Source of the DNA: an uncultured Collinsella sp. | Lineage (GTDB): Bacteria > Actinomycetota > Coriobacteriia > Coriobacteriales > Coriobacteriaceae | Direction: 5' to 3' | DNA length: 64,000 bases | Assembly: GCA_900541885.1 (NCBI GenBank) | Contig: UQKW01000002.1 | Coordinates: 71,514-135,513, forward strand | Part shown: in pieces, positions 1 through 64,000 of the stretch | How positions within the stretch are numbered: position 1 is the first letter of the stretch | How the letters are laid out: the number at the start of each line of letters is the position of its first letter | Notes under the pieces: model-generated | Seen by the model: the letters and a program-made list of their open reading frames with translations, nothing else | The model's database searches: none | What the model was told of the DNA's origin: nothing | Program-made: the position numbers and the translations under genes

Positions 1-1367
1 CCGAGCTCGCGCTCGAGGCCGCCGCGCGCGTGGATGCCGACCGTGCCGCCGGAAAGCCGCTGCCCCCGCTCGCGGGCGTGCCGCTGGCCATCAAGGACAA
101 CATGAACCTCGTGGGCACGCGCACCACCTGCGCTTCCCGCATGCTCGAGGATTATCAGAGCGTCTACACCGCCACTTGCGTCCAGCGCATGCTCGACGCC
201 GGCTGCCTGCCCATGGGCAAGGCCAACATGGACGAGTTCGCCTTTGGCAGCTCTACCGAGAGCTCGGCCTTCCACCGCACTAACAACCCCTGGGATACCG
301 AGCGCGTGCCCGGCGGCTCCTCGGGCGGCTCCGCTGCCGCCGTCGCCGCGGGCGAGGTCGCGCTTTCGCTGGGCTCGGACACCGGCGGCTCCATCCGTCA
401 GCCGGCGTCGCTGTGCGGCGTGGTGGGCTTTAAGCCCACGTATGGCGCCGTGAGCCGCTATGGCGTGGTGGCCTTTGGCTCGTCGCTCGACCAGGTGGGC
501 CCCTTCGGTCGCACGGTCGAGGACGTCGCGCTGGCCATGAACGCGCTTACCGGCGCGGGCCACGATCCGTACGACTGCACCAGCCAGGACTGCGCCGTCG
601 ACTTTACCGAGCACCTCAACGACAGCATCGAGGGCAAGCGCGTGGGCATTATCCCCGCGTTTATGGAGGCCGAAGGCCTGACGCCCGAGGTCAAGGCCGC
701 CGTCCAGCGCGCCGCCAAGGAGCTGCAGAACCAGGGTGCCGAGCTGGTCGAGGTCGACCTGCCGCACTTGGACGCCGCCATCGCCGCCTACTACGTCATC
801 GGCCCGGCCGAGGCGTTCTCCAACCTGGCCCGCTTCGACGGCATTCGCTACGGGTACCAGGAGGAGGGCTGCGCCAACCTGTCCGACCAGAGCTCGCTCT
901 CGCGCGCTCACGGCTTTGGTGCCGAGGCCAAGCGCCGTCAGATGCTCGGCGCCTACCTGCTGAGCTCGGGCGTGTACGACAAGTACTACTACGCCGCGCA
1001 GAAGGCCCGCACGCTCATCACGCAGAACTACGACGCCGCGTATGCCAAGGTGGACACGATCCTGATGCCCGCCTCGCCGCGCACGGCCTTTAAGTTTGGC
1101 GAGATCAGCGACCCCACGCAGATGTACCTGTCCGACCTGTACACCATTTCGCTCAACATTTGTGGCAACGGCGGCATCTCGGTGCCACTGGGCCTGGGCG
1201 AGGACAGCAAGCTGCCCGTTTCTGCCCAGCTGGTGGGACCTGCCTTTAAGGACCGTCAGCTGCTCACGTTTGCCCGCGCCCTGGAGCGCGGCTTTGCCGA
1301 TGCCGCCATGGGTGCGCCCGCGCTTTCCGTCGCGCCCGATTTTGCCGGGAAGGGAGGCGAGCTGTAA
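1..1367 (+). CDS. gatA: Glutamyl-tRNA(Gln)/Asp-tRNA(Asn) amidotransferase subunit A (5' end outside window)
   Basis: Amidase signature GGSSGGSAAAVAAG...GSDTGGSIRQPA. The frame is open back to nt 1. Its stop overlaps the gatB start (TAATG). Confidence 0.9.
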   Translation, partial: ELALEAAARVDADRAAGKPLPPLAGVPLAIKDNMNLVGTRTTCASRMLEDYQSVYTATCVQRMLDAGCLPMGKANMDEFAFGSSTESSAFHRTNNPWDTERVPGGSSGGSAAAVAAGEVALSLGSDTGGSIRQPASLCGVVGFKPTYGAVSRYGVVAFGSSLDQVGPFGRTVEDVALAMNALTGAGHDPYDCTSQDCAVDFTEHLNDSIEGKRVGIIPAFMEAEGLTPEVKAAVQRAAKELQNQGAELVEVDLPHLDAAIAAYYVIGPAEAFSNLARFDGIRYGYQEEGCANLSDQSSLSRAHGFGAEAKRRQMLGAYLLSSGVYDKYYYAAQKARTLITQNYDAAYAKVDTILMPASPRTAFKFGEISDPTQMYLSDLYTISLNICGNGGISVPLGLGEDSKLPVSAQLVGPAFKDRQLLTFARALERGFADAAMGAPALSVAPDFAGKGGEL

Positions 1368-3043
1368 TGAAGGAGCTTTCCGAGGTCCTGCAGGATTGGG
1401 AGGCCGTGATCGGCCTGGAGATCCATACCGAGCTCACCGCACTCGACACCAAGATGTTCTGCAACTGCAAGCTCAGCCACGATGACGAGCCCAACGCCAA
1501 CGTGTGCCCGGTGTGCCTGGGCCTGCCCGGCGCCCTGCCGGTGCCCAACAAGCGCGCCATCGAGAGCATCGTCAAGGCCGGTCTGGCAACCAACTGCGAG
1601 ATCCAGCGCCACTCGATGTTCTACCGCAAGCACTACTTCTATCCCGACATGGCCAAGAACTTCCAGACCACGCAGGGTCCGGTCGCCTTTGCCATGTACG
1701 GCCATCTGGACCTGGACGTGACCGGTCGCGGTGCCGCCGAGCGCTCCGACTGCGCGTTTGGCGAGGCCGAGGCCCAGAGCCTGGCGAGCGCTTCTGCCAA
1801 TGCCGAGGGCCTGTCCACGTCCATGACGTCGACCATGCGCGAGGGCAACCAGCGCGCCGGTCACCTGGCCAGCTACGATGCGTCCAACCTGCAGATGCCC
1901 GAGCGCCGCGAGGATGGCTCCTACACGGTACCCATCCGCATTCTGCGCATCCATATGGAGGAGGACGCCGCCAAGATGGTGCACGTGGGCGGTGCCGAGG
2001 GTCGCATTACCGCCGCGGCCGAGTCGCTCGTCGACTACAACCGCTGCGGCACGCCGCTGATCGAGCTCGTCACCGAGCCCGACCTGCGCACGCCCGAGGA
2101 GGCCCGCCTGTTTATGGAGAAGCTCCGTCGCATCTTTGTGACGCTGGGCATCTCCGACTGCTCCATGGAGAAGGGTTCCATGCGCTGCGACGGCAACGTG
2201 AGCCTGCGTCGCCGCGGCGAGACCAAGCTGGGCACCAAGACCGAGCTCAAGAACCTCAACTCGTTCAAGAGCCTGCACGACGGCCTTGCCTACGAGATTT
2301 GCCGCCAGGCCGAGGTGCTCGAGGAGGGCGGCGTCATCTATCAGGAGACCCGCCACTGGGAGCCCAGCCGCAAGCGCACCGTCGTCATGCGTGTGAAGGA
2401 GACGGCTGACGACTATCGTCTGTTCCCCGATCCCGACCTGGCGCCGTTCGATCTGGATGACGAGTTCATCGACCGCTGCCGTGGCGAGATCCCCGAGCTG
2501 CCCGATGCCAAGCGCGCCCGTTTTGAGGCCGACTTTGGCATTAAGACGGCAGACGCCGAGCAGATCGCCGGCGATCCCGAGTTTGCCGAGTTCTTTGAGG
2601 CCGCCGCTGCCGATATGGCCGGCAAGGAGGCTCAGACGGTCGCGAATCTGCTGGTCAACGAGATGATCGCCTACCTTAAGGGCGCGGGCGTGTCGCTCTC
2701 CGAGTCCGGCATCGCGCCGGCTCAGGTGGCCGCGCTTGCCAATCTGCTGGCGACCGATGCCATCAGCTCCAACCAGGCGCACGAGGTGTTTGAGGCCATG
2801 GCCCAGACCGGCGACGACCCCAACAAGATCGTCGACGAGCGCGGTATGCGCCAGGTGAGCGATGCCGGCGCGCTGCAGCCGATCGTGGACGAGGTGCTGG
2901 CGAACTGTGCCGAGCAGGCGCAGCAGTATCGTGACGGTAACCAGAAGGTCATTGGCTTTTTGGTGGGCCAGTGCATGAAGGCGAGTCGCGGCAAGGGCAA
3001 CCCGAAGCTCTTCAACGAGTTGCTGAGAACGTCGCTCTCGTAA
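1367..3043 (+). CDS. gatB: Aspartyl/glutamyl-tRNA amidotransferase subunit B, carrying a ~60-aa low-complexity insertion
   Basis: Conserved GatB blocks are present: GLEIHTEL, CPVCLGLPGALP, RIHMEEDAAK, GTKTELKNLNSF, YRLFPDPDL, and the C-terminal GatB/YqeY region. 558 aa versus a typical ~480-500 aa. Confidence 0.9.
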   Translation: MKELSEVLQDWEAVIGLEIHTELTALDTKMFCNCKLSHDDEPNANVCPVCLGLPGALPVPNKRAIESIVKAGLATNCEIQRHSMFYRKHYFYPDMAKNFQTTQGPVAFAMYGHLDLDVTGRGAAERSDCAFGEAEAQSLASASANAEGLSTSMTSTMREGNQRAGHLASYDASNLQMPERREDGSYTVPIRILRIHMEEDAAKMVHVGGAEGRITAAAESLVDYNRCGTPLIELVTEPDLRTPEEARLFMEKLRRIFVTLGISDCSMEKGSMRCDGNVSLRRRGETKLGTKTELKNLNSFKSLHDGLAYEICRQAEVLEEGGVIYQETRHWEPSRKRTVVMRVKETADDYRLFPDPDLAPFDLDDEFIDRCRGEIPELPDAKRARFEADFGIKTADAEQIAGDPEFAEFFEAAAADMAGKEAQTVANLLVNEMIAYLKGAGVSLSESGIAPAQVAALANLLATDAISSNQAHEVFEAMAQTGDDPNKIVDERGMRQVSDAGALQPIVDEVLANCAEQAQQYRDGNQKVIGFLVGQCMKASRGKGNPKLFNELLRTSLS

Positions 3044-3047
3044 GCGG

Positions 3048-3187
3048 GAACCCGGGAGCCCCGGCAGGGCGGGTGCTTCCTCAAAATTTCAAACAGTCCT
3101 GCGCAAGACGAAGGCCACATTAAGTGGCCTTCTTTGCGTGCGGAACTCATTTTGAGCAAGCACCCGCCCTGCCGGGGCTCCCGGGTT
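3048..3187. repeat. ~140-bp nested imperfect palindrome. Outer arms 3048-3087 and 3148-3187 have 1 mismatch. Inner hairpin ggccacATTAAgtggcc.
   Basis: Reverse-complementing the right arm reproduces the left arm except one base. The centre contains a second hairpin. Confidence 0.8.
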
Positions 3188-3235
3188 CTGTGACGACTCG
3201 GCCGTTCGGGTCAGGCGGGCTGATAGAAAGATGGT

Positions 3236-3270
3236 GACGGAGGCGCAAAATGCGCCTCCGTCTTTTGAAT
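3236..3270 (+). terminator. Hairpin ggaggcgcaAAAtgcgcctcc followed by a T-run
   Basis: GC stem plus gtcttttg on the + strand. Confidence 0.5.
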
Positions 3271-3300
3271 GTGATGAAAGTGTGGCGAACTGAGCTTAAT

Positions 3301-3370
3301 ACTTCCGTAAATGTGATAAACATCACGTTTTCCCTGGGGTAAAATGTGGGAAATATCACGTTTACGGAAG
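3301..3370. promoter_or_regulatory. Imperfect 18-bp inverted repeat (acttccgtaaatgtgata ... tatcacgtttacggaagt) with an inner partial dyad, ~25 bp upstream of the ATPase start
   Basis: The sequence sits directly upstream of the RBS ggagg and the ATG at 3393. Confidence 0.5.
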
Positions 3371-3392
3371 TTTCTTTGCGGGAGGTTCGGTC

Positions 3393-4757
3393 ATGCAGCG
3401 AGATATCATTGCCAAGCTTAACGCTTGGAAAGCGTCGGAATATCGTAAGCCGCTTATCCTTAAGGGGGCGCGCCAGGTTGGAAAGACGTGGGCGCTTAAG
3501 GAGTTCGGCCGAACCTCGTACCGCAATTTTGTGTATCTGACGCTCGAGGAGCCATCACCTGGGGTACAGAGCGAGTACGCTCAGTTTTTCGAAGGTACGC
3601 GCGATCCTCGACGGATCATCTCAAATCTTTCCCTGGCGCTTGGACAGCCTATCGATCCTGGCGAGACGCTGCTTATTATTGATGAGATCCAGGATTGTCC
3701 TTCTGCAGTCGGTGCCCTTAAATACTTCTGTGACGAGGCCCCCGAGTATCACGTCGCATGCGCAGGGTCTTTGTTGGGCGTTCGCTTGTCCCGTGAGACC
3801 AGCGCTTTTCCGGTGGGAAAGGTCGAGTTCATGGAGATGCGCCCCATGAGCTTTTCCGAGTTTCTGAAAGCCGAGGGCGCTGCAAACTACGACGAATACC
3901 TTGGCGGCCTGGATCAGATCGAGACAGTGCCCGATTTCTTCCATGTCCGTCTCGTCGAGCATCTTCGTCGTTATTTTGCATGCGGCGGCATGCCAGAGGC
4001 TCTTGGCCGGTGGGTGGAGACGGGCGATATCGTTCAGGTCGATAAGGTGTTGTCTGATCTCTTGGATTCCTACGAGCGCGATTTTGCCAAGCATGGTGGC
4101 CGTGCGCAGTTCGCCAAGCTTTCGCAAATATGGAACTCGATTCCAGCTCAGTTGGCGCGCGAGAACAAAAAGTTCGTTTGGGGTGCGGTGCGCGAGGGGG
4201 CTCGTGCTCGAGAATACGAGGATGCTCTGGAATGGCTTGCCGATGCTGGGCTCATCACGGCGGTTCGCCTTAATGCTGCTGGTGGTGTGCCGCTCTCTGC
4301 GTACGATGACCTCAAGGCATTTAAGGTCTACTGTCTTGATGTCGGCTTGCTGCGCCGCATGGCAAGGCTGGATGCGTCCGCTTTTGCCATCTCGGATGCG
4401 CTATTTTCGGAGTTCAAAGGTTCGTTCGCCGAGAACTATGTGCTTCAGGCATTACTTTCACAGTTAGATGCTGCTCCGCGTTATTGGACAAACGAGAAGC
4501 CGAAGCACGAAGTCGATTTTTTGATTCAAGTCGGAAACGAAATCGTTCCCGTCGAGGTCAAATCGGGAGAGGTCGTTCATTCCAAGAGCCTTAAGTACTA
4601 TGCCGACAAGCATGCGGAGACGACTCCATTGAGGGTCCGCTACTCACTTAAGAACCTAAAGCTCGACGACGGGGTGCTCAACATTCCGTTGTATTTGGCT
4701 GATCGATCTGTCCCTCTTATCAAAAAGGCGCTTGATTGTGCGCATCTTGACGTTTAG
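3393..4757 (+). CDS. AAA+ family ATPase with C-terminal DUF4143-type domain
   Basis: Walker A LILKGARQVGKT, Walker B LLIIDEIQ, and family-typical architecture. Local GC (~52%) is below that of its neighbours. Confidence 0.8.
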   Translation: MQRDIIAKLNAWKASEYRKPLILKGARQVGKTWALKEFGRTSYRNFVYLTLEEPSPGVQSEYAQFFEGTRDPRRIISNLSLALGQPIDPGETLLIIDEIQDCPSAVGALKYFCDEAPEYHVACAGSLLGVRLSRETSAFPVGKVEFMEMRPMSFSEFLKAEGAANYDEYLGGLDQIETVPDFFHVRLVEHLRRYFACGGMPEALGRWVETGDIVQVDKVLSDLLDSYERDFAKHGGRAQFAKLSQIWNSIPAQLARENKKFVWGAVREGARAREYEDALEWLADAGLITAVRLNAAGGVPLSAYDDLKAFKVYCLDVGLLRRMARLDASAFAISDALFSEFKGSFAENYVLQALLSQLDAAPRYWTNEKPKHEVDFLIQVGNEIVPVEVKSGEVVHSKSLKYYADKHAETTPLRVRYSLKNLKLDDGVLNIPLYLADRSVPLIKKALDCAHLDV

Positions 4758-4821
4758 ATCCTGGGTGAGCTGACGGGCGGCGGCTAATTAATCGCTCCGT
4801 TACGGCCAGGGAGCTTGGGCC

Positions 4822-5826
4822 TTAGCGATGCTTGCTTCGCCAAGTGGTGGGGGTGGTGCCGGTGTGTTGCTTGAAGGCTTGGGCGAAGGCGGCCTGCTGA
4901 GGGTAGCCTAGACGCTCTGCCACCTGCGCTATCGTGAGCGCGCTATCGGCCAAAAGGTCCTGTGCTCGCTCCATGCGGCGTCTGCGAATGTAGGCGCCCA
5001 GGGACTCGCCAGTTTGGGCCTTAAAGGTGGCGCATAGTTTGGAGCGGCTTGTGTAGAGCCTCTCGGCCACTTCGTTGACACCCACACGTCTGCCGTTGTC
5101 GAGCGCGCGCTCAATCATTGCCGTTGCTTCTTCGGCAATGGTTATGCTGGCGCGTGTGTCTGCCGCCTGCCGCGCCTGCTTGTGGGCCGCGCGCGAACAG
5201 GCGAGCTCCGCGACCATGGTCTCCACGATGCCCTGCATATAGACGTGTCCGCCTACGGTGCGGGCGCGTTCCTCGTTAATCCGGCGCAGCGTGTGGCAGA
5301 TGGCAGACGTCGCTTCCTCGTGCCATGGCTCGGCAAACGCCTCAAAGATTCCCGTGAACTCGGTGGGATAGCGGTGCTCCAGTTCGTCAAAATATCCAGG
5401 CAAAAAGAGCACCGAGCACGAGTGATAGAGCTCCCCCGCAAACAGCGGGCTTAATTCCTCGCCACAGCTATCTTGGATAAAGCTGCAAACGGCATTGTTT
5501 GGCCACGGTCCATGCAAGGGTTTAAGGTTCGCGGGCGTTATGCCAGCCTCGGGCATGCACATGAGCGTGGGCATGCTGACTTCGCTCACACACGCGTACG
5601 GTTCGGGTGTGTATTCGGCCAGGTACATATCGTGCGTCGGGGTGATGAAATGCTCCATGACGATGCAGGCAGGGGAGAGGGGCATGATCCATGCGCGGCC
5701 GTGTGCCCGATCGTTTGCCACCTCGCCGGTAAAGACGGCGCCCTTGCCGGAAAGCTCCAGGCCAAACTGCTCAAACTGTGGTGCATAGAGCTCGGTTATG
5801 TCGGTCGCGGCCCGATGCATTTTCAA
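4822..5826 (-). CDS. AraC-family transcriptional regulator
   Basis: C-terminal AraC HTH (IAQVAERLGYPQQAAFAQAFKQHTGTTPTTWR). Divergent from the ABC exporter genes. Confidence 0.85.
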   Translation of the reverse strand: MKMHRAATDITELYAPQFEQFGLELSGKGAVFTGEVANDRAHGRAWIMPLSPACIVMEHFITPTHDMYLAEYTPEPYACVSEVSMPTLMCMPEAGITPANLKPLHGPWPNNAVCSFIQDSCGEELSPLFAGELYHSCSVLFLPGYFDELEHRYPTEFTGIFEAFAEPWHEEATSAICHTLRRINEERARTVGGHVYMQGIVETMVAELACSRAAHKQARQAADTRASITIAEEATAMIERALDNGRRVGVNEVAERLYTSRSKLCATFKAQTGESLGAYIRRRRMERAQDLLADSALTIAQVAERLGYPQQAAFAQAFKQHTGTTPTTWRSKHR

Positions 5827-5940
5827 AAGCGTCCCCTTCCTTTGCGGAAACGTCCACGCCTGGCTCGATTGTGTGCCTTGGCTAACATATCAATGATAAG
5901 TTGATTAAGGTTAACTCTCAAGCCGTTAGAAAGGAACCTC

Positions 5941-7767
5941 ATGGCAAAGGGATCAAAAAGGGAAGGCGGCGGTATCGGCGAGCTGCTTGCATATGCCGGC
6001 GACCGTAAATTCCTAACTTATTTGGGCATGGCGCTCTCGGCGCTCTCGCAGCTGCTGAGCTTTGGCCCGTACGTGTGCATCTGGTTTGTCGCGCGAGACC
6101 TTATCGCTGTGGCGCCTAACTGGAGCGAAGCCACCGATATCGCGATGTATGGCTGGTGGGCCGTGGGGTTTGCCCTGGCAAGCATCGTAGTTTATTTCGT
6201 GGGGCTCATGTGCACGCACCTGTCTGCGTTTCGCTGCGCGTCCAATATCCGCAAGACTACGAGCGAGCACCTGCTTAAGCTGCCGCTTGGCTACTTTGAC
6301 ACGCACTCCACCGGTGAGCTGCGCCGTATTGTAGACGGATGCGCCGCCTCCACCGAGACCCTGCTCGCGCACATGCTGCCCGATATCGCCGGCGCCACCG
6401 CCATGGTCGCAGGCCTGCTCGTGCTGCTTTTCGCCCTCGATTGGCGTTTGGGGGTGGCATGCCTTATCTCGGTCGTCGTTTCGCTTGGCGCCATGGCCAC
6501 CATGATGGGCGGCAAAGGCGCCGAGTTCATGAAGGCCTACATGGGAGCGCTGGTCAAGATGAACAAGACCGGCACCGAATACGTACGCGGCATCCCCGTG
6601 GTCAAGGTGTTTCAGCAGACGGTCTACTCCTTTAAGGCTTTCCACGATGCGATCGCCGAATACGCCGACATGGCACAAAGCTATGCGGGCACGTTCTGCC
6701 GAGGTCCGCAGGTACTCAACCTTACCGCGCTCAATGGCCTTGTGGCATTCCTGCTGCCCGTGGCGTTGCTGTTGGCGCCGGGCGAGACGGACTTCGCACA
6801 TTTTATGGCCAACTTCACGTTTTACGCGATATTTTCGGCCGTGGTACCGACGGCCATGACCAAGCTCATGTTTGTGGGCGAGGCCTCTCAGATGAGTGCC
6901 GATTCGCTGGCTCGCATCCGAAGCATCATGGATTCCAAGCAGCTCTCCGTGCCCGCCCAACTCAAGCACCCTGCCGGCGGCGAAGTGCGATTTGAGGACG
7001 TAAGCTTTACGTACGAGGGTGCCGAAGCACCTGCCGTTAGCCATGTAAGTTTCAGCGTTCCCGCTGGTAGCACCCTCGCTCTAGTGGGTCCTTCGGGCGG
7101 CGGCAAGTCAACCTGCGCAAGCCTGATTCCTCGTTTTTGGGATGTCTCTTCGGGCCGAGTGCTTGTAGGCGGTGTGGACGTTTGCGATATGGATCCGCAC
7201 GAGCTTATGGACCAGGTCGCTTTCGTGTTCCAGACTAACCAGCTGTTCCGGCAAACACTTGCCGATAATGTGCGCGCCTCCAAGCCTACGGCCACTGACG
7301 ACGAAGTGCGTGCGGCCCTCTCCGCAGCTCAGTGCGACGACATTGTGGCCAAGCTCCCGCAGGGCATCAATACCATGCTCGGTGCCGGCGGAGCATATCT
7401 TTCGGGCGGCGAGGTCCAGCGCGTGGCGCTCGCCCGCGCGATCCTTAAAGACGCGCCTATCGTGGTGCTCGATGAGGCCACGGCGTTTGCCGACCCCGAG
7501 AACGAGGCGCTCATCCAGCGCGCCTTTAGCAAGCTGGCGGCGGGTCGCACGGTCATTATGATTGCTCATCGACTCTCGACTGTAGTGGGCGCAGATCAAA
7601 TCGTGGTGCTCAACCAGGGCAGGGTGCAGGAGTCGGGTACCCATGCCGAGTTGCTGTCCCAAAACGGCTTGTATGCCAAGATGTGGGCCGAATACGAACA
7701 GGCCGCGAGCTGGAAAATCACTGCAGCGACCGCGGATGCCGCCGTCACGAAGGGAGGCGAGGCCTAA
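5941..7767 (+). CDS. ABC exporter, fused permease/ATP-binding protein (half-transporter 1 of a heterodimer)
   Basis: Six N-terminal TM helices, Walker A GPSGGGKST, signature LSGGEVQR, Walker B VVLDEATA. Confidence 0.85.
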   Translation: MAKGSKREGGGIGELLAYAGDRKFLTYLGMALSALSQLLSFGPYVCIWFVARDLIAVAPNWSEATDIAMYGWWAVGFALASIVVYFVGLMCTHLSAFRCASNIRKTTSEHLLKLPLGYFDTHSTGELRRIVDGCAASTETLLAHMLPDIAGATAMVAGLLVLLFALDWRLGVACLISVVVSLGAMATMMGGKGAEFMKAYMGALVKMNKTGTEYVRGIPVVKVFQQTVYSFKAFHDAIAEYADMAQSYAGTFCRGPQVLNLTALNGLVAFLLPVALLLAPGETDFAHFMANFTFYAIFSAVVPTAMTKLMFVGEASQMSADSLARIRSIMDSKQLSVPAQLKHPAGGEVRFEDVSFTYEGAEAPAVSHVSFSVPAGSTLALVGPSGGGKSTCASLIPRFWDVSSGRVLVGGVDVCDMDPHELMDQVAFVFQTNQLFRQTLADNVRASKPTATDDEVRAALSAAQCDDIVAKLPQGINTMLGAGGAYLSGGEVQRVALARAILKDAPIVVLDEATAFADPENEALIQRAFSKLAAGRTVIMIAHRLSTVVGADQIVVLNQGRVQESGTHAELLSQNGLYAKMWAEYEQAASWKITAATADAAVTKGGEA

Positions 7768-9525
7768 ATGTTCGCCTCATTCCAAAAGAAATATTTCCTA
7801 TCCGATAAAGGCGTCGCCGGCGTAAAACGCGGCATTTTCTGGACCACGCTCACCAATCTTATTACCATGGCCGGCATGGGCTTTTTATTCCTGGTTATGG
7901 CCGGCTTTGTCGAGCATCTCACCAGCGGGGCTGACCTGCCGGATGCCCTGCCGATCGTGGGCGGCCTCCTGGTCTTTTTCGTGTTGCTCTTTGCCTCTAA
8001 CTGGCAGCAGTATTACTACACTTACTGCATCTTTTACGAGGAGTGCGGCAAGCAGCGTATGGAGATCGCCGAACGCTTGCGCAAACTGCCGCTGTCGTTT
8101 TTCGGTCGTCGTGATCTGGCCGATTTAACCGAGACCATCATGGGTGACGTCCAGGCCATGGAGCACGCCTACAGCCACGTGCTGGGGGAGCTTTGGGGTG
8201 CCATCATCGCAAGCGCCATTGTGTTCGTGGCGTCGCTGTTCTTTTGCTGGCAGCTGGCGATCGCGGCGTTTTGGAGCGTTCCCGTGGCCTTTGCCGTGCT
8301 GTATCTAACACGCGGCCCCATGGTCCCGGTGTTCGACCGTGTTCGCGCCGAGAAGGTCAAAGTCACTGAGGCGATCCAGGAGACGCTCGATTGTGTGCGC
8401 GAGATCCGCGCCACCAACCAGGAGGCCTATTATCTTGAGGGACTCGGCGCCGTGATTGATGCCGAGGAGCGCGAGACCACTAAGGGAGAACTCGTTAACG
8501 GGCTTTTGGTCAACTCCGCCTTTGTCATTTTGCGTCTGGGCATTGCCACCACGCTGGTCACGGGCGCCGCGGTGGTCGCCTCCGGGCAGGTCGACTTTTT
8601 GGTGATGTTTGCCTTCCTGCTTATGGTGAGCCGTATCTATGCGCCCTTTGACCAGGCGTTAATGTTAATGTCCGAGCTGTTTGCCGCCGAGTCGTCTGCC
8701 AGGCGCATGCGTTCCATCATGGAAGAGCCTGTGGCGCGGGGCAGCGAGAAATTTGAGCCCGTGGGCCACGATGTGGTGTTCGATCACGTGGCGTTTGGCT
8801 ATGGTGCGGGCGAGGACGGCCGCGCTGGCGAGAAAGTTCTTACCGATGTGAGCTTTACCGCCAAGGAAGGCGAGGTCACGGCACTGGTCGGTCCTTCGGG
8901 TTCCGGTAAGTCTACGGTGAGCCGCCTGGCCGCGCGCTTTTGGGATGCCACCGAAGGCACGGTTACCGTGGGTGGCGTGGATGTCGCGAGCGTGGATCCC
9001 GAGGTGCTGCTGCGCGACTACGCCATTGTGTTCCAGGACGTGCTGCTCTTTGACGACACGGTGATGGGAAACATCCGCCTCGGGCGTCGTGACGCCACCG
9101 ATGAGGAAGTGCTTGCGGCCGCGCGTGCCGCCAACTGCGACGAGTTCGTGAATCGCATGCCGCAGGGTTACGACACCATGATCGGCGAGAATGGTTCCAA
9201 GCTTTCTGGTGGCGAGCGCCAGCGCATCTCTATCGCCCGTGCGCTGCTCAAAGACGCGCCCATCGTGCTGTTGGACGAGGCGACGGCAAGCTTGGATGTG
9301 GAGAATGAGACCGTGGTACAGCAGGCACTCTCCCGTCTGCTTGCAGGTAAGACGGTTATCGTTATTGCCCACCGTATGCGTACGGTGGAAAATGCCGACA
9401 AGATCGTCGTGCTCAAGGATGGCGTGGTTGCCGAGCAGGGTGCTTCGGCTCAGCTCAAGGCGGCAGGTGGAGAATTTGCCCGTATGGTCGCACTGCAAAA
9501 GGAAGCGGCTGCCTGGCAGCTGTAG
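7768..9525 (+). CDS. ABC exporter, fused permease/ATP-binding protein (half-transporter 2)
   Basis: Translationally coupled to the preceding gene (TAAATG). Walker A GPSGSGKST, LSGGERQR, LLDEATASLD. Confidence 0.85.
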   Translation: MFASFQKKYFLSDKGVAGVKRGIFWTTLTNLITMAGMGFLFLVMAGFVEHLTSGADLPDALPIVGGLLVFFVLLFASNWQQYYYTYCIFYEECGKQRMEIAERLRKLPLSFFGRRDLADLTETIMGDVQAMEHAYSHVLGELWGAIIASAIVFVASLFFCWQLAIAAFWSVPVAFAVLYLTRGPMVPVFDRVRAEKVKVTEAIQETLDCVREIRATNQEAYYLEGLGAVIDAEERETTKGELVNGLLVNSAFVILRLGIATTLVTGAAVVASGQVDFLVMFAFLLMVSRIYAPFDQALMLMSELFAAESSARRMRSIMEEPVARGSEKFEPVGHDVVFDHVAFGYGAGEDGRAGEKVLTDVSFTAKEGEVTALVGPSGSGKSTVSRLAARFWDATEGTVTVGGVDVASVDPEVLLRDYAIVFQDVLLFDDTVMGNIRLGRRDATDEEVLAAARAANCDEFVNRMPQGYDTMIGENGSKLSGGERQRISIARALLKDAPIVLLDEATASLDVENETVVQQALSRLLAGKTVIVIAHRMRTVENADKIVVLKDGVVAEQGASAQLKAAGGEFARMVALQKEAAAWQL

Positions 9526-9669
9526 GAAAGGGGACCAAGATTTCCAAAGGTTAACTTTGGTTGACCATAATAGTTCGACTAAACTAGTCTCAAAGCGTGC
9601 TCGAGCAAACTAATGAACTCGGGTGCTAAGGCACCATGCCGCGCTTGTGCGGCAAAAGGGAGAAGCAAC

Positions 9670-9915
9670 ATGAAGAAGTCGACTTTTAACACCCTGCTTG
9701 TCGGTGGCGGTTTTCTGCTTGGTACGGCCGGCATCAAGCTGCTCACCAGCGCTCCGGTAAAGAATGCCTGCGTGCAGGGCATTGCGTGCGGTATGCGCGT
9801 CAAGAACTGCTACCAGGACATGGTCGAGCAGGCCAAGGCCAATGTCGACGACATGGTTGCCGAGGCTGCCTACATCACCCAGAGCGAGGCCGCTGCTGAC
9901 GAGGCAGCCGAGTAA
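9670..9915 (+). CDS. Small (81 aa) single-TM protein encoded immediately upstream of the P-type ATPase
   Basis: RBS aagggag 7 nt before ATG 9670. Hydrophobic stretch LLVGGGFLLGTAGIKLL. C-terminal acidic tail. The first listed start at 9613 lacks an RBS. Confidence 0.5.
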   Translation: MKKSTFNTLLVGGGFLLGTAGIKLLTSAPVKNACVQGIACGMRVKNCYQDMVEQAKANVDDMVAEAAYITQSEAAADEAAE

Positions 9916-9933
9916 CGCTCTCAGGCACAAACT

Positions 9934-12009
9934 ATGAGATTCTCGATTATTAGCGAGATCCCCGGCAGGACCCGTCTTCAATTGGCGGGTCCTGTGCCAG
10001 AGAGCGATCTCGATGCACTTCTTAAGCTCAGCGGCGATATCGACGGCGTACACAAGGTGCGCGTTTATGGCCGCATTGGCCAGATGGCGCTGGAGTACGA
10101 CGAGCCGCGCCGCGCAAGCGTGCTCGACGCCCTAGGCGCACTCGATGCTCAAGCTATCGCCGATGCCAAGTCGGGCTACGTGATGCAACTCGAGCCGCGC
10201 AAGCACAAACTCGTTATGGATCTTGCCACACTTATCGGCGCCCACTACGCGCGCCGCTGGTTCTTGCCGACGCCTCTGCGTGCGGTGTTTGTCGTGGCCG
10301 GTTACATGGCATTTTTGCGCGCTGCCCTTCATGAGCTGGCGCAGCCACGCCTGACCGTTCCTGTGCTCGACGCTTCGGCCATCGGCATTTCGTTCGTCAA
10401 GCGTGATGTCGACACCGCGGGCCAGACGATGTTCCTGCTCAACGTGGGCGAGCTGCTCGAGGACTACACCCGCGCCATGAGCGAAAACGAGCTCATCAAC
10501 TCGCTGCTCGATGTGCCCGACAAGGCGCAAAAGGTCGTCGGCGACACTGAGGTAAGCGTTGCCGCCACCGAGCTTGAGCCCGGCGACTTGGTAGCCGTGC
10601 GCACTGGCATGTCCATTTGCATCGACGGTGTTGTCGAGCAGGGGAGCGCTATGGTCAACCAGGCGACCTTGACCGGCGAGCCGCTGGCCGTCGAGCGCAG
10701 CGTGGGCGACGACGTGTTCGCCGGCACCGTCGTGGAGGACGGCAGCATCTTGGTGCGCGTGCGCGCCAACACGGCGCAGACCAAGCTGCGCTCAATCGTC
10801 TCGCTCGTGCAGACGGCCGACTCGCTCAAGTCCGAGGGCCAGTCGCATATGGAGGACCTCGCCAACAAGATCGTCCCGTGGAACTTCCTGCTTGCGGGCC
10901 TGGTCGCGCTCACTACGCGCAGCCTCATCAAGACCTCGGCGGCGCTGATGGTCGACTACTCGTGCGCACTCAAGCTCACGGGTTCCGTTGCCGTCATGAC
11001 CGCTATGAGCGATGCTGCCAAGATGGGCGTCATGGTCAAGGGCGCAAAGTACTTTGAGTCGTTTGCCAAGGCCGACACCATTGTGTTTGATAAGACCGGC
11101 ACGCTCACCGAGGCGCAGCCGCGTCTTGCCTGCGTACTCACCACCGATGGCTGGAGCGAGGACGAGGTCCTGCGCCTTTCCGCTTGCTTGGAGGAGCATT
11201 TCCCGCATCCGGTGGCGCGTGCCGTGGTCAACGCTGCTCACGAGCGTGGGCTCGAGCACCGCGAGCGTCACGCTGCCGTCGAGTACATCGTGGCACACGG
11301 CATCGCCTCGTCCATCGAGGGTCGTCGTGCCATCATCGGTTCCGCGCACTTTGTATTTGAGGACGAGGGCGCACAGCTCGAATCCGACATCAAGGAGCGC
11401 ATCGAGTCTCAGATGCAGGGCCTGTCGCCGCTGTATCTGGCGGTCGACGGCACGGTCGTCGGCGTGCTCGGCATCGAGGATCCGCTTAAGCCCGGGGTCC
11501 GTGAGGCCATCGCCGACCTGCATGCGCTGGGCGTCAAGCATGTCGTTATGCTCACGGGCGATTCGGAGCGCACTGCCGAGCGCATTGCGCGCGAAGCGGG
11601 CGTTGACGAGTTTAAGGCCGAGCTGCTGCCCGAGGACAAGTACGCCTATGTGGAGCGCATTAAGAGCGAGGGGCGCCATGTTGCCATGGTGGGCGACGGC
11701 GTCAACGATTCGCCGGCGCTCGGTTTGGCCGACGTGGGCCTGGCCATGGGTGGCGGAAGTGATATTGCCAAGGAGGTCGCCGATATCATCCTGACCGATA
11801 CGGATCTTGCCGCGATCGTGCGCCTGCGCCGCATGAGCCAGGGCCTCATTGATCGTCTGACGAGTTCCTACTCTAAGGTGATGCTCACCAATTCGGCGCT
11901 GTTGGCATTGGGTATTACCGGCATGATCACTCCGCAGACGTCGTCACTGCTGCACAACGGCTCAACGATCGCCTACAGCCTGGGCAACGCAAAGGCGTAC
12001 CTGCGTTAA
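9934..12009 (+). CDS. P1B-type (heavy-metal-like) P-type ATPase with a non-canonical SCA motif in the metal-binding TM helix and a cysteine-free HMA-like N-domain
   Basis: DKTGTLT phosphorylation motif, GDGVNDSPAL hinge, TGES-like TGEP. The TM motif YSCALKL takes the place of CPC/CPH/SPC. Confidence 0.85.
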   Translation: MRFSIISEIPGRTRLQLAGPVPESDLDALLKLSGDIDGVHKVRVYGRIGQMALEYDEPRRASVLDALGALDAQAIADAKSGYVMQLEPRKHKLVMDLATLIGAHYARRWFLPTPLRAVFVVAGYMAFLRAALHELAQPRLTVPVLDASAIGISFVKRDVDTAGQTMFLLNVGELLEDYTRAMSENELINSLLDVPDKAQKVVGDTEVSVAATELEPGDLVAVRTGMSICIDGVVEQGSAMVNQATLTGEPLAVERSVGDDVFAGTVVEDGSILVRVRANTAQTKLRSIVSLVQTADSLKSEGQSHMEDLANKIVPWNFLLAGLVALTTRSLIKTSAALMVDYSCALKLTGSVAVMTAMSDAAKMGVMVKGAKYFESFAKADTIVFDKTGTLTEAQPRLACVLTTDGWSEDEVLRLSACLEEHFPHPVARAVVNAAHERGLEHRERHAAVEYIVAHGIASSIEGRRAIIGSAHFVFEDEGAQLESDIKERIESQMQGLSPLYLAVDGTVVGVLGIEDPLKPGVREAIADLHALGVKHVVMLTGDSERTAERIAREAGVDEFKAELLPEDKYAYVERIKSEGRHVAMVGDGVNDSPALGLADVGLAMGGGSDIAKEVADIILTDTDLAAIVRLRRMSQGLIDRLTSSYSKVMLTNSALLALGITGMITPQTSSLLHNGSTIAYSLGNAKAYLR

Positions 12010-12033
12010 CAGACGTGTTCACCCACGTTATCT

Positions 12034-12080
12034 GGCCTGCGCCCAGACGGCATCGGTGTCGTCCGGGCGCAGGCCTTTTG
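12034..12080 (+). terminator. Rho-independent terminator after the P-type ATPase
   Basis: 11-bp stem ggcctgcgccc...gggcgcaggcc followed by ttttg. Confidence 0.6.
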
Positions 12081-12151
12081 CATTTGACCATGTGCTAGCT
12101 TCTTTATATAGTGGTGCTAGCAGGGCTAGCAATTGAAGGGAGCGGGTCAAC

Positions 12152-12505
12152 GTGGGTGCTGTTAGCGGCATGGCGCAGGTGAATGTTCGCGTAGATCGCT
12201 CGGTTAAAGAGCGCGCCGAGGAAGCGCTGCGGCTTTCGGGCGGAACGCTGCCCGAACTCATCAAAAAGGTCGTGGCCAAGGTTGCGCAGGGTGGTGGACA
12301 GTGTGAGGAAGTGCTGTCTGCCGTTGATGACCGGCAGCAGTCCGTCGCGCCCGATACTCCGTTCGCCGCGTCGTGGGCAGCGGCAGACCGGCTTTATGCA
12401 GATTTGGGCATCGCTACGTCGCCCGTATCCGACGATCGCGATTGGGACGCAATCTATTCCGACGCCATGGATGAGCATTATCGCCAAAAGGGGATGATCC
12501 TGTGA
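12152..12505 (+). CDS. RelB/DinJ-like ribbon-helix-helix antitoxin
   Basis: N-terminus VNVRVDRSVKERAEEALRLSGGTLPELIKKVVAKV is typical of the DinJ/RelB fold. Overlaps the downstream PIN gene by 4 nt. Confidence 0.7.
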   Translation: MGAVSGMAQVNVRVDRSVKERAEEALRLSGGTLPELIKKVVAKVAQGGGQCEEVLSAVDDRQQSVAPDTPFAASWAAADRLYADLGIATSPVSDDRDWDAIYSDAMDEHYRQKGMIL

Positions 12506-13017
12506 GTGGGGCGCCTCTCAAGATCATGGTGGACGCCAACGTATGGGTTGATTCGTTTTGCGCCGACCATGCCGAGTCGATTGCCGCGCGTGCGTTTATT
12601 GGGCAGGCGACGGAGGCGGGGGCATTGCTGTTCTTTCCGGTGCATATCGCCAAGGACGTACTGTATGTTGTACAGCACGAACTGAAGCGCAGCGTTCTTG
12701 CCAGCGGGGGAGCGCTCGGCGAGGCTTCTGCCCGCGCGATTGGCGATGCGGCGCTGGCGTTTGTTCGGAACATGACCGAAAACGCCACGGCCGTGGGTGC
12801 AGATGCGTCGGACCTTTGGCTGGCCGACAAATACTTAGCGCTCCATCGCGATTACGAGGACAACTTGGTACTCGCCGCATGCAAACGCGCCCAGGTTGAT
12901 TACTTGGTGACCAACGATCGAAAACTGCTCGAACATGCCGATCTTGCAGCAAAGACACCTCGTCAAATGATGCCGATTCTTGCTTTGGCCAAACGCGGCG
13001 GCACGGCTATCGGTTGA
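12502..13017 (+). CDS. PIN-domain protein (putative toxin ribonuclease)
   Basis: IMVDANVWVD at the N-terminus and a C-terminal D..LVTNDRKL block. Acidic residues are positioned as in PIN nucleases. Confidence 0.75.
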   Translation: MSGAPLKIMVDANVWVDSFCADHAESIAARAFIGQATEAGALLFFPVHIAKDVLYVVQHELKRSVLASGGALGEASARAIGDAALAFVRNMTENATAVGADASDLWLADKYLALHRDYEDNLVLAACKRAQVDYLVTNDRKLLEHADLAAKTPRQMMPILALAKRGGTAIG

Positions 13018-13075
13018 CGTGAGCTGTTCGCGGGCCCCTTGGACGACGATGCGCCAAGGGGCCCGCGTCTGCTAT

Positions 13076-13510
13076 TTACAAAAGCTCGGCCTTGATGACG
13101 GGAGCTTCGGCGAGCTTTTCGGCAGCCTTTTCGTCGGAGCTGTCGAGTGCTGCCAGACTGCGGTAGACCCACTCGTTGACCTGGGTGTTCTTGACGCCTG
13201 CGGTCTGCATAAGGGCGCCTACCTCGCGGATTGCTGCGAGCAGATCGGCTTTGGGACCCGCGAGCTCGACCTCGATGCCGTGGTAGGCGGCCACGCCGCG
13301 GTTCTCACTCACGTGGTCGATAAAGCCCTCGACGGTCTCAAGCTGCTGGGCGAGAGCTGCATCATCGTCAGCGTCCAGCGCGACGAGTGCGTTCGATACC
13401 GTGAGGGCGGGATGTCCGCAGGGGACAAAGCCCTCGATGACATCCATAGCTTCGGTAATGGTTGAGCCCAGGCCTGCGAGGGCATTGACGAGTTTCTGCT
13501 TGGTATCCAT
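13076..13510 (-). CDS. Hypothetical protein (144 aa), no recognisable domain
   Basis: Clean ORF with genome-typical codon usage, sitting between the TA pair and ssrA. Confidence 0.5.
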   Translation of the reverse strand: MDTKQKLVNALAGLGSTITEAMDVIEGFVPCGHPALTVSNALVALDADDDAALAQQLETVEGFIDHVSENRGVAAYHGIEVELAGPKADLLAAIREVGALMQTAGVKNTQVNEWVYRSLAALDSSDEKAAEKLAEAPVIKAELL

Positions 13511-13749
13511 AACGGTCCTTTCGACGGATCAATTTTGCTTGGCGAAAATATACGTGACGCGATCGGTAGCAAAAGTGCGAAGTGTAGCGCACATTGGGGT
13601 CTTCACAGCTCGTGCATAGAACAGCTGTCCGCTTTCAGAACGTGGTAAGATAACACTCCACAAGCGGGGCTCGCCTCGCGCGTTCCTTGAAAAGTCGACG
13701 GTTGTTGGGCGCTCGTGTGCCCAATGCCATCCAGACTTTCCCAACCTTC

Positions 13750-14113
13750 GGGGGCGACTGGTTTCGACACGATAGCTCTGAGAGAGGAAGCAAGCCGAGG
13801 TCTCCTCGCCTCGTTAAACAGGGGTACCGTCAAATTGAATTGACAACAACTCTTCTTTTGAGCCTATGGCTCTCGCTGCTTAATTTATAGCGGCGCGTCA
13901 ACCCGGTGATTTCCCCGACACCGGCGCGACGTCATTTTAGGGGAATGCTCCTGCGCACGTAATCGGTATGGCGCGGGCTAAGACCGAACCGGTTAGGACG
14001 CCGCGAGCGTGTCGCTGCGCGCAAAGCGTCCGAGACGAAACCAGCGACTGAGCTTGGAGATGCCAATCAGGGGGCTTTCGTGGACCGGAGTTCGATTCTC
14101 CGCGCCTCCACCA
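13750..14113 (+). ncRNA. ssrA: tmRNA (SsrA), ~364 nt. Predicted tag ends ...FEPMALAA followed by a stop.
   Basis: 5' gggggcgactggtttcgaca pairs with 3' ...cggagttcgattctccgcgcctccACCA (G3-U wobble, tRNA-Ala-like). Tag ORF gacaacaactcttcttttgagcctatggctctcgctgcttaa. Confidence 0.85.
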
Positions 14114-14117
14114 ATTG

Positions 14118-14158
14118 TTGCAAGCAGGTAGGTAAACGCACCTACCTGCTTTTTTATT
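14118..14158 (+). terminator. Rho-independent terminator of ssrA
   Basis: gcaggtaggtaaacgcacctacctgc followed by ttttttatt. Confidence 0.7.
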
Positions 14159-14170
14159 ACCTATAGATAT

Positions 14171-14205
14171 CGCGGAGAATCGAACTCCGTGCAGGGCGCG
14201 GGCGT
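14171..14205. repeat. 35-bp repeat, copy 1. Contains 19 nt identical to the reverse complement of the ssrA T-arm.
   Basis: cgcggagaatcgaactccgtgcagggcgcgggcgt. The first 19 nt equal the reverse complement of cggagttcgattctccgcg from ssrA. Confidence 0.8.
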
Positions 14206-14382
14206 AAAGAAAACGCGTAAGCGTTTTTAGCCCGCGGGCGAGGACGCCGGCAGGCGGCCGAAGCCGGTGCGTATTTGCGAAGCAAATACGCGGATTCTCC
14301 GCGCAAAGCCTCAGCTAGATATAGATGCGATGCCGATCGGGCGTCTTGCCCCGATCCCAATCCGCCAACGGAAGTTCCAAAC

Positions 14383-14417
14383 CGCGGAGAATCGAACTCC
14401 GTGCAGGGCGCGGGCGT
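14383..14417. repeat. 35-bp repeat, copy 2 (perfect direct repeat of 14171-14205)
   Basis: Identical 35-mer 212 bp downstream of copy 1. Confidence 0.8.
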
Positions 14418-14429
14418 TAGCAACAGTCG

Positions 14430-14573
14430 GGTGAGTAGTCAATTTGGGACGGGGCTATTTTAGCTACCCCATGTTGAGGGAACGCTCTGAGATGATTTTT
14501 TGATCCCCGTCCCAGAAAAATCATCAGGCGGGCAGGGTAGCTAAAATAGCCCCGTCCCAAATTGACTACTCAC
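14430..14573. mobile_element. MITE-like element, ~144 bp, with perfect 40-bp terminal inverted repeats and an internal 10-bp-stem hairpin
   Basis: The left arm ggtgagtagtcaatttgggacggggctattttagctaccc is exactly the reverse complement of the right arm at 14534-14573. A related copy is at 30720-30798. Confidence 0.75.
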
Positions 14574-14785
14574 CTTGATACCTCTTCGCGGAAAACGCGT
14601 CCCGGAATATCGGCTCAGACTGGGACGTAGTTTCCGGATGACGCCTCAAGCGGAAAGTTCATCCCAGAATCCCGCGCTCAAAACGGGACACGCCTTCCGC
14701 TCCGCCTCCTCAACTCCAAAACCTGTGCGCCCACCATCATAAAACTGGGTAGAAGAGAGCCAAAACGCAATCGCAGGAGGTCAAC

Positions 14786-15664
14786 ATGACTGCAGAAGAT
14801 AAGGCAAAGAACGCCGGCAAGGTCGCGCTCGTCTTGGAGGGCGGTAGTTTTCGCGGGCAGTTTACCGCCGGCGTGCTCGACGTCCTCATGGAGGCCGGCG
14901 TCGAGATCCCGGCGGTGTACGGCGTGTCGGCCGGCGCCCTCAACGGCGTCAACTACAAGTCGCACCAGATCGGCCGCACCAACCGAGTCAATTTGACCTT
15001 TTGCAACGACAGCCGCTACATGGGCGCGGCGTCGTTTGCGTCCACGGGCTCTATCGTGGGCTACGACTTTATCTTCAACGACGTTCAAGACCGTCTGGAC
15101 CCCTTTGACAACGAGACGTTCGACGTCAGCCCCATCGAGATGTATGCCGTCGCGACGGACATGCTCTTTGGAACCGCTGCCTACCTGCCGGTCAAAAGCG
15201 CTGTGCTCGATCTCGACGCCGTGCGTGCTTCGACCTCGTTGCCGCTGGTGACGCCGCCGGTCGAGATCGACGGGCACAAATACGTCGACGGCGGCGTGGC
15301 GGATTCGGTTCCTATCGAGCATGTGCTCGAGGAGGCGGGCTTCGATCGCGCGGTCGTCATCGTCACGCAGGACCGCTCGTACGAGAAAAAGCCTTACGAG
15401 TTTATGCCGGCAGCGCGTGCGCGCTATGCCGACTACCCCTACCTGCTCGAGGCCATCGAGACGCGCCATGACCGCTACAACATCCAGCGTATGCACCTGT
15501 GGAAGTACGAGCGTGAGGGCCGTGCGCTGGTCGTCGCTCCGCAAAAGCCGGTCGAGGTCGGCCATGTTGAGCACGATCCGGCAAAGCTGCTCGACCTGTA
15601 TATTCAGGGTCGCCAGGAGGCAAAGCGCTTGCTGGCCGACATCGAGGCATTCGTCGAGCGCTAG
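14786..15664 (+). CDS. Patatin-like phospholipase
   Basis: GGSFRG oxyanion motif, GVSAGA (GxSxG), and DGG catalytic aspartate. Confidence 0.8.
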   Translation: MTAEDKAKNAGKVALVLEGGSFRGQFTAGVLDVLMEAGVEIPAVYGVSAGALNGVNYKSHQIGRTNRVNLTFCNDSRYMGAASFASTGSIVGYDFIFNDVQDRLDPFDNETFDVSPIEMYAVATDMLFGTAAYLPVKSAVLDLDAVRASTSLPLVTPPVEIDGHKYVDGGVADSVPIEHVLEEAGFDRAVVIVTQDRSYEKKPYEFMPAARARYADYPYLLEAIETRHDRYNIQRMHLWKYEREGRALVVAPQKPVEVGHVEHDPAKLLDLYIQGRQEAKRLLADIEAFVER

Positions 15665-15727
15665 CGCCGCAACACTACGGCCCGTGGACGACATGTGCAG
15701 AAACTCTGGTCGGAGCCAAAATACCTG

Positions 15728-15755
15728 TTGACTCGGGCGGCGAGCGGGGTAATAT
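15728..15755 (+). promoter_or_regulatory. Sigma70-like promoter for rplM-rpsI (TTGACT, 16 nt spacer, TAATAT)
   Basis: Consensus-like -35 and -10 elements ~65 nt upstream of the rplM GTG start. Confidence 0.4.
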
Positions 15756-15821
15756 GGACGGGTTACTTGCAGAGCCCCGTGAATCTCTGTAACAACACGT
15801 ACTGTACATGGAGGAGTCTAA

Positions 15822-16265
15822 GTGATTTCGAAATCGACTCACTACGCCAAGCAGGGCGAGGTCCAGCGCAACTGGGTTCTCGTCGACGCCGATGGTGCTG
15901 TCCTGGGCCGTCTTGCCACCCAGATCGCAATGATCCTGCGCGGTAAGAACAAGCCCCAGTTCACGCCCAACAGCGACTGCGGCGACTTCGTTGTCGTCAT
16001 CAACGCCGATAAGGTCCAGCTTACCGGTAACAAGGCCGACACGAAGACCTATTATCGCCACAGCGGCTACAACGGCGGCCTCAAGGCTGAGAGCTTCCGC
16101 CAGGCTATGGAGAAGCACCCGGAGAAGGTCATCGAGCGCGCCGTTCGCGGCATGCTGCCCAAGACCACCCTCGGCCGTGCCCAGATGACCAAGCTTAAGG
16201 TCTACGCTGGTGCCGAGCATCCGCACGCTGCCCAGAACCCCACGAAGATTGAGCTGGAGGCTTAA
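15822..16265 (+). CDS. rplM: 50S ribosomal protein L13
   Basis: GTG start. Full-length L13 similarity (NWVLVDA...GRLAT, KVYAG). Confidence 0.9.
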
Positions 16266-16267
16266 AG

Positions 16268-16663
<396 letters not shown>

Positions 16664-16693
16664 GGTTTTATCTCCTTTCGAGATACAATGTAC

Positions 16694-16740
16694 AAGCGGG
16701 GCCTGCCGATTCCTCGGCGGGTCCCGCTTTTCTTTTTCGA
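16694..16740 (+). terminator. Probable terminator after rpsI
   Basis: GC-rich imperfect hairpin followed by ttttcttttt. Confidence 0.5.
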
Positions 16741-16786
16741 CTAGGGTGGGCGGTTGCATATCGCCTGCTAGGGAAGGAGCGATCCT

Positions 16787-18124
16787 ATGCCCCAGAACAT
16801 CTTCGGTACCGACGGCGTCCGTGGCGTCGCCAACGCCGATCTTTCGTGCGATCTTGCGTTTCGCCTGGGTCGCGCGGCGACCAAGTTCCTTGGTCCGGAC
16901 ATCTGCATCGGCCGCGACACGCGTCTTTCGGGCACCATGCTCGAGAGCGCTCTGACCGCCGGCATTATGGCCGAGGGCGGCCGTCCGCACTGCTGCGGCG
17001 TCATCCCCACGCCTGCCGTGGCACTGCTCACCGTTCAGAACGAGCTCGACGGCGGCATCGTCATCTCTGCTTCGCATAATCCGCCGGAGTTCAACGGCAT
17101 CAAGTTCTTTAGCCGCAAGGGCATGAAGCTTCCCGATGCTGTCGAGGAAGAGATCAGCGCCTGGGTCATGTCCGAGGAAGCCATGGCTGCCGATACGCTG
17201 CCGACCGGTGCCGGCGTTGGCCACATCATCAAGATGAAGGACGCTCGCAAGGCATATGTCGATCATGCCATCGATACGCTTGATGGCCTGAGGCTCGATG
17301 GCTTGGTCGTTGCCGTCGACTGCGGTCACGGTGCTTCTTGCCAGACCACGCCCGCCGCGCTGCAGCGCCTGGGTGCTACGGTCCATGCCATCAACACCGA
17401 TTATTGTGGCACCGACATTAACGTTGAGTGCGGCTCTACGCACCTCGAGCCCTTGCGCGAGCTCGTGCTGCGCACCCATGCTGACATCGGCCTGGCCCAC
17501 GACGGCGACGCCGACCGCGTACTGTTCGTGGACAGCGAGGGCAATGAGATCGACGGTGACTACATCCTGGCTATCTGCGGTTCCGACCTCGCCGCCCGCG
17601 GCAAGCTCGCCAACTCCGAGATCGTCTCGACCGTCATGTGCAACCTGGGCTTCTCCATCGCTATGAAGGAGCAGGGCTTCGAGATGGTTCAGACCGCCGT
17701 GGGCGATCGCTACGTTCTGGAGCGTATGCTCGCGGACGGCGCCGTCATCGGCGGCGAGCAGTCCGGCCACATCATCTTCCTGGAGCACAACACCACCGGT
17801 GACGGTCTGGTGACGGCTCTGCAGCTGCTGGCCGTGCTCAAGCGCACCGGTCGTACCCTCACCGATCTTGCCGGCATCATGAAGAAGTACCCGCAGGTAC
17901 TCGTCAACGTGCATTCCGACAACAAGGCCGGCCTGGACGATTGCCAGCCCATCTGGGATGCCGTCGCTGCCGCCGAGAAGGAGCTCAATGGTCGCGGCCG
18001 CATCTTGGTGCGCCCGAGCGGTACCGAGCCGCTGGTCCGCGTTATGGCCGAGGCCGAGACGCACGAGCTGACCCAGCGCGTTGTCGACGACATCGTCGAG
18101 GTTGTCAAGCGCGAACTTCCCTAA
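16787..18124 (+). CDS. glmM: Phosphoglucosamine mutase
   Basis: Active-site loop GIVISASHNPPEFNGIKF. 445 aa. Confidence 0.9.
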   Translation: MPQNIFGTDGVRGVANADLSCDLAFRLGRAATKFLGPDICIGRDTRLSGTMLESALTAGIMAEGGRPHCCGVIPTPAVALLTVQNELDGGIVISASHNPPEFNGIKFFSRKGMKLPDAVEEEISAWVMSEEAMAADTLPTGAGVGHIIKMKDARKAYVDHAIDTLDGLRLDGLVVAVDCGHGASCQTTPAALQRLGATVHAINTDYCGTDINVECGSTHLEPLRELVLRTHADIGLAHDGDADRVLFVDSEGNEIDGDYILAICGSDLAARGKLANSEIVSTVMCNLGFSIAMKEQGFEMVQTAVGDRYVLERMLADGAVIGGEQSGHIIFLEHNTTGDGLVTALQLLAVLKRTGRTLTDLAGIMKKYPQVLVNVHSDNKAGLDDCQPIWDAVAAAEKELNGRGRILVRPSGTEPLVRVMAEAETHELTQRVVDDIVEVVKRELP

Positions 18125-18195
18125 TGGTCAAAAACGAGTGCCAAGTGGTAAACTGTTAAGGCTATTTTGGTCGATTGGTATGTCCGAGGGGGAGC

Positions 18196-18693
18196 ATGTT
18201 CACTAAAGTCCTAAGGTCTTTTGGTATGCGTGGTCGAGTCCTTACGCTGGATGCTCCCATCTCGGGCGACGTCATTCCGCTTTCCGAGGTAAACGACCAG
18301 ACATTTGCCACCGGCCTTTTGGGCCAGGGCGTGGCGATTCAGCCTACCGGCACGCGCGTGATTGCACCGGCTGATGCCAAGGTCGAGGCCATTTTTCCCA
18401 CGGGACACGCTGTTGCGCTTAACACGGTCGATGGCTTGGACGTGCTCATCCACGTTGGTTTGGACACTGTTCAGCTTGAGGGCAAGCACTTTACCGTACA
18501 TGCGCAAGTGGGTGACATCGTCCATAAGGGCGATGTGCTCATTGAGTTCGATCGCGAGGCAATTGCTGCCGAGGGCTACGATGTGACGGTTCCCATCTTG
18601 GTGTGCAACTCCGTTGAGTTCTCGAGCATCAAGGGCTCCGTTGGCGTGCATGTCGAAGAGATGGACCAGCTCATCGTTGCTCGCGAGCGCTAG
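18196..18693 (+). CDS. PTS EIIA-Glc-like domain protein (stand-alone)
   Basis: GHAVAL...LIHVGLDTVQLEGKHF matches the EIIA-glucose family core around the active-site histidines. Confidence 0.75.
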   Translation: MFTKVLRSFGMRGRVLTLDAPISGDVIPLSEVNDQTFATGLLGQGVAIQPTGTRVIAPADAKVEAIFPTGHAVALNTVDGLDVLIHVGLDTVQLEGKHFTVHAQVGDIVHKGDVLIEFDREAIAAEGYDVTVPILVCNSVEFSSIKGSVGVHVEEMDQLIVARER

Positions 18694-18966
18694 CAAGTGC
18701 ACGTGGCCATTAGCCTACAATTCAAACACGTTTACGGAGGGCGCCCTTGAAAGAGGACGCCCTCCGTGGCAAGATGAGATTTGTCCGAAGCTAAAAGGCT
18801 TCGGGTCACCGTGGACGGGCAGGGGCCTCGACGCGGCTAGACACGAGACACATACATTACGCGACCTCGCCCTGGTGGCCGCACACGTTGGTTGCGGCCG
18901 ACGCGGGCCGCGGGCAAGTGCTTGTAAGGGGAGCCTTGCCTCTCTTGTACGAGAAAGGACGCGTAA

Positions 18967-19694
18967 TGAAGATTATTAAAGCTAAAGACTACGAGGATAT
19001 GAGCCGCAAGGCCGCCAATATCATCTCGGCGCAGGTTATCCTCAAGCCCGACTGTGTGCTGGGCCTTGCCACCGGCTCCACCCCGATCGGTGCCTACAAG
19101 CAGCTCGCTGCTTGGTACGAGAAGGGCGACGTCGACTTTGCCGAGGTCAGCACATACAACCTGGACGAGTATCGCGGCCTTTCGCACGACGATCCCCAGA
19201 GCTATCACTACTTTATGCGTGAGAACTTCTTCGATCACATCAACATCGACCTGAACAACACGCATGTGCCCGACGGTTCCAACCCCGACGCCGCCGCTGC
19301 CTGCTCTGAGTACGACAAGATCGTCGCGGCCGCCGGTTACCCGGATCTGCAGCTGCTCGGCATTGGCAACAACGGCCACATCGGCTTCAACGAGCCCGAT
19401 GACCACTTCTCCAAGGGCACGCACTGTGTCGACCTCACCGAGAGCACCATTCAGGCCAACAGCCGCCTGTTCGACAGCATCGACGATGTTCCCCGTCAGG
19501 CCTACACCATGGGTACCCAGACCATCATGTATGCCCGCATGATCCTGGTCGTCGCCAACGGCGAGGCCAAGGCTCAGGCCGTGCACGATATGTGCTATGG
19601 TCCGGTTACGCCCAAGTGCCCGGCTTCGATCCTGCAGCTGCACACCAACTGCGTTGTCGTTGCCGACGAGGCCGCCCTTTCGCTCTGCGAGTAG
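18967..19694 (+). CDS. nagB: Glucosamine-6-phosphate deaminase
   Basis: GLATGSTP...YNLDEY...GIGNNGHIGFNEP blocks. The start was chosen at MKIIKAKDY. Confidence 0.85.
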
Positions 19695-19726
19695 CGCGAA
19701 TCCTGCACCTCGACATAGCCTTGCCT

Positions 19727-19755
19727 AAGGCCTCCGCTTTGCGGGGGCCTTTTTG
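19727..19755 (+). terminator. Rho-independent terminator after nagB
   Basis: aaggcctccgctttgcgggggcctt followed by tttgc. Confidence 0.6.
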
Positions 19756-20141
19756 CTATCCCTTTCCGCCCGCTTGACCAAAATCTTGCCGCAAGCTTGA
19801 CGAATGCCGGATGCCCGACAGCTTGATTCATTCCATATCAGATTCTATGCAAAAATGCCACTAAAAGGTCGTAGACGGTAGCGGGTGCTAGGCGAGTTGA
19901 ATGACATAGCTGAACCTTGTTCATTTGCGTTACACTGCCGCTTAGATGGGACAAGCTGACAAGCCATTTACCTGCTTAAAGACCGATTAGTCGGGGGATT
20001 AATAACAATCGGCCCTCGCTGTACAAAAACTTGCCGCTTGCGTACCAAAAGACAACCTAGAACACAAGGTCGCTCTATTCATAGCGCGGCTTGTATGGTC
20101 TTGCGGTTACAGTGTCCATACGGTCGAGTTGAGGAGCGGGC

Positions 20142-23141
20142 ATGGTAAACGATTTGGACAGTATAGACGACCTCGAGCTGATGCCGCTGGGCGGAGGCTA
20201 TATGGTGCGACGCGAACGCTTGATGAATGAGCTTCTCGCCAAGGGCCGAAAGGCCGGCATCGTGGTTCTCTATGCGCCCGACGGGTTTGGGAAGACCTCG
20301 GTGCTGCTGCAGTACACCCATGAGGTTAAATGCGACCCGACGCGAGGCCCCGTGCGGATTATCGAGGCCGATCGCGCCACTGGGCGCGAGGTGTTTATGC
20401 AGCTCGAGGTGGTTACCGAAGAACTCAAAGACAAACCGCACTCCCTTATCGCGATTGATAATGTGCCAAACCTCGATCAGCACGATACCGAAGACCTCAT
20501 CGACAGGATTCGCGGCCTGCGCGCTATGGGGGTAGGGGTCTTTATCTCCTGCCGTCCTTCAAATCGTCAACTGATTCATGGGCTGGGCGATTCGGTTAAG
20601 ATTAATGCGCAGATGCTCAAGGTGCATGCCTATGAGTATTCGGCGTGGGCATCGGCGTTTTCGATCAGCACATCGCTCGACTTTTATCAGCTTACGCAGG
20701 GCGTGCCCGAGCTCGTTTCGGCATTGCAGACGGGTCTGTATGGCCAAGGCGACGTAGCCGGTCTGCTCGAAAACGAGATTGTCAACGTATATGGCGCGGC
20801 ACTTGTCGACCTGGCTTCGCTCGACAATAATGCGCTGTTTTGCGTGGCATGTCTCATGATTTTGATGGGCGAGGGCAATATCGCAGAGCTCGAGGCTTGT
20901 GGGGTGAGACTGTCGATGGTCGACCAGTCCTACCTTGTACGCGATTACCCGATCTTTGGTTTAGATCCGGCCGACCGGAGCTTTACGTGCCTGGGCGCCG
21001 AGGATAACGGACGGCTTCGCCTGCGAAAGTTGGTGGCCGAGATCCGTCCCGAGCTAGTTCCGCGGGCGGCTCGAATTTTGCTCAAGGCAGGCCGATGTGA
21101 TGCGGCGATGGACCTGGCCGACGCCTTTCTGGACCGTAGCGTGGTCCTTGAACTTGCCGGGCAGTATGGGGTCGATCTTGCTCTGACGGGGCACGGTGCC
21201 GATGTCTGCCGGGCGGCGTTGAGTACGATCGATGCCGAAGATCACGCTCCAGAGCCAACGCCTGCCGAGGCACTCGGGGTATATTTGGCGGCGGTCAGCG
21301 TGTCCAACACAAAGCTCGCCCGCTGCATGGCATCGCTCATTGAGCATGCGGGCGATCGGGCAGCCTGTGAAATAGATCCCGTTTCGTGGAAGGTCGCCCA
21401 GGTCCTTACGGCAGTTTGCTATGGGGACAACGGGCTTGGGCTTCCCATGAACCTTGCTGTGCCGGAAATCGAGACGGAACACACGGCACTCGACATGCTC
21501 TTTGCACATATCGGGGCCAAGCACTGGTTGGCTGAGCGGGGAGACGACGGTGGTGCTCTGCAGCAGCTCAAAACGCGCAAAGCATATGACTGCGAGCTCG
21601 ATATCGCGGGGACTTTTATACGGGCCGATAGCATGCTAGTGGAGCTCTTCGATGGGTCGTTTGCGGGGATCGACGAGCGCGACGACGAGATGGCGCTGAT
21701 ACGGGACGCGCTCGATGTACGTGGACTTAAGGCGCCGGCTATCTGGGTGCGCATGGTGCTGGCGGCACGGCGGCTCCTTTCCGGCTTGCCGGTAACCGAC
21801 GATGCGGCGTTCAACGAGCTCGATCGCTTTGCCGTACGCATGCGCGACAACCAGATTCAGCTGTTTGGCCTGCTGCTAGAAGGCTGGCAATCGCTGGCAG
21901 AAGGTCGGCCGGTCAATGCGAAGTTCCGCGCGGTCCAGGTGCTCAAACTGGCTGAGGAGCCAATTGCATACATGCGCGACAATGCGTTGCTGCTGGAGCG
22001 TGCGGCGTATCTGCGTAACACCTCGATGGTTTCGGTGCGCGAGGAGGCGGAGCTGCTCGATATAAGCCAGACGCAGGTTGGTGGTGCAGAAGCATGGATG
22101 GTGGCGCTGCATTTGGCTTGCGCGGGGCGAGATAGCGATCTTGCGGCCTGGATGTCCATGAATCGCGCGGGGATTCTAGAGCCATCGTATCGGCTCTTTG
22201 CACGCCTTGCCATGCATTGTCTGGGCGAGCCGGCGGCCAGAATTCGTAAGAAACTCCCCGTGCGCGAGCTATCGCGGTACTCGCTGCGTGACGATCTGGA
22301 AGGGGAGGGTGAGCGCCTGTTCCAGGCCGGCGAGGTTGAAGCCGTTGATACCATTGACCATATCGAGATTCGCATGTTTGGTGCGTTTCGCGCCGAGCGC
22401 GACGGGTTTCCCATCACGGACAAAATGTGGCGCCGCAAGAAGGCGGCGACACTTGCCGAGCGGCTTGCGCTGGGCATGGATGCGCTCGTCGATCGTGAGA
22501 CGCTGGCCATGGAGTTGTGGCCCCATGCCGAGTTCAATAGCGCCCGCAACAACCTATACTCGACGATATCGCGCTTGCGGTCGGCTTTGGGACCGACGCC
22601 GGATGGCAAGTCGTGCGTGCTCATCCAAAATGAATGCATTGGGCTCAACAGTGACTACGTCAAGACCGATGTACGGCTGTTTGACCAGATAAGCCGCGAG
22701 GTTTTGGGAAATCGCACGGGTGCGCGCGGGCCCCATTTAGTTGAGCTGTGCCTTAAGATTGAGCAGCTTTATGCCGGACCGCTGTATGTTCCCAATGGCT
22801 GTAATCCCACCTACTTTTTGCGTATGCGACGCATTATGCAGTCAAAGTTCATCGATTGCATGATTAAGGGAGCAAATGCCGCTCTAGAAGAAAACGATTT
22901 GCAGTCGGCGATTTGGCTGGCGGAGTCGGGGCTTCGACAGGAAACGGCGCGTGAGGATATGGTGCGCTGCGCCATGCGTGTCTACAGTGCGGCGGGGCGG
23001 CGGCGCGATATCGTCGAGCTATACAGTGGGCATATGCACCATCTGAGGGAGCAGGTCAATGGCGTGCCCGAGCCCGAGACGAGGCGTCTATACGAGCGCT
23101 TGGTGGAGGGGCGGCTCAATCGCGTGTTGGTCGAGCGATAA
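20142..23141 (+). CDS. Large (999 aa) STAND-like P-loop NTPase regulator with a C-terminal OmpR/PhoB-type winged helix plus BTAD (SARP-like) module
   Basis: Walker A LYAPDGFGKTSVLL near the N-terminus, then a long helical middle. The C-terminus IEIRMFGAFRAERDGFPITDKMWRRKKAATLAERLAL...ELWP (wHTH) is followed by a TPR-like BTAD segment. The gene follows a 440-bp AT-rich leader. Confidence 0.8.
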   Translation: MVNDLDSIDDLELMPLGGGYMVRRERLMNELLAKGRKAGIVVLYAPDGFGKTSVLLQYTHEVKCDPTRGPVRIIEADRATGREVFMQLEVVTEELKDKPHSLIAIDNVPNLDQHDTEDLIDRIRGLRAMGVGVFISCRPSNRQLIHGLGDSVKINAQMLKVHAYEYSAWASAFSISTSLDFYQLTQGVPELVSALQTGLYGQGDVAGLLENEIVNVYGAALVDLASLDNNALFCVACLMILMGEGNIAELEACGVRLSMVDQSYLVRDYPIFGLDPADRSFTCLGAEDNGRLRLRKLVAEIRPELVPRAARILLKAGRCDAAMDLADAFLDRSVVLELAGQYGVDLALTGHGADVCRAALSTIDAEDHAPEPTPAEALGVYLAAVSVSNTKLARCMASLIEHAGDRAACEIDPVSWKVAQVLTAVCYGDNGLGLPMNLAVPEIETEHTALDMLFAHIGAKHWLAERGDDGGALQQLKTRKAYDCELDIAGTFIRADSMLVELFDGSFAGIDERDDEMALIRDALDVRGLKAPAIWVRMVLAARRLLSGLPVTDDAAFNELDRFAVRMRDNQIQLFGLLLEGWQSLAEGRPVNAKFRAVQVLKLAEEPIAYMRDNALLLERAAYLRNTSMVSVREEAELLDISQTQVGGAEAWMVALHLACAGRDSDLAAWMSMNRAGILEPSYRLFARLAMHCLGEPAARIRKKLPVRELSRYSLRDDLEGEGERLFQAGEVEAVDTIDHIEIRMFGAFRAERDGFPITDKMWRRKKAATLAERLALGMDALVDRETLAMELWPHAEFNSARNNLYSTISRLRSALGPTPDGKSCVLIQNECIGLNSDYVKTDVRLFDQISREVLGNRTGARGPHLVELCLKIEQLYAGPLYVPNGCNPTYFLRMRRIMQSKFIDCMIKGANAALEENDLQSAIWLAESGLRQETAREDMVRCAMRVYSAAGRRRDIVELYSGHMHHLREQVNGVPEPETRRLYERLVEGRLNRVLVER

Positions 23142-23210
23142 AAAACGGGCGCCCGAAGTACTTGGGCACCCGTAAGCTTGCTATGTGTTGGCTCGCCGGA
23201 TCATTGGCTC

Positions 23211-23510
23211 TTAGACGAGCTTGATCTTCTCGATATCCTTGCGCGAGGACTCGCGATACAGCGAGAACTTGCGGCCGATGACCTGGACGACCTCGGCGTG
23301 GCAGCGCTCGGCGAGCTCTTCGGCGGCTTCGCGGGCGGAAAGACTGGAGCCATCGAGCACGGAGCACTTAACGAGCTCGTGCTTCTCCAGATAGGCGACC
23401 GTCTGCTCGACGGTGCCCTCATTAATATCGGACTTGCCGATGATGATGGCGGGGTTGAGGTGATGGGCCATGCTGCGAAGCTGCTTGACCTGGGCTCCTG
23501 TCAGTGCCAT
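23211..23510 (-). CDS. YhbY/CRS1-family (CRM-domain) RNA-binding protein
   Basis: LTGAQVKQLRSMAHHLNPAIIIGKSDINEGTV...HELVKCSV matches the YhbY fold. Confidence 0.8.
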   Translation of the reverse strand: MALTGAQVKQLRSMAHHLNPAIIIGKSDINEGTVEQTVAYLEKHELVKCSVLDGSSLSAREAAEELAERCHAEVVQVIGRKFSLYRESSRKDIEKIKLV

Positions 23511-23668
23511 GGGTTCTCGCTTTCTATGTATGGGGCGCCCCGCGACGGGGCCTTAATCTACGTGAGCTGTCCCACGATAACGCAGGAACGGCGCGGTGTG
23601 GAGCGCGTTTGCCCAGTTCAAAAAGAATGCGGATGCCGAATGAGTGGGCGGTGCGGGCTGCGAACAGG

Positions 23669-24556
23669 CTATGAGCTGGGCGCAGAGACCGGCTCCCATG
23701 CAATAAACGCCCAGCGAACCTTACGGATATGGTCGAGCATATAGCGCCCCTGCGGCACGCCCTTGGAGCCCGGCTCACCGGCATGGGGATTCTCGATCAT
23801 GTGCTGGGCGATGTAGTCGCGCAGACGGTCGACCTTATCCTCGTTGCCATGCTCAAGCATGCGGGAAAAGTCCGCCACGCCCGCTTCAAGGCTGTCGAAG
23901 GTATCGCGACGCGGCGATTCAAAGTACGTGACCTGCGGCAGGGCACCCATCTGAATGAGGATATTAAAGGCATACACAAAGCCATTACTGCAGGTAACCG
24001 AGGCACCGATGGCATTCATCAAGTGCAGGTCATAGCGCGGGCTGGAGTTAGCGACCATCGTGACAGCACAACGCCGACGAGCTGTACGGTCGAGCTTGGC
24101 AAGCGCACCTTTTAGATCGGTCGTCGTAACCGACCGACTGGCAAAGGCAACATCCACCGCTTTCGCGACCGGTCCAACCAAATCCCAATCATCATCCCAA
24201 GCAAGCTCAAGCGGCGTAATGAGATCCTCGAGCCCATAGTACTCAATACCAGCATCAAGCGTGCCCAACATAGCAGGGGAAAAGTCAGCCGCAATCACAG
24301 GATGCCCAGCCTGAGCAAGCGGAATAGCAATCGACCCAGCCCCACACCCCATATCAAGCACGGATTCACCAGGCTTTAACGCCAACAGCTTGATAAAGTC
24401 CCGGGCATACGGGGCAGTCTCCAACGGACGAAAATGCCGAGCCCGCTTATCCCACTCAAAAGAATCATCAGCCCGCCGCCGACCAGCCTGCAAGCGCATC
24501 CATTCGCCATTCCAATCAGCAGAAAGAAGCTCAGAACGAATCAAACCATCAGCCAC
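23669..24556 (-). CDS. Class I SAM-dependent methyltransferase
   Basis: Motif I VLDMGCGAGSIAIPLAQAGHPVIAADFSPAML. Confidence 0.75.
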   Translation of the reverse strand: MADGLIRSELLSADWNGEWMRLQAGRRRADDSFEWDKRARHFRPLETAPYARDFIKLLALKPGESVLDMGCGAGSIAIPLAQAGHPVIAADFSPAMLGTLDAGIEYYGLEDLITPLELAWDDDWDLVGPVAKAVDVAFASRSVTTTDLKGALAKLDRTARRRCAVTMVANSSPRYDLHLMNAIGASVTCSNGFVYAFNILIQMGALPQVTYFESPRRDTFDSLEAGVADFSRMLEHGNEDKVDRLRDYIAQHMIENPHAGEPGSKGVPQGRYMLDHIRKVRWAFIAWEPVSAPSS

Positions 24557-24720
24557 GGGCCATCCCCCTTACAACAAAAAAGCGACTCCTCCCAAAAGAA
24601 GAGCCGCAACCAGCATATATCAGAAAGAACCGATCCAACGCCAAACCGCCATACCAGCAAAGTAGGGCAGAAGCGAAGCGACTGCCAAAGGGATAGAACC
24701 CAACCGAGGTCCCGTTGTGC

Positions 24721-24863
24721 GGGAGCCCCGCCGTCGGGCGGCAAACATATAAGGTCGATCGCGAGTTCCGCACGAGCCGGAGAGCACTTAATGTGCTCTC
24801 CGTGCGAGTCAGGACTGTCCGAGCAGGCGACCTTATATGTCTGCCGCCCGACGGCGGGGCTCC
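24721..24863. repeat. ~143-bp nested palindrome (arms 24721-24757 and 24828-24863, 1 mismatch; inner hairpin gagcacTTAATgtgctc), related to the element at 3048-3187
   Basis: Arms reverse-complement each other. It shares the cgggagcccc arm start and an ATTAA/TTAAT-loop inner hairpin with the 3048-3187 element. Confidence 0.75.
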
Positions 24864-24879
24864 TCGCCCGAACCCTCAG

Positions 24880-26244
24880 CTAGTTCTTCAGCGAGTTCAG
24901 CGGTGCCGGGAAGCGTCCGCCACGGTGGGCAAGCACGGTGCCGGCGTTGGGGTTCACCGGCATGATGGGTGCACGGCCAAACAGGCCGCCGTACTCGACG
25001 CAGTCGCCCACGCCCTTGCCGATGGCGGGAATCACGCGGACGGCCGTGGTCTTGTTGTTGATGACGCCGATGGCCATCTCGTCTGCGATGATGCCGGCGA
25101 TGGTCTCGACCGGGGTGTCGCCGGGGATGGCGATCATGTCCAGGCCGACGGAGCACACGCAGGTCATGGCCTCGAGCTTCTCGAGCGAAAGCGCACCGGC
25201 CTCGACGGCGGCGATCATACCGGCGTCCTCGGACACGGGGATGAAGGCGCCCGAGAGGCCGCCCACGCTGGAGCTGGCCATGACGCCGCCCTTCTTGACG
25301 GCATCGTTGAGCATGGCGAGCGCACAGGTCGTGCCGGGGCCACCGCAGGTGCCCACGCCGATGATCTCGAGGATGCGGGCAACGGAGTCGCCGATGGCAG
25401 GCGTGGGAGCCAGCGACAGGTCGACAATGCCCTTCTCGACACCCAGACGATGGGCGGCCTCGCGGCTCATGAGCTCGCCGGCGCGGGTGATCTTAAAGGC
25501 GGTCTGCTTGATCTTCTCGGCAACCTCCATCATCGATGCGGAGTCGGGCAGCGTCTCCAGGGCTGCGGCCATAACGCCGGGGCCCGAGACGCCTACGTTG
25601 ATGACGGCGTCGGCCTCGCCACCGCCGTGGACGGCGCCCGCCATAAACGGGGAGTCCTCGACCATGTTGGCAAAGCAGACAAACTTGGAGGCGCCGACGG
25701 AGTCCTGGTCGGCCGTGAGCTTGGCGGCATCGATGATGGTCTGGGCGGCCATGAGCACGGCATCCATGTTGATACCGGCGCGCAGGCTGGCGACGTTGAC
25801 GCTGGAGCAGACGCGGCTCGTGGTAGCGAGCGCCTGAGGGATGGACTGGATGACGCGGCGGTCGGCGTCGCCGATGCCCTTCTGGACGAGTGCGGAGAAG
25901 CCGCCCAGGTAATCGATGCCGAGCGTCTCGGCCGCGCGGTCGAGGGCATGCGCGATGGGGGTGAGGTCCTCATCCTTACAGCACGCGGCGATCTGCGCCA
26001 CCGGGGTGACGGAAACGCGCTTGTTGACGATGGGGATACCGTACTCGCGCTCGAGGTTCTCGGCGGTCTCGACCAGGTGCTCGGCCGTGTGCGTCACGTG
26101 GTCGTAGATCTTCGTGCACATGCGGTCGAGGTTCTCGTCACCGCAACCCATGAGCGAAACACCCATGGTGATGGTCCTGATGTCGAGGTTCTGCTCCTCA
26201 ACCATGCCGCGGGTTTCCGCGATTTCTGCGGGCGTGATCGCCAT
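24880..26244 (-). CDS. UPF0210 (DUF711) family protein
   Basis: N-terminus [28 protein letters not shown] and [13 protein letters not shown] are typical of UPF0210. Start chosen at MAITPAEI, which has an aggag RBS. Confidence 0.8.
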
Positions 26245-26352
26245 CCTTGCGCTCCTATCTGCCAAAACGAGCATAGTCTTATCTATTCTAACGTGCTGCA
26301 CGTGCCAAGTGGCGCATGCGGCACGTTTTGGTGCTCGGTTGTTTCCGTTGTG

Positions 26353-28911
26353 TTACTGCCCAAAGACCTCTTCGGCGATACGAGCGCTTTCGGCGGCGTC
26401 CTTAGCGTAGTAGTCCGCGCCGATCTGCTTGGCGTATTCGGGGGTGAGCACGGCGCCGCCCACGATGATCTTGACGCCCGGGACCTCGGCATGGAGCAAC
26501 TTGATGGTCTCTTCCATGGCCACGACGGTGGTGGTCATAAGCGCCGAGAGGCCGACGAGTTTGATATCGCGCTCCTTGACGGTCTTGAGTACCTCCTGTG
26601 GATCGACGTCGCGGCCCAGGTCAAAGACGGTATAGCCGTAGTTATCGAGCAGCATCTTGACGATGTTCTTGCCAATGTCGTGGATGTCGCCCTTGACGGT
26701 GGCCACGCAGATCTTGCCCTTGTCGGCAATCTCGCCGGCGGGCATCAGGCGCTTGATGGTGTCGAAGCCCACGCGCGCGGCCTCGGCCGAGGCCATGAGC
26801 TGCGGCAAGAAGAACTTGCCCTGGTCAAAGAGGACGCCAACCTCGTCGAGGGCGGGGATAAAGTGATTGTTGATAAGATCCATAGCGTCGTGATCTGCCA
26901 GCAGACGCTCGGTCTCGGCAGCGATCTCGCCTTTGCGGCCCGAGACGACCATGCGACGAATCGGGTCGTCGTTGCCGTCGGTGCCGGCGGTGCCCACGGC
27001 AGGCGCGGCATCACTCGATGCGGCCTGAGCTGCCGCCGGGTTTGCGGCGATCTTGTACGGATCGGTCCAGCCGGCGTAGCGCTCGATGTATCCGGTCGAG
27101 CCCTCGTCCTCAACGCTCAACACGCGATAACTGTAGACGGTGTCCATAAAGCGCTTAGAGCCCGGGTTCATGATGGGGGCGTCCAGGCCCGCGCCAAAGG
27201 CGGCAGCCAAAAAGACCGAGCCCAGCAGTGGGCGGGCAGGCAGACCAAAGCTGATGTTCGACACGCCGAGTGCGCATTTGACGCCCAGACGCTCCTTGCA
27301 CAGAGACATGGCGCGCAGGATCTGCTCGGCTTGGCGCTGGTTGGTCGAAGCGGTCATGACCAGGCAGTCGATGAGGATACGGTTCGGACCGATGCCGTAG
27401 CGGGCGGCTTCGGCCACGATGCGCTCGGCGATGGCAAAGCGCGCCTCGGCGGTATCGGGGATGCCGCCCTCATCGAGCGTGAGGCCGACAACGTTGGTGC
27501 CGTAGTGGGCGACCAGCGGGAAAATCTCGTCCATGATCTGCTGCTTGCCGTTAACGGAGTTGATGATGGGCTTGCCGGCGTAGCGACGTACGGCCGCCTC
27601 GACGGCGGCGGGGTCGGTGGAGTCGATCTGCAGCGGCAGCAGCGTGGATCCCTGCAGCTGCTCGGTTGCCTGTTGGATCACCTTGACCTCGTCGATCTCG
27701 GGCAGGCCCACGTTGACGTCCAGGATGTCGGCGCCCTGCTCCTGCTGGCTGATGCCCTGGCTTACCACGTAATCCAAGTCGCCGTCGCGCAGGGCCTGCT
27801 GCAGGCGCTTTTTGCCGGTGGGGTTGATGCGCTCGCCGATGACGGCGATCTTGTGGCCGTCGCAGGGAAGGTCCACGACCGTCTGGGCGCTCGTGACCGA
27901 CATGCTGGGCTTGCGATGGCGGGGACTGGGCGTGTGGTTATCGATGAGCGTGCGGAGTGCTGCCATGTGTGTGGGCGTGGTGCCGCAGCAGCCGCCGACG
28001 ACGCTCACACCATCCTCGATCATGCCGGCAACGGCCTCGGCGTATTCGGGCGCCTGGATGTCAAAGACCGTGTTGCCGTCGTCGTCCACATGGGGGAGTC
28101 CGGCGTTGGCCTGCACCATGACGGGCTTATCGGTCACGGTGAGCATGCGCGCTGCCAGGCCGCGGAGCTCTGCCGGACCCTGGCTGCAGTTGATGCCTAG
28201 AACATCGGCGCCGATGGCGTCGAGCGTGATGGCGGCGACCTCGGGGCTCGTGCCCAGGAAGGTGCGGCCGTCCTCCTCAAAGGTCATGGTGGCAAAGACG
28301 GGCAGGTCGGAGTTCTCGCGGCAGGCGAGGACGGCCGCCTTAATCTCGGCCAGGTCGGTCATAGTCTCGATAATAAAGAGGTCCACGCCCGCGGCGACGC
28401 CGGCGTGCACTTCCTCGGCAAAGAGGTCGTAGGCTTCGTCAAAGCTAAGCGTGCCCAGGGGGCGCAGCAGGGCGCCGATGGGGCCGATGTCGCCGGCGAC
28501 GTAGCGGGCGCCGGCGGCGCGGGCGCAGGAAACCGCGGCTGCAAAGACGTCGGCCACGGTAGCAGCGCCGTCGAGCTTGTGGGCGTTGGCGCCAAAGGTG
28601 TTGGCGGTGATCACATCACAACCGGCCTGGACATACTGGCGCTGGATATCGGTGATGACCTCGGGCTCGTCAAAGTTGAGCAGCTCGGGCAGGGCGCCGG
28701 CCTTCATGCCTGCTGCCTGCAGCATGGTGCCCATGCCGCCATCGAATAGCAGATGTCCCGTGCCCTCGATCGCTGCACGCAGACGCTCGTCCTTGATGCG
28801 CAGCTCGTCAATCGTGCGCAGCTTGTACGAGGCGCCGTTGCGGCGGGCGGCATCAACCGGTGCCGCCAGCGCGGTGCCATCGGAATCATGAGTGATAAGC
28901 GGGGTGAACAT
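26353..28911 (-). CDS. metH: Cobalamin-dependent methionine synthase, short form lacking the AdoMet activation domain
   Basis: Hcy-binding, pterin-binding and B12-binding domains (DIHDIGKNIV). 852 aa. Confidence 0.9.
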   Translation of the reverse strand: MFTPLITHDSDGTALAAPVDAARRNGASYKLRTIDELRIKDERLRAAIEGTGHLLFDGGMGTMLQAAGMKAGALPELLNFDEPEVITDIQRQYVQAGCDVITANTFGANAHKLDGAATVADVFAAAVSCARAAGARYVAGDIGPIGALLRPLGTLSFDEAYDLFAEEVHAGVAAGVDLFIIETMTDLAEIKAAVLACRENSDLPVFATMTFEEDGRTFLGTSPEVAAITLDAIGADVLGINCSQGPAELRGLAARMLTVTDKPVMVQANAGLPHVDDDGNTVFDIQAPEYAEAVAGMIEDGVSVVGGCCGTTPTHMAALRTLIDNHTPSPRHRKPSMSVTSAQTVVDLPCDGHKIAVIGERINPTGKKRLQQALRDGDLDYVVSQGISQQEQGADILDVNVGLPEIDEVKVIQQATEQLQGSTLLPLQIDSTDPAAVEAAVRRYAGKPIINSVNGKQQIMDEIFPLVAHYGTNVVGLTLDEGGIPDTAEARFAIAERIVAEAARYGIGPNRILIDCLVMTASTNQRQAEQILRAMSLCKERLGVKCALGVSNISFGLPARPLLGSVFLAAAFGAGLDAPIMNPGSKRFMDTVYSYRVLSVEDEGSTGYIERYAGWTDPYKIAANPAAAQAASSDAAPAVGTAGTDGNDDPIRRMVVSGRKGEIAAETERLLADHDAMDLINNHFIPALDEVGVLFDQGKFFLPQLMASAEAARVGFDTIKRLMPAGEIADKGKICVATVKGDIHDIGKNIVKMLLDNYGYTVFDLGRDVDPQEVLKTVKERDIKLVGLSALMTTTVVAMEETIKLLHAEVPGVKIIVGGAVLTPEYAKQIGADYYAKDAAESARIAEEVFGQ

Positions 28912-28920
28912 CGAGGGCTC

Positions 28921-29709
28921 CTAATGGTTGGAGTAGCAGGTGGTATGGGCGGCGCGGAAGCGGCAGTGCTCGCGCATACGGCAGATATTGCAGGTGGGAC
29001 GGGTCTGGGCATCGTGGACCTCGCCATCGAACAGACCGATTACCGCGGTCACGCTCTTGGTGGGCATGAGCAGGCTGGTGGGCGTGACGGTAAGCCCGAT
29101 GAGCCGCGTGGCGTTGAGCGCATTGACGATCGAGCGCTGGGCCGAGAGCGGGCAGTCGCCGTAGCCGGGACTAAAGCGCCAGTTGCCGGCGAGCCCATGA
29201 ACGGCGGCGTCCGTCTTGACCTGCTGGTCCATTTGCTCAACGGCGGCTTCCACGTAAGCGGAGCACGCGGCGTCGAGCACGGCGCCCTCCAGGGGCTGCT
29301 GGGCTCCCGTGGTGCGCAGGCGACGCTCGGCGTCCATGCCGAGGGTGCATGCCATGAGCGCGGCAAAGCGGGCATCTTTGAGATGTCGATAGATATCGCG
29401 ACCTCGCAGCTCAACGTTGGTGCCGACCAAGCGAATGCAAGGCTCACTTTGTTCGTCCACGCCCGTGGCATCGACGGCAAATACGCGGCGCACGCCACGG
29501 GGCTCAATGTCAAGTTCCAGACGCTCGACCACAAGCTCAATACGCTGCGACAGCTCGGGCTCAATCTGCTGGCCGCCGTAACCCAGATACCGCAGCATCT
29601 CGGCACGGTCGACACGGGGATGGTGCGCAGCATCGACACGGTAAAGCGCCGGCGACGCAAGGTCGGCCGGCACTTCGACAGCGGTTGTATCGATGTGCGG
29701 TTTTTCCAT
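28921..29709 (-). CDS. Stand-alone methionine synthase activation (AdoMet-binding) domain protein
   Basis: The C-terminal block GYGDCPL...RIGLTVTPTSLLMPTKSVTAVIGL matches the MetH reactivation domain. The first 103 aa of the 365-aa track ORF are treated as a spurious extension, and the start is placed at MEKPH. Confidence 0.7.
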   Translation of the reverse strand: MEKPHIDTTAVEVPADLASPALYRVDAAHHPRVDRAEMLRYLGYGGQQIEPELSQRIELVVERLELDIEPRGVRRVFAVDATGVDEQSEPCIRLVGTNVELRGRDIYRHLKDARFAALMACTLGMDAERRLRTTGAQQPLEGAVLDAACSAYVEAAVEQMDQQVKTDAAVHGLAGNWRFSPGYGDCPLSAQRSIVNALNATRLIGLTVTPTSLLMPTKSVTAVIGLFDGEVHDAQTRPTCNICRMREHCRFRAAHTTCYSNH

Positions 29710-30581
29710 TACCCCAGGCGCTCCATAATGGTCGCGGCGATCGCAGGACGGTTCATAGTGTACAGGTGCAGGCCGTCGGCGCCGTGCTCCTTGAGGTCGC
29801 AAAGCTGGCGGGCGGCATAATCTACACCGGCTGCCTGCAGGCTCTCGGGGTCGTTCTCGTACTTGGCGAGAATCTTGATGACGGGGGAGGGCAGCGACGC
29901 GCCGCACATAAAGACCATGCGGCTGATCTGCGACTTGCCCATAAACGGCATGATGCCCGCGGTAATGGGCACGGTGATACCGGCCTTGTCGGCAAGCTCG
30001 CGAAAACGGTAGAAGCACTCGTTATCAAAAAAGAGCTGCGTTACAAAGAAGCTCGCGCCGGCGTCCTGTTTTTGCTTGAGGTGTTCGACCGAGAGGTTGA
30101 GGTCCTCACAGGCGATGTGGCCCTCGGGGTAGGCTGCGGCGCCCACGCAAAAGCCGGCGTCGACGAGCTCGGGGATGAGGTCGCGGGCGTAGGCGTAGTC
30201 TGAGGCGGGCTTGTCGTCCTCAGTCGCGCCGGCAGGGAGATCGCCGCGCAGGGCCAGGATGTTTTCCACGCCGGCGGTGCGGTACTCGTCGATCTTGGCG
30301 GCGATATCGGCGCGCGAGCGGCCCACGCAGGTAAGGTGTGCCACCGAGGGTGTATCGAATTCGCTCGTAATCATATGCGCGATGGGGGCGGTGGTGGCAC
30401 CGTTGCCCGAGCCGCCGGCCGAGCAGGTGACCGAGACAAAGCTCGGCGAAAGCTTGCACAGATTGCCTGCCACCTCGCGAGCCGTGTCGAGGGTAAGCTC
30501 GCCCTTGGGCGGGAACATCTCAAACGAAACGGGTGCGGTGCCCTGGGATGCTGCCTGCTTAAAAACCTCGTCGACGCGCAT
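29709..30581 (-). CDS. metF: 5,10-methylenetetrahydrofolate reductase
   Basis: MetF fold blocks FEMFPPK, SVTCSAGGSG, HLTCVG, LALRGD. Start chosen at MRVDEV. Confidence 0.85.
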   Translation of the reverse strand: MRVDEVFKQAASQGTAPVSFEMFPPKGELTLDTAREVAGNLCKLSPSFVSVTCSAGGSGNGATTAPIAHMITSEFDTPSVAHLTCVGRSRADIAAKIDEYRTAGVENILALRGDLPAGATEDDKPASDYAYARDLIPELVDAGFCVGAAAYPEGHIACEDLNLSVEHLKQKQDAGASFFVTQLFFDNECFYRFRELADKAGITVPITAGIMPFMGKSQISRMVFMCGASLPSPVIKILAKYENDPESLQAAGVDYAARQLCDLKEHGADGLHLYTMNRPAIAATIMERLG

Positions 30582-30719
30582 ATCGTGCTCCTCTAGATAC
30601 GTAATAGTGTGATGTGTTGTAAGGATTCTACAGCACCGCTGTGTCACGGTGGAGTTTCACTCGCTATTTGGGGATACCAATCGAAAATGCTTTGCTATCG
30701 GCATTCCCTATAACAGGGC

Positions 30720-30798
30720 GGTCAATCTAGGATGGGGCTATAAAGACTGGTATCTTATGTGAAATACCAGTTAATAGAGCCCCATCCCAAATTGACTA
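30720..30798. mobile_element. Short (~78 bp) relative of the 14430-14573 MITE-like element, with 22-bp arms and an inner hairpin actggtat...ataccagt
   Basis: atagagccccatcccaaattgactac aligns with atagccccgtcccaaattgactac from 14550-14573. The left arm gtcaatctaggatggggctat is the reverse-complement partner. Confidence 0.7.
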
Positions 30799-31007
30799 CC
30801 CTTAAACCATGGGGAGAGGTCTGCAATTTATACAGTTGATTGGCTGTTGAGGGTGGCAACGCCGTCGCGATGCGGTAACCTCATTGATTGGTTTCGCGAC
30901 AGCAACATAACGGTAATGTTGCGGAAACACGGCGAGTCTAAGCTATGACTCGTTCGTTAGTAATCAACACCGCTTCTCACGCGGTGCCGATACGAAGGGA
31001 GTTCCGT

Positions 31008-33095
31008 ATGGCCGAACTTACTGACCGCTTCGGGACCATGGTGTTCTCGGAGGAAGTCATGAAGGACTACCTCCCCAAGGACATTTGGAAGCGCCTTGCT
31101 GCAACCCTCGAGGACGGTGAGCCGCTCGACCTGGATGTGGCCAACGCTGTTGCCCACGCTATGAAGGTCTGGGCCATCTCCAAGGGCGCTACACACTACG
31201 CGCACTGGTTCCAGCCGCTTTCGGGCATTACTTCCGAGAAGCACGACAGCTTCCTCGAGCCCAACCACGACGGCACCGCCATTACCAAGTTCACGGGCAA
31301 GAACCTCATCCAGGGCGAGCCCGATGCTTCCAGCTTCCCCAACGGCGGCCTGCGCGCCACCTTCGAGGCCCGTGGCTACACCGCCTGGGATCCCACCAGC
31401 CCCGCCTTTATCAAGGACGATGTCCTGTGCATCCCCACGGCTTTCTGCTCCTACACGGGCGAGGCCCTGGACAAGAAGACCCCGCTGCTGCGCTCCATGA
31501 CCGCGCTCTCGCGTGAGTCTAAGCGCGTTTTGGCGCTGTTCGGCAAGACCCCCAAGAAGGTCGTTCCTTCCGTGGGTGACGAGCAGGAGTACTTCCTGAT
31601 CAAGAAGGACGCTTACCGCAAGCGCAAGGACCTGGTCATCACCGGCCGCACCCTCTTTGGTGCTGCTCCCTGCAAGGGCCAGGAGCTCGAGGAGCACTAC
31701 TTTGGCGCTATCCGCCCCACCGTCTCGGCCTATATGAAGGACCTGGACGATGAACTGTGGGCGCTTGGCATTCCCGCCAAGACCAAGCACAACGAGGTTG
31801 CTCCCTGCCAGCATGAGCTCGCGCCGGTCTATGGCGAGGTCAACGAGGCCATCGACCAGAATCTGGTCATGATGGAGAAGATGAAGCTCATCGCCTCCCG
31901 CCACGACTTGGTCTGCCTGCTGCACGAGAAGCCCTTTGAGGGCATTAACGGTTCGGGCAAGCACAACAACTGGTCGCTTGGCACCGAGTCCGAGAATCTG
32001 CTCGATCCGGGCGACACCCCGCTCGACAACCTGCAGTTCATCGTCTTCCTCACCGCGGTGATCGAGGCTGTCGATAACTATCAGGAGCTCCTGCGTGCCT
32101 CTGTTGCCTCGGCCGGCAACGACCATCGTCTGGGCGCCAATGAGGCTCCTCCGGCGATTATGTCCATCTTCCTGGGCGACCAGCTTACCGAGGTCGTCGA
32201 GAAGATCATCGATGGCAAGGCTTCCGTCCATGCCACGCGCGGCGTGCTCGACCTGGGCGCCGATACCCTGCCCAAGCTGATGCAGGACAACACCGACCGC
32301 AACCGCACCTCCCCGTTTGCCTTCACCGGCAATAAGTTCGAGTTCCGTGCCTGCGGCTCCGAGCAGAACGTCTCCGACTCCAACCTGGTGCTCGATGCCG
32401 CCGTGGCCAAGTCGCTCAAGTCCTTCGCCGACGCGCTTGAGGGTACGCCCGAGGATGAGTTCCAGGACGCTGCACTCGAGTACTGCAAGAAGGTCCTGAC
32501 CGACCACCAGCGCATCCTGTTCTCCGGCGATGGCTACTCCGATGAGTGGCCCGTCGAGGCCGAGAAGCGCGGCCTTGCCAACAACAAGACCACGGCCGAT
32601 GCCCTGCCCGCCTTTGTTTCCGATAAGGCTATCGCGCTCTTTGAGGAGACGGGTGTCCTGACCAAGGCCGAGGCCCAGTGCCGCTACGACTGCAAGCTCG
32701 AGAAGTACAACAAGCTCATGAACATCGAGGCCACCACGATGGTTCGCGAGGCACGTCGTACCTATCGCCCGGTCATTACCGCCTATGCCACCAAGGTCGC
32801 TAAGGGCCTTGAGACTATCCGTGCCGCTGGCGCCGAGGCCGCCATGCAGTGTGAACAGAACACGCTCAACAAGCTCTGCAACGGCATCACCACCATCAAC
32901 GACTCCATCAAGGCGCTCGACGCCGTGCATCAGAAGGCCGAGGGCCTCGATGGTCAGGAGCAGGCCAACGTGTACGCGCACGAGGTCGTTCCCGCTATGG
33001 ATGCGCTGCGCGCCGCCGTGGACGCCATGGAGGAGATCGTGGCAGCCGACTACTGGCCGGTCCCGACCTACGACGACATTCTGTTCTACGTGTAG
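31008..33095 (+). CDS. glnN: Glutamine synthetase type III
   Basis: ~695 aa. N-terminus ...[15 protein letters not shown]...[10 protein letters not shown] is GSIII-typical. Confidence 0.85.
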
Positions 33096-33131
33096 AGCGT
33101 AACTGACATATCGTCACGGTATTGAGCCGGG

Positions 33132-33166
33132 GTCCGCATCATGCGGGCCCCGGTTTTTGTTTGCGA
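33132..33166 (+). terminator. Rho-independent terminator of glnN
   Basis: ccggggtccgcat cat gcgggccccgg followed by tttttg. Confidence 0.6.
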
Positions 33167-33224
33167 AGGACGCTTTGAAGCCCGTTTTGGAACTGATTCG
33201 CCCACGCAATAAGGGGGCGTGGGC

Positions 33225-33430
33225 AAAAAACGTCAAATATGAGTACTGTCACAAGTCCTGTAACATTATTTATTTGCAAAATATGTAGTGTTACGCAACA
33301 TATGTCCAAGTACTTAGCCGATAAACGTCTGCAATTTTTCCGCCGTAGGACGCCTGACGGCTAAATCGCCTTCTGAAGGCATGAAATCGCTGTTATTAAA
33401 ATGGTAACAGTACTCATATTTGCCATTTTT
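33225..33430. repeat. AT-rich ~200-bp segment bounded by ~28-bp imperfect inverted repeats (core caaatatgagtactgt / acagtactcatatttg)
   Basis: The 16-nt core is a perfect reverse complement. The interior is ~30% GC within a ~65% GC genome. Confidence 0.7.
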
Positions 33431-33458
33431 TGACCACAGGCCTTGCGATGATGCCGGG

Positions 33459-33750
33459 ATCCGCACCCTGCCGGGTTCGAATCCCGGCGCATAGGTAGCA
33501 AAAAGCCCGTCACCGCGGGGGTAACGGGCTTCTTAATTTAAATGGTGCCCCCAGCGGGATGTCCGCGTGCGGCTGGCGCCGCCCGCTTCCGCTGCGTCGC
33601 TCCGCTCCTTGCGTGCTGCGCTGGAAAACGCTTGCGCGTTTCCTCAGCTCCGCACCCTGTCGGGTTCGAATCCCGGCATATCGGTAGCAAAAAGCCCGCT
33701 ACCGAATTGGTAACGGGCTTCACATCTCAAATGGTGCCCCCAGCGGGATT
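33459..33750. repeat. Two ~100-bp direct-repeat units (33459-33560 and 33650-33750, ~88% identical). Each contains a T-arm-like palindrome ccgggttcgaatcccgg, a terminator hairpin and the last ~19 nt of tRNA-Glu.
   Basis: Unit 2 overlaps the real tRNA-Glu 3' end. Unit 1 ends with an orphan copy of tggtgcccccagcggga. Confidence 0.75.
33688..33722 (-). terminator. Rho-independent terminator of tRNA-Glu (minus strand)
   Basis: Minus-strand reading: gaagcccgttacc aatt cggtagcgggc followed by tttttgc. Confidence 0.55.
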
Positions 33751-33808
33751 CGAACCCGCGATATCCACCTTGAAAGGGTGGCGTCCTTGGCCGCTAGACG
33801 ATGGGGAC
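33732..33808 (-). tRNA. tRNA-Glu (anticodon UUC)
   Basis: Reverse complement GTCCCCATCGTCTAGCGGCCAAGGACGCCACCCTTTCAAGGTGGATATCGCGGGTTCGAATCCCGCTGGGGGCACCA folds as a cloverleaf with a CCA end. Confidence 0.9.
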
Positions 33809-33908
33809 AGCGGGAAAGAGTATAGCAGACTTTTTTAGCCGTTCACATATCGTTGGCAAACTGAAAAACCACCACAAAGGTGCCTGTCCCCTTTGTGGTG
33901 GTGAGGTG

Positions 33909-36086
33909 CTAGGGGAGGAGCTTCATGGCGGCGTCGTGGGCGGCGCGCTCGTAGGTGTCGTCGAGGGGCTTGAGCGGCAGCAGGGCTGTGGCCTGCGCAT
34001 CGCCGCGCCGCTCGAGGGCGTGCGCGATCAGCCAGTCGGCGAGCTCGGGGTTCTTGGGCAGTGCCGGTCCGTGCAGGTACGTGCCGATGACGCCCTTGAA
34101 GATCAGACCCTCAAGGCCATCATCGCCGTTGTTGCCGGTGCCCGTGACGACGGACGTTCCGAGCGACGTGGCATCGGCGTCCAAAAGCGTGCGACCTCCA
34201 TGGTTCTCGAATCCCACAAAGGGCTCAGGTGCCAGGTCGGTCTTGACGGCGACGTTGCCGATCAGGCGGTCGGAGCCGCGTACGGTCTCGGCGGCAATGA
34301 CGCCCAGGCCCTCGATGCGATCCTCGCCCATATAGTACGAACGGCCGAGCAGCTGATAGCTGCCGCAGATAGCGAGCAGCGAGCCGCTATCCTCAACATA
34401 GGCCGCGACCTTGTCTTTTTGAGCGAGCAGTTCATGTGCAACCGCCAGTTGGTCGCGGTCGGAGCCGCCGCCCATCATGACGATATCGGCGTCGGTCAGG
34501 TCGAGCACCTCGCCCATGTGGACCTCGTCCACGCGCACGGGAATGCCGCGCCAGGCGCAGCGGCGCTCGAGCACGATAACGTTGCCGCCGTCGCCGTAGA
34601 GGTTAAGCGCATCGGGATACAGGTAGACGATGCGCAGCGGGCGCGAAAGCTCGACTGGCGCGATACCGACAGGAAGAGCGCTGCCGTCGGCACGGGCTAT
34701 GGCGCGGGCAGCAACCGTGGCTGCATCGGTGCCTTTGAGTCCGTCGAGTTCTTTGACCAGCGGCGGGAAGGCCGTGTAGTTGGCGACGGCGTAGAAGGTG
34801 TCATCGGCGGCCTCGTCTGCCACGGCGCCGATCGCCTGCGCGACGTCCGAGATAATCGCGGCATCGATGCCGGCGTACTTGAGGCGTACCTGCATGTCGT
34901 GCGCACGCGTGCCTCCGGCAAAGGCGACAAGACCCGGCGCGTCGGCGATGCGCTCGAAGTCGACATCGTAGATCCACGAGACATCGTGGCCGTCGGCATC
35001 GTTATCGTTTAGGAAGAAGGCGCAGAGCCTGCCACCTGCCGTTTTAATGGACTGGATCTGGCGATCGAAGCCCACGGGATTCTTGGCCAGGTTGGCCTCG
35101 ACGGTGCGGCCGGCAATATCCCAACGGCCCATGCGACCACCTGCTGGCACGTAGGCATCGAGCGTGGGCTGCAGATACGCCGCGTCCACGCCCAGCTCGT
35201 GCGCCGCAAAGAAGGCGGCGGCAACGTTATAGACCATGTACAGGCCGTTGTAGCGCGTGGCGATGTGCACGGCGGGCGCGTTGGCCTCGGGTCCAAAGGC
35301 CAGGTCAAAGCCGTAGCCGTCGCAGCCGAGCTCAACGCCCGTCACGCGGCGGAGCAGCGCGGGGCGACCCCAGCCGCACGAAGGGCAATGATAGGCGCCC
35401 AGCTGTCCGTACTGCACATAGTCGTATTCCAGCGGGGCGTTGCACTGCGAGCAAAAACGCGAGTCGCTAATGCGGTCGGACTCGGTGCCCGTGGCGCCGT
35501 CGATGCCAAAGGCGATGCTCGTGTTGGGGACGCGCGCGGCGATCGAGGCGCACAGCGGATCGTCGGCGTTGTAGATGAGCGTTGTCGTCGGAGAGAGCTC
35601 CAACGCATGGGCGATGACGTCTTGGGTATGGTCGATCTCGCCGTAGCGGTCTAGCTGGTCGCGGAACAGGTTGAGCAGCACAAAGTACGTCGGCTTGAGC
35701 TTGGGCAGAACGCGTACGGTGTAGAGCTCGTCGCACTCAAAGACGCCCACGCGCTTGCCGCTGCTGGCGTGCTTAAGGCCGCCGCGGGCCTCGAGCAGAG
35801 CACCCACCACGCCAGGCTCCATATTGTTGCCGGCACGGTTGCACACCACGGTAGCGCCGCTGGCGGCAACGGCGTCGGCGATGAGGTTGGAGGTGGTGGT
35901 CTTGCCATTAGTACCGGTGATCACCACGCTGCGGTCGACAAGGCCGGCGAGGTCGCTCAGCAGCTCGGGGTCGATCTTCATGGCGATGCGGCCGGGGAGT
36001 ACGCCGCCCTGGCGCTTAAGGACGGAGCGCAGCCCCCAGCGAGCGATATCGCTCGAGGTGCAGGCAAGAGATGAGCGGAGGTTCAT
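33909..36086 (-). CDS. murT: Fused lipid II isoglutaminyl synthase: MurT (Mur-ligase-like with Cys4 ribbon and DUF1727) plus GatD (CobB/CobQ-type glutamine amidotransferase) in one polypeptide
   Basis: N-terminal TGTNGKTTT P-loop, zinc ribbon CSQC...CPSCGW, then a GATase block LAICGSYQLLG...GFENHGGRT...YLHGP. Confidence 0.8.
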   Translation of the reverse strand: MNLRSSLACTSSDIARWGLRSVLKRQGGVLPGRIAMKIDPELLSDLAGLVDRSVVITGTNGKTTTSNLIADAVAASGATVVCNRAGNNMEPGVVGALLEARGGLKHASSGKRVGVFECDELYTVRVLPKLKPTYFVLLNLFRDQLDRYGEIDHTQDVIAHALELSPTTTLIYNADDPLCASIAARVPNTSIAFGIDGATGTESDRISDSRFCSQCNAPLEYDYVQYGQLGAYHCPSCGWGRPALLRRVTGVELGCDGYGFDLAFGPEANAPAVHIATRYNGLYMVYNVAAAFFAAHELGVDAAYLQPTLDAYVPAGGRMGRWDIAGRTVEANLAKNPVGFDRQIQSIKTAGGRLCAFFLNDNDADGHDVSWIYDVDFERIADAPGLVAFAGGTRAHDMQVRLKYAGIDAAIISDVAQAIGAVADEAADDTFYAVANYTAFPPLVKELDGLKGTDAATVAARAIARADGSALPVGIAPVELSRPLRIVYLYPDALNLYGDGGNVIVLERRCAWRGIPVRVDEVHMGEVLDLTDADIVMMGGGSDRDQLAVAHELLAQKDKVAAYVEDSGSLLAICGSYQLLGRSYYMGEDRIEGLGVIAAETVRGSDRLIGNVAVKTDLAPEPFVGFENHGGRTLLDADATSLGTSVVTGTGNNGDDGLEGLIFKGVIGTYLHGPALPKNPELADWLIAHALERRGDAQATALLPLKPLDDTYERAAHDAAMKLLP

Positions 36087-36131
36087 GAAACCGTTCCTAA
36101 CGTAAACGACATGGTCGGGTCGAGTGTGTCA

Positions 36132-37175
36132 CTAAAAACCGTAGCGGCGCGCAAACTCCTGGGCAAGCTGCGACACGTCTTCGCAGGCATTGGCCCAGGG
36201 AGCAAAGTCGGGAGTGTCCGAGATAATACCGTCCGCTTCCCAAACGGCCTGATGCGAAAGATCCCAGGGATCGCGTGGCTCGGGTCGGCAGGGAAGGTAC
36301 GGTGTCTGGTACATGGGGTTCAGCAAGAAGAACGCGCCGCCCTCGCAACGGTTGGCAAACTCACGCAGCGCGCGTGTCGCCGGGCGCATCTTGTTTGTTT
36401 TGAACAGCAGAATCGTGCGGGCGAGCAGATACCAAGGAGAGTTCTCGAGTGCGTCTGCCCCGATCTCTTCCTCGAGCTGGTGGGCTAGGGCAAAAAAGCC
36501 GTCCTCGTCTTCCAGACGAGCGAGGGCGAGCAACACGGTGCCTGCGGCTCGGGTGGGATAGCCTTCTGCCTTAAGGACGCGGCGGGCGTAGTTGGCGGCA
36601 GCACGGTAGCGGGCGCTCGCCATGCACAGCTGCGAGATGGCCTCGAGCGTGTGAAGCCACCCGATAAGAGCCGGCTCGCTCACGGTAAGGTCTGCTGCGG
36701 TGACACCATCGGCCAAAACATTATTGGCCCAGTAGTGCGGGGCTTCCATGTCGAACCCGGGCACGCTTTGCTGCAGGTAATCGGCCGTGGTCGCCTCGAG
36801 CTTCATCAGATCGCCCGGGCAGGCGTCGACGGGCGTGTCCGCCAAAATGATGGCGAGCAGCTGGGCATCGAGGACATGCGCATCGATGCGGACGATCTTG
36901 AGCAGCTCATCACGCATATCGTCGAACAGGCGGTTGCGCGTCTGCTCAAACTCCTCGTCGCTGCCCATATCCTCGATGCGATGGAGCTCGTCGAGCAGGT
37001 GGCGATGAACGCCGGCATAGGACAGCAGCGCCTGGGCATGCTCGGACTGCGCATACTTATGAGGGTTGACGCTCACGTCGTTATGGACAAGCTCGCGTGC
37101 TGCATCGGTGAGTTCGGGGTGCGACGCAAGGTAGGCGCGCTCCAGGTAGGCGGGGATGTAGACGCTCGGATCCAT
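36132..37175 (-). CDS. Hypothetical alpha-helical protein (347 aa), paralogous to the gene immediately upstream
   Basis: Clean ORF, genome-typical codon usage, 4-nt overlap (ATGA) with 37175-38251. Shares a ...PW.L.A... / FAPW-FAAW C-terminal pattern with its neighbour. Confidence 0.6.
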   Translation of the reverse strand: MDPSVYIPAYLERAYLASHPELTDAARELVHNDVSVNPHKYAQSEHAQALLSYAGVHRHLLDELHRIEDMGSDEEFEQTRNRLFDDMRDELLKIVRIDAHVLDAQLLAIILADTPVDACPGDLMKLEATTADYLQQSVPGFDMEAPHYWANNVLADGVTAADLTVSEPALIGWLHTLEAISQLCMASARYRAAANYARRVLKAEGYPTRAAGTVLLALARLEDEDGFFALAHQLEEEIGADALENSPWYLLARTILLFKTNKMRPATRALREFANRCEGGAFFLLNPMYQTPYLPCRPEPRDPWDLSHQAVWEADGIISDTPDFAPWANACEDVSQLAQEFARRYGF

Positions 37176-38251
37176 TAGAGGTCTCCTCCCTTAAACGGCA
37201 AACCCTGCTCGGCCGCGCGCAGGATGCGCTCGTCGATCTGGGAACGCACGATGTCGTTGGTGGCGACCCAGGCGGCAAAGCTGGCGTTGTCGGGGGCGCC
37301 CAGGCCCTCCTGCAGCACCGGCGTCGCCTCGGACAGCGCAAGGACAAGTTCGTCGGTGGAGCCCACACCCACGTTGACGCGGGCATAGACGCCATCGGGA
37401 AACTCGGTTTGGAAGTAGAGCGCCTCGGCTGCGTGCGGGCACGAACGCACAAGGATACGCAGGTAGTGCTCGGCACCCTCGTAGTCCAGCTCGCGCCAGG
37501 CAGCGCTCATCAGCGCGATGAGCGTCCACGGGTCCAAGTCACGCTCCGCATCTTTGGGGCGGCGGCGCAGCGGGGTACTCGCGAGGTACGGCACGGAGTG
37601 AGCGGAGCGAAAGCGCTTGAGCTCCTCGGCGGGGTATTCGAGCTTTGCCATGGCGAGCATCGCGGTGTGGCGGACGCCGGCAGGATCGTTGGGGGCAAAG
37701 TCGAGGCTGCGGTTTGCGGCTTCGAGCGACATGCGATAGCGGCCGCTAATGAGGGCACGTGACGCAAGGGCGGCGAGCCAGCGCAGATAGGGGCGGCGCA
37801 TAAGGTCGCCAGCGGCCTCACGCTCGTAGGGGTCCTGCGCCGAGGCGATCTTGAGCGCCAGATCGTGCTCCACCTCGTCGCACTTGGACACCAGATACTG
37901 TACGTATTCCTCGTTGGAGCTGGCGGTGAGCGCCGTCAGCATGCGCTGGGCATCCCAGTTGGCCGGGTCGAGTGCGACTGCCTCGCGGAGCATGTTCTCG
38001 GCTGCGGCTTCTTCTTGCTCTGCCTGGGTATCGTCGGGGATAAAGGGAATGCGGTAGTCGACGGCCTCGACCACCTTGGCAATGAGGTGCCCGGCGCGGT
38101 CGCGGTCGTGCACGATGAGCGGTGCGGGGTTGCGGGTGAATTGTTCCATCAGACGCTCTACTGCGGCAGCGTCGGTGAGCGGGATATTGTCGCGGCGCAA
38201 GGCCTCAAGAACGAGGCGATGGCAATCCTCTTGAATGGGATCGAATGCCAT
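37175..38251 (-). CDS. Hypothetical alpha-helical protein (358 aa), paralogue of 36132-37175
   Basis: Same orientation and translational coupling as 36132-37175. No known domain recognised. Confidence 0.6.
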   Translation of the reverse strand: MAFDPIQEDCHRLVLEALRRDNIPLTDAAAVERLMEQFTRNPAPLIVHDRDRAGHLIAKVVEAVDYRIPFIPDDTQAEQEEAAAENMLREAVALDPANWDAQRMLTALTASSNEEYVQYLVSKCDEVEHDLALKIASAQDPYEREAAGDLMRRPYLRWLAALASRALISGRYRMSLEAANRSLDFAPNDPAGVRHTAMLAMAKLEYPAEELKRFRSAHSVPYLASTPLRRRPKDAERDLDPWTLIALMSAAWRELDYEGAEHYLRILVRSCPHAAEALYFQTEFPDGVYARVNVGVGSTDELVLALSEATPVLQEGLGAPDNASFAAWVATNDIVRSQIDERILRAAEQGLPFKGGDL

Positions 38252-38751
38252 GGGGCCTCCTTTGCTGCGGTTAGGGTTCAGATGTTTCTATATAAGGTTC
38301 TAGTTTACCCGCATGTGGCACACCGGGGGTGCCGCACTTGGACTTGCACCTTTGCACCACGAAGTCGGATGTCGCACAAATGTCGGCACCATGGACGGCC
38401 GAGTGGTATCACGGTGCCGCAAACGGTCGATTTTTGGCGGCGAACGGTGCATATTTTGGAGGGGCACCGTCCTGCCCGGGATATGTAGTCAACCTTGATA
38501 AAACGTTTGCCCAGCTTGGGAGTATGAATGCCGCACAAGGGTCTTCAGGGATAGAAAAAACGTTTCATCATTGGCGGCTTTAGGTGAATAACTGACCAAC
38601 CAGAACGGTAAAATAGTGTTTGTCTGAGCGTTGAGACGTTTAGACATCGCGCATTGTCATCGCCGGCAACGCGCAAACCGGTCCTAACGGAGCCAATTGG
38701 GTGCTCCGTTATATACGCAAGTCTAAGAGGGGCTTGTTTAGGAGGCACAGT

Positions 38752-39975
38752 ATGGGACGTTTTACCAATCCTCGCGATCTGTACTTTGGTGAGGGCGCTC
38801 GCCACGAGGTGAAGAACCTCAAGGGCAAGAAGGCCATCATCGTTTCTGGCGGCAGCTCTATGCGCCGCGGCGGGTTCCTGCAGGACGTCGAGAACGACCT
38901 TAAGGAAGGCGGTTTCGAGGTCAAGCTGTTCGAAGGCGTCGAGTCCGACCCGTCCATCGAGACGGTCATGAAGGGCGCCGAGGCCATGCGCGAGTTCGAG
39001 CCCGACTGGATTATCGCCATCGGTGGCGGCTCGCCCATCGATGCCGCTAAGGCCATGTGGGTCTTCTACGAGTATCCCGAGGAGTCCTTCGATAACATCA
39101 TCCAGCCGTTCAGCTTCCCCGAGCTGCGTCAGAAGGCTCATTTCTGCGCCATCTCCTCTACCTCCGGCACCGCTACCGAGGTCACTGCCTTCTCCGTCAT
39201 TACCGACTACGCCAAGGGCATCAAGTACCCGCTGGCCGACTTCAACATCACCCCTGATGTCGCCATCGTCGACCCCGAGCTCACCTACACCATGCCCGCC
39301 AAGCTGTGCGCTCATACCGGCATGGACGCTCTGACCCACTGCATGGAGGCCTACGTTTCCACCTGCGCCTCTATGTTCACCGACGCCAACGCTCTGCACG
39401 GCATCCGCGAGATCGTCGAGTGGCTGCCCAAGTCCTATGCTGGCGACCATGAGGCCCGTCAGCACATGCACGAGGCTCAGTGCATCGCCGGTATCGCCTT
39501 CTCCTCGGGCCTGCTCGGCATCGTTCACTCCATGGCTCACAAGACCGGCGCTGCCTTCGAGAACGGCCACATCATCCACGGTGCTGCCAACGCCATGTAC
39601 CTGGGCAAGGTTATCCAGTGGAACTCCAAGGACCCGCGCGCTGCTGAGCGTTACGCTTACGTGGCCAAGGAGATCCTGCACCTTCCCGGCGAGACCAACG
39701 AGGAGCTCATCGCTGCGCTCGTCCAGAAGATTCGCGACCTCAACGACCAGCTCAACATTCCGCAGTCCATCAAGGATTACGCGAATGGTGGCGTGAAGGT
39801 CGACGCCGAGAACCCGCAGATGGTTTCCGAGGAGGAGTTCCTCGCCAAGCTGCCCGAGATCGCCGCGAACGCCGAGCAGGACGCCTGCACGCCCGAGAAC
39901 CCGCGTGAGACCAAGGCTGCCGACTTCGAGAAGATTCTCAAGGCCTGCTACTACGACACCGACATCGATTTCTAA
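38752..39975 (+). CDS. Iron-containing (group III) alcohol dehydrogenase
   Basis: GGGSPIDAAKAM NAD motif and metal-binding His residues. Start placed at MGRFTNP, which has a ggagg RBS. Confidence 0.85.
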   Translation: MGRFTNPRDLYFGEGARHEVKNLKGKKAIIVSGGSSMRRGGFLQDVENDLKEGGFEVKLFEGVESDPSIETVMKGAEAMREFEPDWIIAIGGGSPIDAAKAMWVFYEYPEESFDNIIQPFSFPELRQKAHFCAISSTSGTATEVTAFSVITDYAKGIKYPLADFNITPDVAIVDPELTYTMPAKLCAHTGMDALTHCMEAYVSTCASMFTDANALHGIREIVEWLPKSYAGDHEARQHMHEAQCIAGIAFSSGLLGIVHSMAHKTGAAFENGHIIHGAANAMYLGKVIQWNSKDPRAAERYAYVAKEILHLPGETNEELIAALVQKIRDLNDQLNIPQSIKDYANGGVKVDAENPQMVSEEEFLAKLPEIAANAEQDACTPENPRETKAADFEKILKACYYDTDIDF

Positions 39976-39996
39976 TCGACTCTTGTTATCGTAACG

Positions 39997-40036
39997 AGGG
40001 GCTCCGCACGTATCTGTACGGAGCCCCTTTTTTTCT
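39997..40036 (+). terminator. Rho-independent terminator after the Fe-ADH
   Basis: ggggctccg...cggagcccc followed by tttttttc. Confidence 0.65.
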
Positions 40037-40055
40037 TTTAGAGAATGGGATAAAA

Positions 40056-41156
40056 ATGGCTGCAATCTTCAATAGCCCCAGCAAGTACATCCAGGGTCCG
40101 GACGAGCTCGCCAAGCTCGGCTCCTATGTCGAGCCGCTCGGCGCTAAGGCCCTCGTCATCGTGACGCCTTCGGGCAAGAAGCGCGTTGGTGCCAAGATCG
40201 AGGGCAGCTTTGCCGAGGCTAAGGCCGAGCTGCTGTTTGAGGACTTTAACGGCGAGTGCTCCAAGGGCGAGGTCGATCGCCTGGTTGCGCTCGCTCGCGA
40301 CAACGGTTGCGACATCATCGTCGGTGTCGGTGGCGGCAAGATCCTCGATACCGCGAAGGCTGTTGCCTATTACCTGGAGTCCCCGGTTATCATTTGCCCC
40401 ACCATCGCTTCGACCGATGCACCGTGCTCGGCACTTTCGGTGCTCTACACCGATGACGGCCAGTTCGATAAGTACCTGTTCCTTAAGGCAAACCCCAACA
40501 TTGTCCTGATGGATACGACGGTTATCGCGGCGAGCCCGGTGCGCCTGACGGTTTCCGGTATGGGCGATGCGCTCGCAACCTACTTTGAGGCCCAGGCGAC
40601 GCACGATGCCGACGGCGGCACTTGCGCTGGCGGCAAGGGCGGTATGGCTGGTCTGGCGCTCGCCAAGCTCTGCTACGAGACGCTTATGGCCGATGGCGTC
40701 AAGGCCAAGGTCGCGCTGGAGAAGGGTGCGCTCACGCCTGCCGTTGAGCACATCATCGAGGCAAACACGCTGCTTTCGGGCATTGGCTTTGAGAGCTCGG
40801 GCCTTGCTGCTGCTCATGCCATCCACAATGGCCTGACGATGCTGCCCGAGTGCCACGGCATGTATCACGGCGAGAAGGTCGCCTTTGGCACCATCGTCCA
40901 GCTGGTACTCGAGGATGCCCCGACCGAGAAGCTCGAGGAAGTCTTGGGCTTCTGCATTGAGCTGGGCCTGCCGGTTACGATGAAGGAACTTGGCGTTGCC
41001 GAGCTTACGCGCGAGCAGGCCATGATTGTTGCCGAGGCCGCCTGCGCGCCCGATGACACCATGTGCAACATGCCGTTTGAGGTGACGCCCGAGATGGTTG
41101 CAAACGCCATTCTGGGTGCCGACGCACTGGGTCACTACTACCTTATGGATGAGTAA
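40056..41156 (+). CDS. gldA: Glycerol dehydrogenase family protein
   Basis: GVGGGKILDTAKAVAY, SGMGDALATYFEA. 366 aa, the GldA size. Confidence 0.8.
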   Translation: MAAIFNSPSKYIQGPDELAKLGSYVEPLGAKALVIVTPSGKKRVGAKIEGSFAEAKAELLFEDFNGECSKGEVDRLVALARDNGCDIIVGVGGGKILDTAKAVAYYLESPVIICPTIASTDAPCSALSVLYTDDGQFDKYLFLKANPNIVLMDTTVIAASPVRLTVSGMGDALATYFEAQATHDADGGTCAGGKGGMAGLALAKLCYETLMADGVKAKVALEKGALTPAVEHIIEANTLLSGIGFESSGLAAAHAIHNGLTMLPECHGMYHGEKVAFGTIVQLVLEDAPTEKLEEVLGFCIELGLPVTMKELGVAELTREQAMIVAEAACAPDDTMCNMPFEVTPEMVANAILGADALGHYYLMDE

Positions 41157-41170
41157 ACTAAGGTAAGGAA

Positions 41171-41205
41171 GGGGCAAAGCCGACAGAAGGCTTTGCCCCT
41201 TTTTG
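41171..41205 (+). terminator. Rho-independent terminator after the first gldA
   Basis: ggggcaaagcc gacagaa ggctttgcccc followed by tttttgc. Confidence 0.65.
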
Positions 41206-41269
41206 CTATGGTGCAAAGGGGTCAGGTTGCTTTGTACCAATTGTTGTTGATGAAAGGGCGGATTCTCGT

Positions 41270-42337
41270 ATGGCGCTTCCCATGGTTTATGGCGGTCCCG
41301 GACGATATGTTCAGGGGCCGGGTGAGCTCTCGCGTCAGGGCAGGTATTTGTCATGGTTGGGCTGCGCTGCCTATGTCTTGTTTGACCAAGGCACCGAGGA
41401 TCGGCTGTGCAGGCAGATCGTCGATGGATTTCTGGATGAAGATCTAAGCGAGCCGTTCTTTAAGATTTACAACGGTCCGTGTACGGAAGATGCCGTTGTC
41501 GAAATGGCTAAGGAAGCTCGGGCTGAGTATTGCGACATGGTGGTGGGTATTGGCGGCGGCAAGATGCTCGATATCGCCAAGGCCGTTGCGTTTTATGCCG
41601 AGTTGCCGTTGTGCGTATGTCCCACGGCGGCGTCGATGGACGGTCCGTGCAGCGCGATTTCGGTGCTGTATCACGAGGATGGGTCGTTCGACCGCTACCT
41701 GATGCTCGAGAAGAATCCAGACCTGGTCGTGGTCGATACCAACGTGGTCGCGGCGGCCCCGCTGCGTATGACGGTCGCTGGCATGGGCGATGCACTGACA
41801 ACGTACTTCGAGGCGCGTTCGTGCGCCGCGGCGCACGGCGTCAACGAACACGGTGGCGCGCCGGGGCACTTGGCTTTGGTTGCGGCTCGTGCCTGCTATG
41901 ACACACTCATGGAGTGCGGCGTCGCTGCCAAGCGCGATCTCAAAAAGGGCCGTATATCGCCGGCGGTTGAGCGCCTGATCGAGTGCAATATTCTGCTCTC
42001 GGGCGTCGGCTTTGAGAGCGGTGGCTTGGCGTTGGCACATGCCATCGCCAACGGGTTGACGATCCTGCCCGAGTGCAAGGCCATGCATGGTGAGGCCGTG
42101 GCATTTGGCCTAGTGGTCCAGCTTCGTTTGGAGCGTGCGCCCGAGCTTGATCAGGTGCTCGAGTTTTGCCAGCGCGTCGGCCTACCGACGACGCTCGCGG
42201 AGCTGGGACTTGGCGAGATTTCCGTTACCGACCTGATGAGCGTTGCAGATGCGGCCTTTAGAAACGAACGCAATATGGCCAACGAGCAGGCCAAGGTGAC
42301 CAGACAAAAGCTCGTGCAGCTCATGTGCGAGGCATAG
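41270..42337 (+). CDS. Glycerol dehydrogenase family protein, second tandem paralogue
   Basis: GIGGGKMLDIAKAVAFY, AGMGDALTTYFEA. 355 aa. Confidence 0.75.
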   Translation: MALPMVYGGPGRYVQGPGELSRQGRYLSWLGCAAYVLFDQGTEDRLCRQIVDGFLDEDLSEPFFKIYNGPCTEDAVVEMAKEARAEYCDMVVGIGGGKMLDIAKAVAFYAELPLCVCPTAASMDGPCSAISVLYHEDGSFDRYLMLEKNPDLVVVDTNVVAAAPLRMTVAGMGDALTTYFEARSCAAAHGVNEHGGAPGHLALVAARACYDTLMECGVAAKRDLKKGRISPAVERLIECNILLSGVGFESGGLALAHAIANGLTILPECKAMHGEAVAFGLVVQLRLERAPELDQVLEFCQRVGLPTTLAELGLGEISVTDLMSVADAAFRNERNMANEQAKVTRQKLVQLMCEA

Positions 42338-42488
42338 CTTGGCACTTGATTGACCTTGTGCAATCGAGGCGGCGATAGGCCATGGGCTATTTGCCGCAAA
42401 GATGCTCCGCGTGTAATTTGCCCGAGGCACGGGCCGATAGCGTATCATTATCTCTTGCTTGTTTGCACTGCTCAGGGAGGGGCCGCGC

Positions 42489-43742
42489 ATGGCGCAGGAA
42501 CACGATCTGTTTGATGACATTATCGAGATCAGCAAGGGTTTCGACTTTCTTAAAAACCCGCTTGGCGGCGTGACCGATGCACTCGATCCGTCGGCGCCGC
42601 AGTGGAATCCTGCCGACTACAAGGAGCGCCCGCGCGGCAACACCATTCCGTGCCTGACCTGCAAAAACGAAAAGAGCGGCTGCACCGCGTGCATGGACGT
42701 GTGCCCGGTCAACGCTATCGAGGTCGAGGAAGACGCCATTGAGATCCTCGACTCCTGCCGCAAGTGCGGTCTGTGCGCCGCTGCCTGCCCGACCGAGGCG
42801 ATCATCTCGCCGCGCCTGGCGCCTAAAAACCTGTATGACGATATCGTCTCCGCTGCTACGAGCCACGAGACCGCCTACGTCACCTGCACACGCGCCCTCA
42901 AGCGCATGCCGCGCGAAAACGAGGTCGTCGTTGCCTGCGTGGGCGATATTACGGCCGAGACCTGGTTCTCGGTACTGGCGGACTATCCCAACGTGAGCGT
43001 CTACCTGCCACTGGGCGTGTGCGATAAGTGCCGCAACACCGGCGGTGAGGACATTCTGGGCGAGGCCATTGCTACCGCCGAGGAGTGGGCGGGTACGGGC
43101 ATGGGCCTGGAGGTCGACCCCAAGAGCCTCAAATGCCATAAGCGCCGCGAGTACGAGCGCAAGGAGTACATGGATAAGATTGCCCGCACCACGGGCCTGA
43201 CGGTGACCAAGCTCAATCCGGCGACGGCGGCGCTGGCCTCGGTGACGCAGAAGTTGAAGGCTCACCGTCACCAGATCACGCAGCTCGAGCGCACGCTCAA
43301 CACCATGTGCGGCACCACGACGACCAAGCGTCGCCGTTCGCTCACGCACGGGCGGCAGCTGGTGCTCTCGACGCTGCAGAACCACCCCGAGCTTGCCCAG
43401 AATATGCAGGTGAGCACACCGGAATGCGATTTTGACAAGTGCACGTCGTGCGGCGAGTGCGTCAACGTGTGCCCCACGTTTGCCTGCGATTTGGTGGGAA
43501 GCGGTCGCTTTGCACTGGAGTCCACGTATTGCCTAGGTTGCGGAGCCTGCGTCAAGGTGTGCCCCGAGCATGCGCTCAAGCTGGTCGAGCACGATGCGTC
43601 CAATCTGGTCGTTGTCGACCCCGAGGCCGAGGAAAAGGCCGCTCAGAAGGCCAAGGCCCACGAAGAGGCCCAGAAGGCCAAGGCCGAGGCAAAGGCCAAG
43701 CTTGACAAGATGCTCGATCAGGTGGAGAAGCTCGCGGACTAG
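42489..43742 (+). CDS. 4Fe-4S dicluster domain protein with a lysine/glutamate-rich C-terminal tail
   Basis: Two pairs of CxxCxxC...CP ferredoxin motifs (CTACMDVCP / CRKCGLCAAACP and CTSCGECVNVCP / CLGCGACVKVCP). Tail EEKAAQKAKAHEEAQKAKAEAKAK. Confidence 0.75.
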   Translation: MAQEHDLFDDIIEISKGFDFLKNPLGGVTDALDPSAPQWNPADYKERPRGNTIPCLTCKNEKSGCTACMDVCPVNAIEVEEDAIEILDSCRKCGLCAAACPTEAIISPRLAPKNLYDDIVSAATSHETAYVTCTRALKRMPRENEVVVACVGDITAETWFSVLADYPNVSVYLPLGVCDKCRNTGGEDILGEAIATAEEWAGTGMGLEVDPKSLKCHKRREYERKEYMDKIARTTGLTVTKLNPATAALASVTQKLKAHRHQITQLERTLNTMCGTTTTKRRRSLTHGRQLVLSTLQNHPELAQNMQVSTPECDFDKCTSCGECVNVCPTFACDLVGSGRFALESTYCLGCGACVKVCPEHALKLVEHDASNLVVVDPEAEEKAAQKAKAHEEAQKAKAEAKAKLDKMLDQVEKLAD

Positions 43743-43856
43743 TCAGCGAGCTCTATCTCTGCTTCATTTGCGCCGCCGCGGTGTCCGGATTCGCCCGGAT
43801 GCTGCGGCGGCGCTATACTTATACGGTTTGAAGTACCTGTACCAAAAGGAGCTGTC

Positions 43857-44933
43857 GTGTCCCTTTCCATCGGTATCGTGGGCCTGCCCAACGTGGGCAA
43901 GTCGACGCTGTTCACCGCGCTTACCAAAAAGACCGGCCTTGCCGCCAACTACCCGTTTGCCACGATCGACCCCAACGTGGGTATCGTCGACGTGCCCGAT
44001 AGCCGCTTGCAAAAGCTTGCCGACATCGTTAACCCGGGCCGCATTGTGCCGGCGACGGTCGAGTTCGTCGACATCGCAGGTCTGGTGAAGGGCGCCAACG
44101 AGGGCGAGGGCCTGGGCAACCAGTTCCTGGCCAACATTCGCGAGACCGACGCCATCTGCGAGGTCGTGCGCTACTTTAAGGACCCCAACGTCATGCGTGA
44201 GGTGGGCCGCACGGGCGAGTTCGTCGATCCCGCCGGCGATGCCGACACCATCATGACCGAGCTCATCCTGGCCGACATGGGCACGCTCGAGAAGCAGCTG
44301 CCCAAGCTCGAGAAGGAGGCCAAGCGCGACAAGGAGCTCATGCCCAAGTTCGAGGTCGCCAAGCGCCTGCTTGCCTGGCTCAACGAGGGCAAGCGCGCCG
44401 CATCCATGGAGATGACCGACGAGGAGCGTGCCGCCGCCAAGGGGCTGTTCCTGCTCACCATGAAGCCCATCCTGTATGTGGCCAACGTGGACGAGGATAT
44501 GCTCAACGACGACCTGGCGCCCATCGATGGCGTCAAGCCGTTGCCCATCTGCGCCAAGATTGAGGCCGAGCTTTCCGAGCTCGATCCCGAGGACGCCGCC
44601 GACTACCTGGAGAGCCTGGGCCTGGAACAGCCCGGTCTGGACGTGCTCGCGCAGGCGGCCTATAAGCTGCTCGGTCTGCAGTCGTTCTTTACGGCCGGCG
44701 AGATGGAGGTCAAGGCCTGGACGGTTCGTCAGGGCGCGACCGCCCCGCAGGCCGCCGGCGTCATCCACACCGATTTTGAGCGCGGCTTTATTAAGGCCGA
44801 GGTCATTGGCTATGACGACTACATCGAGCTCGGCGGTGAGCAGGGCGCCAAGGCCGCCGGCAAACTGCGTATTGAGGGCAAGGACTATGTTATGGCCGAT
44901 GGCGACGTCGTGCACTTCCGCTTTAATGTGTAA
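43857..44933 (+). CDS. ychF: Ribosome-binding ATPase YchF (Obg family)
   Basis: G1 [19 protein letters not shown], and a C-terminal TGS domain. Confidence 0.9.
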
Positions 44934-44944
44934 GGACGACGCGC

Positions 44945-45328
44945 ATGTTTCAATATGGCAAAAAAGCTGGCTACATGGGTATTGCGCTGCTCGTACTTGC
45001 GGTGATTCCGCTGGTGGTTGCAGCGTTTGTTATCCCCAACATTGGCCCCGAGGTGGCAACGAAGTTTAACGCAGCCGGCGAGGTGACGCGCTGGGGCAAG
45101 AGCTACGAGCTGCTGGCACTGCCGGTGCTCAACCTACTGCTGAGCGTGGCGACGTACTTTACGGCGGGACGCCAGGCTAAAAACAATGATGACTCCGCCG
45201 CCATGGCGCGCATCGTGTGCGAGCGCTACCTGCGCAACGGCTGCATCACGGGTGTGTTCCTCAACGTGATCAACGTTTACTTTATGTACTCGGCGATTAC
45301 CGGAACGGGCTTTGGCTTTGGTTTCTAG
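44945..45328 (+). CDS. Small integral membrane protein (3-4 TM)
   Basis: Hydrophobic segments. No recognisable motif. Confidence 0.5.
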   Translation: MFQYGKKAGYMGIALLVLAVIPLVVAAFVIPNIGPEVATKFNAAGEVTRWGKSYELLALPVLNLLLSVATYFTAGRQAKNNDDSAAMARIVCERYLRNGCITGVFLNVINVYFMYSAITGTGFGFGF

Positions 45329-45337
45329 CTTGTCCTT

Positions 45338-45727
45338 TTAGGCAACGAGCCTGCACGCATATTCAATGGCTGCTGCGAGGCCGCCGCTCGATCGTGGTTT
45401 AAAGACCATGTCGGCGGCGGCCTCGTTTTCGTATCCGGCGCCGCGAAGGGCAAGTGCGATACCGGCTTCCAGGAGAAGGGGCAGACCGCGTTGGCTGGTT
45501 GCGATCACGGCAGCCTGATTGAGCGAGCAGCTGTGCGCCTGGCATTGGATAGCAAGTTCACCTTGCGCCGGGCAAGGGACCAGAACGGCGGCGACGCGAC
45601 TTGATAGCAATACAAATGCTGTGCGCTCATCGGGCGAAAGGCATTCGGCCTCAACGACGACGAGCTTGAGCGGTGCGCTGTTTGTGCGAAGCGTGGCTCG
45701 GTACATGCGGACCGAAGAACCCGACAT
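45338..45727 (-). CDS. Hypothetical protein (~129 aa)
   Basis: ATG at 45727 with an aggag RBS. The TTG at 45751 given in the track overlaps the operator palindrome. Confidence 0.5.
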   Translation of the reverse strand: MSGSSVRMYRATLRTNSAPLKLVVVEAECLSPDERTAFVLLSSRVAAVLVPCPAQGELAIQCQAHSCSLNQAAVIATSQRGLPLLLEAGIALALRGAGYENEAAADMVFKPRSSGGLAAAIEYACRLVA

Positions 45728-45750
45728 AGAAAACTCCTGTGTATTCGGCA

Positions 45751-45774
45751 AAACGTAAACTATAGTTTACGTTT
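45751..45774. promoter_or_regulatory. Perfect 24-bp palindrome (aaacgtaaactatagtttacgttt) between divergent genes, a probable operator of the XRE regulator
   Basis: The sequence is identical to its reverse complement. It is centred in the 76-bp divergent intergenic region. Confidence 0.6.
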
Positions 45775-45803
45775 ATGTTCGGCTCCATTTCAAACTCGGC
45801 TGC

Positions 45804-46022
45804 ATGGACGAACGTGCGAAACAGATTCTTGGCAGGCGGGTCGAAGAGACACGCAGAGACCTTGGTATCTCCAAGGTTGATTTTTGTGTGGCAACAGGAA
45901 TCAGCCGACCCTACCTCGACCGAATCGAAGATGGGACGGCAAATTTCACGCTCAAGGTTCTATTTAAGATCGCGCCCGCGCTTGGCATGACGGTATCAGA
46001 GCTTCTCGAGGGCATCGAATAG
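45804..46022 (+). CDS. XRE-family (Cro/C1-type) HTH transcriptional regulator
   Basis: HTH ISKVDFCVATGISRPYLDRIEDG. Confidence 0.75.
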   Translation: MDERAKQILGRRVEETRRDLGISKVDFCVATGISRPYLDRIEDGTANFTLKVLFKIAPALGMTVSELLEGIE

Positions 46023-46344
46023 GGCGTTCCCCCGCTGCTATTTGACGCTCTTTGGGCGGGTCCCCCTGGTTGCGATGTGCAAAATCGCGAGTATTCAGCA
46101 CCAGTTCGGCTGTAGACGGTAGCTTGAGCGGCTGGTTTTGCCTTTTTGGTAGTAGTTAATCCACACGTTAAATAAAAATGAGGAATAAATATTTACCAGA
46201 CGGCACCTTCGTCCTAAAAGTTCGTCTAACAATTGGCCGATTCTATGCCTCTGGCGGAGAAATTGCAGAATACTCCGTTTTTTGCACGGCCCGAGGGGGA
46301 CCACCTGTCGTTTGAGGCTGCGATAAGTGGAACTGCCTTAGGGA

Positions 46345-47358
46345 TTAGGCCATCGGGATGCGGTCGTGGTTGACTTGGCTGTAGAACAGGCGCTGAATCT
46401 CGGCCGCATCACGTGATTGGCCGAGCGCCCACATGGTTTTGGCCACGAGCGTCTCGGTGGTCATGTCGTCGCCGCGCAAAATGCCCGGATGATCGGCGTA
46501 GGCACGGCCGACCTCATAAACACCCAGGTCAAGGCCCTCTTCGGGGACCTGCGTGGTCATAACGACGGTGCGGCCCGAATCGACCCAGCGGAAAATCGCC
46601 TCTTGGAACGACTCACCCGACTCGCCAAACTCGGGGATACCGCCAATGCCAAAGGTCTCAAGGATTACAGCGGCGTAGCTATCGGCAAGGGCGTCGAGGA
46701 TGCCCGGGTTTACGCCGGGCGTGAGCTTGAGTACAAATACGCGCGGGTCGATGCTGTCGTAGAAACGCACCGGGTTTTCGCCCTGATGCGTGCCGTGAAG
46801 CCCGTTGCGCACGATGCGGTCATTGCGGATATAGGCGATGGGCGGATAGTTGACGCTAATGAACGCGTTAAAGCTCATGGTACGCTGCTTGCGGGCGCGC
46901 GTGCCGGCAATGGCGACGCCGCCAAACACAATCGAGACATCGTGCGAGTGCTCGTCGAGCGCATAGAGCAGGCTCTGGTACAGGTTGAGCTTGGCGTCGG
47001 TAAATGGATTGCCCATGGGCTTTTGCGAGCCGGTGAGCACGATGGGCTTGGGGCTGTCCTGAATCAGGTAGGAAAGCGCTGCCGCGGTGTAGCTCATGGT
47101 GTCGGTGCCGTGCAGAATCACGAAGCCGTCGTGGTCGGCATAACCCTCGACGATGACGTCGCGGATACGCATCCAGTCACTGGGGCGCATATTGGTGCTG
47201 TCGATGTTCATGGGCTGCACGACGTCGAGCTCGCAGAGGCCCGAGATCTCGGGGACGCTCTGGGCGAGCTCCTCACCGGTCAGGGCGGGGGAGAGGCCGT
47301 TGCCGTCCTCGGTCGATGCGATGGTGCCGCCCGTGGCGATGAGAAGGATGCGCTTCAT
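46345..47358 (-). CDS. L-asparaginase, type I
   Basis: N-terminal ILLIATGGTIAS and HGTDTM motifs. Start placed at MKRILL. Confidence 0.85.
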   Translation of the reverse strand: MKRILLIATGGTIASTEDGNGLSPALTGEELAQSVPEISGLCELDVVQPMNIDSTNMRPSDWMRIRDVIVEGYADHDGFVILHGTDTMSYTAAALSYLIQDSPKPIVLTGSQKPMGNPFTDAKLNLYQSLLYALDEHSHDVSIVFGGVAIAGTRARKQRTMSFNAFISVNYPPIAYIRNDRIVRNGLHGTHQGENPVRFYDSIDPRVFVLKLTPGVNPGILDALADSYAAVILETFGIGGIPEFGESGESFQEAIFRWVDSGRTVVMTTQVPEEGLDLGVYEVGRAYADHPGILRGDDMTTETLVAKTMWALGQSRDAAEIQRLFYSQVNHDRIPMA

Positions 47359-47625
47359 GCTGATATTCCTATCGTATTTGCCGCCGCAGAGGCGGAGTCG
47401 TTCGGCAGTATTGTGGCACAGGGCGTCCAATGTTCAAACGTATTACATCATCTGTAACGTCTGGTAACACTTCAATTACCGTCAAATAGGGCCCAGGTCG
47501 TGCGTTTGCCGTGCGCTGATGGCTGCGAGGGACGAGAAACCCCATATAACGTGTACACTATGTAAGCTGTTTTCGTTTATTCGCGCGGGTGGGCACCGGC
47601 TCCCCGCCAACAAGAGGGGGAAACC

Positions 47626-49224
47626 ATGGATCAAAAGGCTTCCGCAAAGGTCCTCGTACTCGACTTTGGTGCGCAGTACGGTCAGCTCATTGCCCGTCGC
47701 GTCCGCGACCTCAACGTGTATTCCGAGATTGTCCCCTGCGACATCTCGGCCGACGAGATTCGCGAAATGAACGCCTCTGCGCTCATCCTTTCCGGCGGCC
47801 CGGCCTCTGTGTATGCCGAGGACGCTCCGTCCATCGATCCTGCCATCTTTGACCTGGGCCTTCCCGTCCTGGGCTTTTGCTACGGCCATCAGATCACGGC
47901 CGTGACGCTCGGCGGCAAGGTCGGCCACTCCGAGGTGGGCGAGTACGGCCGCGCCACCATCACGCGCACGGCCGGCGCCAAGCTCTTTAACTCCACGCCC
48001 ATGGAGCAGACCGTGTGGATGAGCCACCGCGACGCCGTGTCCGAGGTGCCCGAGGGCTTTACCGTTACCGCCAGCACCGACGTGTGCCCGGTTGCCGCCA
48101 TGGAGTGCGTCGAGCGCAAGATTTTCACCACGCAGTTCCACCCCGAGGTCAAGCACTCTGAGTACGGTCAGCAGCTGCTGAGCAACTTCCTGTTTGAGAT
48201 CTGCGGCCTGGAGCCCAATTGGAGCATGGACAACCTGGTCGAGACCATGACGGCCGAGTTCCGCGAGAAGGTCGGCGACGACCGCGTGATTCTGGCCCTG
48301 TCCGGTGGCGTCGACTCCTCCGTCGTGGCTGCGCTGGGCGCCCGCGCCGTGGGCAAGCAGATGACCTGCGTGTTTATCAACCACGGCCTGCTGCGCAAGG
48401 GCGAGCCCGAGCAGGTGGAGGAGGTCTTCACCAAGCAGTTTGACGTCGACTTTATCCACGTCCACGCCGAGGACCGCTATGCCGAGCTTCTGGCCGGCGT
48501 GACCGAGCCCGAGGAGAAGCGCCGCATCATCGGCACACAGTTCTGGAAAGAGTTCTTCGCCGTGGCCCAGCAGCTCGAGACCGATGGCAAGCCGGTCAAG
48601 TACCTGGCCCAGGGCACCATTTACCCCGACATCATCGAGTCCGGTGCGCGCAAGACGGGCGGCAAGACGGCCACCATCAAGAGCCACCACAACCTGATCC
48701 CGTTCCCCGAGGGCGTGCACTTCGATCTCATCGAGCCGCTCGACCACTTCTTTAAGGACGAGGTCCGCGCGCTTGGTCTGGCGCTTGGCCTGCCGGGTCA
48801 CATCGTGTTCCGTCAGCCCTTCCCGGGCCCGGGTCTTGCCATCCGCATCATCGGCGCGGTCGACAAGGAGAAGCTCGAGATCCTCAAGAACGCCGATGCT
48901 ATTGTGCGCGAGGAGCTCGACGCCTACAACCAGCGTCTGTTTGAGCAGACCGGTGAGCGCAACTCCGAGCACAGCTGCTGGCAGTACTTCGCCGTCCTGC
49001 CCGACATCAAGTCTGTCGGCGTTATGGGTGACGAGCGCACCTATCAGCGCCCGATTATCCTTCGCGCCGTCGAGTCCAGCGACGCCATGACCGCCGACTG
49101 GGCCAAGCTGCCCTACGATGTTCTGGCCCGCATCTCCGGCCGCATCGTGGCCGAGGTTCCCGGTGCCAACCGCGTGTGCTACGACATCACGTCCAAGCCG
49201 CCCGCGACCATCGAGTGGGAGTAG
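47626..49224 (+). CDS. guaA: GMP synthase (glutamine-hydrolysing)
   Basis: GATase and ATP-pyrophosphatase domain (SGGVDSSV), C-terminal ...IEWE. Confidence 0.9.
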   Translation: MDQKASAKVLVLDFGAQYGQLIARRVRDLNVYSEIVPCDISADEIREMNASALILSGGPASVYAEDAPSIDPAIFDLGLPVLGFCYGHQITAVTLGGKVGHSEVGEYGRATITRTAGAKLFNSTPMEQTVWMSHRDAVSEVPEGFTVTASTDVCPVAAMECVERKIFTTQFHPEVKHSEYGQQLLSNFLFEICGLEPNWSMDNLVETMTAEFREKVGDDRVILALSGGVDSSVVAALGARAVGKQMTCVFINHGLLRKGEPEQVEEVFTKQFDVDFIHVHAEDRYAELLAGVTEPEEKRRIIGTQFWKEFFAVAQQLETDGKPVKYLAQGTIYPDIIESGARKTGGKTATIKSHHNLIPFPEGVHFDLIEPLDHFFKDEVRALGLALGLPGHIVFRQPFPGPGLAIRIIGAVDKEKLEILKNADAIVREELDAYNQRLFEQTGERNSEHSCWQYFAVLPDIKSVGVMGDERTYQRPIILRAVESSDAMTADWAKLPYDVLARISGRIVAEVPGANRVCYDITSKPPATIEWE

Positions 49225-49334
49225 GCTGATAGGGTTATGACCTGGACTTTTGAGTGCCGCACTGTGCCGCTGAGTTTCTTTTCGTACGAGAGTCATGGCA
49301 AAGCCGCCAGCGACGGCGGTGAGTAAAAGCGATT

Positions 49335-49380
49335 AAAGAGCCTCCGTTCCCTGCGTTGAGACGGAGGCTCTTTCTTTGCC
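49335..49380. terminator. Bidirectional hairpin terminator between guaA and the ABC-F gene
   Basis: agagcctccgt...acggaggctct with T-runs on both strands. Confidence 0.6.
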
Positions 49381-49429
49381 GTTTTACTCCCTTGTCTCCG
49401 TTCGGGGATTATTTCCTGCTCATTTAGGG

Positions 49430-50899
49430 CTACTCGCGCTGAAAGATTTTGACTAGCTTGGTGTCCTTTATTTCGTAGACAATGTCTGCGACGTTCTCGA
49501 CCAGCCTCTTATCGTGGGAGACGAACACTATCGTTCCGGCATAGGCGCTCATCATCTGCTCGAGGGCTTCGGCGCTCTTGATGTCCAGGTAATTTCCAGG
49601 CTCGTCCATGAGCAAGATGTTGTATCTGCCCAGTAGCATCTTCGCGAGTAGCAGCTTGATGACTTCGCCTCCCGAGAGAACGCCAACGTCCTTTGTCAGG
49701 TCACGCGGTCCGATTCCCATAGAGGCGAGGATGCCTCGAATTTCGGTCATGCTGTACTCGCAACCATTCTGCATGAACGAGATCACAGACTGGCGGGCGT
49801 CGAACTTGTAGCCTGTCTGTTCGAAGTAGCCGATCTCTGCTTTGGGAGAGATGTTGATACCGTCGGCGCGTCGAACGATTGCCTTCAGCAGGCTGGTCTT
49901 TCCTGTGCCGTTGCCACCGGTGATGGCCACTTTGGCACCGAGCGGTATCTCGAATTTCGCGTGGTCATAGAGCACGCAGTTGCCGAAGCTCAAGCTGAAA
50001 TCGTCTGCCGAGATGGGAAATTTGCTGTGCAGTTCCAGGGCCTTGCTCTGGCGGAAGCGCACGGCACGAATGCTATCTGGGGCCTCGATCCCTTCGAGCG
50101 CTTCGAGGCGCTTCTCCATGTTCTTAGCTGCCTGATGCATTTTCTTCTGCTTGGTGCCGGTTGTTTTCTGATGCCCCAATCGACCTGCATATTCGTTGCT
50201 TTTTTTCGCACCCTTCCGCTTGGCGTCGACCTGCCGTGCTTTTTTCCGCTGTTTTTCGATGGCGGCTTCGAGGCGATCGCGCTCGCGCATCGCCTCTTCG
50301 TATCGAGCCGCCTGAGCTTTACGATCTTCTTCTTTCTGTCGCAGATAGTCTGAGTAGTCACCCCAGAATTCGGAAATACCGCCGTCTTTGAGCTCCCAGA
50401 TCTTGTCCACTACCTGATCGAGAAAATGACGGTCATGGCTTACGATGAGCAGGGCCCCATCAAATGCCTTGAGTTGTCCGACGAGAAGGTGGATGCCGTC
50501 TTGGTCGAGGTGGCTCGTAGGCTCGTCGGCAAAGATTGCGTTTGCATGCTGGGAGAGCGCAGAGGCAATCTTGGCGCGTGTTTCCTCCCCGCCGCTCATC
50601 GTCTCCTGCGCCACTTCGGCGACGTTGAGACGGGAGAGCATTTCGCCGCTACCCGGAGCCGTATCAAGGTCGAGTTCGTCGAGCTGGCCGATGAGGGCAA
50701 TGCTGCCGAAGCGCCTGACGTCGGCGTCCGCAATGGTAAGATTGCCGCTCAGGATTTTTAGCAGGCTGGTTTTGCCTGCGCCGTTGTCTCCTACCAAGCC
50801 AATGCGATCGTAGGGGTAGATTTCCAACTCTTCGATGTCCAGAATATCGCGGCCTGCATATTCCAAAAAGATGTCTTTAGCTTTGACTATGAGTTCCAT
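49430..50899 (-). CDS. ABC-F ribosomal-protection ATPase, Msr(D)-like (macrolide/streptogramin resistance type)
   Basis: Two ABC domains with an Arg/Lys-rich inter-domain linker. Long collinear similarity to Msr(D): [77 protein letters not shown]. Start at MELIV with an aaggtgg RBS. GC ~48%. Confidence 0.85.
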
Positions 50900-51159
50900 A
50901 AGTTGAACCACCTTTTGTGTATTGGCGTTTTCTGGAAGCGCAGCCATGCCAATAAAGGATCGTTCACGTCGATTTTTCGCCTTTGCCCAATTGCCAGCAC
51001 GAGCGTTTTGGCCTTGTGCAAGCCGGTGAATCCGAAAATGATAGTTGGCGACGATTAAGGAGCGCGATGTGGGATGTCGGCGCAATACCTCGTCGTCGCA
51101 AGGGCTTGAAGGCTGACGCGTGAACCGATGGCTGCCGCCTCTTTTTTCGAATACTTGGG

Positions 51160-51984
51160 CTATTGAATCTGCCCGGAATCTTTTTTTCCCACGTTTCGGA
51201 CACTTGGAGCGAGAAGCATCGCCAACGCAAGCAGTACCATGGTCGCTCCAGAGCCGACGAACCACAACGGAGCTCCGAGCAGGTCCGCAAAAACGGAGGG
51301 GGCTGCGAGGCCCATGGGCATGGCCCACGCCATAATGGGTCCATAGAGACCAATAACGCGGCCTAGGCACTCAGAAGGTATCTGCTCCTGCATAAGGGCA
51401 GTCTGGGTTCCCGCGTACAGCGGGGAGCATGCGCCCATAAGAAAGCTCGCCGGTAGGAAGGCAGCGAACAACGACGGGCCGAGCAATCCGGATGCGATTG
51501 CGACGACGCCGAAGCCGGCGATCGCGGCGACCATGGTGAGCGACCTATTGCGGAACCCTCCCGTAGCCGCCAAAATGCCGGACCCAGCCAGCATGCCTGC
51601 AGAGAAAAGGATCTCCACCAAAGCAGCATCCCCCGTGCTACCGCCAAAATGTCCCAAGGTCATTATTGGGAACAATGCCGCGAGTGGGGAGAACGCGAAA
51701 GCGAAGACGAACCCGCACCAAAGAAGGGCGAACAGCCCCCTGTATCTGTCGACAACGGCGCCCGCAAGGACTCCGAACAAGGCAATCGGCAGAAAGCCTG
51801 CTAACGATGCCAGGGAGAGGAGGGAAGATAATCCTGTCGTGAGGGCGATATGCCAAATGAGACCCATTTGGAGAATCGAGCTCGTCAATGTCGACACGAG
51901 CTCCCCGCCCCATACGAAACAAATCTTAAATTGCCATGAACGGCACAGCGAAACAGACCTGCGCCGAGAGGTTTCAAACATCAT
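51160..51984 (-). pseudogene. Mef-like MFS efflux gene, apparently truncated or degenerate (~273 aa versus the ~400 expected)
   Basis: N-terminal region resembles the Mef family (W.FKI..VWGG..VS....QMGLIW, VDRYRG). The remainder of motif A and ~4 TM helices are missing. An IS remnant lies next to its 5' side. Confidence 0.55.
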
Positions 51985-52059
51985 GGTTATGTCCAATCGT
52001 GGAATGGCGTGCAAAAACAGCGCGACGCCATAACAGCGCCGCTTTTAGGCGCTCATCCA

Positions 52060-52560
52060 CGTGCGGAAAAGACCAACCACGACACCCCTCCTTCGCTGGC
52101 TCAGTTTGAAAAACCATGTAATTTTAAGGAGGCTAAAGTTCGTTTGTCAAGGATTGCCTGTCGGTAAGGGCAATCCTTTCTGGTCATTCGATCTCTTTTG
52201 CATCTTTGGTCGCATGGGTGACCCGCCAGGGCTATTACGCGTGGAAGAGGCGCCCGCCGAGCTGGCCGATGAGGCGCTGAAGATGGCCCTGGCCAGGCGA
52301 AACAATCCCAAGGGATGTGTGTATCATTCGGATAGTAAGAATGTTGCCAGCAGGTTTTGCGGCAACCGCAAAGGAGCCGTATCCTGCAGTTGGGATCGCG
52401 TTGCAGCATCCTGACCCGCATTCCGATTGACGGACGGCCCGCTTCGGCGTCCTGGCCCGCACAGCGATCGACGCCTTGCCATTCCTTGGATATGGCGGTT
52501 GCTCGGGGCGTTCCCGACGGAGGCCCTCGCCTCCCCGGTCTGTGACCCAAGAAGGGCCAA
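52060..52560 (+). pseudogene. IS3-family transposase (OrfB/integrase core) remnant with frameshifts
   Basis: LADEALKMALARRNNPKGCVYHSDSKNVASRF aligns with the IS3 integrase block ...DAL.MAL.RR..P....HSDRGSQY.S. A downstream NRKG..CSWD corresponds to SRKGNCWDNA in another frame. Confidence 0.55.
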
Positions 52561-52788
52561 CACGCTGGTCTGCATGGCTGGTTCCTCCTTTATGTAGATG
52601 ACCATGCAGAAAAGGGATAACCAAGGAGGCAGGTTACTGATGCGGACTCCCGCACGCCCACGACTACCCGACGGGGACTGTGTTTTTATCTCTGATGGTT
52701 GGATTGTAGCATGCGCGAAAGCGCGTCGACATCGCTGCTGACATGGCGCGATCGGGATTCGCTCCTCGACGCATCCTTGTGCATATTG

Positions 52789-52839
52789 CCTTATCGGTTT
52801 CGAAACTTTAAAATAATTTGAGTTTCGAAACCGATAAGG
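52789..52839. promoter_or_regulatory. Perfect 18-bp inverted repeat (ccttatcggtttcgaaac ... gtttcgaaaccgataagg) overlapping the RBS of the second DUF4143 ATPase
   Basis: Exact reverse complement. The 15-nt loop is AT-rich. The right arm ends 5 nt before ATG 52845. Confidence 0.5.
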
Positions 52840-52844
52840 AGCGG

Positions 52845-54053
52845 ATGATGGCTTGGGTAGACCGCAATACGTATATGGAGCGGCTTTGGGCACTCGAGAG
52901 CACCCGGGACATCAAGGTGATCACGGGGATGCGCCGCTCCGGCAAGTCCAAGCTCATGAAGGCGTTCGCTGCCTCTGTCACGCGGAAAGACCCGTCCTCC
53001 AACAACGTTTACATCGACCTTCTGGACCTCGATAACGAGCCGCTGCTCGAGTACCACGCGCTGCATCGCGAAATCATAGAGCGGCATAAAGGAGGCGCCC
53101 GCAACCGTCTCTTCATCGACGAGGTGCAGCTATGCGAGGGTTTCGAGAAGGCCGTGAACAGCATTCATGCACGCGGCGGATGGGATATCTACCTTACCGG
53201 GTCGAATGCGTTCCTCCCGAGCTCCGACTTGGCGACTCTGTTCACGGGGCGCCATAGGGAGGTTCATATCCTCCCTTTCAGCTTCGGCGAATACCGCTCC
53301 TACTTCGGCGGGCAAGGGGCCGTCGACGACGACTTCGACGGGTTCATCAGACGCGGCGGGCTCGCCGGGTCCTACGATTACGATGATATCTCGGAGTCGT
53401 ACGGCTACATCTGCGACGTCTACAAGACCATCCTCACGCGCGACCTCGTCCAGAAGTTCTCGCTGCCCGACTCCGCCGTGCTGGAGAGGCTGGCCGAGTA
53501 CATGATGGACAATTCCGGCAACCTCAACTCGCCCAACAACATCGCCAACGTCCTCGGCGCCAACAGGGTTCCCACCAACCATGTCACCGTCGGGCGCTAC
53601 ATCTCCTACCTCCGCGACGCCTTCGTCTTCTATGAGGCGAGGCGCTACGACATCAAGGGGAAGAAGTACCTGAGCACGCAGGCGAAGCATTACGTCTGCG
53701 ACTCGGGAATGCGCTATGCGGTCCTGGGGACGCGCAACATGGACTGGGGCCGCATGTACGAGAACGCGGTCTTCCTGGAGCTGATGAGGCGAGGCTACGA
53801 GACCTACGTTGGGAAGCTGTACCAAAGGGAGGTCGACCTCGTCGCGAAGAGGGGGTCGGAGCTCGTCTACATCCAGGTGAGCGACGACATCAGTTCCGAA
53901 TCGACGCTCGAGAGGGAGCTCGCGCCGCTTCTGTCCATCAGGGATGCGTTCCCGAAGGTCCTCATCGCCCGCACGAGGCATGAACCCTATACCCGGGAGG
54001 GCGTGCTTGTGCTGGATCTCGCGAGATGGCTGCTCGGCGAGCAGGGGTTCTGA
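52845..54053 (+). CDS. AAA+ family ATPase with DUF4143-type C-terminal domain (second, divergent copy)
   Basis: Walker A GMRRSGKSKL, Walker B LFIDEVQ. Same architecture as 3393-4757. Confidence 0.8.
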   Translation: MMAWVDRNTYMERLWALESTRDIKVITGMRRSGKSKLMKAFAASVTRKDPSSNNVYIDLLDLDNEPLLEYHALHREIIERHKGGARNRLFIDEVQLCEGFEKAVNSIHARGGWDIYLTGSNAFLPSSDLATLFTGRHREVHILPFSFGEYRSYFGGQGAVDDDFDGFIRRGGLAGSYDYDDISESYGYICDVYKTILTRDLVQKFSLPDSAVLERLAEYMMDNSGNLNSPNNIANVLGANRVPTNHVTVGRYISYLRDAFVFYEARRYDIKGKKYLSTQAKHYVCDSGMRYAVLGTRNMDWGRMYENAVFLELMRRGYETYVGKLYQREVDLVAKRGSELVYIQVSDDISSESTLERELAPLLSIRDAFPKVLIARTRHEPYTREGVLVLDLARWLLGEQGF

Positions 54054-54782
54054 GCGCCGTGTAGGGCTATCGCGGAGTTCTCTCGGATAAGAAAAAAGCC
54101 GGGGAAAACGTCCCCGGCACTTGGAAGCCTTCCTAACGGAAAACCAATTACCTTATATCATGTACTGTACGGAAATTCAAGGGAGCTCGAAGCGTTTCCG
54201 GACGTCGGCGGAATCTCAAAGCCCTCTCGTCAACTCATGGGCAAGCCACCTGAGACTACTCACTTTACCCGCGGACGACGAAGGGCTGCGACCTGCGGTT
54301 TTTCAACCAGCATGAAAGCCACCCGCGTTGATTCACTTGCGATTGCAGCTGGCGGCTTGCACGCTAAAGGGCGGTTGAGTTTCAAAACGGGCGTTTTAGG
54401 TGCTATTGAGTTTGCGAAGACCATCCGCAGTGTCCCATGGGACAAAAACGAAAACTCAACGCCCTGAGTTTGAAGTGAGTTTTTGAAACTGTCCCAGCTA
54501 TTGTCCCCGAAGCCGACGAAACGCGACATGGCGTCACCTGACGGCACTCGGCTCGAGACGGGACCTAAAACTGGACGCAACTGGAATGACGAGACGGCAG
54601 AAACGCTGCCACCGAGTGGGAGTAACCGAACATACGTTCGATATAATAATATAGTATCAGATAGCGGGCACGGTTTCAATCGAATCCGTGCCCGCTGCTG
54701 TATGCGTGCCCTTGCACGCCCAATATGCGCCGTAAAAGCCGTCTTCTTCAACGTCAAAGCGAGTGCGCTTCATTTTTGCCTC

Positions 54783-55613
54783 TCAAAATCTTATTTTCAC
54801 GATTTGCATTCTCATCCCGTTGTCACCGACCCTTGCGAGAAACCGGAAAAAGCCGCTGACAGAAGGGTTCCTCAAATCGTCGTAGCCCAGCATATAGCCG
54901 CGACTTGTGACCTGCAGACGGCTGTCCCACGCGCCGATTTCCTTGGCGGCATCCGAAACCGCAAAATATGCCCCCACATCCTTGATTTTCGCAGTCTTAA
55001 GCCATGTTTTTGCGATCATCTTCACTACCGCCCGATTGGCGGCATCAAAGACCAGCACACCGCCGGGGAAAGCGTCCGCCATCCCCCGCACCAGTTCCCG
55101 GACCTGCTGGGTCAGAAAGTAATAGAACACCCCGGAGGCAAAGAACACCGCCCCGCCGGAGGCATCGACTTTGCCGAACCATGCGGCGTCTTTCAGGTCG
55201 CAGGGGATATTTTGCTCCCGATTTCCGGCGGGCAGTAGCTGCTGCCGCAAGGCAATCACATCCGGGAAGTCCAGATTGTAGATCTTGCATCTACCGTTGT
55301 CGCAGGTTCTGCCGGTGTTGTCCAGCCCACAGCCCAGATTGACCACCGCCGCATTGGGGTGGCCTTTCAGGTAATCCCGCACCTCGAAAGCAAAATCACC
55401 CTGCCGCATGGCCACCTCCAGCGCACCAAAGCGCTGCATCAGGCTGCGGGAGTTTTTCTCTGCCTCTGAAAAGTCGTAGTCGATCTGGTCGAGCAGGCGA
55501 ACCGCTGTTTCATCCCTGTAAAGGTTCGGGTACAGCTCCGTACACAGCTTCCGGGAATACAGCGGGAGGATCAGCGTCTCCTGCACGGTGTTTTTCTCAA
55601 TTTTGCATTTCAT
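54783..55613 (-). CDS. Class I SAM-dependent methyltransferase of the TcmP/LCM (leucine carboxyl / polyketide O-methyltransferase) type
   Basis: VVNLGCGLDNTG motif I and the family-typical length. Confidence 0.7.
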   Translation of the reverse strand: MKCKIEKNTVQETLILPLYSRKLCTELYPNLYRDETAVRLLDQIDYDFSEAEKNSRSLMQRFGALEVAMRQGDFAFEVRDYLKGHPNAAVVNLGCGLDNTGRTCDNGRCKIYNLDFPDVIALRQQLLPAGNREQNIPCDLKDAAWFGKVDASGGAVFFASGVFYYFLTQQVRELVRGMADAFPGGVLVFDAANRAVVKMIAKTWLKTAKIKDVGAYFAVSDAAKEIGAWDSRLQVTSRGYMLGYDDLRNPSVSGFFRFLARVGDNGMRMQIVKIRF

Positions 55614-55728
55614 AGGTTCCTTCCCCAGTGAATAAAAACTGTCGTAATTGCCGCCAGCACAGCCGCTATGACCGTCATGCCTACCGCCATGTGCAGGATG
55701 GATGCAAAAATGCCCGTGCTTGATGCCC

Positions 55729-56364
55729 TTACTTCCGCGCCGTGACGCAGAGCCACTTTTTCTTTTTGCGTATCTGCACCTCGTGAAAACCCGCCTGCTC
55801 CAGACACGCCTTTAATTCAATGTCCTTGTAGATGGTCATGCCGCCGATGATCTGCGTCCACCTCTCGTCCTTGTCCGTATCGCCATTGCTCTCGTTGCAG
55901 ATAAGAATTGTCCCGCCTGGCTTCAGCGTCCGCCAGACCTCACGGAAGCATCGGGGCAAATCAGGCCAGAAATAGACGGTCTCAAAGGCCGTGGCAGCAT
56001 CGAAGTAGCTATCCTCAAACGCCATATCCGCCACACTGCCTTGCAGAACGGCGCAACGCCCCTCCTGAATTGCAGTTCGGTTGAGCTTTCTAGCCTTCTC
56101 CACGCTGACGGGCGAATAGTCGATGCCCTTGACGACGCCATACGGGTATTTTTTCAGCAGCCGTTTTATGTTTGCCCCGCCGCCGCAGCCGCAATCTAGC
56201 ACCTTGGCGTTTGGCGCAAGTCGTAGAAATCGAAGTCCCCACCGCGCCACAGGGCTGTGGCCCAGATTCATCATGGCAACCATAAGTTTTCCGCCGAGGC
56301 CCACGGGCTTGCGGGTGTTTTCAAAGAACGACATCTGGCCCCTCCGATTTCGTGCATTCCGCAT
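55729..56364 (-). CDS. Class I SAM-dependent methyltransferase
   Basis: VLDCGCGGGANIKRL motif I. Confidence 0.75.
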   Translation of the reverse strand: MRNARNRRGQMSFFENTRKPVGLGGKLMVAMMNLGHSPVARWGLRFLRLAPNAKVLDCGCGGGANIKRLLKKYPYGVVKGIDYSPVSVEKARKLNRTAIQEGRCAVLQGSVADMAFEDSYFDAATAFETVYFWPDLPRCFREVWRTLKPGGTILICNESNGDTDKDERWTQIIGGMTIYKDIELKACLEQAGFHEVQIRKKKKWLCVTARK

Positions 56365-56965
56365 AGGTCAACGGGAACGAGGCCTTCAACACCGCGCTTT
56401 TCTGCACCGCCCAGCCGTTTTGACGCAGAAAACGTAGGTATTCCTCGCTTGTCCACCTGCTGTGGAGGGGGAATCCCGCCATACTCATGAAAAAGGCTTT
56501 TGCCTTGCCGGAAACCGAGTTCCCCGCGTGGGTGAAGGTTGGAGCGATGAGCACGCCGTCGTCCTTCAGCACCCGCCTGATTTCTTGCAGGGCCTTTTCC
56601 GGATGCGGCACTATGTGAAGCGCGTTGGACACGATCACCACTTCGAAGGACTTCTGTGCATAGGGCAGGCGGAACATATCTTGTACGGAAAAGTGCAGCT
56701 TTGCGGATTGATTGTCCCGCTTTGCTTCAAGGATCATCTTTGCAGAGGCGTCCGTAGCCTCGATGTGCGCCGCCGCATTTACGATGCTCTTTGCGATAAG
56801 CCCCGTGCCGGTGGCAACCTCCAGCACGGTTTTTGCTTTCACTACCGGCCGGATCAGCCCATACATCTTCTCATACGCCGCCCGGTCGTTTCGCATGAAA
56901 CGGTCGTACCGACTGGCATTCTTGTCCCAGAAACCCTTGCGTTCATGCATGGCTGTCGCCCCCAA
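56321..56965 (-). CDS. Class I SAM-dependent methyltransferase
   Basis: VLEVATGTGLIAKSI motif I. Overlaps the preceding gene by ~44 nt. Confidence 0.75.
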   Translation of the reverse strand: MGATAMHERKGFWDKNASRYDRFMRNDRAAYEKMYGLIRPVVKAKTVLEVATGTGLIAKSIVNAAAHIEATDASAKMILEAKRDNQSAKLHFSVQDMFRLPYAQKSFEVVIVSNALHIVPHPEKALQEIRRVLKDDGVLIAPTFTHAGNSVSGKAKAFFMSMAGFPLHSRWTSEEYLRFLRQNGWAVQKSAVLKASFPLTYAECTKSEGPDVVL

Positions 56966-57733
56966 ACAGTTAGAGCCATCTAACTATAACACACGAATCA
57001 TGCAGTAAGATGAGGCTAACCTTCTTTTCTTGGCTAAGACGCATCTCTTCGGTTTTCGCTTATAGCGGCGCGAGTCAGATACTAGGCTGGAGCTGAAGAA
57101 GGAGCTTGGCGGACAGGTAGGTCGATACCGGTTCCCGGAACGGTGATCCAGCCAATTACACCAGGGCTCTAGTCATGCAGGTAAACCCAATCCATGACGG
57201 GAAATAGGTCCTTTTCTCTAGTTCGACGTCTTTCGGAGCTTGACGATTTGGACTGATGGAGGCGAGAAGTCCCTCACCGCGCCAATACCAGACGATTGCG
57301 CTATAGACATCTCTCCGACCCTTTGAATCACCCCTTTTCACGCCACCCGCTACGAACCACGGCGGAAACCAGGGAGTGATTAAAGGAGCGACCTGCGGTT
57401 TTGCGAATCAATTGAGTCATTCCCTAAATCGCGAATCAAGGGCCTGATTCGCCCAAATTGTGCACGAAACAGCCCTTGGGCGGCACGATGCGACACGCAT
57501 CGACAACACTCGGACTGGATTAGTCACTGAGCGGGATTAACGGGAACTTGCTTCTGAACTCTCGTTTTGATACCGTAGTACCGCCTGATGCTGTTTCGGC
57601 GTCGCCACAGAGCAAAGCCACCAGCGAAATAACGGGAATAACAGCCTCTGGACCCTCTGGTTCGGAGGCTTTCTTTTTGCACTCCTACCCCGAACAGGAC
57701 TCCTCGCCGAAGCCCCTTGAGCATCGGGCGCCA

Positions 57734-58174
57734 CTATCGAGCGTGCGCGTTCTCGTAGGCCTCTTTGATTTCTTCTGGCAAGCCATCGGGAATCAGTGCC
57801 TTAAGTCTGTCCTCGCCGCCATCTTGCATCGCCTGTTCGTAGTACCAGCATTTGAACTTCAGCATGTCCAGCGCGCGGTTCATCTTCGCGATCTCCGACT
57901 CCATGTGGGCCTTCCGGTCCTCGAACATGGCCTTGCGCTGGGGGTATGTAGATGGGCCTTCCGCACACCATTCCATGAACAGCCGGATGTCCTTGATCTC
58001 CATCCCCGCCTTCTTTAGGCATTCGATGACCCGAAGCGCCTCGAGTTCCGTATCGCCGAATCGGCGAATGCCGGACGTCCGCTCCAATTCCGGAAACAAT
58101 CCCTGTTTGTCGTAATACCGCAGTGTGGAAACGGGCAGACCGAACATCTCCGCTACCTGTCCGATTGTGTACAT
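57734..58174 (-). CDS. MerR-family transcriptional regulator
   Basis: N-terminal HTH YTIGQVAEMFGLPVSTLRYYDKQGL and a coiled-coil dimerisation region. Confidence 0.85.
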   Translation of the reverse strand: MYTIGQVAEMFGLPVSTLRYYDKQGLFPELERTSGIRRFGDTELEALRVIECLKKAGMEIKDIRLFMEWCAEGPSTYPQRKAMFEDRKAHMESEIAKMNRALDMLKFKCWYYEQAMQDGGEDRLKALIPDGLPEEIKEAYENAHAR

Positions 58175-58200
58175 GGTCCCTCCGGACGAATTTCGAATTT

Positions 58201-58260
58201 ACTCCTTGACCTAAAGTTAGGTTTAGATATTACCTTTATTTTCGTCAATATATATAAGGA
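58201..58260 (+). promoter_or_regulatory. Putative MerR-type promoter/operator for the flavoprotein gene (TTGACC followed by the dyad ctaaag..gtttag)
   Basis: A -35-like hexamer immediately precedes an imperfect dyad in the divergent intergenic region. Confidence 0.35.
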
Positions 58261-58279
58261 GTGCAAGGGGTATTCCGTA

Positions 58280-58819
58280 ATGAGCAAAACGGTTTTGATA
58301 GTCTCTTCAAGCCCTCGAAAGAATGGCAATTCCGAGACGTTGGTGGATGCTTTCGCCAAAGGCGCACGGGAAGCGGGTCACAGCGTGGAGACCATACACC
58401 TGCGCGAGAAGCAGCTCGGCTTCTGCAAGGGGTGCCTTGCCTGCCTAAAGCTGGGGCGCTGCGTCATCCAAGACGATGCCGTGGAAATTGCCGCCAAGAT
58501 GCTCGACGCTGATGTCCTGGTGTTCGCAACCCCCGTTTACTACTACAGCGTCTGTGGCCAGCTCAAAACCATGCTCGCCCGCGCTAACCCGCTTTTTGGC
58601 TCCGATTATGCATTCACCGAGGCATATCTGTTGGCGACGGCGGCGGAGAACGGGCGCTCGACCTTCGACGGGGCGAAAAAGGCGATGCAGGGATGGGTTG
58701 ACTGTTTCTCCCGCTGCACGCTCGCTGGAACGGTTTTCGCCGGCGGCGTGAACGGCGTGGGCGAAATCGCCGGGCATCCCGCTCTGGAGCAGGCGCGACG
58801 AATGGGCATGGGAATCTAG
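58280..58819 (+). CDS. NAD(P)H-dependent FMN reductase-like flavoprotein (flavodoxin fold, iron-sulfur flavoprotein type)
   Basis: VLIVSSSPRKNGNSE...CKGCLAC...VFATPVYYYS. Confidence 0.8.
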   Translation: MSKTVLIVSSSPRKNGNSETLVDAFAKGAREAGHSVETIHLREKQLGFCKGCLACLKLGRCVIQDDAVEIAAKMLDADVLVFATPVYYYSVCGQLKTMLARANPLFGSDYAFTEAYLLATAAENGRSTFDGAKKAMQGWVDCFSRCTLAGTVFAGGVNGVGEIAGHPALEQARRMGMGI

Positions 58820-58883
58820 CCGGGCTGCTTGGCAGCGCGGAAGCAGATTTGTGCCTAATACCATCGACAGGAGGAAGTAAATT

Positions 58884-59648
58884 ATGGCAATTAAGCAGAC
58901 GGCGGGCAGAGATGCCCTGGGGGAGTTCGCTCCCAAATTCGCACAGCTCAACGACGACGTGCTGTTCGGCGAGGTATGGAGCCGGGAGGGCGAGCTCTCC
59001 TTGCGCGACCGCTGCGTGGTGACGGTGGTTGCCCTGATGTCGCAGGGGCTGACGGACTCTTCGTTCAAATATCACCTGACGTCCGCAAAGAACAACGGCG
59101 TGACCAAGGCGGAGATAGCGGAGATCCTTACGCATGCAGCGTTTTACGCGGGTTGGCCCAAGGCGTGGGCTGCCTTCCGCATGGCGAAGGAGGTCTGGGC
59201 GGACGACGATGCCGCCGACGCAAAGGCTCAGCACCAAAACGAGATGGCTTTCCCCATCGGTGCCCCCAACGACGCCTTCGCGAAGTTCTTTATCGGTCAA
59301 AGCTACCTCGCGCCCCTTTCCACCGAGCAAGTTGGCGTCTACAACGTGACGTTCGAGCCCGGCTGCCGCAACAACTGGCACACCCATCACGCCAAAAGCG
59401 GTGGCGGGCAGATCCTCTTCTGCGTGGCTGGCCGAGGGTTTTACCAGGAATGGGGAAAGCCGGCACAGGAGCTGCGCCCCGGCGACGTGGTCAACATCGC
59501 CCCGGGGGTGAAGCATTGGCACGGAGCCGCGCCCGACAGCTGGTTCTCCCATCTCGCGCTTGAGGTTCCGGGCGAGGAGACCTCCAACGAGTGGCTGGAG
59601 CCCGTGGACGACGAGGGATATCTCAAAGCGACTAGCAGGGAGTCTTAA
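58884..59648 (+). CDS. Carboxymuconolactone decarboxylase-family domain fused to a cupin domain
   Basis: The N-terminal CMD/AhpD-like region is followed by a cupin block G.YNVTFEPGCRNNWHTH...GDVVNIAPGVKHWHGA. Confidence 0.8.
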   Translation: MAIKQTAGRDALGEFAPKFAQLNDDVLFGEVWSREGELSLRDRCVVTVVALMSQGLTDSSFKYHLTSAKNNGVTKAEIAEILTHAAFYAGWPKAWAAFRMAKEVWADDDAADAKAQHQNEMAFPIGAPNDAFAKFFIGQSYLAPLSTEQVGVYNVTFEPGCRNNWHTHHAKSGGGQILFCVAGRGFYQEWGKPAQELRPGDVVNIAPGVKHWHGAAPDSWFSHLALEVPGEETSNEWLEPVDDEGYLKATSRES

Positions 59649-60299
59649 GCACCGTCGCCCGTCCGTGCCCCGCTCGAAGGAACGGAGGCGGATGCCCTCT
59701 GCCAGCGCCCGCCGGCAAACGATGACTATTATCTGCTCTACTCGGATGACGACGCGTACGCCCGCGTGGCCCAGCGCGTTATCGAGCGCGGCGCGGAGCA
59801 GATGGTTCCCTCGATCATGGAGAAGGCCGGGCTTTCGCGCGAGGACGCCTATCTGCTCTTTGTCCACAGCGTTCAGGGAAATCTCGCGGTCAACCGCCTG
59901 CTCGGTTGGAGACGGGGGCCCGAGTTCGCCCACGCCCAGGAACTGCTCAACATCTATTCCGAAGGAGGCTTGCGAGCGGTATCGGCTCGTCACGATTTCC
60001 GTAGTTGATCTTGACTGAGGACTCCTTACAAGTCTTGCTCGAGATCGAGCGGAGACTGGGCCTTGCCGAATCGGAGCTATGGAGACCAAAAATGTTGCCA
60101 GAAGACGCCGTCGACGCTGTTTGCGATGGGGCAGAACTCGATGGCGGTTCGGCACAGTCTGTTTCGTCGGTTTCGCGGGGCGTTAATGGCCTGAAGGCGA
60201 CCGTTGGAAAAAGCTCATTTCCGTGGGGAAGAAACTTCTCGGTGAGTAAAGCTCATCGGAGCGGGGATAGAGCTTTGTCTGCGGGGTACGAAATGCTGG

Positions 60300-61184
60300 C
60301 TAGCGGTTGCGACGCCTTGTTGCAGAAATGCCAACTGCCGCAACTACAGCACCGGCAACACTCAGGGCGGCTGCCATCGCACCGTTGTCGCCCGTCGCGG
60401 GTAGGGTGGCCCCGGCTGGTTTAACTGCCGCTACTGCCTTGGTGGAAACGGGATTTGCCGTGGGCTTTTTTGCATTGGGCTGCGGTGTGGGCTCGGGCTT
60501 GGTTTCCGGTTCGGGTTTGGAACCGCTCGTATCGGTTGCAAACAAGTGCACGTCACTGTCGAAGACGTAACGGATGTAGTAATCGTGCCGCGTTTCGTGC
60601 CTAATCCCCTGCCCGCTGTCGAAGTCACGGTCAACGTGTGCGCCAAGGTAGGTTGAGCTGTTGAGGTCCAGCCTGTAAGGGATTTGGTCGTCGGCGTAAC
60701 TGCCTGTAAAGACTACGGTTGCTCTAACGTGATTGTCGATCATGGTCAGGGCAATAGAGACGCTGGCCTCTTTGGGGTTCTCGGTTTTTATAAGGCTTTC
60801 GGTATCGGTGTCGATTTTGAAGAGATGGACGGTGTCGTTAAGCCCGTAGATGAAGTCCTCGGGTTTGTCGGGAAAATCGTATACAAGAGCCTCGTTCTGG
60901 ACCAACTCGAAAGCAGGGGGTAGCTCCAAATCGTAGTAATGATCGACGACGGTGGTTGCTGTGAGGCTGCCTTCCGCGTTGACTTCTTCGCAGGTGATGG
61001 GTAATGCGACATCGGGTTCGGGCATTTCGGTCGCCAGTGCTGCGCAGGGTAGCAAAAGCTGTCCTGTCATAAGAATGCTTACTCCATAGGCGACGACTCT
61101 GGCGCCTGCATGAAGCTTGACGTTGCGGATAGACAGGCCAGTGCGTTTGTTATGGGTTTGCGGTGCAACATGCTGTCCATACAT
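60300..61184 (-). CDS. LPXTG cell-wall-anchored surface protein
   Basis: N-terminal signal peptide. Pro/Thr/Lys-rich stalk. C-terminal LPATG, then a hydrophobic segment, then RRRNR. Confidence 0.75.
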   Translation of the reverse strand: MYGQHVAPQTHNKRTGLSIRNVKLHAGARVVAYGVSILMTGQLLLPCAALATEMPEPDVALPITCEEVNAEGSLTATTVVDHYYDLELPPAFELVQNEALVYDFPDKPEDFIYGLNDTVHLFKIDTDTESLIKTENPKEASVSIALTMIDNHVRATVVFTGSYADDQIPYRLDLNSSTYLGAHVDRDFDSGQGIRHETRHDYYIRYVFDSDVHLFATDTSGSKPEPETKPEPTPQPNAKKPTANPVSTKAVAAVKPAGATLPATGDNGAMAAALSVAGAVVAAVGISATRRRNR

Positions 61185-61504
61185 AAGGCGCTCCTTGTTC
61201 GTAGGCCGGTTTCCGTGGATCTATATTGCGCCTACCCGATTCGGCCAGGCTCATACACGCGAACGCTCACGCGAGCAGGAGAAAGCTCTAGTTAATTTTC
61301 CCACAGTCGACACTTTGCGGCCAACGATTTGCTGTTCAATTCTCGGAGAGAGAATCAAGACAGTTAACGAGTTGTCAGGCAATGAGATTGTGTCTAGAGA
61401 GCACGAACAAGAGATGTGGTCTGCGGACGACTGAATAGCTCCATCTGTTTTGGTTACAACGAAATGTGTGCCGCGCGCCTGCGGCATGAAGGAGAGGGAA
61501 TCCT

Positions 61505-62035
61505 ATGAAAATCGTTGTATTGAGCGGTAGTCCGCGTAAGGGCGCCAATACCGACACCATGGTCGAGGCGTTTGCCGAGACCGCGCGCGAGGCCGGCCAT
61601 GCGGTCGAGGTCGTCCGCGTTGCCGGCAAAAAGATCGCCGGCTGCTTGGGATGCCAGTACTGCTTCGCCCATGAGGGCGTCTGCGTGCAGAAGGATGACA
61701 TGGCCGACGTGATCGAGTCGCTGAAAGACGCAGATATGGTCGTCTTCGCCTCGCCTATCTATTGGTTTGATATCACCGCGCAGGAGAAGGCCGCCATCGA
61801 CCGCCTGTACGCCTTCGGTGCCACGGGATTCCCGTTCACCAAGACGGCCCTTTTGCTCGATAGTCACAGCGAGGGTGTCTATGACGCGGCGATCGCCATG
61901 TACAAGTCAGCCTGCGCATACTGCAAGTGGGAGGACCAGGGCATTGTCACCATCAGCGGTATGACCGAGCGCGACAGCATGGCCTCCTCGCCCAAGCTGG
62001 AAGAGGTGCGAGAGCTCGCCCGCAAGCTTGCCTAG
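61505..62035 (+). CDS. NAD(P)H-dependent FMN reductase-like flavoprotein, paralogue of 58280-58819
   Basis: IVVLSGSPRKGANTD...CLGCQYC...VFASPIYWFD. Confidence 0.8.
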   Translation: MKIVVLSGSPRKGANTDTMVEAFAETAREAGHAVEVVRVAGKKIAGCLGCQYCFAHEGVCVQKDDMADVIESLKDADMVVFASPIYWFDITAQEKAAIDRLYAFGATGFPFTKTALLLDSHSEGVYDAAIAMYKSACAYCKWEDQGIVTISGMTERDSMASSPKLEEVRELARKLA

Positions 62036-62138
62036 CGCGCATTTCCAATAATGAACAAGGCCCGAAAGGTTCATTTGAACCATTCGGGCCTTGCTGCGTT
62101 TCAAGGGGGCTGGGCTGTCGGAACCGGCCAGACGGCTG

Positions 62139-64000
62139 TTAATCAAACAAACTCGGCATGTCGTTCTCTTTCATGAGGGCACCGGCGGAGGGCAGGCTCT
62201 GCGCGGTGAACTTTTCGGCCGAGACACCGGCGCCAAGGATCTCCTCGGTCGTGCCGACGGTGGTGACCGAGCGGCCCTTCTTGGCCGTAAAGGCCTGGAC
62301 GCCCTGCGTGTTGGTGGTCGTCTTGGTCTTGAGCAACGACGTGTTGAAGTTCATCAAACGATAGTCGCTCGAGACCAGTGCGATGTCGCGGTCTTCCTTG
62401 AGCACCTGGGCATACAGCAGCTTGCTGCCGCCGTAGATAGCGTTCTTGAGGCGCTTGCGGTTGGTCTTGGTGACGTATCCAGAAAGTGCGACACGCACCA
62501 CGCGGCCGTTCTCAAAGACAAACAGCACGTCGGCCTTATAGTCCTCGGGGTCGATGACCCAGATGACGCTCTCGTCGGGTTCCATCTCAAGATCGGTCGG
62601 CAGGTACGAGCCCAGCTGGGCCGACTTGGTGTCCTCAAACGCCGCAACCTTGCATTTGTACACCTGGCTCTTGTTGGTAAAGACCAGCAGCTCGTGGGTG
62701 TTGGAGGACGGGAACTCGATAAAGGGTTTGTCGCCGTCCTTGTACTTGAGCGTGGTCGCCTTCTTGAGCACGCGGTCCGTCATCTTCTTAAGGTAGCCAT
62801 CGCGCGAGAGCATGATGGTCACCGGGTACTCCTCGACCTCGGGCTCCAAGCTTACCTCGATAACCTCATGGGGCTCGATCCTGCCCGTGCGACGCGGCAT
62901 CACATATTTCTTGTTGACCGCGGCCAGCTCGTCGCTGATGACCTTCTTGATGTTCTCCTCGCTGGAGAGGATCTCCTCAAGCTCGGCAATCTCGCTCTCA
63001 AGCTTGGCGATGTCCTTGGTGCGGTTGAGGATGTACTCTTCGTTAATGTTGCGGAGCTTGAGCTCGGCAACAAACTCGGCCTGGGTCTCGTCGATGTCGA
63101 AACCCTTCATAAGGTTGGGCACGACCTCGGCTTCAAGCTTGGTGCCACGGATGATGGCGATGGCCTTGTCGATGTCGAGCAAGATTGCCTCGAGGCCGTG
63201 CAGCAGGTGCAGGCGCTCGGACTTTTTGCCCAGGTCAAAGTTAATGCGGCGACGCGTGGACTCAATACGCCATTTGACCCACTCGTGCAGAATCTGGCGC
63301 ACGCCCATAACACGGGGATAGCCGTCGACGAGCACGTTGAAGTTGCACGAGAACGAATCCTGCAGCGTGGTCGAGCGATAGAGCTTGGCCATGAGCTTGT
63401 CGGGGTCGACGCCGCGCTTAAGGTCGATGGCGATGCGCAGGCCCGAAAGATCGGTCTCGTCGCGGATGTCGGCAATCTCCTTGACCTTGCCCTCCTTGGA
63501 GAGCTTGACGATGCGCTCGATGATGACATCGGTCTTGGTGGTGTAGGGGATCTCGTAGACCTCGATGATGCGCTCTTCGGGAATCCAGCGCCAGCGGGAA
63601 CGGATCTGGAAGCTGCCAAGACCGGTCTCGATGATCTTCTCCATCTCCTCGCGGCGGTAGATGATCTCGCCGCCGGTCGAGAAGTCGGGCATGGGCATAT
63701 ACTCGAGCAGGTCGCAGTCGGGATCCTGCAGGTAATGCATGGTGGCGGTGCAGACCTCGTTGAGGTTGAAACCGCAGATGTCGGACGCCATGGCGACGCC
63801 GATGCCTTTGTTGGCCGAAACCAGAATATTGGGGAACGTGGTGGGCAGCAGGCGCGGCTCCTTCATGGCGCCGTCGTAGCTGTCAACGAAGTCGACCGGG
63901 TCCTTGTCGATGTCCTTAAAGATCTCGGCGCTGATGGGGGAGAGCTTGGCCTCGGTATAACGCGAGGCGGCGTAGCTCAGGTCGCCCGAATAGTACTTGC
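62139..64000 (-). CDS. DNA gyrase / topoisomerase IV subunit A (C-terminal two-thirds; the N-terminus lies beyond the window end)
   Basis: The frame stays open to nt 64000 (...YTEAKLSPISAEIFKDIDKDPVDFVDSYDGAMKEPRLLP...). GyrA/ParC tower and beta-pinwheel C-terminal domain. No clear GyrA-box was seen. Confidence 0.85.
   Translation of the reverse strand, partial: KYYSGDLSYAASRYTEAKLSPISAEIFKDIDKDPVDFVDSYDGAMKEPRLLPTTFPNILVSANKGIGVAMASDICGFNLNEVCTATMHYLQDPDCDLLEYMPMPDFSTGGEIIYRREEMEKIIETGLGSFQIRSRWRWIPEERIIEVYEIPYTTKTDVIIERIVKLSKEGKVKEIADIRDETDLSGLRIAIDLKRGVDPDKLMAKLYRSTTLQDSFSCNFNVLVDGYPRVMGVRQILHEWVKWRIESTRRRINFDLGKKSERLHLLHGLEAILLDIDKAIAIIRGTKLEAEVVPNLMKGFDIDETQAEFVAELKLRNINEEYILNRTKDIAKLESEIAELEEILSSEENIKKVISDELAAVNKKYVMPRRTGRIEPHEVIEVSLEPEVEEYPVTIMLSRDGYLKKMTDRVLKKATTLKYKDGDKPFIEFPSSNTHELLVFTNKSQVYKCKVAAFEDTKSAQLGSYLPTDLEMEPDESVIWVIDPEDYKADVLFVFENGRVVRVALSGYVTKTNRKRLKNAIYGGSKLLYAQVLKEDRDIALVSSDYRLMNFNTSLLKTKTTTNTQGVQAFTAKKGRSVTTVGTTEEILGAGVSAEKFTAQSLPSAGALMKENDMPSLFD

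Follow-up and report, generated by a model that had tools for sequence, protein, structure and literature searches.

Classical REP families comprise tens to hundreds of copies, and the E. coli transposase TnpA-REP recognizes the short motif GTAG. In elements of the IS200/IS605 type, the left and right ends typically differ from each other; such elements are usually present in several copies, move horizontally and often include tnpB. Correia/NEMIS elements of Neisseria and other bacterial miniature inverted-repeat transposable elements (MITEs) are intergenic, 100 to 150 bp long and bounded by terminal inverted repeats, and they sometimes lie in promoters; Correia elements, whose movement is attributed to a DDE-type enzyme, create a duplication of a TA target. 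To our knowledge, work on REPIN-RAYT systems has dealt almost exclusively with Proteobacteria. As published, their palindromic extragenic units form inverted doublets with a looser spacer, decay into singlets and show matched changes in the two arms, and their Y1 transposase sits at a fixed chromosomal locus, flanked by repeats whose types are lineage specific (PMC3116915, PMC5581495).

We analyzed a window of 64 kb, the whole of one stretch of DNA from an uncultured Collinsella sp., in which a repeat search finds a full REPIN-like doublet of 145 bp at 14430..14574 (copy 1), laid out as arm, central hairpin, arm. Both arms are type A units of 40 nt separated by 65 nt. The left arm (14430..14469 (+), GGTGAGTAGTCAATTTGGGACGGGGCTATTTTAGCTACCC) has its G-rich strand on the plus strand, and the right arm (14535..14574 (+)), with its C-rich strand on plus, is 100% complementary to it over all 40 nt. 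A first-pass annotation of the window had already called these 40-mers exact reverse complements, which they are; it set the start of the element correctly and its end at 14573, one base short. Between the arms lies a type B hairpin (14491..14525 (+), GATGATTTTT-TGATCCCCGTCCCAG-AAAAATCATC), itself a dispersed unit, with 10-nt stems at 14491-14500 and 14516-14525 that are 100% complementary and bear out the 10-bp interior hairpin described previously. The repeat search also places the core decamer TGGGACGGGG at 14445..14454 (+) and, as CCCCGTCCCA, at 14505-14514 and 14550-14559, giving three decamers in copy 1. Folded as single-stranded DNA, the element has a predicted energy of -58.4 kcal/mol (z = -14.3 versus shuffled sequences), and it is the most intact among about 35 doublets compared.

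The left-arm sequence is also the full-length arm consensus of a repeat family, which identifies both 40-nt arms as family termini rather than flanking sequence that matches by chance. The 34-nt centre of the left arm is identical to the family consensus. Within the window, the 20-mer CCCCRTCCCAAATTGACTAC occurs 3 times against 0.01 expected from shuffles. Further, an 18-mer core is found in all four arms of the window's two copies, the second of which (copy 2) lies in the metF-glnN spacer, as anticipated when the two loci were first proposed to be related.

Copy 1 lies downstream of the tmRNA gene (13750-14113) and of the terminator of that gene (14122-14151); a patatin-like gene (start 14786) begins 212 nt downstream of the element. 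The same spacer holds other repeats. Beside the tmRNA gene is a 35-nt direct repeat, 100% identical between 14171-14205 and 14383-14417, the reverse complement of which has 19 of 19 nt (CGGAGTTCGATTCTCCGCG) in common with the T-arm/3' end of the tmRNA. It is part of a duplication of about 212 nt that differs in copy number among strains, and the repeat and duplication may have been left behind by an integration at ssrA. Units of 62 nt at about 14588-14710 (starts 14588 and 14650) likewise differ in number from strain to strain in a set of 62 relatives; for the window copy, TRF reports nothing at these units. For the tmRNA itself, the tag peptide given by ARAGORN (ARQPGDFPDTGATSF) conflicts with the Rfam alignment, in which the tag frame at GACAACAACUCUUCUUUUGAGCCUAUGGCUCUCGCUGCUUAA yields DNNSSFEPMALAA followed by a stop, a typical ALAA-ending tag. 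A PIN-domain toxin, overlapping an upstream small ORF, is encoded at 12152-13017 (+) in the interval from a P-type ATPase gene to the tmRNA gene, and elsewhere in the window an azaaromatic (yjdF) riboswitch aptamer is found at 52597-52699 (-) with 59.5 bits.

The terminal motif recurs well beyond the window. The 18-mer GCCCCRTCCYARATTGAC has at least 120 matching stretches in species-representative genomes, nearly all of them Collinsella. Most matching records carry that label, and the few labelled 'uncultured bacterium', Coriobacteriaceae or Acutalibacteraceae have the same flanks as Collinsella loci. All but two among the matches listed have Collinsella-type flanks, the exceptions, in Sphingomonas and Acidobacteriota, being chance matches in coding sequence. 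The matches listed collapse to about 18 distinct intergenic sites, most common to many species. With crude gene calling, nearly all Collinsella-type regions are intergenic; three copies called 'inside' a gene belong to one site, whose orthologues are situated in a divergent spacer. Viral contigs returned 0 matches to the motif, and the sole match in a plasmid collection is to a mislabelled record. This record, NZ_OY725717.1 of C. aerofaciens TSDC17.2-1.1, is labelled 'plasmid 6' (899,693 bp) and carries recA, dnaE, rho and genes for ribosomal proteins and aminoacyl-tRNA ligases, indicating that it is a piece of the chromosome and not a plasmid. The family has 8 sites in 400 kb of it, about one per 50 kb.

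Both the existence of the family and its organization into doublets and singlets are direct observations. The type A unit is an imperfect palindrome of about 35 to 40 nt with the layout GTAG...TGGGACGGGG...CTAC. The type B hairpin (AATGATTTTTT-AATCCCCGTCCCA-GAAAAATCATT), which is the same unit as the interior hairpin of copy 1, and a third stem type from a C. aerofaciens record, type C (CAGTCTTTTT-AGCCCCGTCCC-AAAAAGACTG), have no GTAG foot, and the decamer TGGGACGGGG is common to all unit types. Of 140 arm regions examined, 98 hold a single recognizable arm and 15 are inverted doublets of type A, the rest being mosaics with type B. What had been read as terminal inverted repeats are thus conserved ends, as claimed, but each arm is an imperfect-palindrome unit that also occurs singly or in other combinations. 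Within a single arm, 77% of positions pair, versus 16 to 48% in slid controls, and covariation within single arms shows no excess over shuffled controls. We rejected the compensatory-looking variants GTAGCTAA/TTAGCTAC and GCAGCT/AGCTGC as signs of selection on the arm hairpin, since they show no excess over shuffles, and we likewise rejected core-versus-flank conservation at orthologous sites as evidence because the loci had been preselected by an exact core match.

Other palindromic repeats were also noted. Two more families, one with GTTAAACGTAGTAGATAGGCCCATTTCGTGGC and one with GTTGCGGTGAAATAGGGACTGTTT...AAACAGTCCCTATTTCACCGCAAC, occur in the same intergenic mosaics (L009, L013, L019, L017 and other loci). 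A separate family is represented in the window by a hairpin with a 13-bp stem at 33865-33902 (AAAACCACCACAAAGG-TGCCTGTCC-CCTTTGTGGTGGT), which adjoins tRNA-Glu. No 16-mers are more frequent in the 400 kb of C. aerofaciens than those of this separate family (12 occurrences), and the hairpin's loop, which reads GGGGACAGG on the other strand, resembles the transposase-flanking units of other Coriobacteriia.

Comparison of sites shows how the units behave. At four independent sites (the window, L034/L086, L048 and L054), neither 34-nt arm departs from the consensus, and the spacers of these four sites are barely alignable. That homologous whole elements stand at different loci is directly supported: the copy present at the tmRNA site in L176 and L004 has a spacer about 75% identical, by a by-eye estimate, to that of the copy between aroC and pheA (NZ_OY725717.1, 150026-150142). 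This shared spacer has the appearance of a type B hairpin that has decayed; as the type B hairpin of copy 1 is intact, copy 1 is the best-preserved version seen. Matched changes in both arms are found in copy 2, whose arms carry an identical core variant (GGGATGGGG/CCCCATCCC), between L134 and L176 (GCAG/CTGC) and in the aroC-pheA copy (TTAAT/ATTAA). Altogether 79 arm differences are matched versus 178 confined to one arm, with at least four independent cases and with orthologous copies inflating the counts. In two cases, L004 and copy 2, a single arm represents a doublet whose other arm, the left one, has decayed. Sites are remodelled, with modules gained, lost or swapped in place, partly through recombination between the repeated cores. 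Candidate clean empty sites among the genome loci were rejected, their size differences reflecting deletions, core recombination or module turnover.

A transposase gene adjoins some of the doublets. In the 400 kb examined, the C. aerofaciens record encodes a single paralogue, a degenerate 270-aa protein with Y1_Tnp and HTH domains (L206 20955-21767, corresponding to NZ_OY725717.1 220955-221767), in which the second HUH histidine is replaced by Arg and the catalytic tyrosine by Ser. It is not flanked by the units and is probably inactive or domesticated. A tblastn search with this paralogue recovers genes 34 to 37% identical that adjoin the doublets of L034, L059, L086 and L099; they are low in GC3 and had been missed by GC3-based gene calling. 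The cognate transposase envisaged in the first-pass annotation is thus a Y1/HUH gene beside doublets at other Collinsella loci, with no tblastn match within the 64-kb window. The L034 gene (4646-5455, minus strand) retains the motifs YHV, NHIHLL (HUH) and RYIHDNP (Tyr) intact and encodes a C-terminal HTH. Its product matches Pfam Y1_Tnp with 44.5 bits (cut-off 23), and its only NCBIfam match is REP_Tyr_transpos (NF047646), at 60.4 bits and below the equivalog cut-off of 80. The HUH histidines H60 and H62 and the tyrosine Y119 are invariant in 40 homologues, and Y14 and R118 are nearly so. An AlphaFold model of the protein (pLDDT 93) has as its top PDB match 4ER8, E. coli TnpA-REP bound to a REP hairpin, with a TM score of 0.72 on the target and a sequence identity of 19%. 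Homologues are abundant in gut metagenomes (one 99% cluster has 1808 members), their range extends to Slackia and Enorma, and one has been named RayT by JGI.

Transposase versions and repeat types are physically linked and co-vary, as is directly apparent from the loci. Versions 99, 95, 88, 57 and 53% identical all occupy the same position, in the order nadD-yqeK-rsfS-Y1-dinB. In TSDC17.2-1.1, of which 400 kb were examined, the rsfS-dinB spacer is 95 nt long and has no such gene; repeats are nevertheless present. Measured against this empty site, the inserted block begins precisely with the GTAG of a G-oriented type A unit and ends in units of C orientation. The gene thus stands between inverted units, of which those before the start codon present the G strand and those after the gene the C strand. 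The flanking unit is type A for the 88-99% protein group, type B for the 57% group (two contigs), TTTTTAGGACGGGGTCCA for the 53% group, GTAGATTTTTGGGACATGCC...AAAATCTAC for a 46-49% group at another locus and TGGGACAAAGGGGACAGTCCCCTTTGTCCCA for the Slackia homologue. Similarly, the Enorma homologue has a flanking repeat of its own, and a further lineage (P0054) has a 39-nt perfect inverted repeat with GGGGACGG and GGGAC. Contigs with the Y1 gene often end inside arms, indicating that assembly breaks at a repeat. Where paired arms are separated by 1.5 kb, the intervening genes (coaX and others) are all housekeeping genes, with no transposase among them. Between the 5' unit and the start codon, CCGTTCGCCGA is conserved in L210, L212, L216, L226 and L227, versions that are only 46 to 95% identical; this sequence may act as an operator or promoter, or it may belong to the recognized end.

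These observations are best explained if copy 1 is a REPIN-like doublet of a REP/RAYT-like system, one member of a non-autonomous, Collinsella-wide family, a reading we hold with high confidence. Two inverted type A units would enclose a spacer that in copy 1 retains an intact third unit, the type B hairpin. The units would be mobilized in trans, most likely as single-stranded hairpin DNA, by the chromosomal Y1/HUH transposase with its C-terminal HTH. By analogy with E. coli TnpA-REP and IS200/IS605, the hairpin would be recognized on single-stranded DNA, after which cleavage and rejoining by the HUH and Tyr residues would leave no target duplication. We found no description in the literature of a REP/RAYT-like system in Collinsella or Coriobacteriia, which is not proof of absence.

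A more specific version of this reading is possible, although we consider it doubtful as a whole. The system may be a loop-reading variant of REP/RAYT, in which the Coriobacteriia RAYT with its HTH would recognize a G-rich loop motif (TGGGACGGGG, or a T-run plus GGGAC) on hairpins with A/T stems. One enzyme could then serve types A, B and C, the enzyme versions would have diverged together with their repeats, and certain fixed copies, for instance that in the metF-glnN spacer, may have been recruited into gene regulation, a role that the first-pass annotation had also raised for this copy.

It is unlikely, in our judgment, that the family consists instead of host-functional sites, TGGGACGGGG hairpins that act as binding sites or as RNA/DNA signals in regulation, termination or mRNA stability and are kept by selection where they stand between genes. 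Orthology of many sites across species-level genomes would suit such a role, as would the occurrence of one decamer in three different stem contexts and the position of copy 2, which lies inside the divergent promoter region of metF (MTHFR) and glnN (type III glutamine synthetase), a region conserved at 89 to 96%. Copy 2 is a decayed doublet at 30715..30802 with arms at 30715-30753 and 30764-30802 (39 nt, 79% complementary, 10 nt apart) and an inner 8-bp hairpin (30746-30753 and 30764-30771). It had been recognized previously as a shorter relative at 30720-30798; the relationship and the shared core stand, and the arms reach further on both sides. Copy 2 is found in 17 other Collinsella genome loci and is therefore probably old and not recently mobile. 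In a spacer that is otherwise 89 to 96% conserved, its left arm is the most variable and fastest-decaying stretch, which argues against selection for a host function and suggests that this is probably an old copy decaying on one arm. Further, the orientation of units relative to flanking genes is inconsistent across sites, no promoter or terminator is predicted inside or overlapping copy 1 or copy 2, neither copy has an Rfam match of note, and units bracket the transposase gene.

The distribution of copy 1 among close strains also speaks against a host function. We compared 80 metagenomic loci with a patatin gene 96 to 99% identical to that of the window, 62 of which include the tmRNA end. In these 62 loci, the tmRNA-patatin spacer measures 255 to 795 nt, a range produced by the 62-nt units and the 212-nt duplication. 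The unit is absent from the tmRNA site in 58 of the 62, an L004-type doublet is present in three, and one retains a remnant. The presence/absence polymorphism that the first-pass annotation proposed to look for is thus directly observed. The window copy has the same right junction as the three doublets, a different spacer and a left junction off by about 115 nt; its insertion event is not reconstructable because the surrounding spacer is itself hypervariable. Absence from 58 of 62 close strains suggests that copy 1 is probably a recent gain, and we regard it as a probably young or recently renewed copy. Its perfect arms are consistent with a recent copy, and hairpin-templated correction of a quasi-palindrome could be an alternative cause of their identity. 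The recent mobility read earlier from the perfect arms thus probably holds for copy 1 and not for the old copy 2. Under a REP/RAYT-like system, a secondary, co-opted role may still exist at some fixed sites.

Very unlikely, too, is the possibility that the units are the ends of an ordinary autonomous IS of the IS200/IS605 type, with the doublets as its palindrome-associated miniature derivatives. The protein does fall in Pfam Y1_Tnp with an NCBIfam RAYT score under the cut-off, and the 39-nt perfect inverted repeat flanking one homologue and the breaking of contigs at repeats are what such an element would show. However, the single rsfS-dinB locus holds versions down to 53% identity, pointing to vertical descent rather than hopping, and the flanks are inverted copies of one unit, not distinct left and right ends. 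The structural alignment to TnpA-REP (4ER8) covers 154 columns versus about 100 for most IS608 and ISDra2 TnpA chains and is also ahead of that to IS200 TnpA, and no TnpB-like gene stands beside the Y1 gene at the loci examined.

A classical MITE, that is, an internally deleted derivative of a DDE-type IS that shares its 40-bp terminal inverted repeats and moves by cut and paste with target-site duplication, is highly improbable: long conserved terminal inverted repeats, small size, the lack of an ORF and presence or absence among strains are all in its favor, but at seven independent doublets no target-site duplication is found at any offset and matching flanks extend the palindrome instead (TGA before GTAG and TCA after CTAC, in four of the seven), the motif is missing from the ends of the IS21, IS30, IS256, IS3 and IS1249 elements that lie in the C. 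aerofaciens 400 kb, no IS with these ends and a DDE transposase occurs in about 1.7 Mb of Collinsella DNA, viral contigs give 0 matches, the only gene found between bracketing units encodes a Y1/HUH transposase, and arms are also found alone or combined into mosaics with hairpins of other types. The term MITE-like in the first-pass annotation is therefore apt for a small, non-coding, dispersed mobile repeat with conserved terminal inverted repeats, but not for the classical mechanism, as target-site duplications are missing at these doublets and the enzyme is Y1/HUH rather than DDE.

With a REP/RAYT-like system as the preferred reading, a gut actinobacterium appears to have a counterpart of REPIN-RAYT. 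Its single-locus transposase versions, each with its own repeat type, offer a natural test bed for the co-evolution of repeat and enzyme; if loop reading were true, they would be natural enzyme-repeat pairs in a human gut commensal. On the practical side, the repeats break Collinsella short-read assemblies, and the units mark hypervariable spacers and could serve strain typing. For annotation, the family accounts for a set of conserved intergenic palindromes, including the one in the metF-glnN control region.

Among described systems, Correia/NEMIS elements resemble the Collinsella family in size, intergenic position and terminal inverted repeats, but the Collinsella doublets show no target duplication and are associated with a Y1 enzyme. 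IS200/IS605 elements share the Y1/HUH fold, hairpin ends and the lack of target-site duplication; unlike them, the Collinsella elements end in inverted copies of one unit, with the gene at one syntenic locus. E. coli REP/BIME sequences and their TnpA-REP (RayT/YafM; 4ER8) provide the best structural match, the type A foot is GTAG, and, as in BIMEs, units of differing type form mosaic clusters; in contrast, protein identity is 19%, the NCBIfam equivalog cut-off is not reached, and types B and C lack GTAG.

The REPIN-RAYT system of P. fluorescens SBW25 (PMC3116915, PMC5581495) offers several parallels. In both, inverted doublets of short palindromes fold into one long hairpin, singlets are decayed doublets, changes in the two arms are matched, the spacer is less conserved, and a chromosomal Y1 transposase flanked by repeats occupies a fixed locus, with one repeat type per lineage. 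In SBW25 this gene is single and inherited vertically, as may also be so in Collinsella. Unlike its SBW25 counterpart, the Collinsella transposase has an extra C-terminal HTH of about 100 aa, and the Collinsella repeats have A/T-rich stems with the conserved G/C-rich decamer in the loop, whereas SBW25 has a G/C-rich stem. The host is a Gram-positive gut actinobacterium, and the copy number, at about one site per 50 kb, is far lower. In a published survey, 16-mer occurrences per replicon are 12 to 14 for RAYT groups 1 and 4 and 57 to 140 for groups 2 and 3 (PMC5581495). The commonest transposase-flanking 16-mer of Collinsella has 4 occurrences in the C. aerofaciens 400 kb, where the family has 8 sites, and this count places the system nearer to RAYT groups 1 and 4 than to groups 2 and 3 (PMC5581495).
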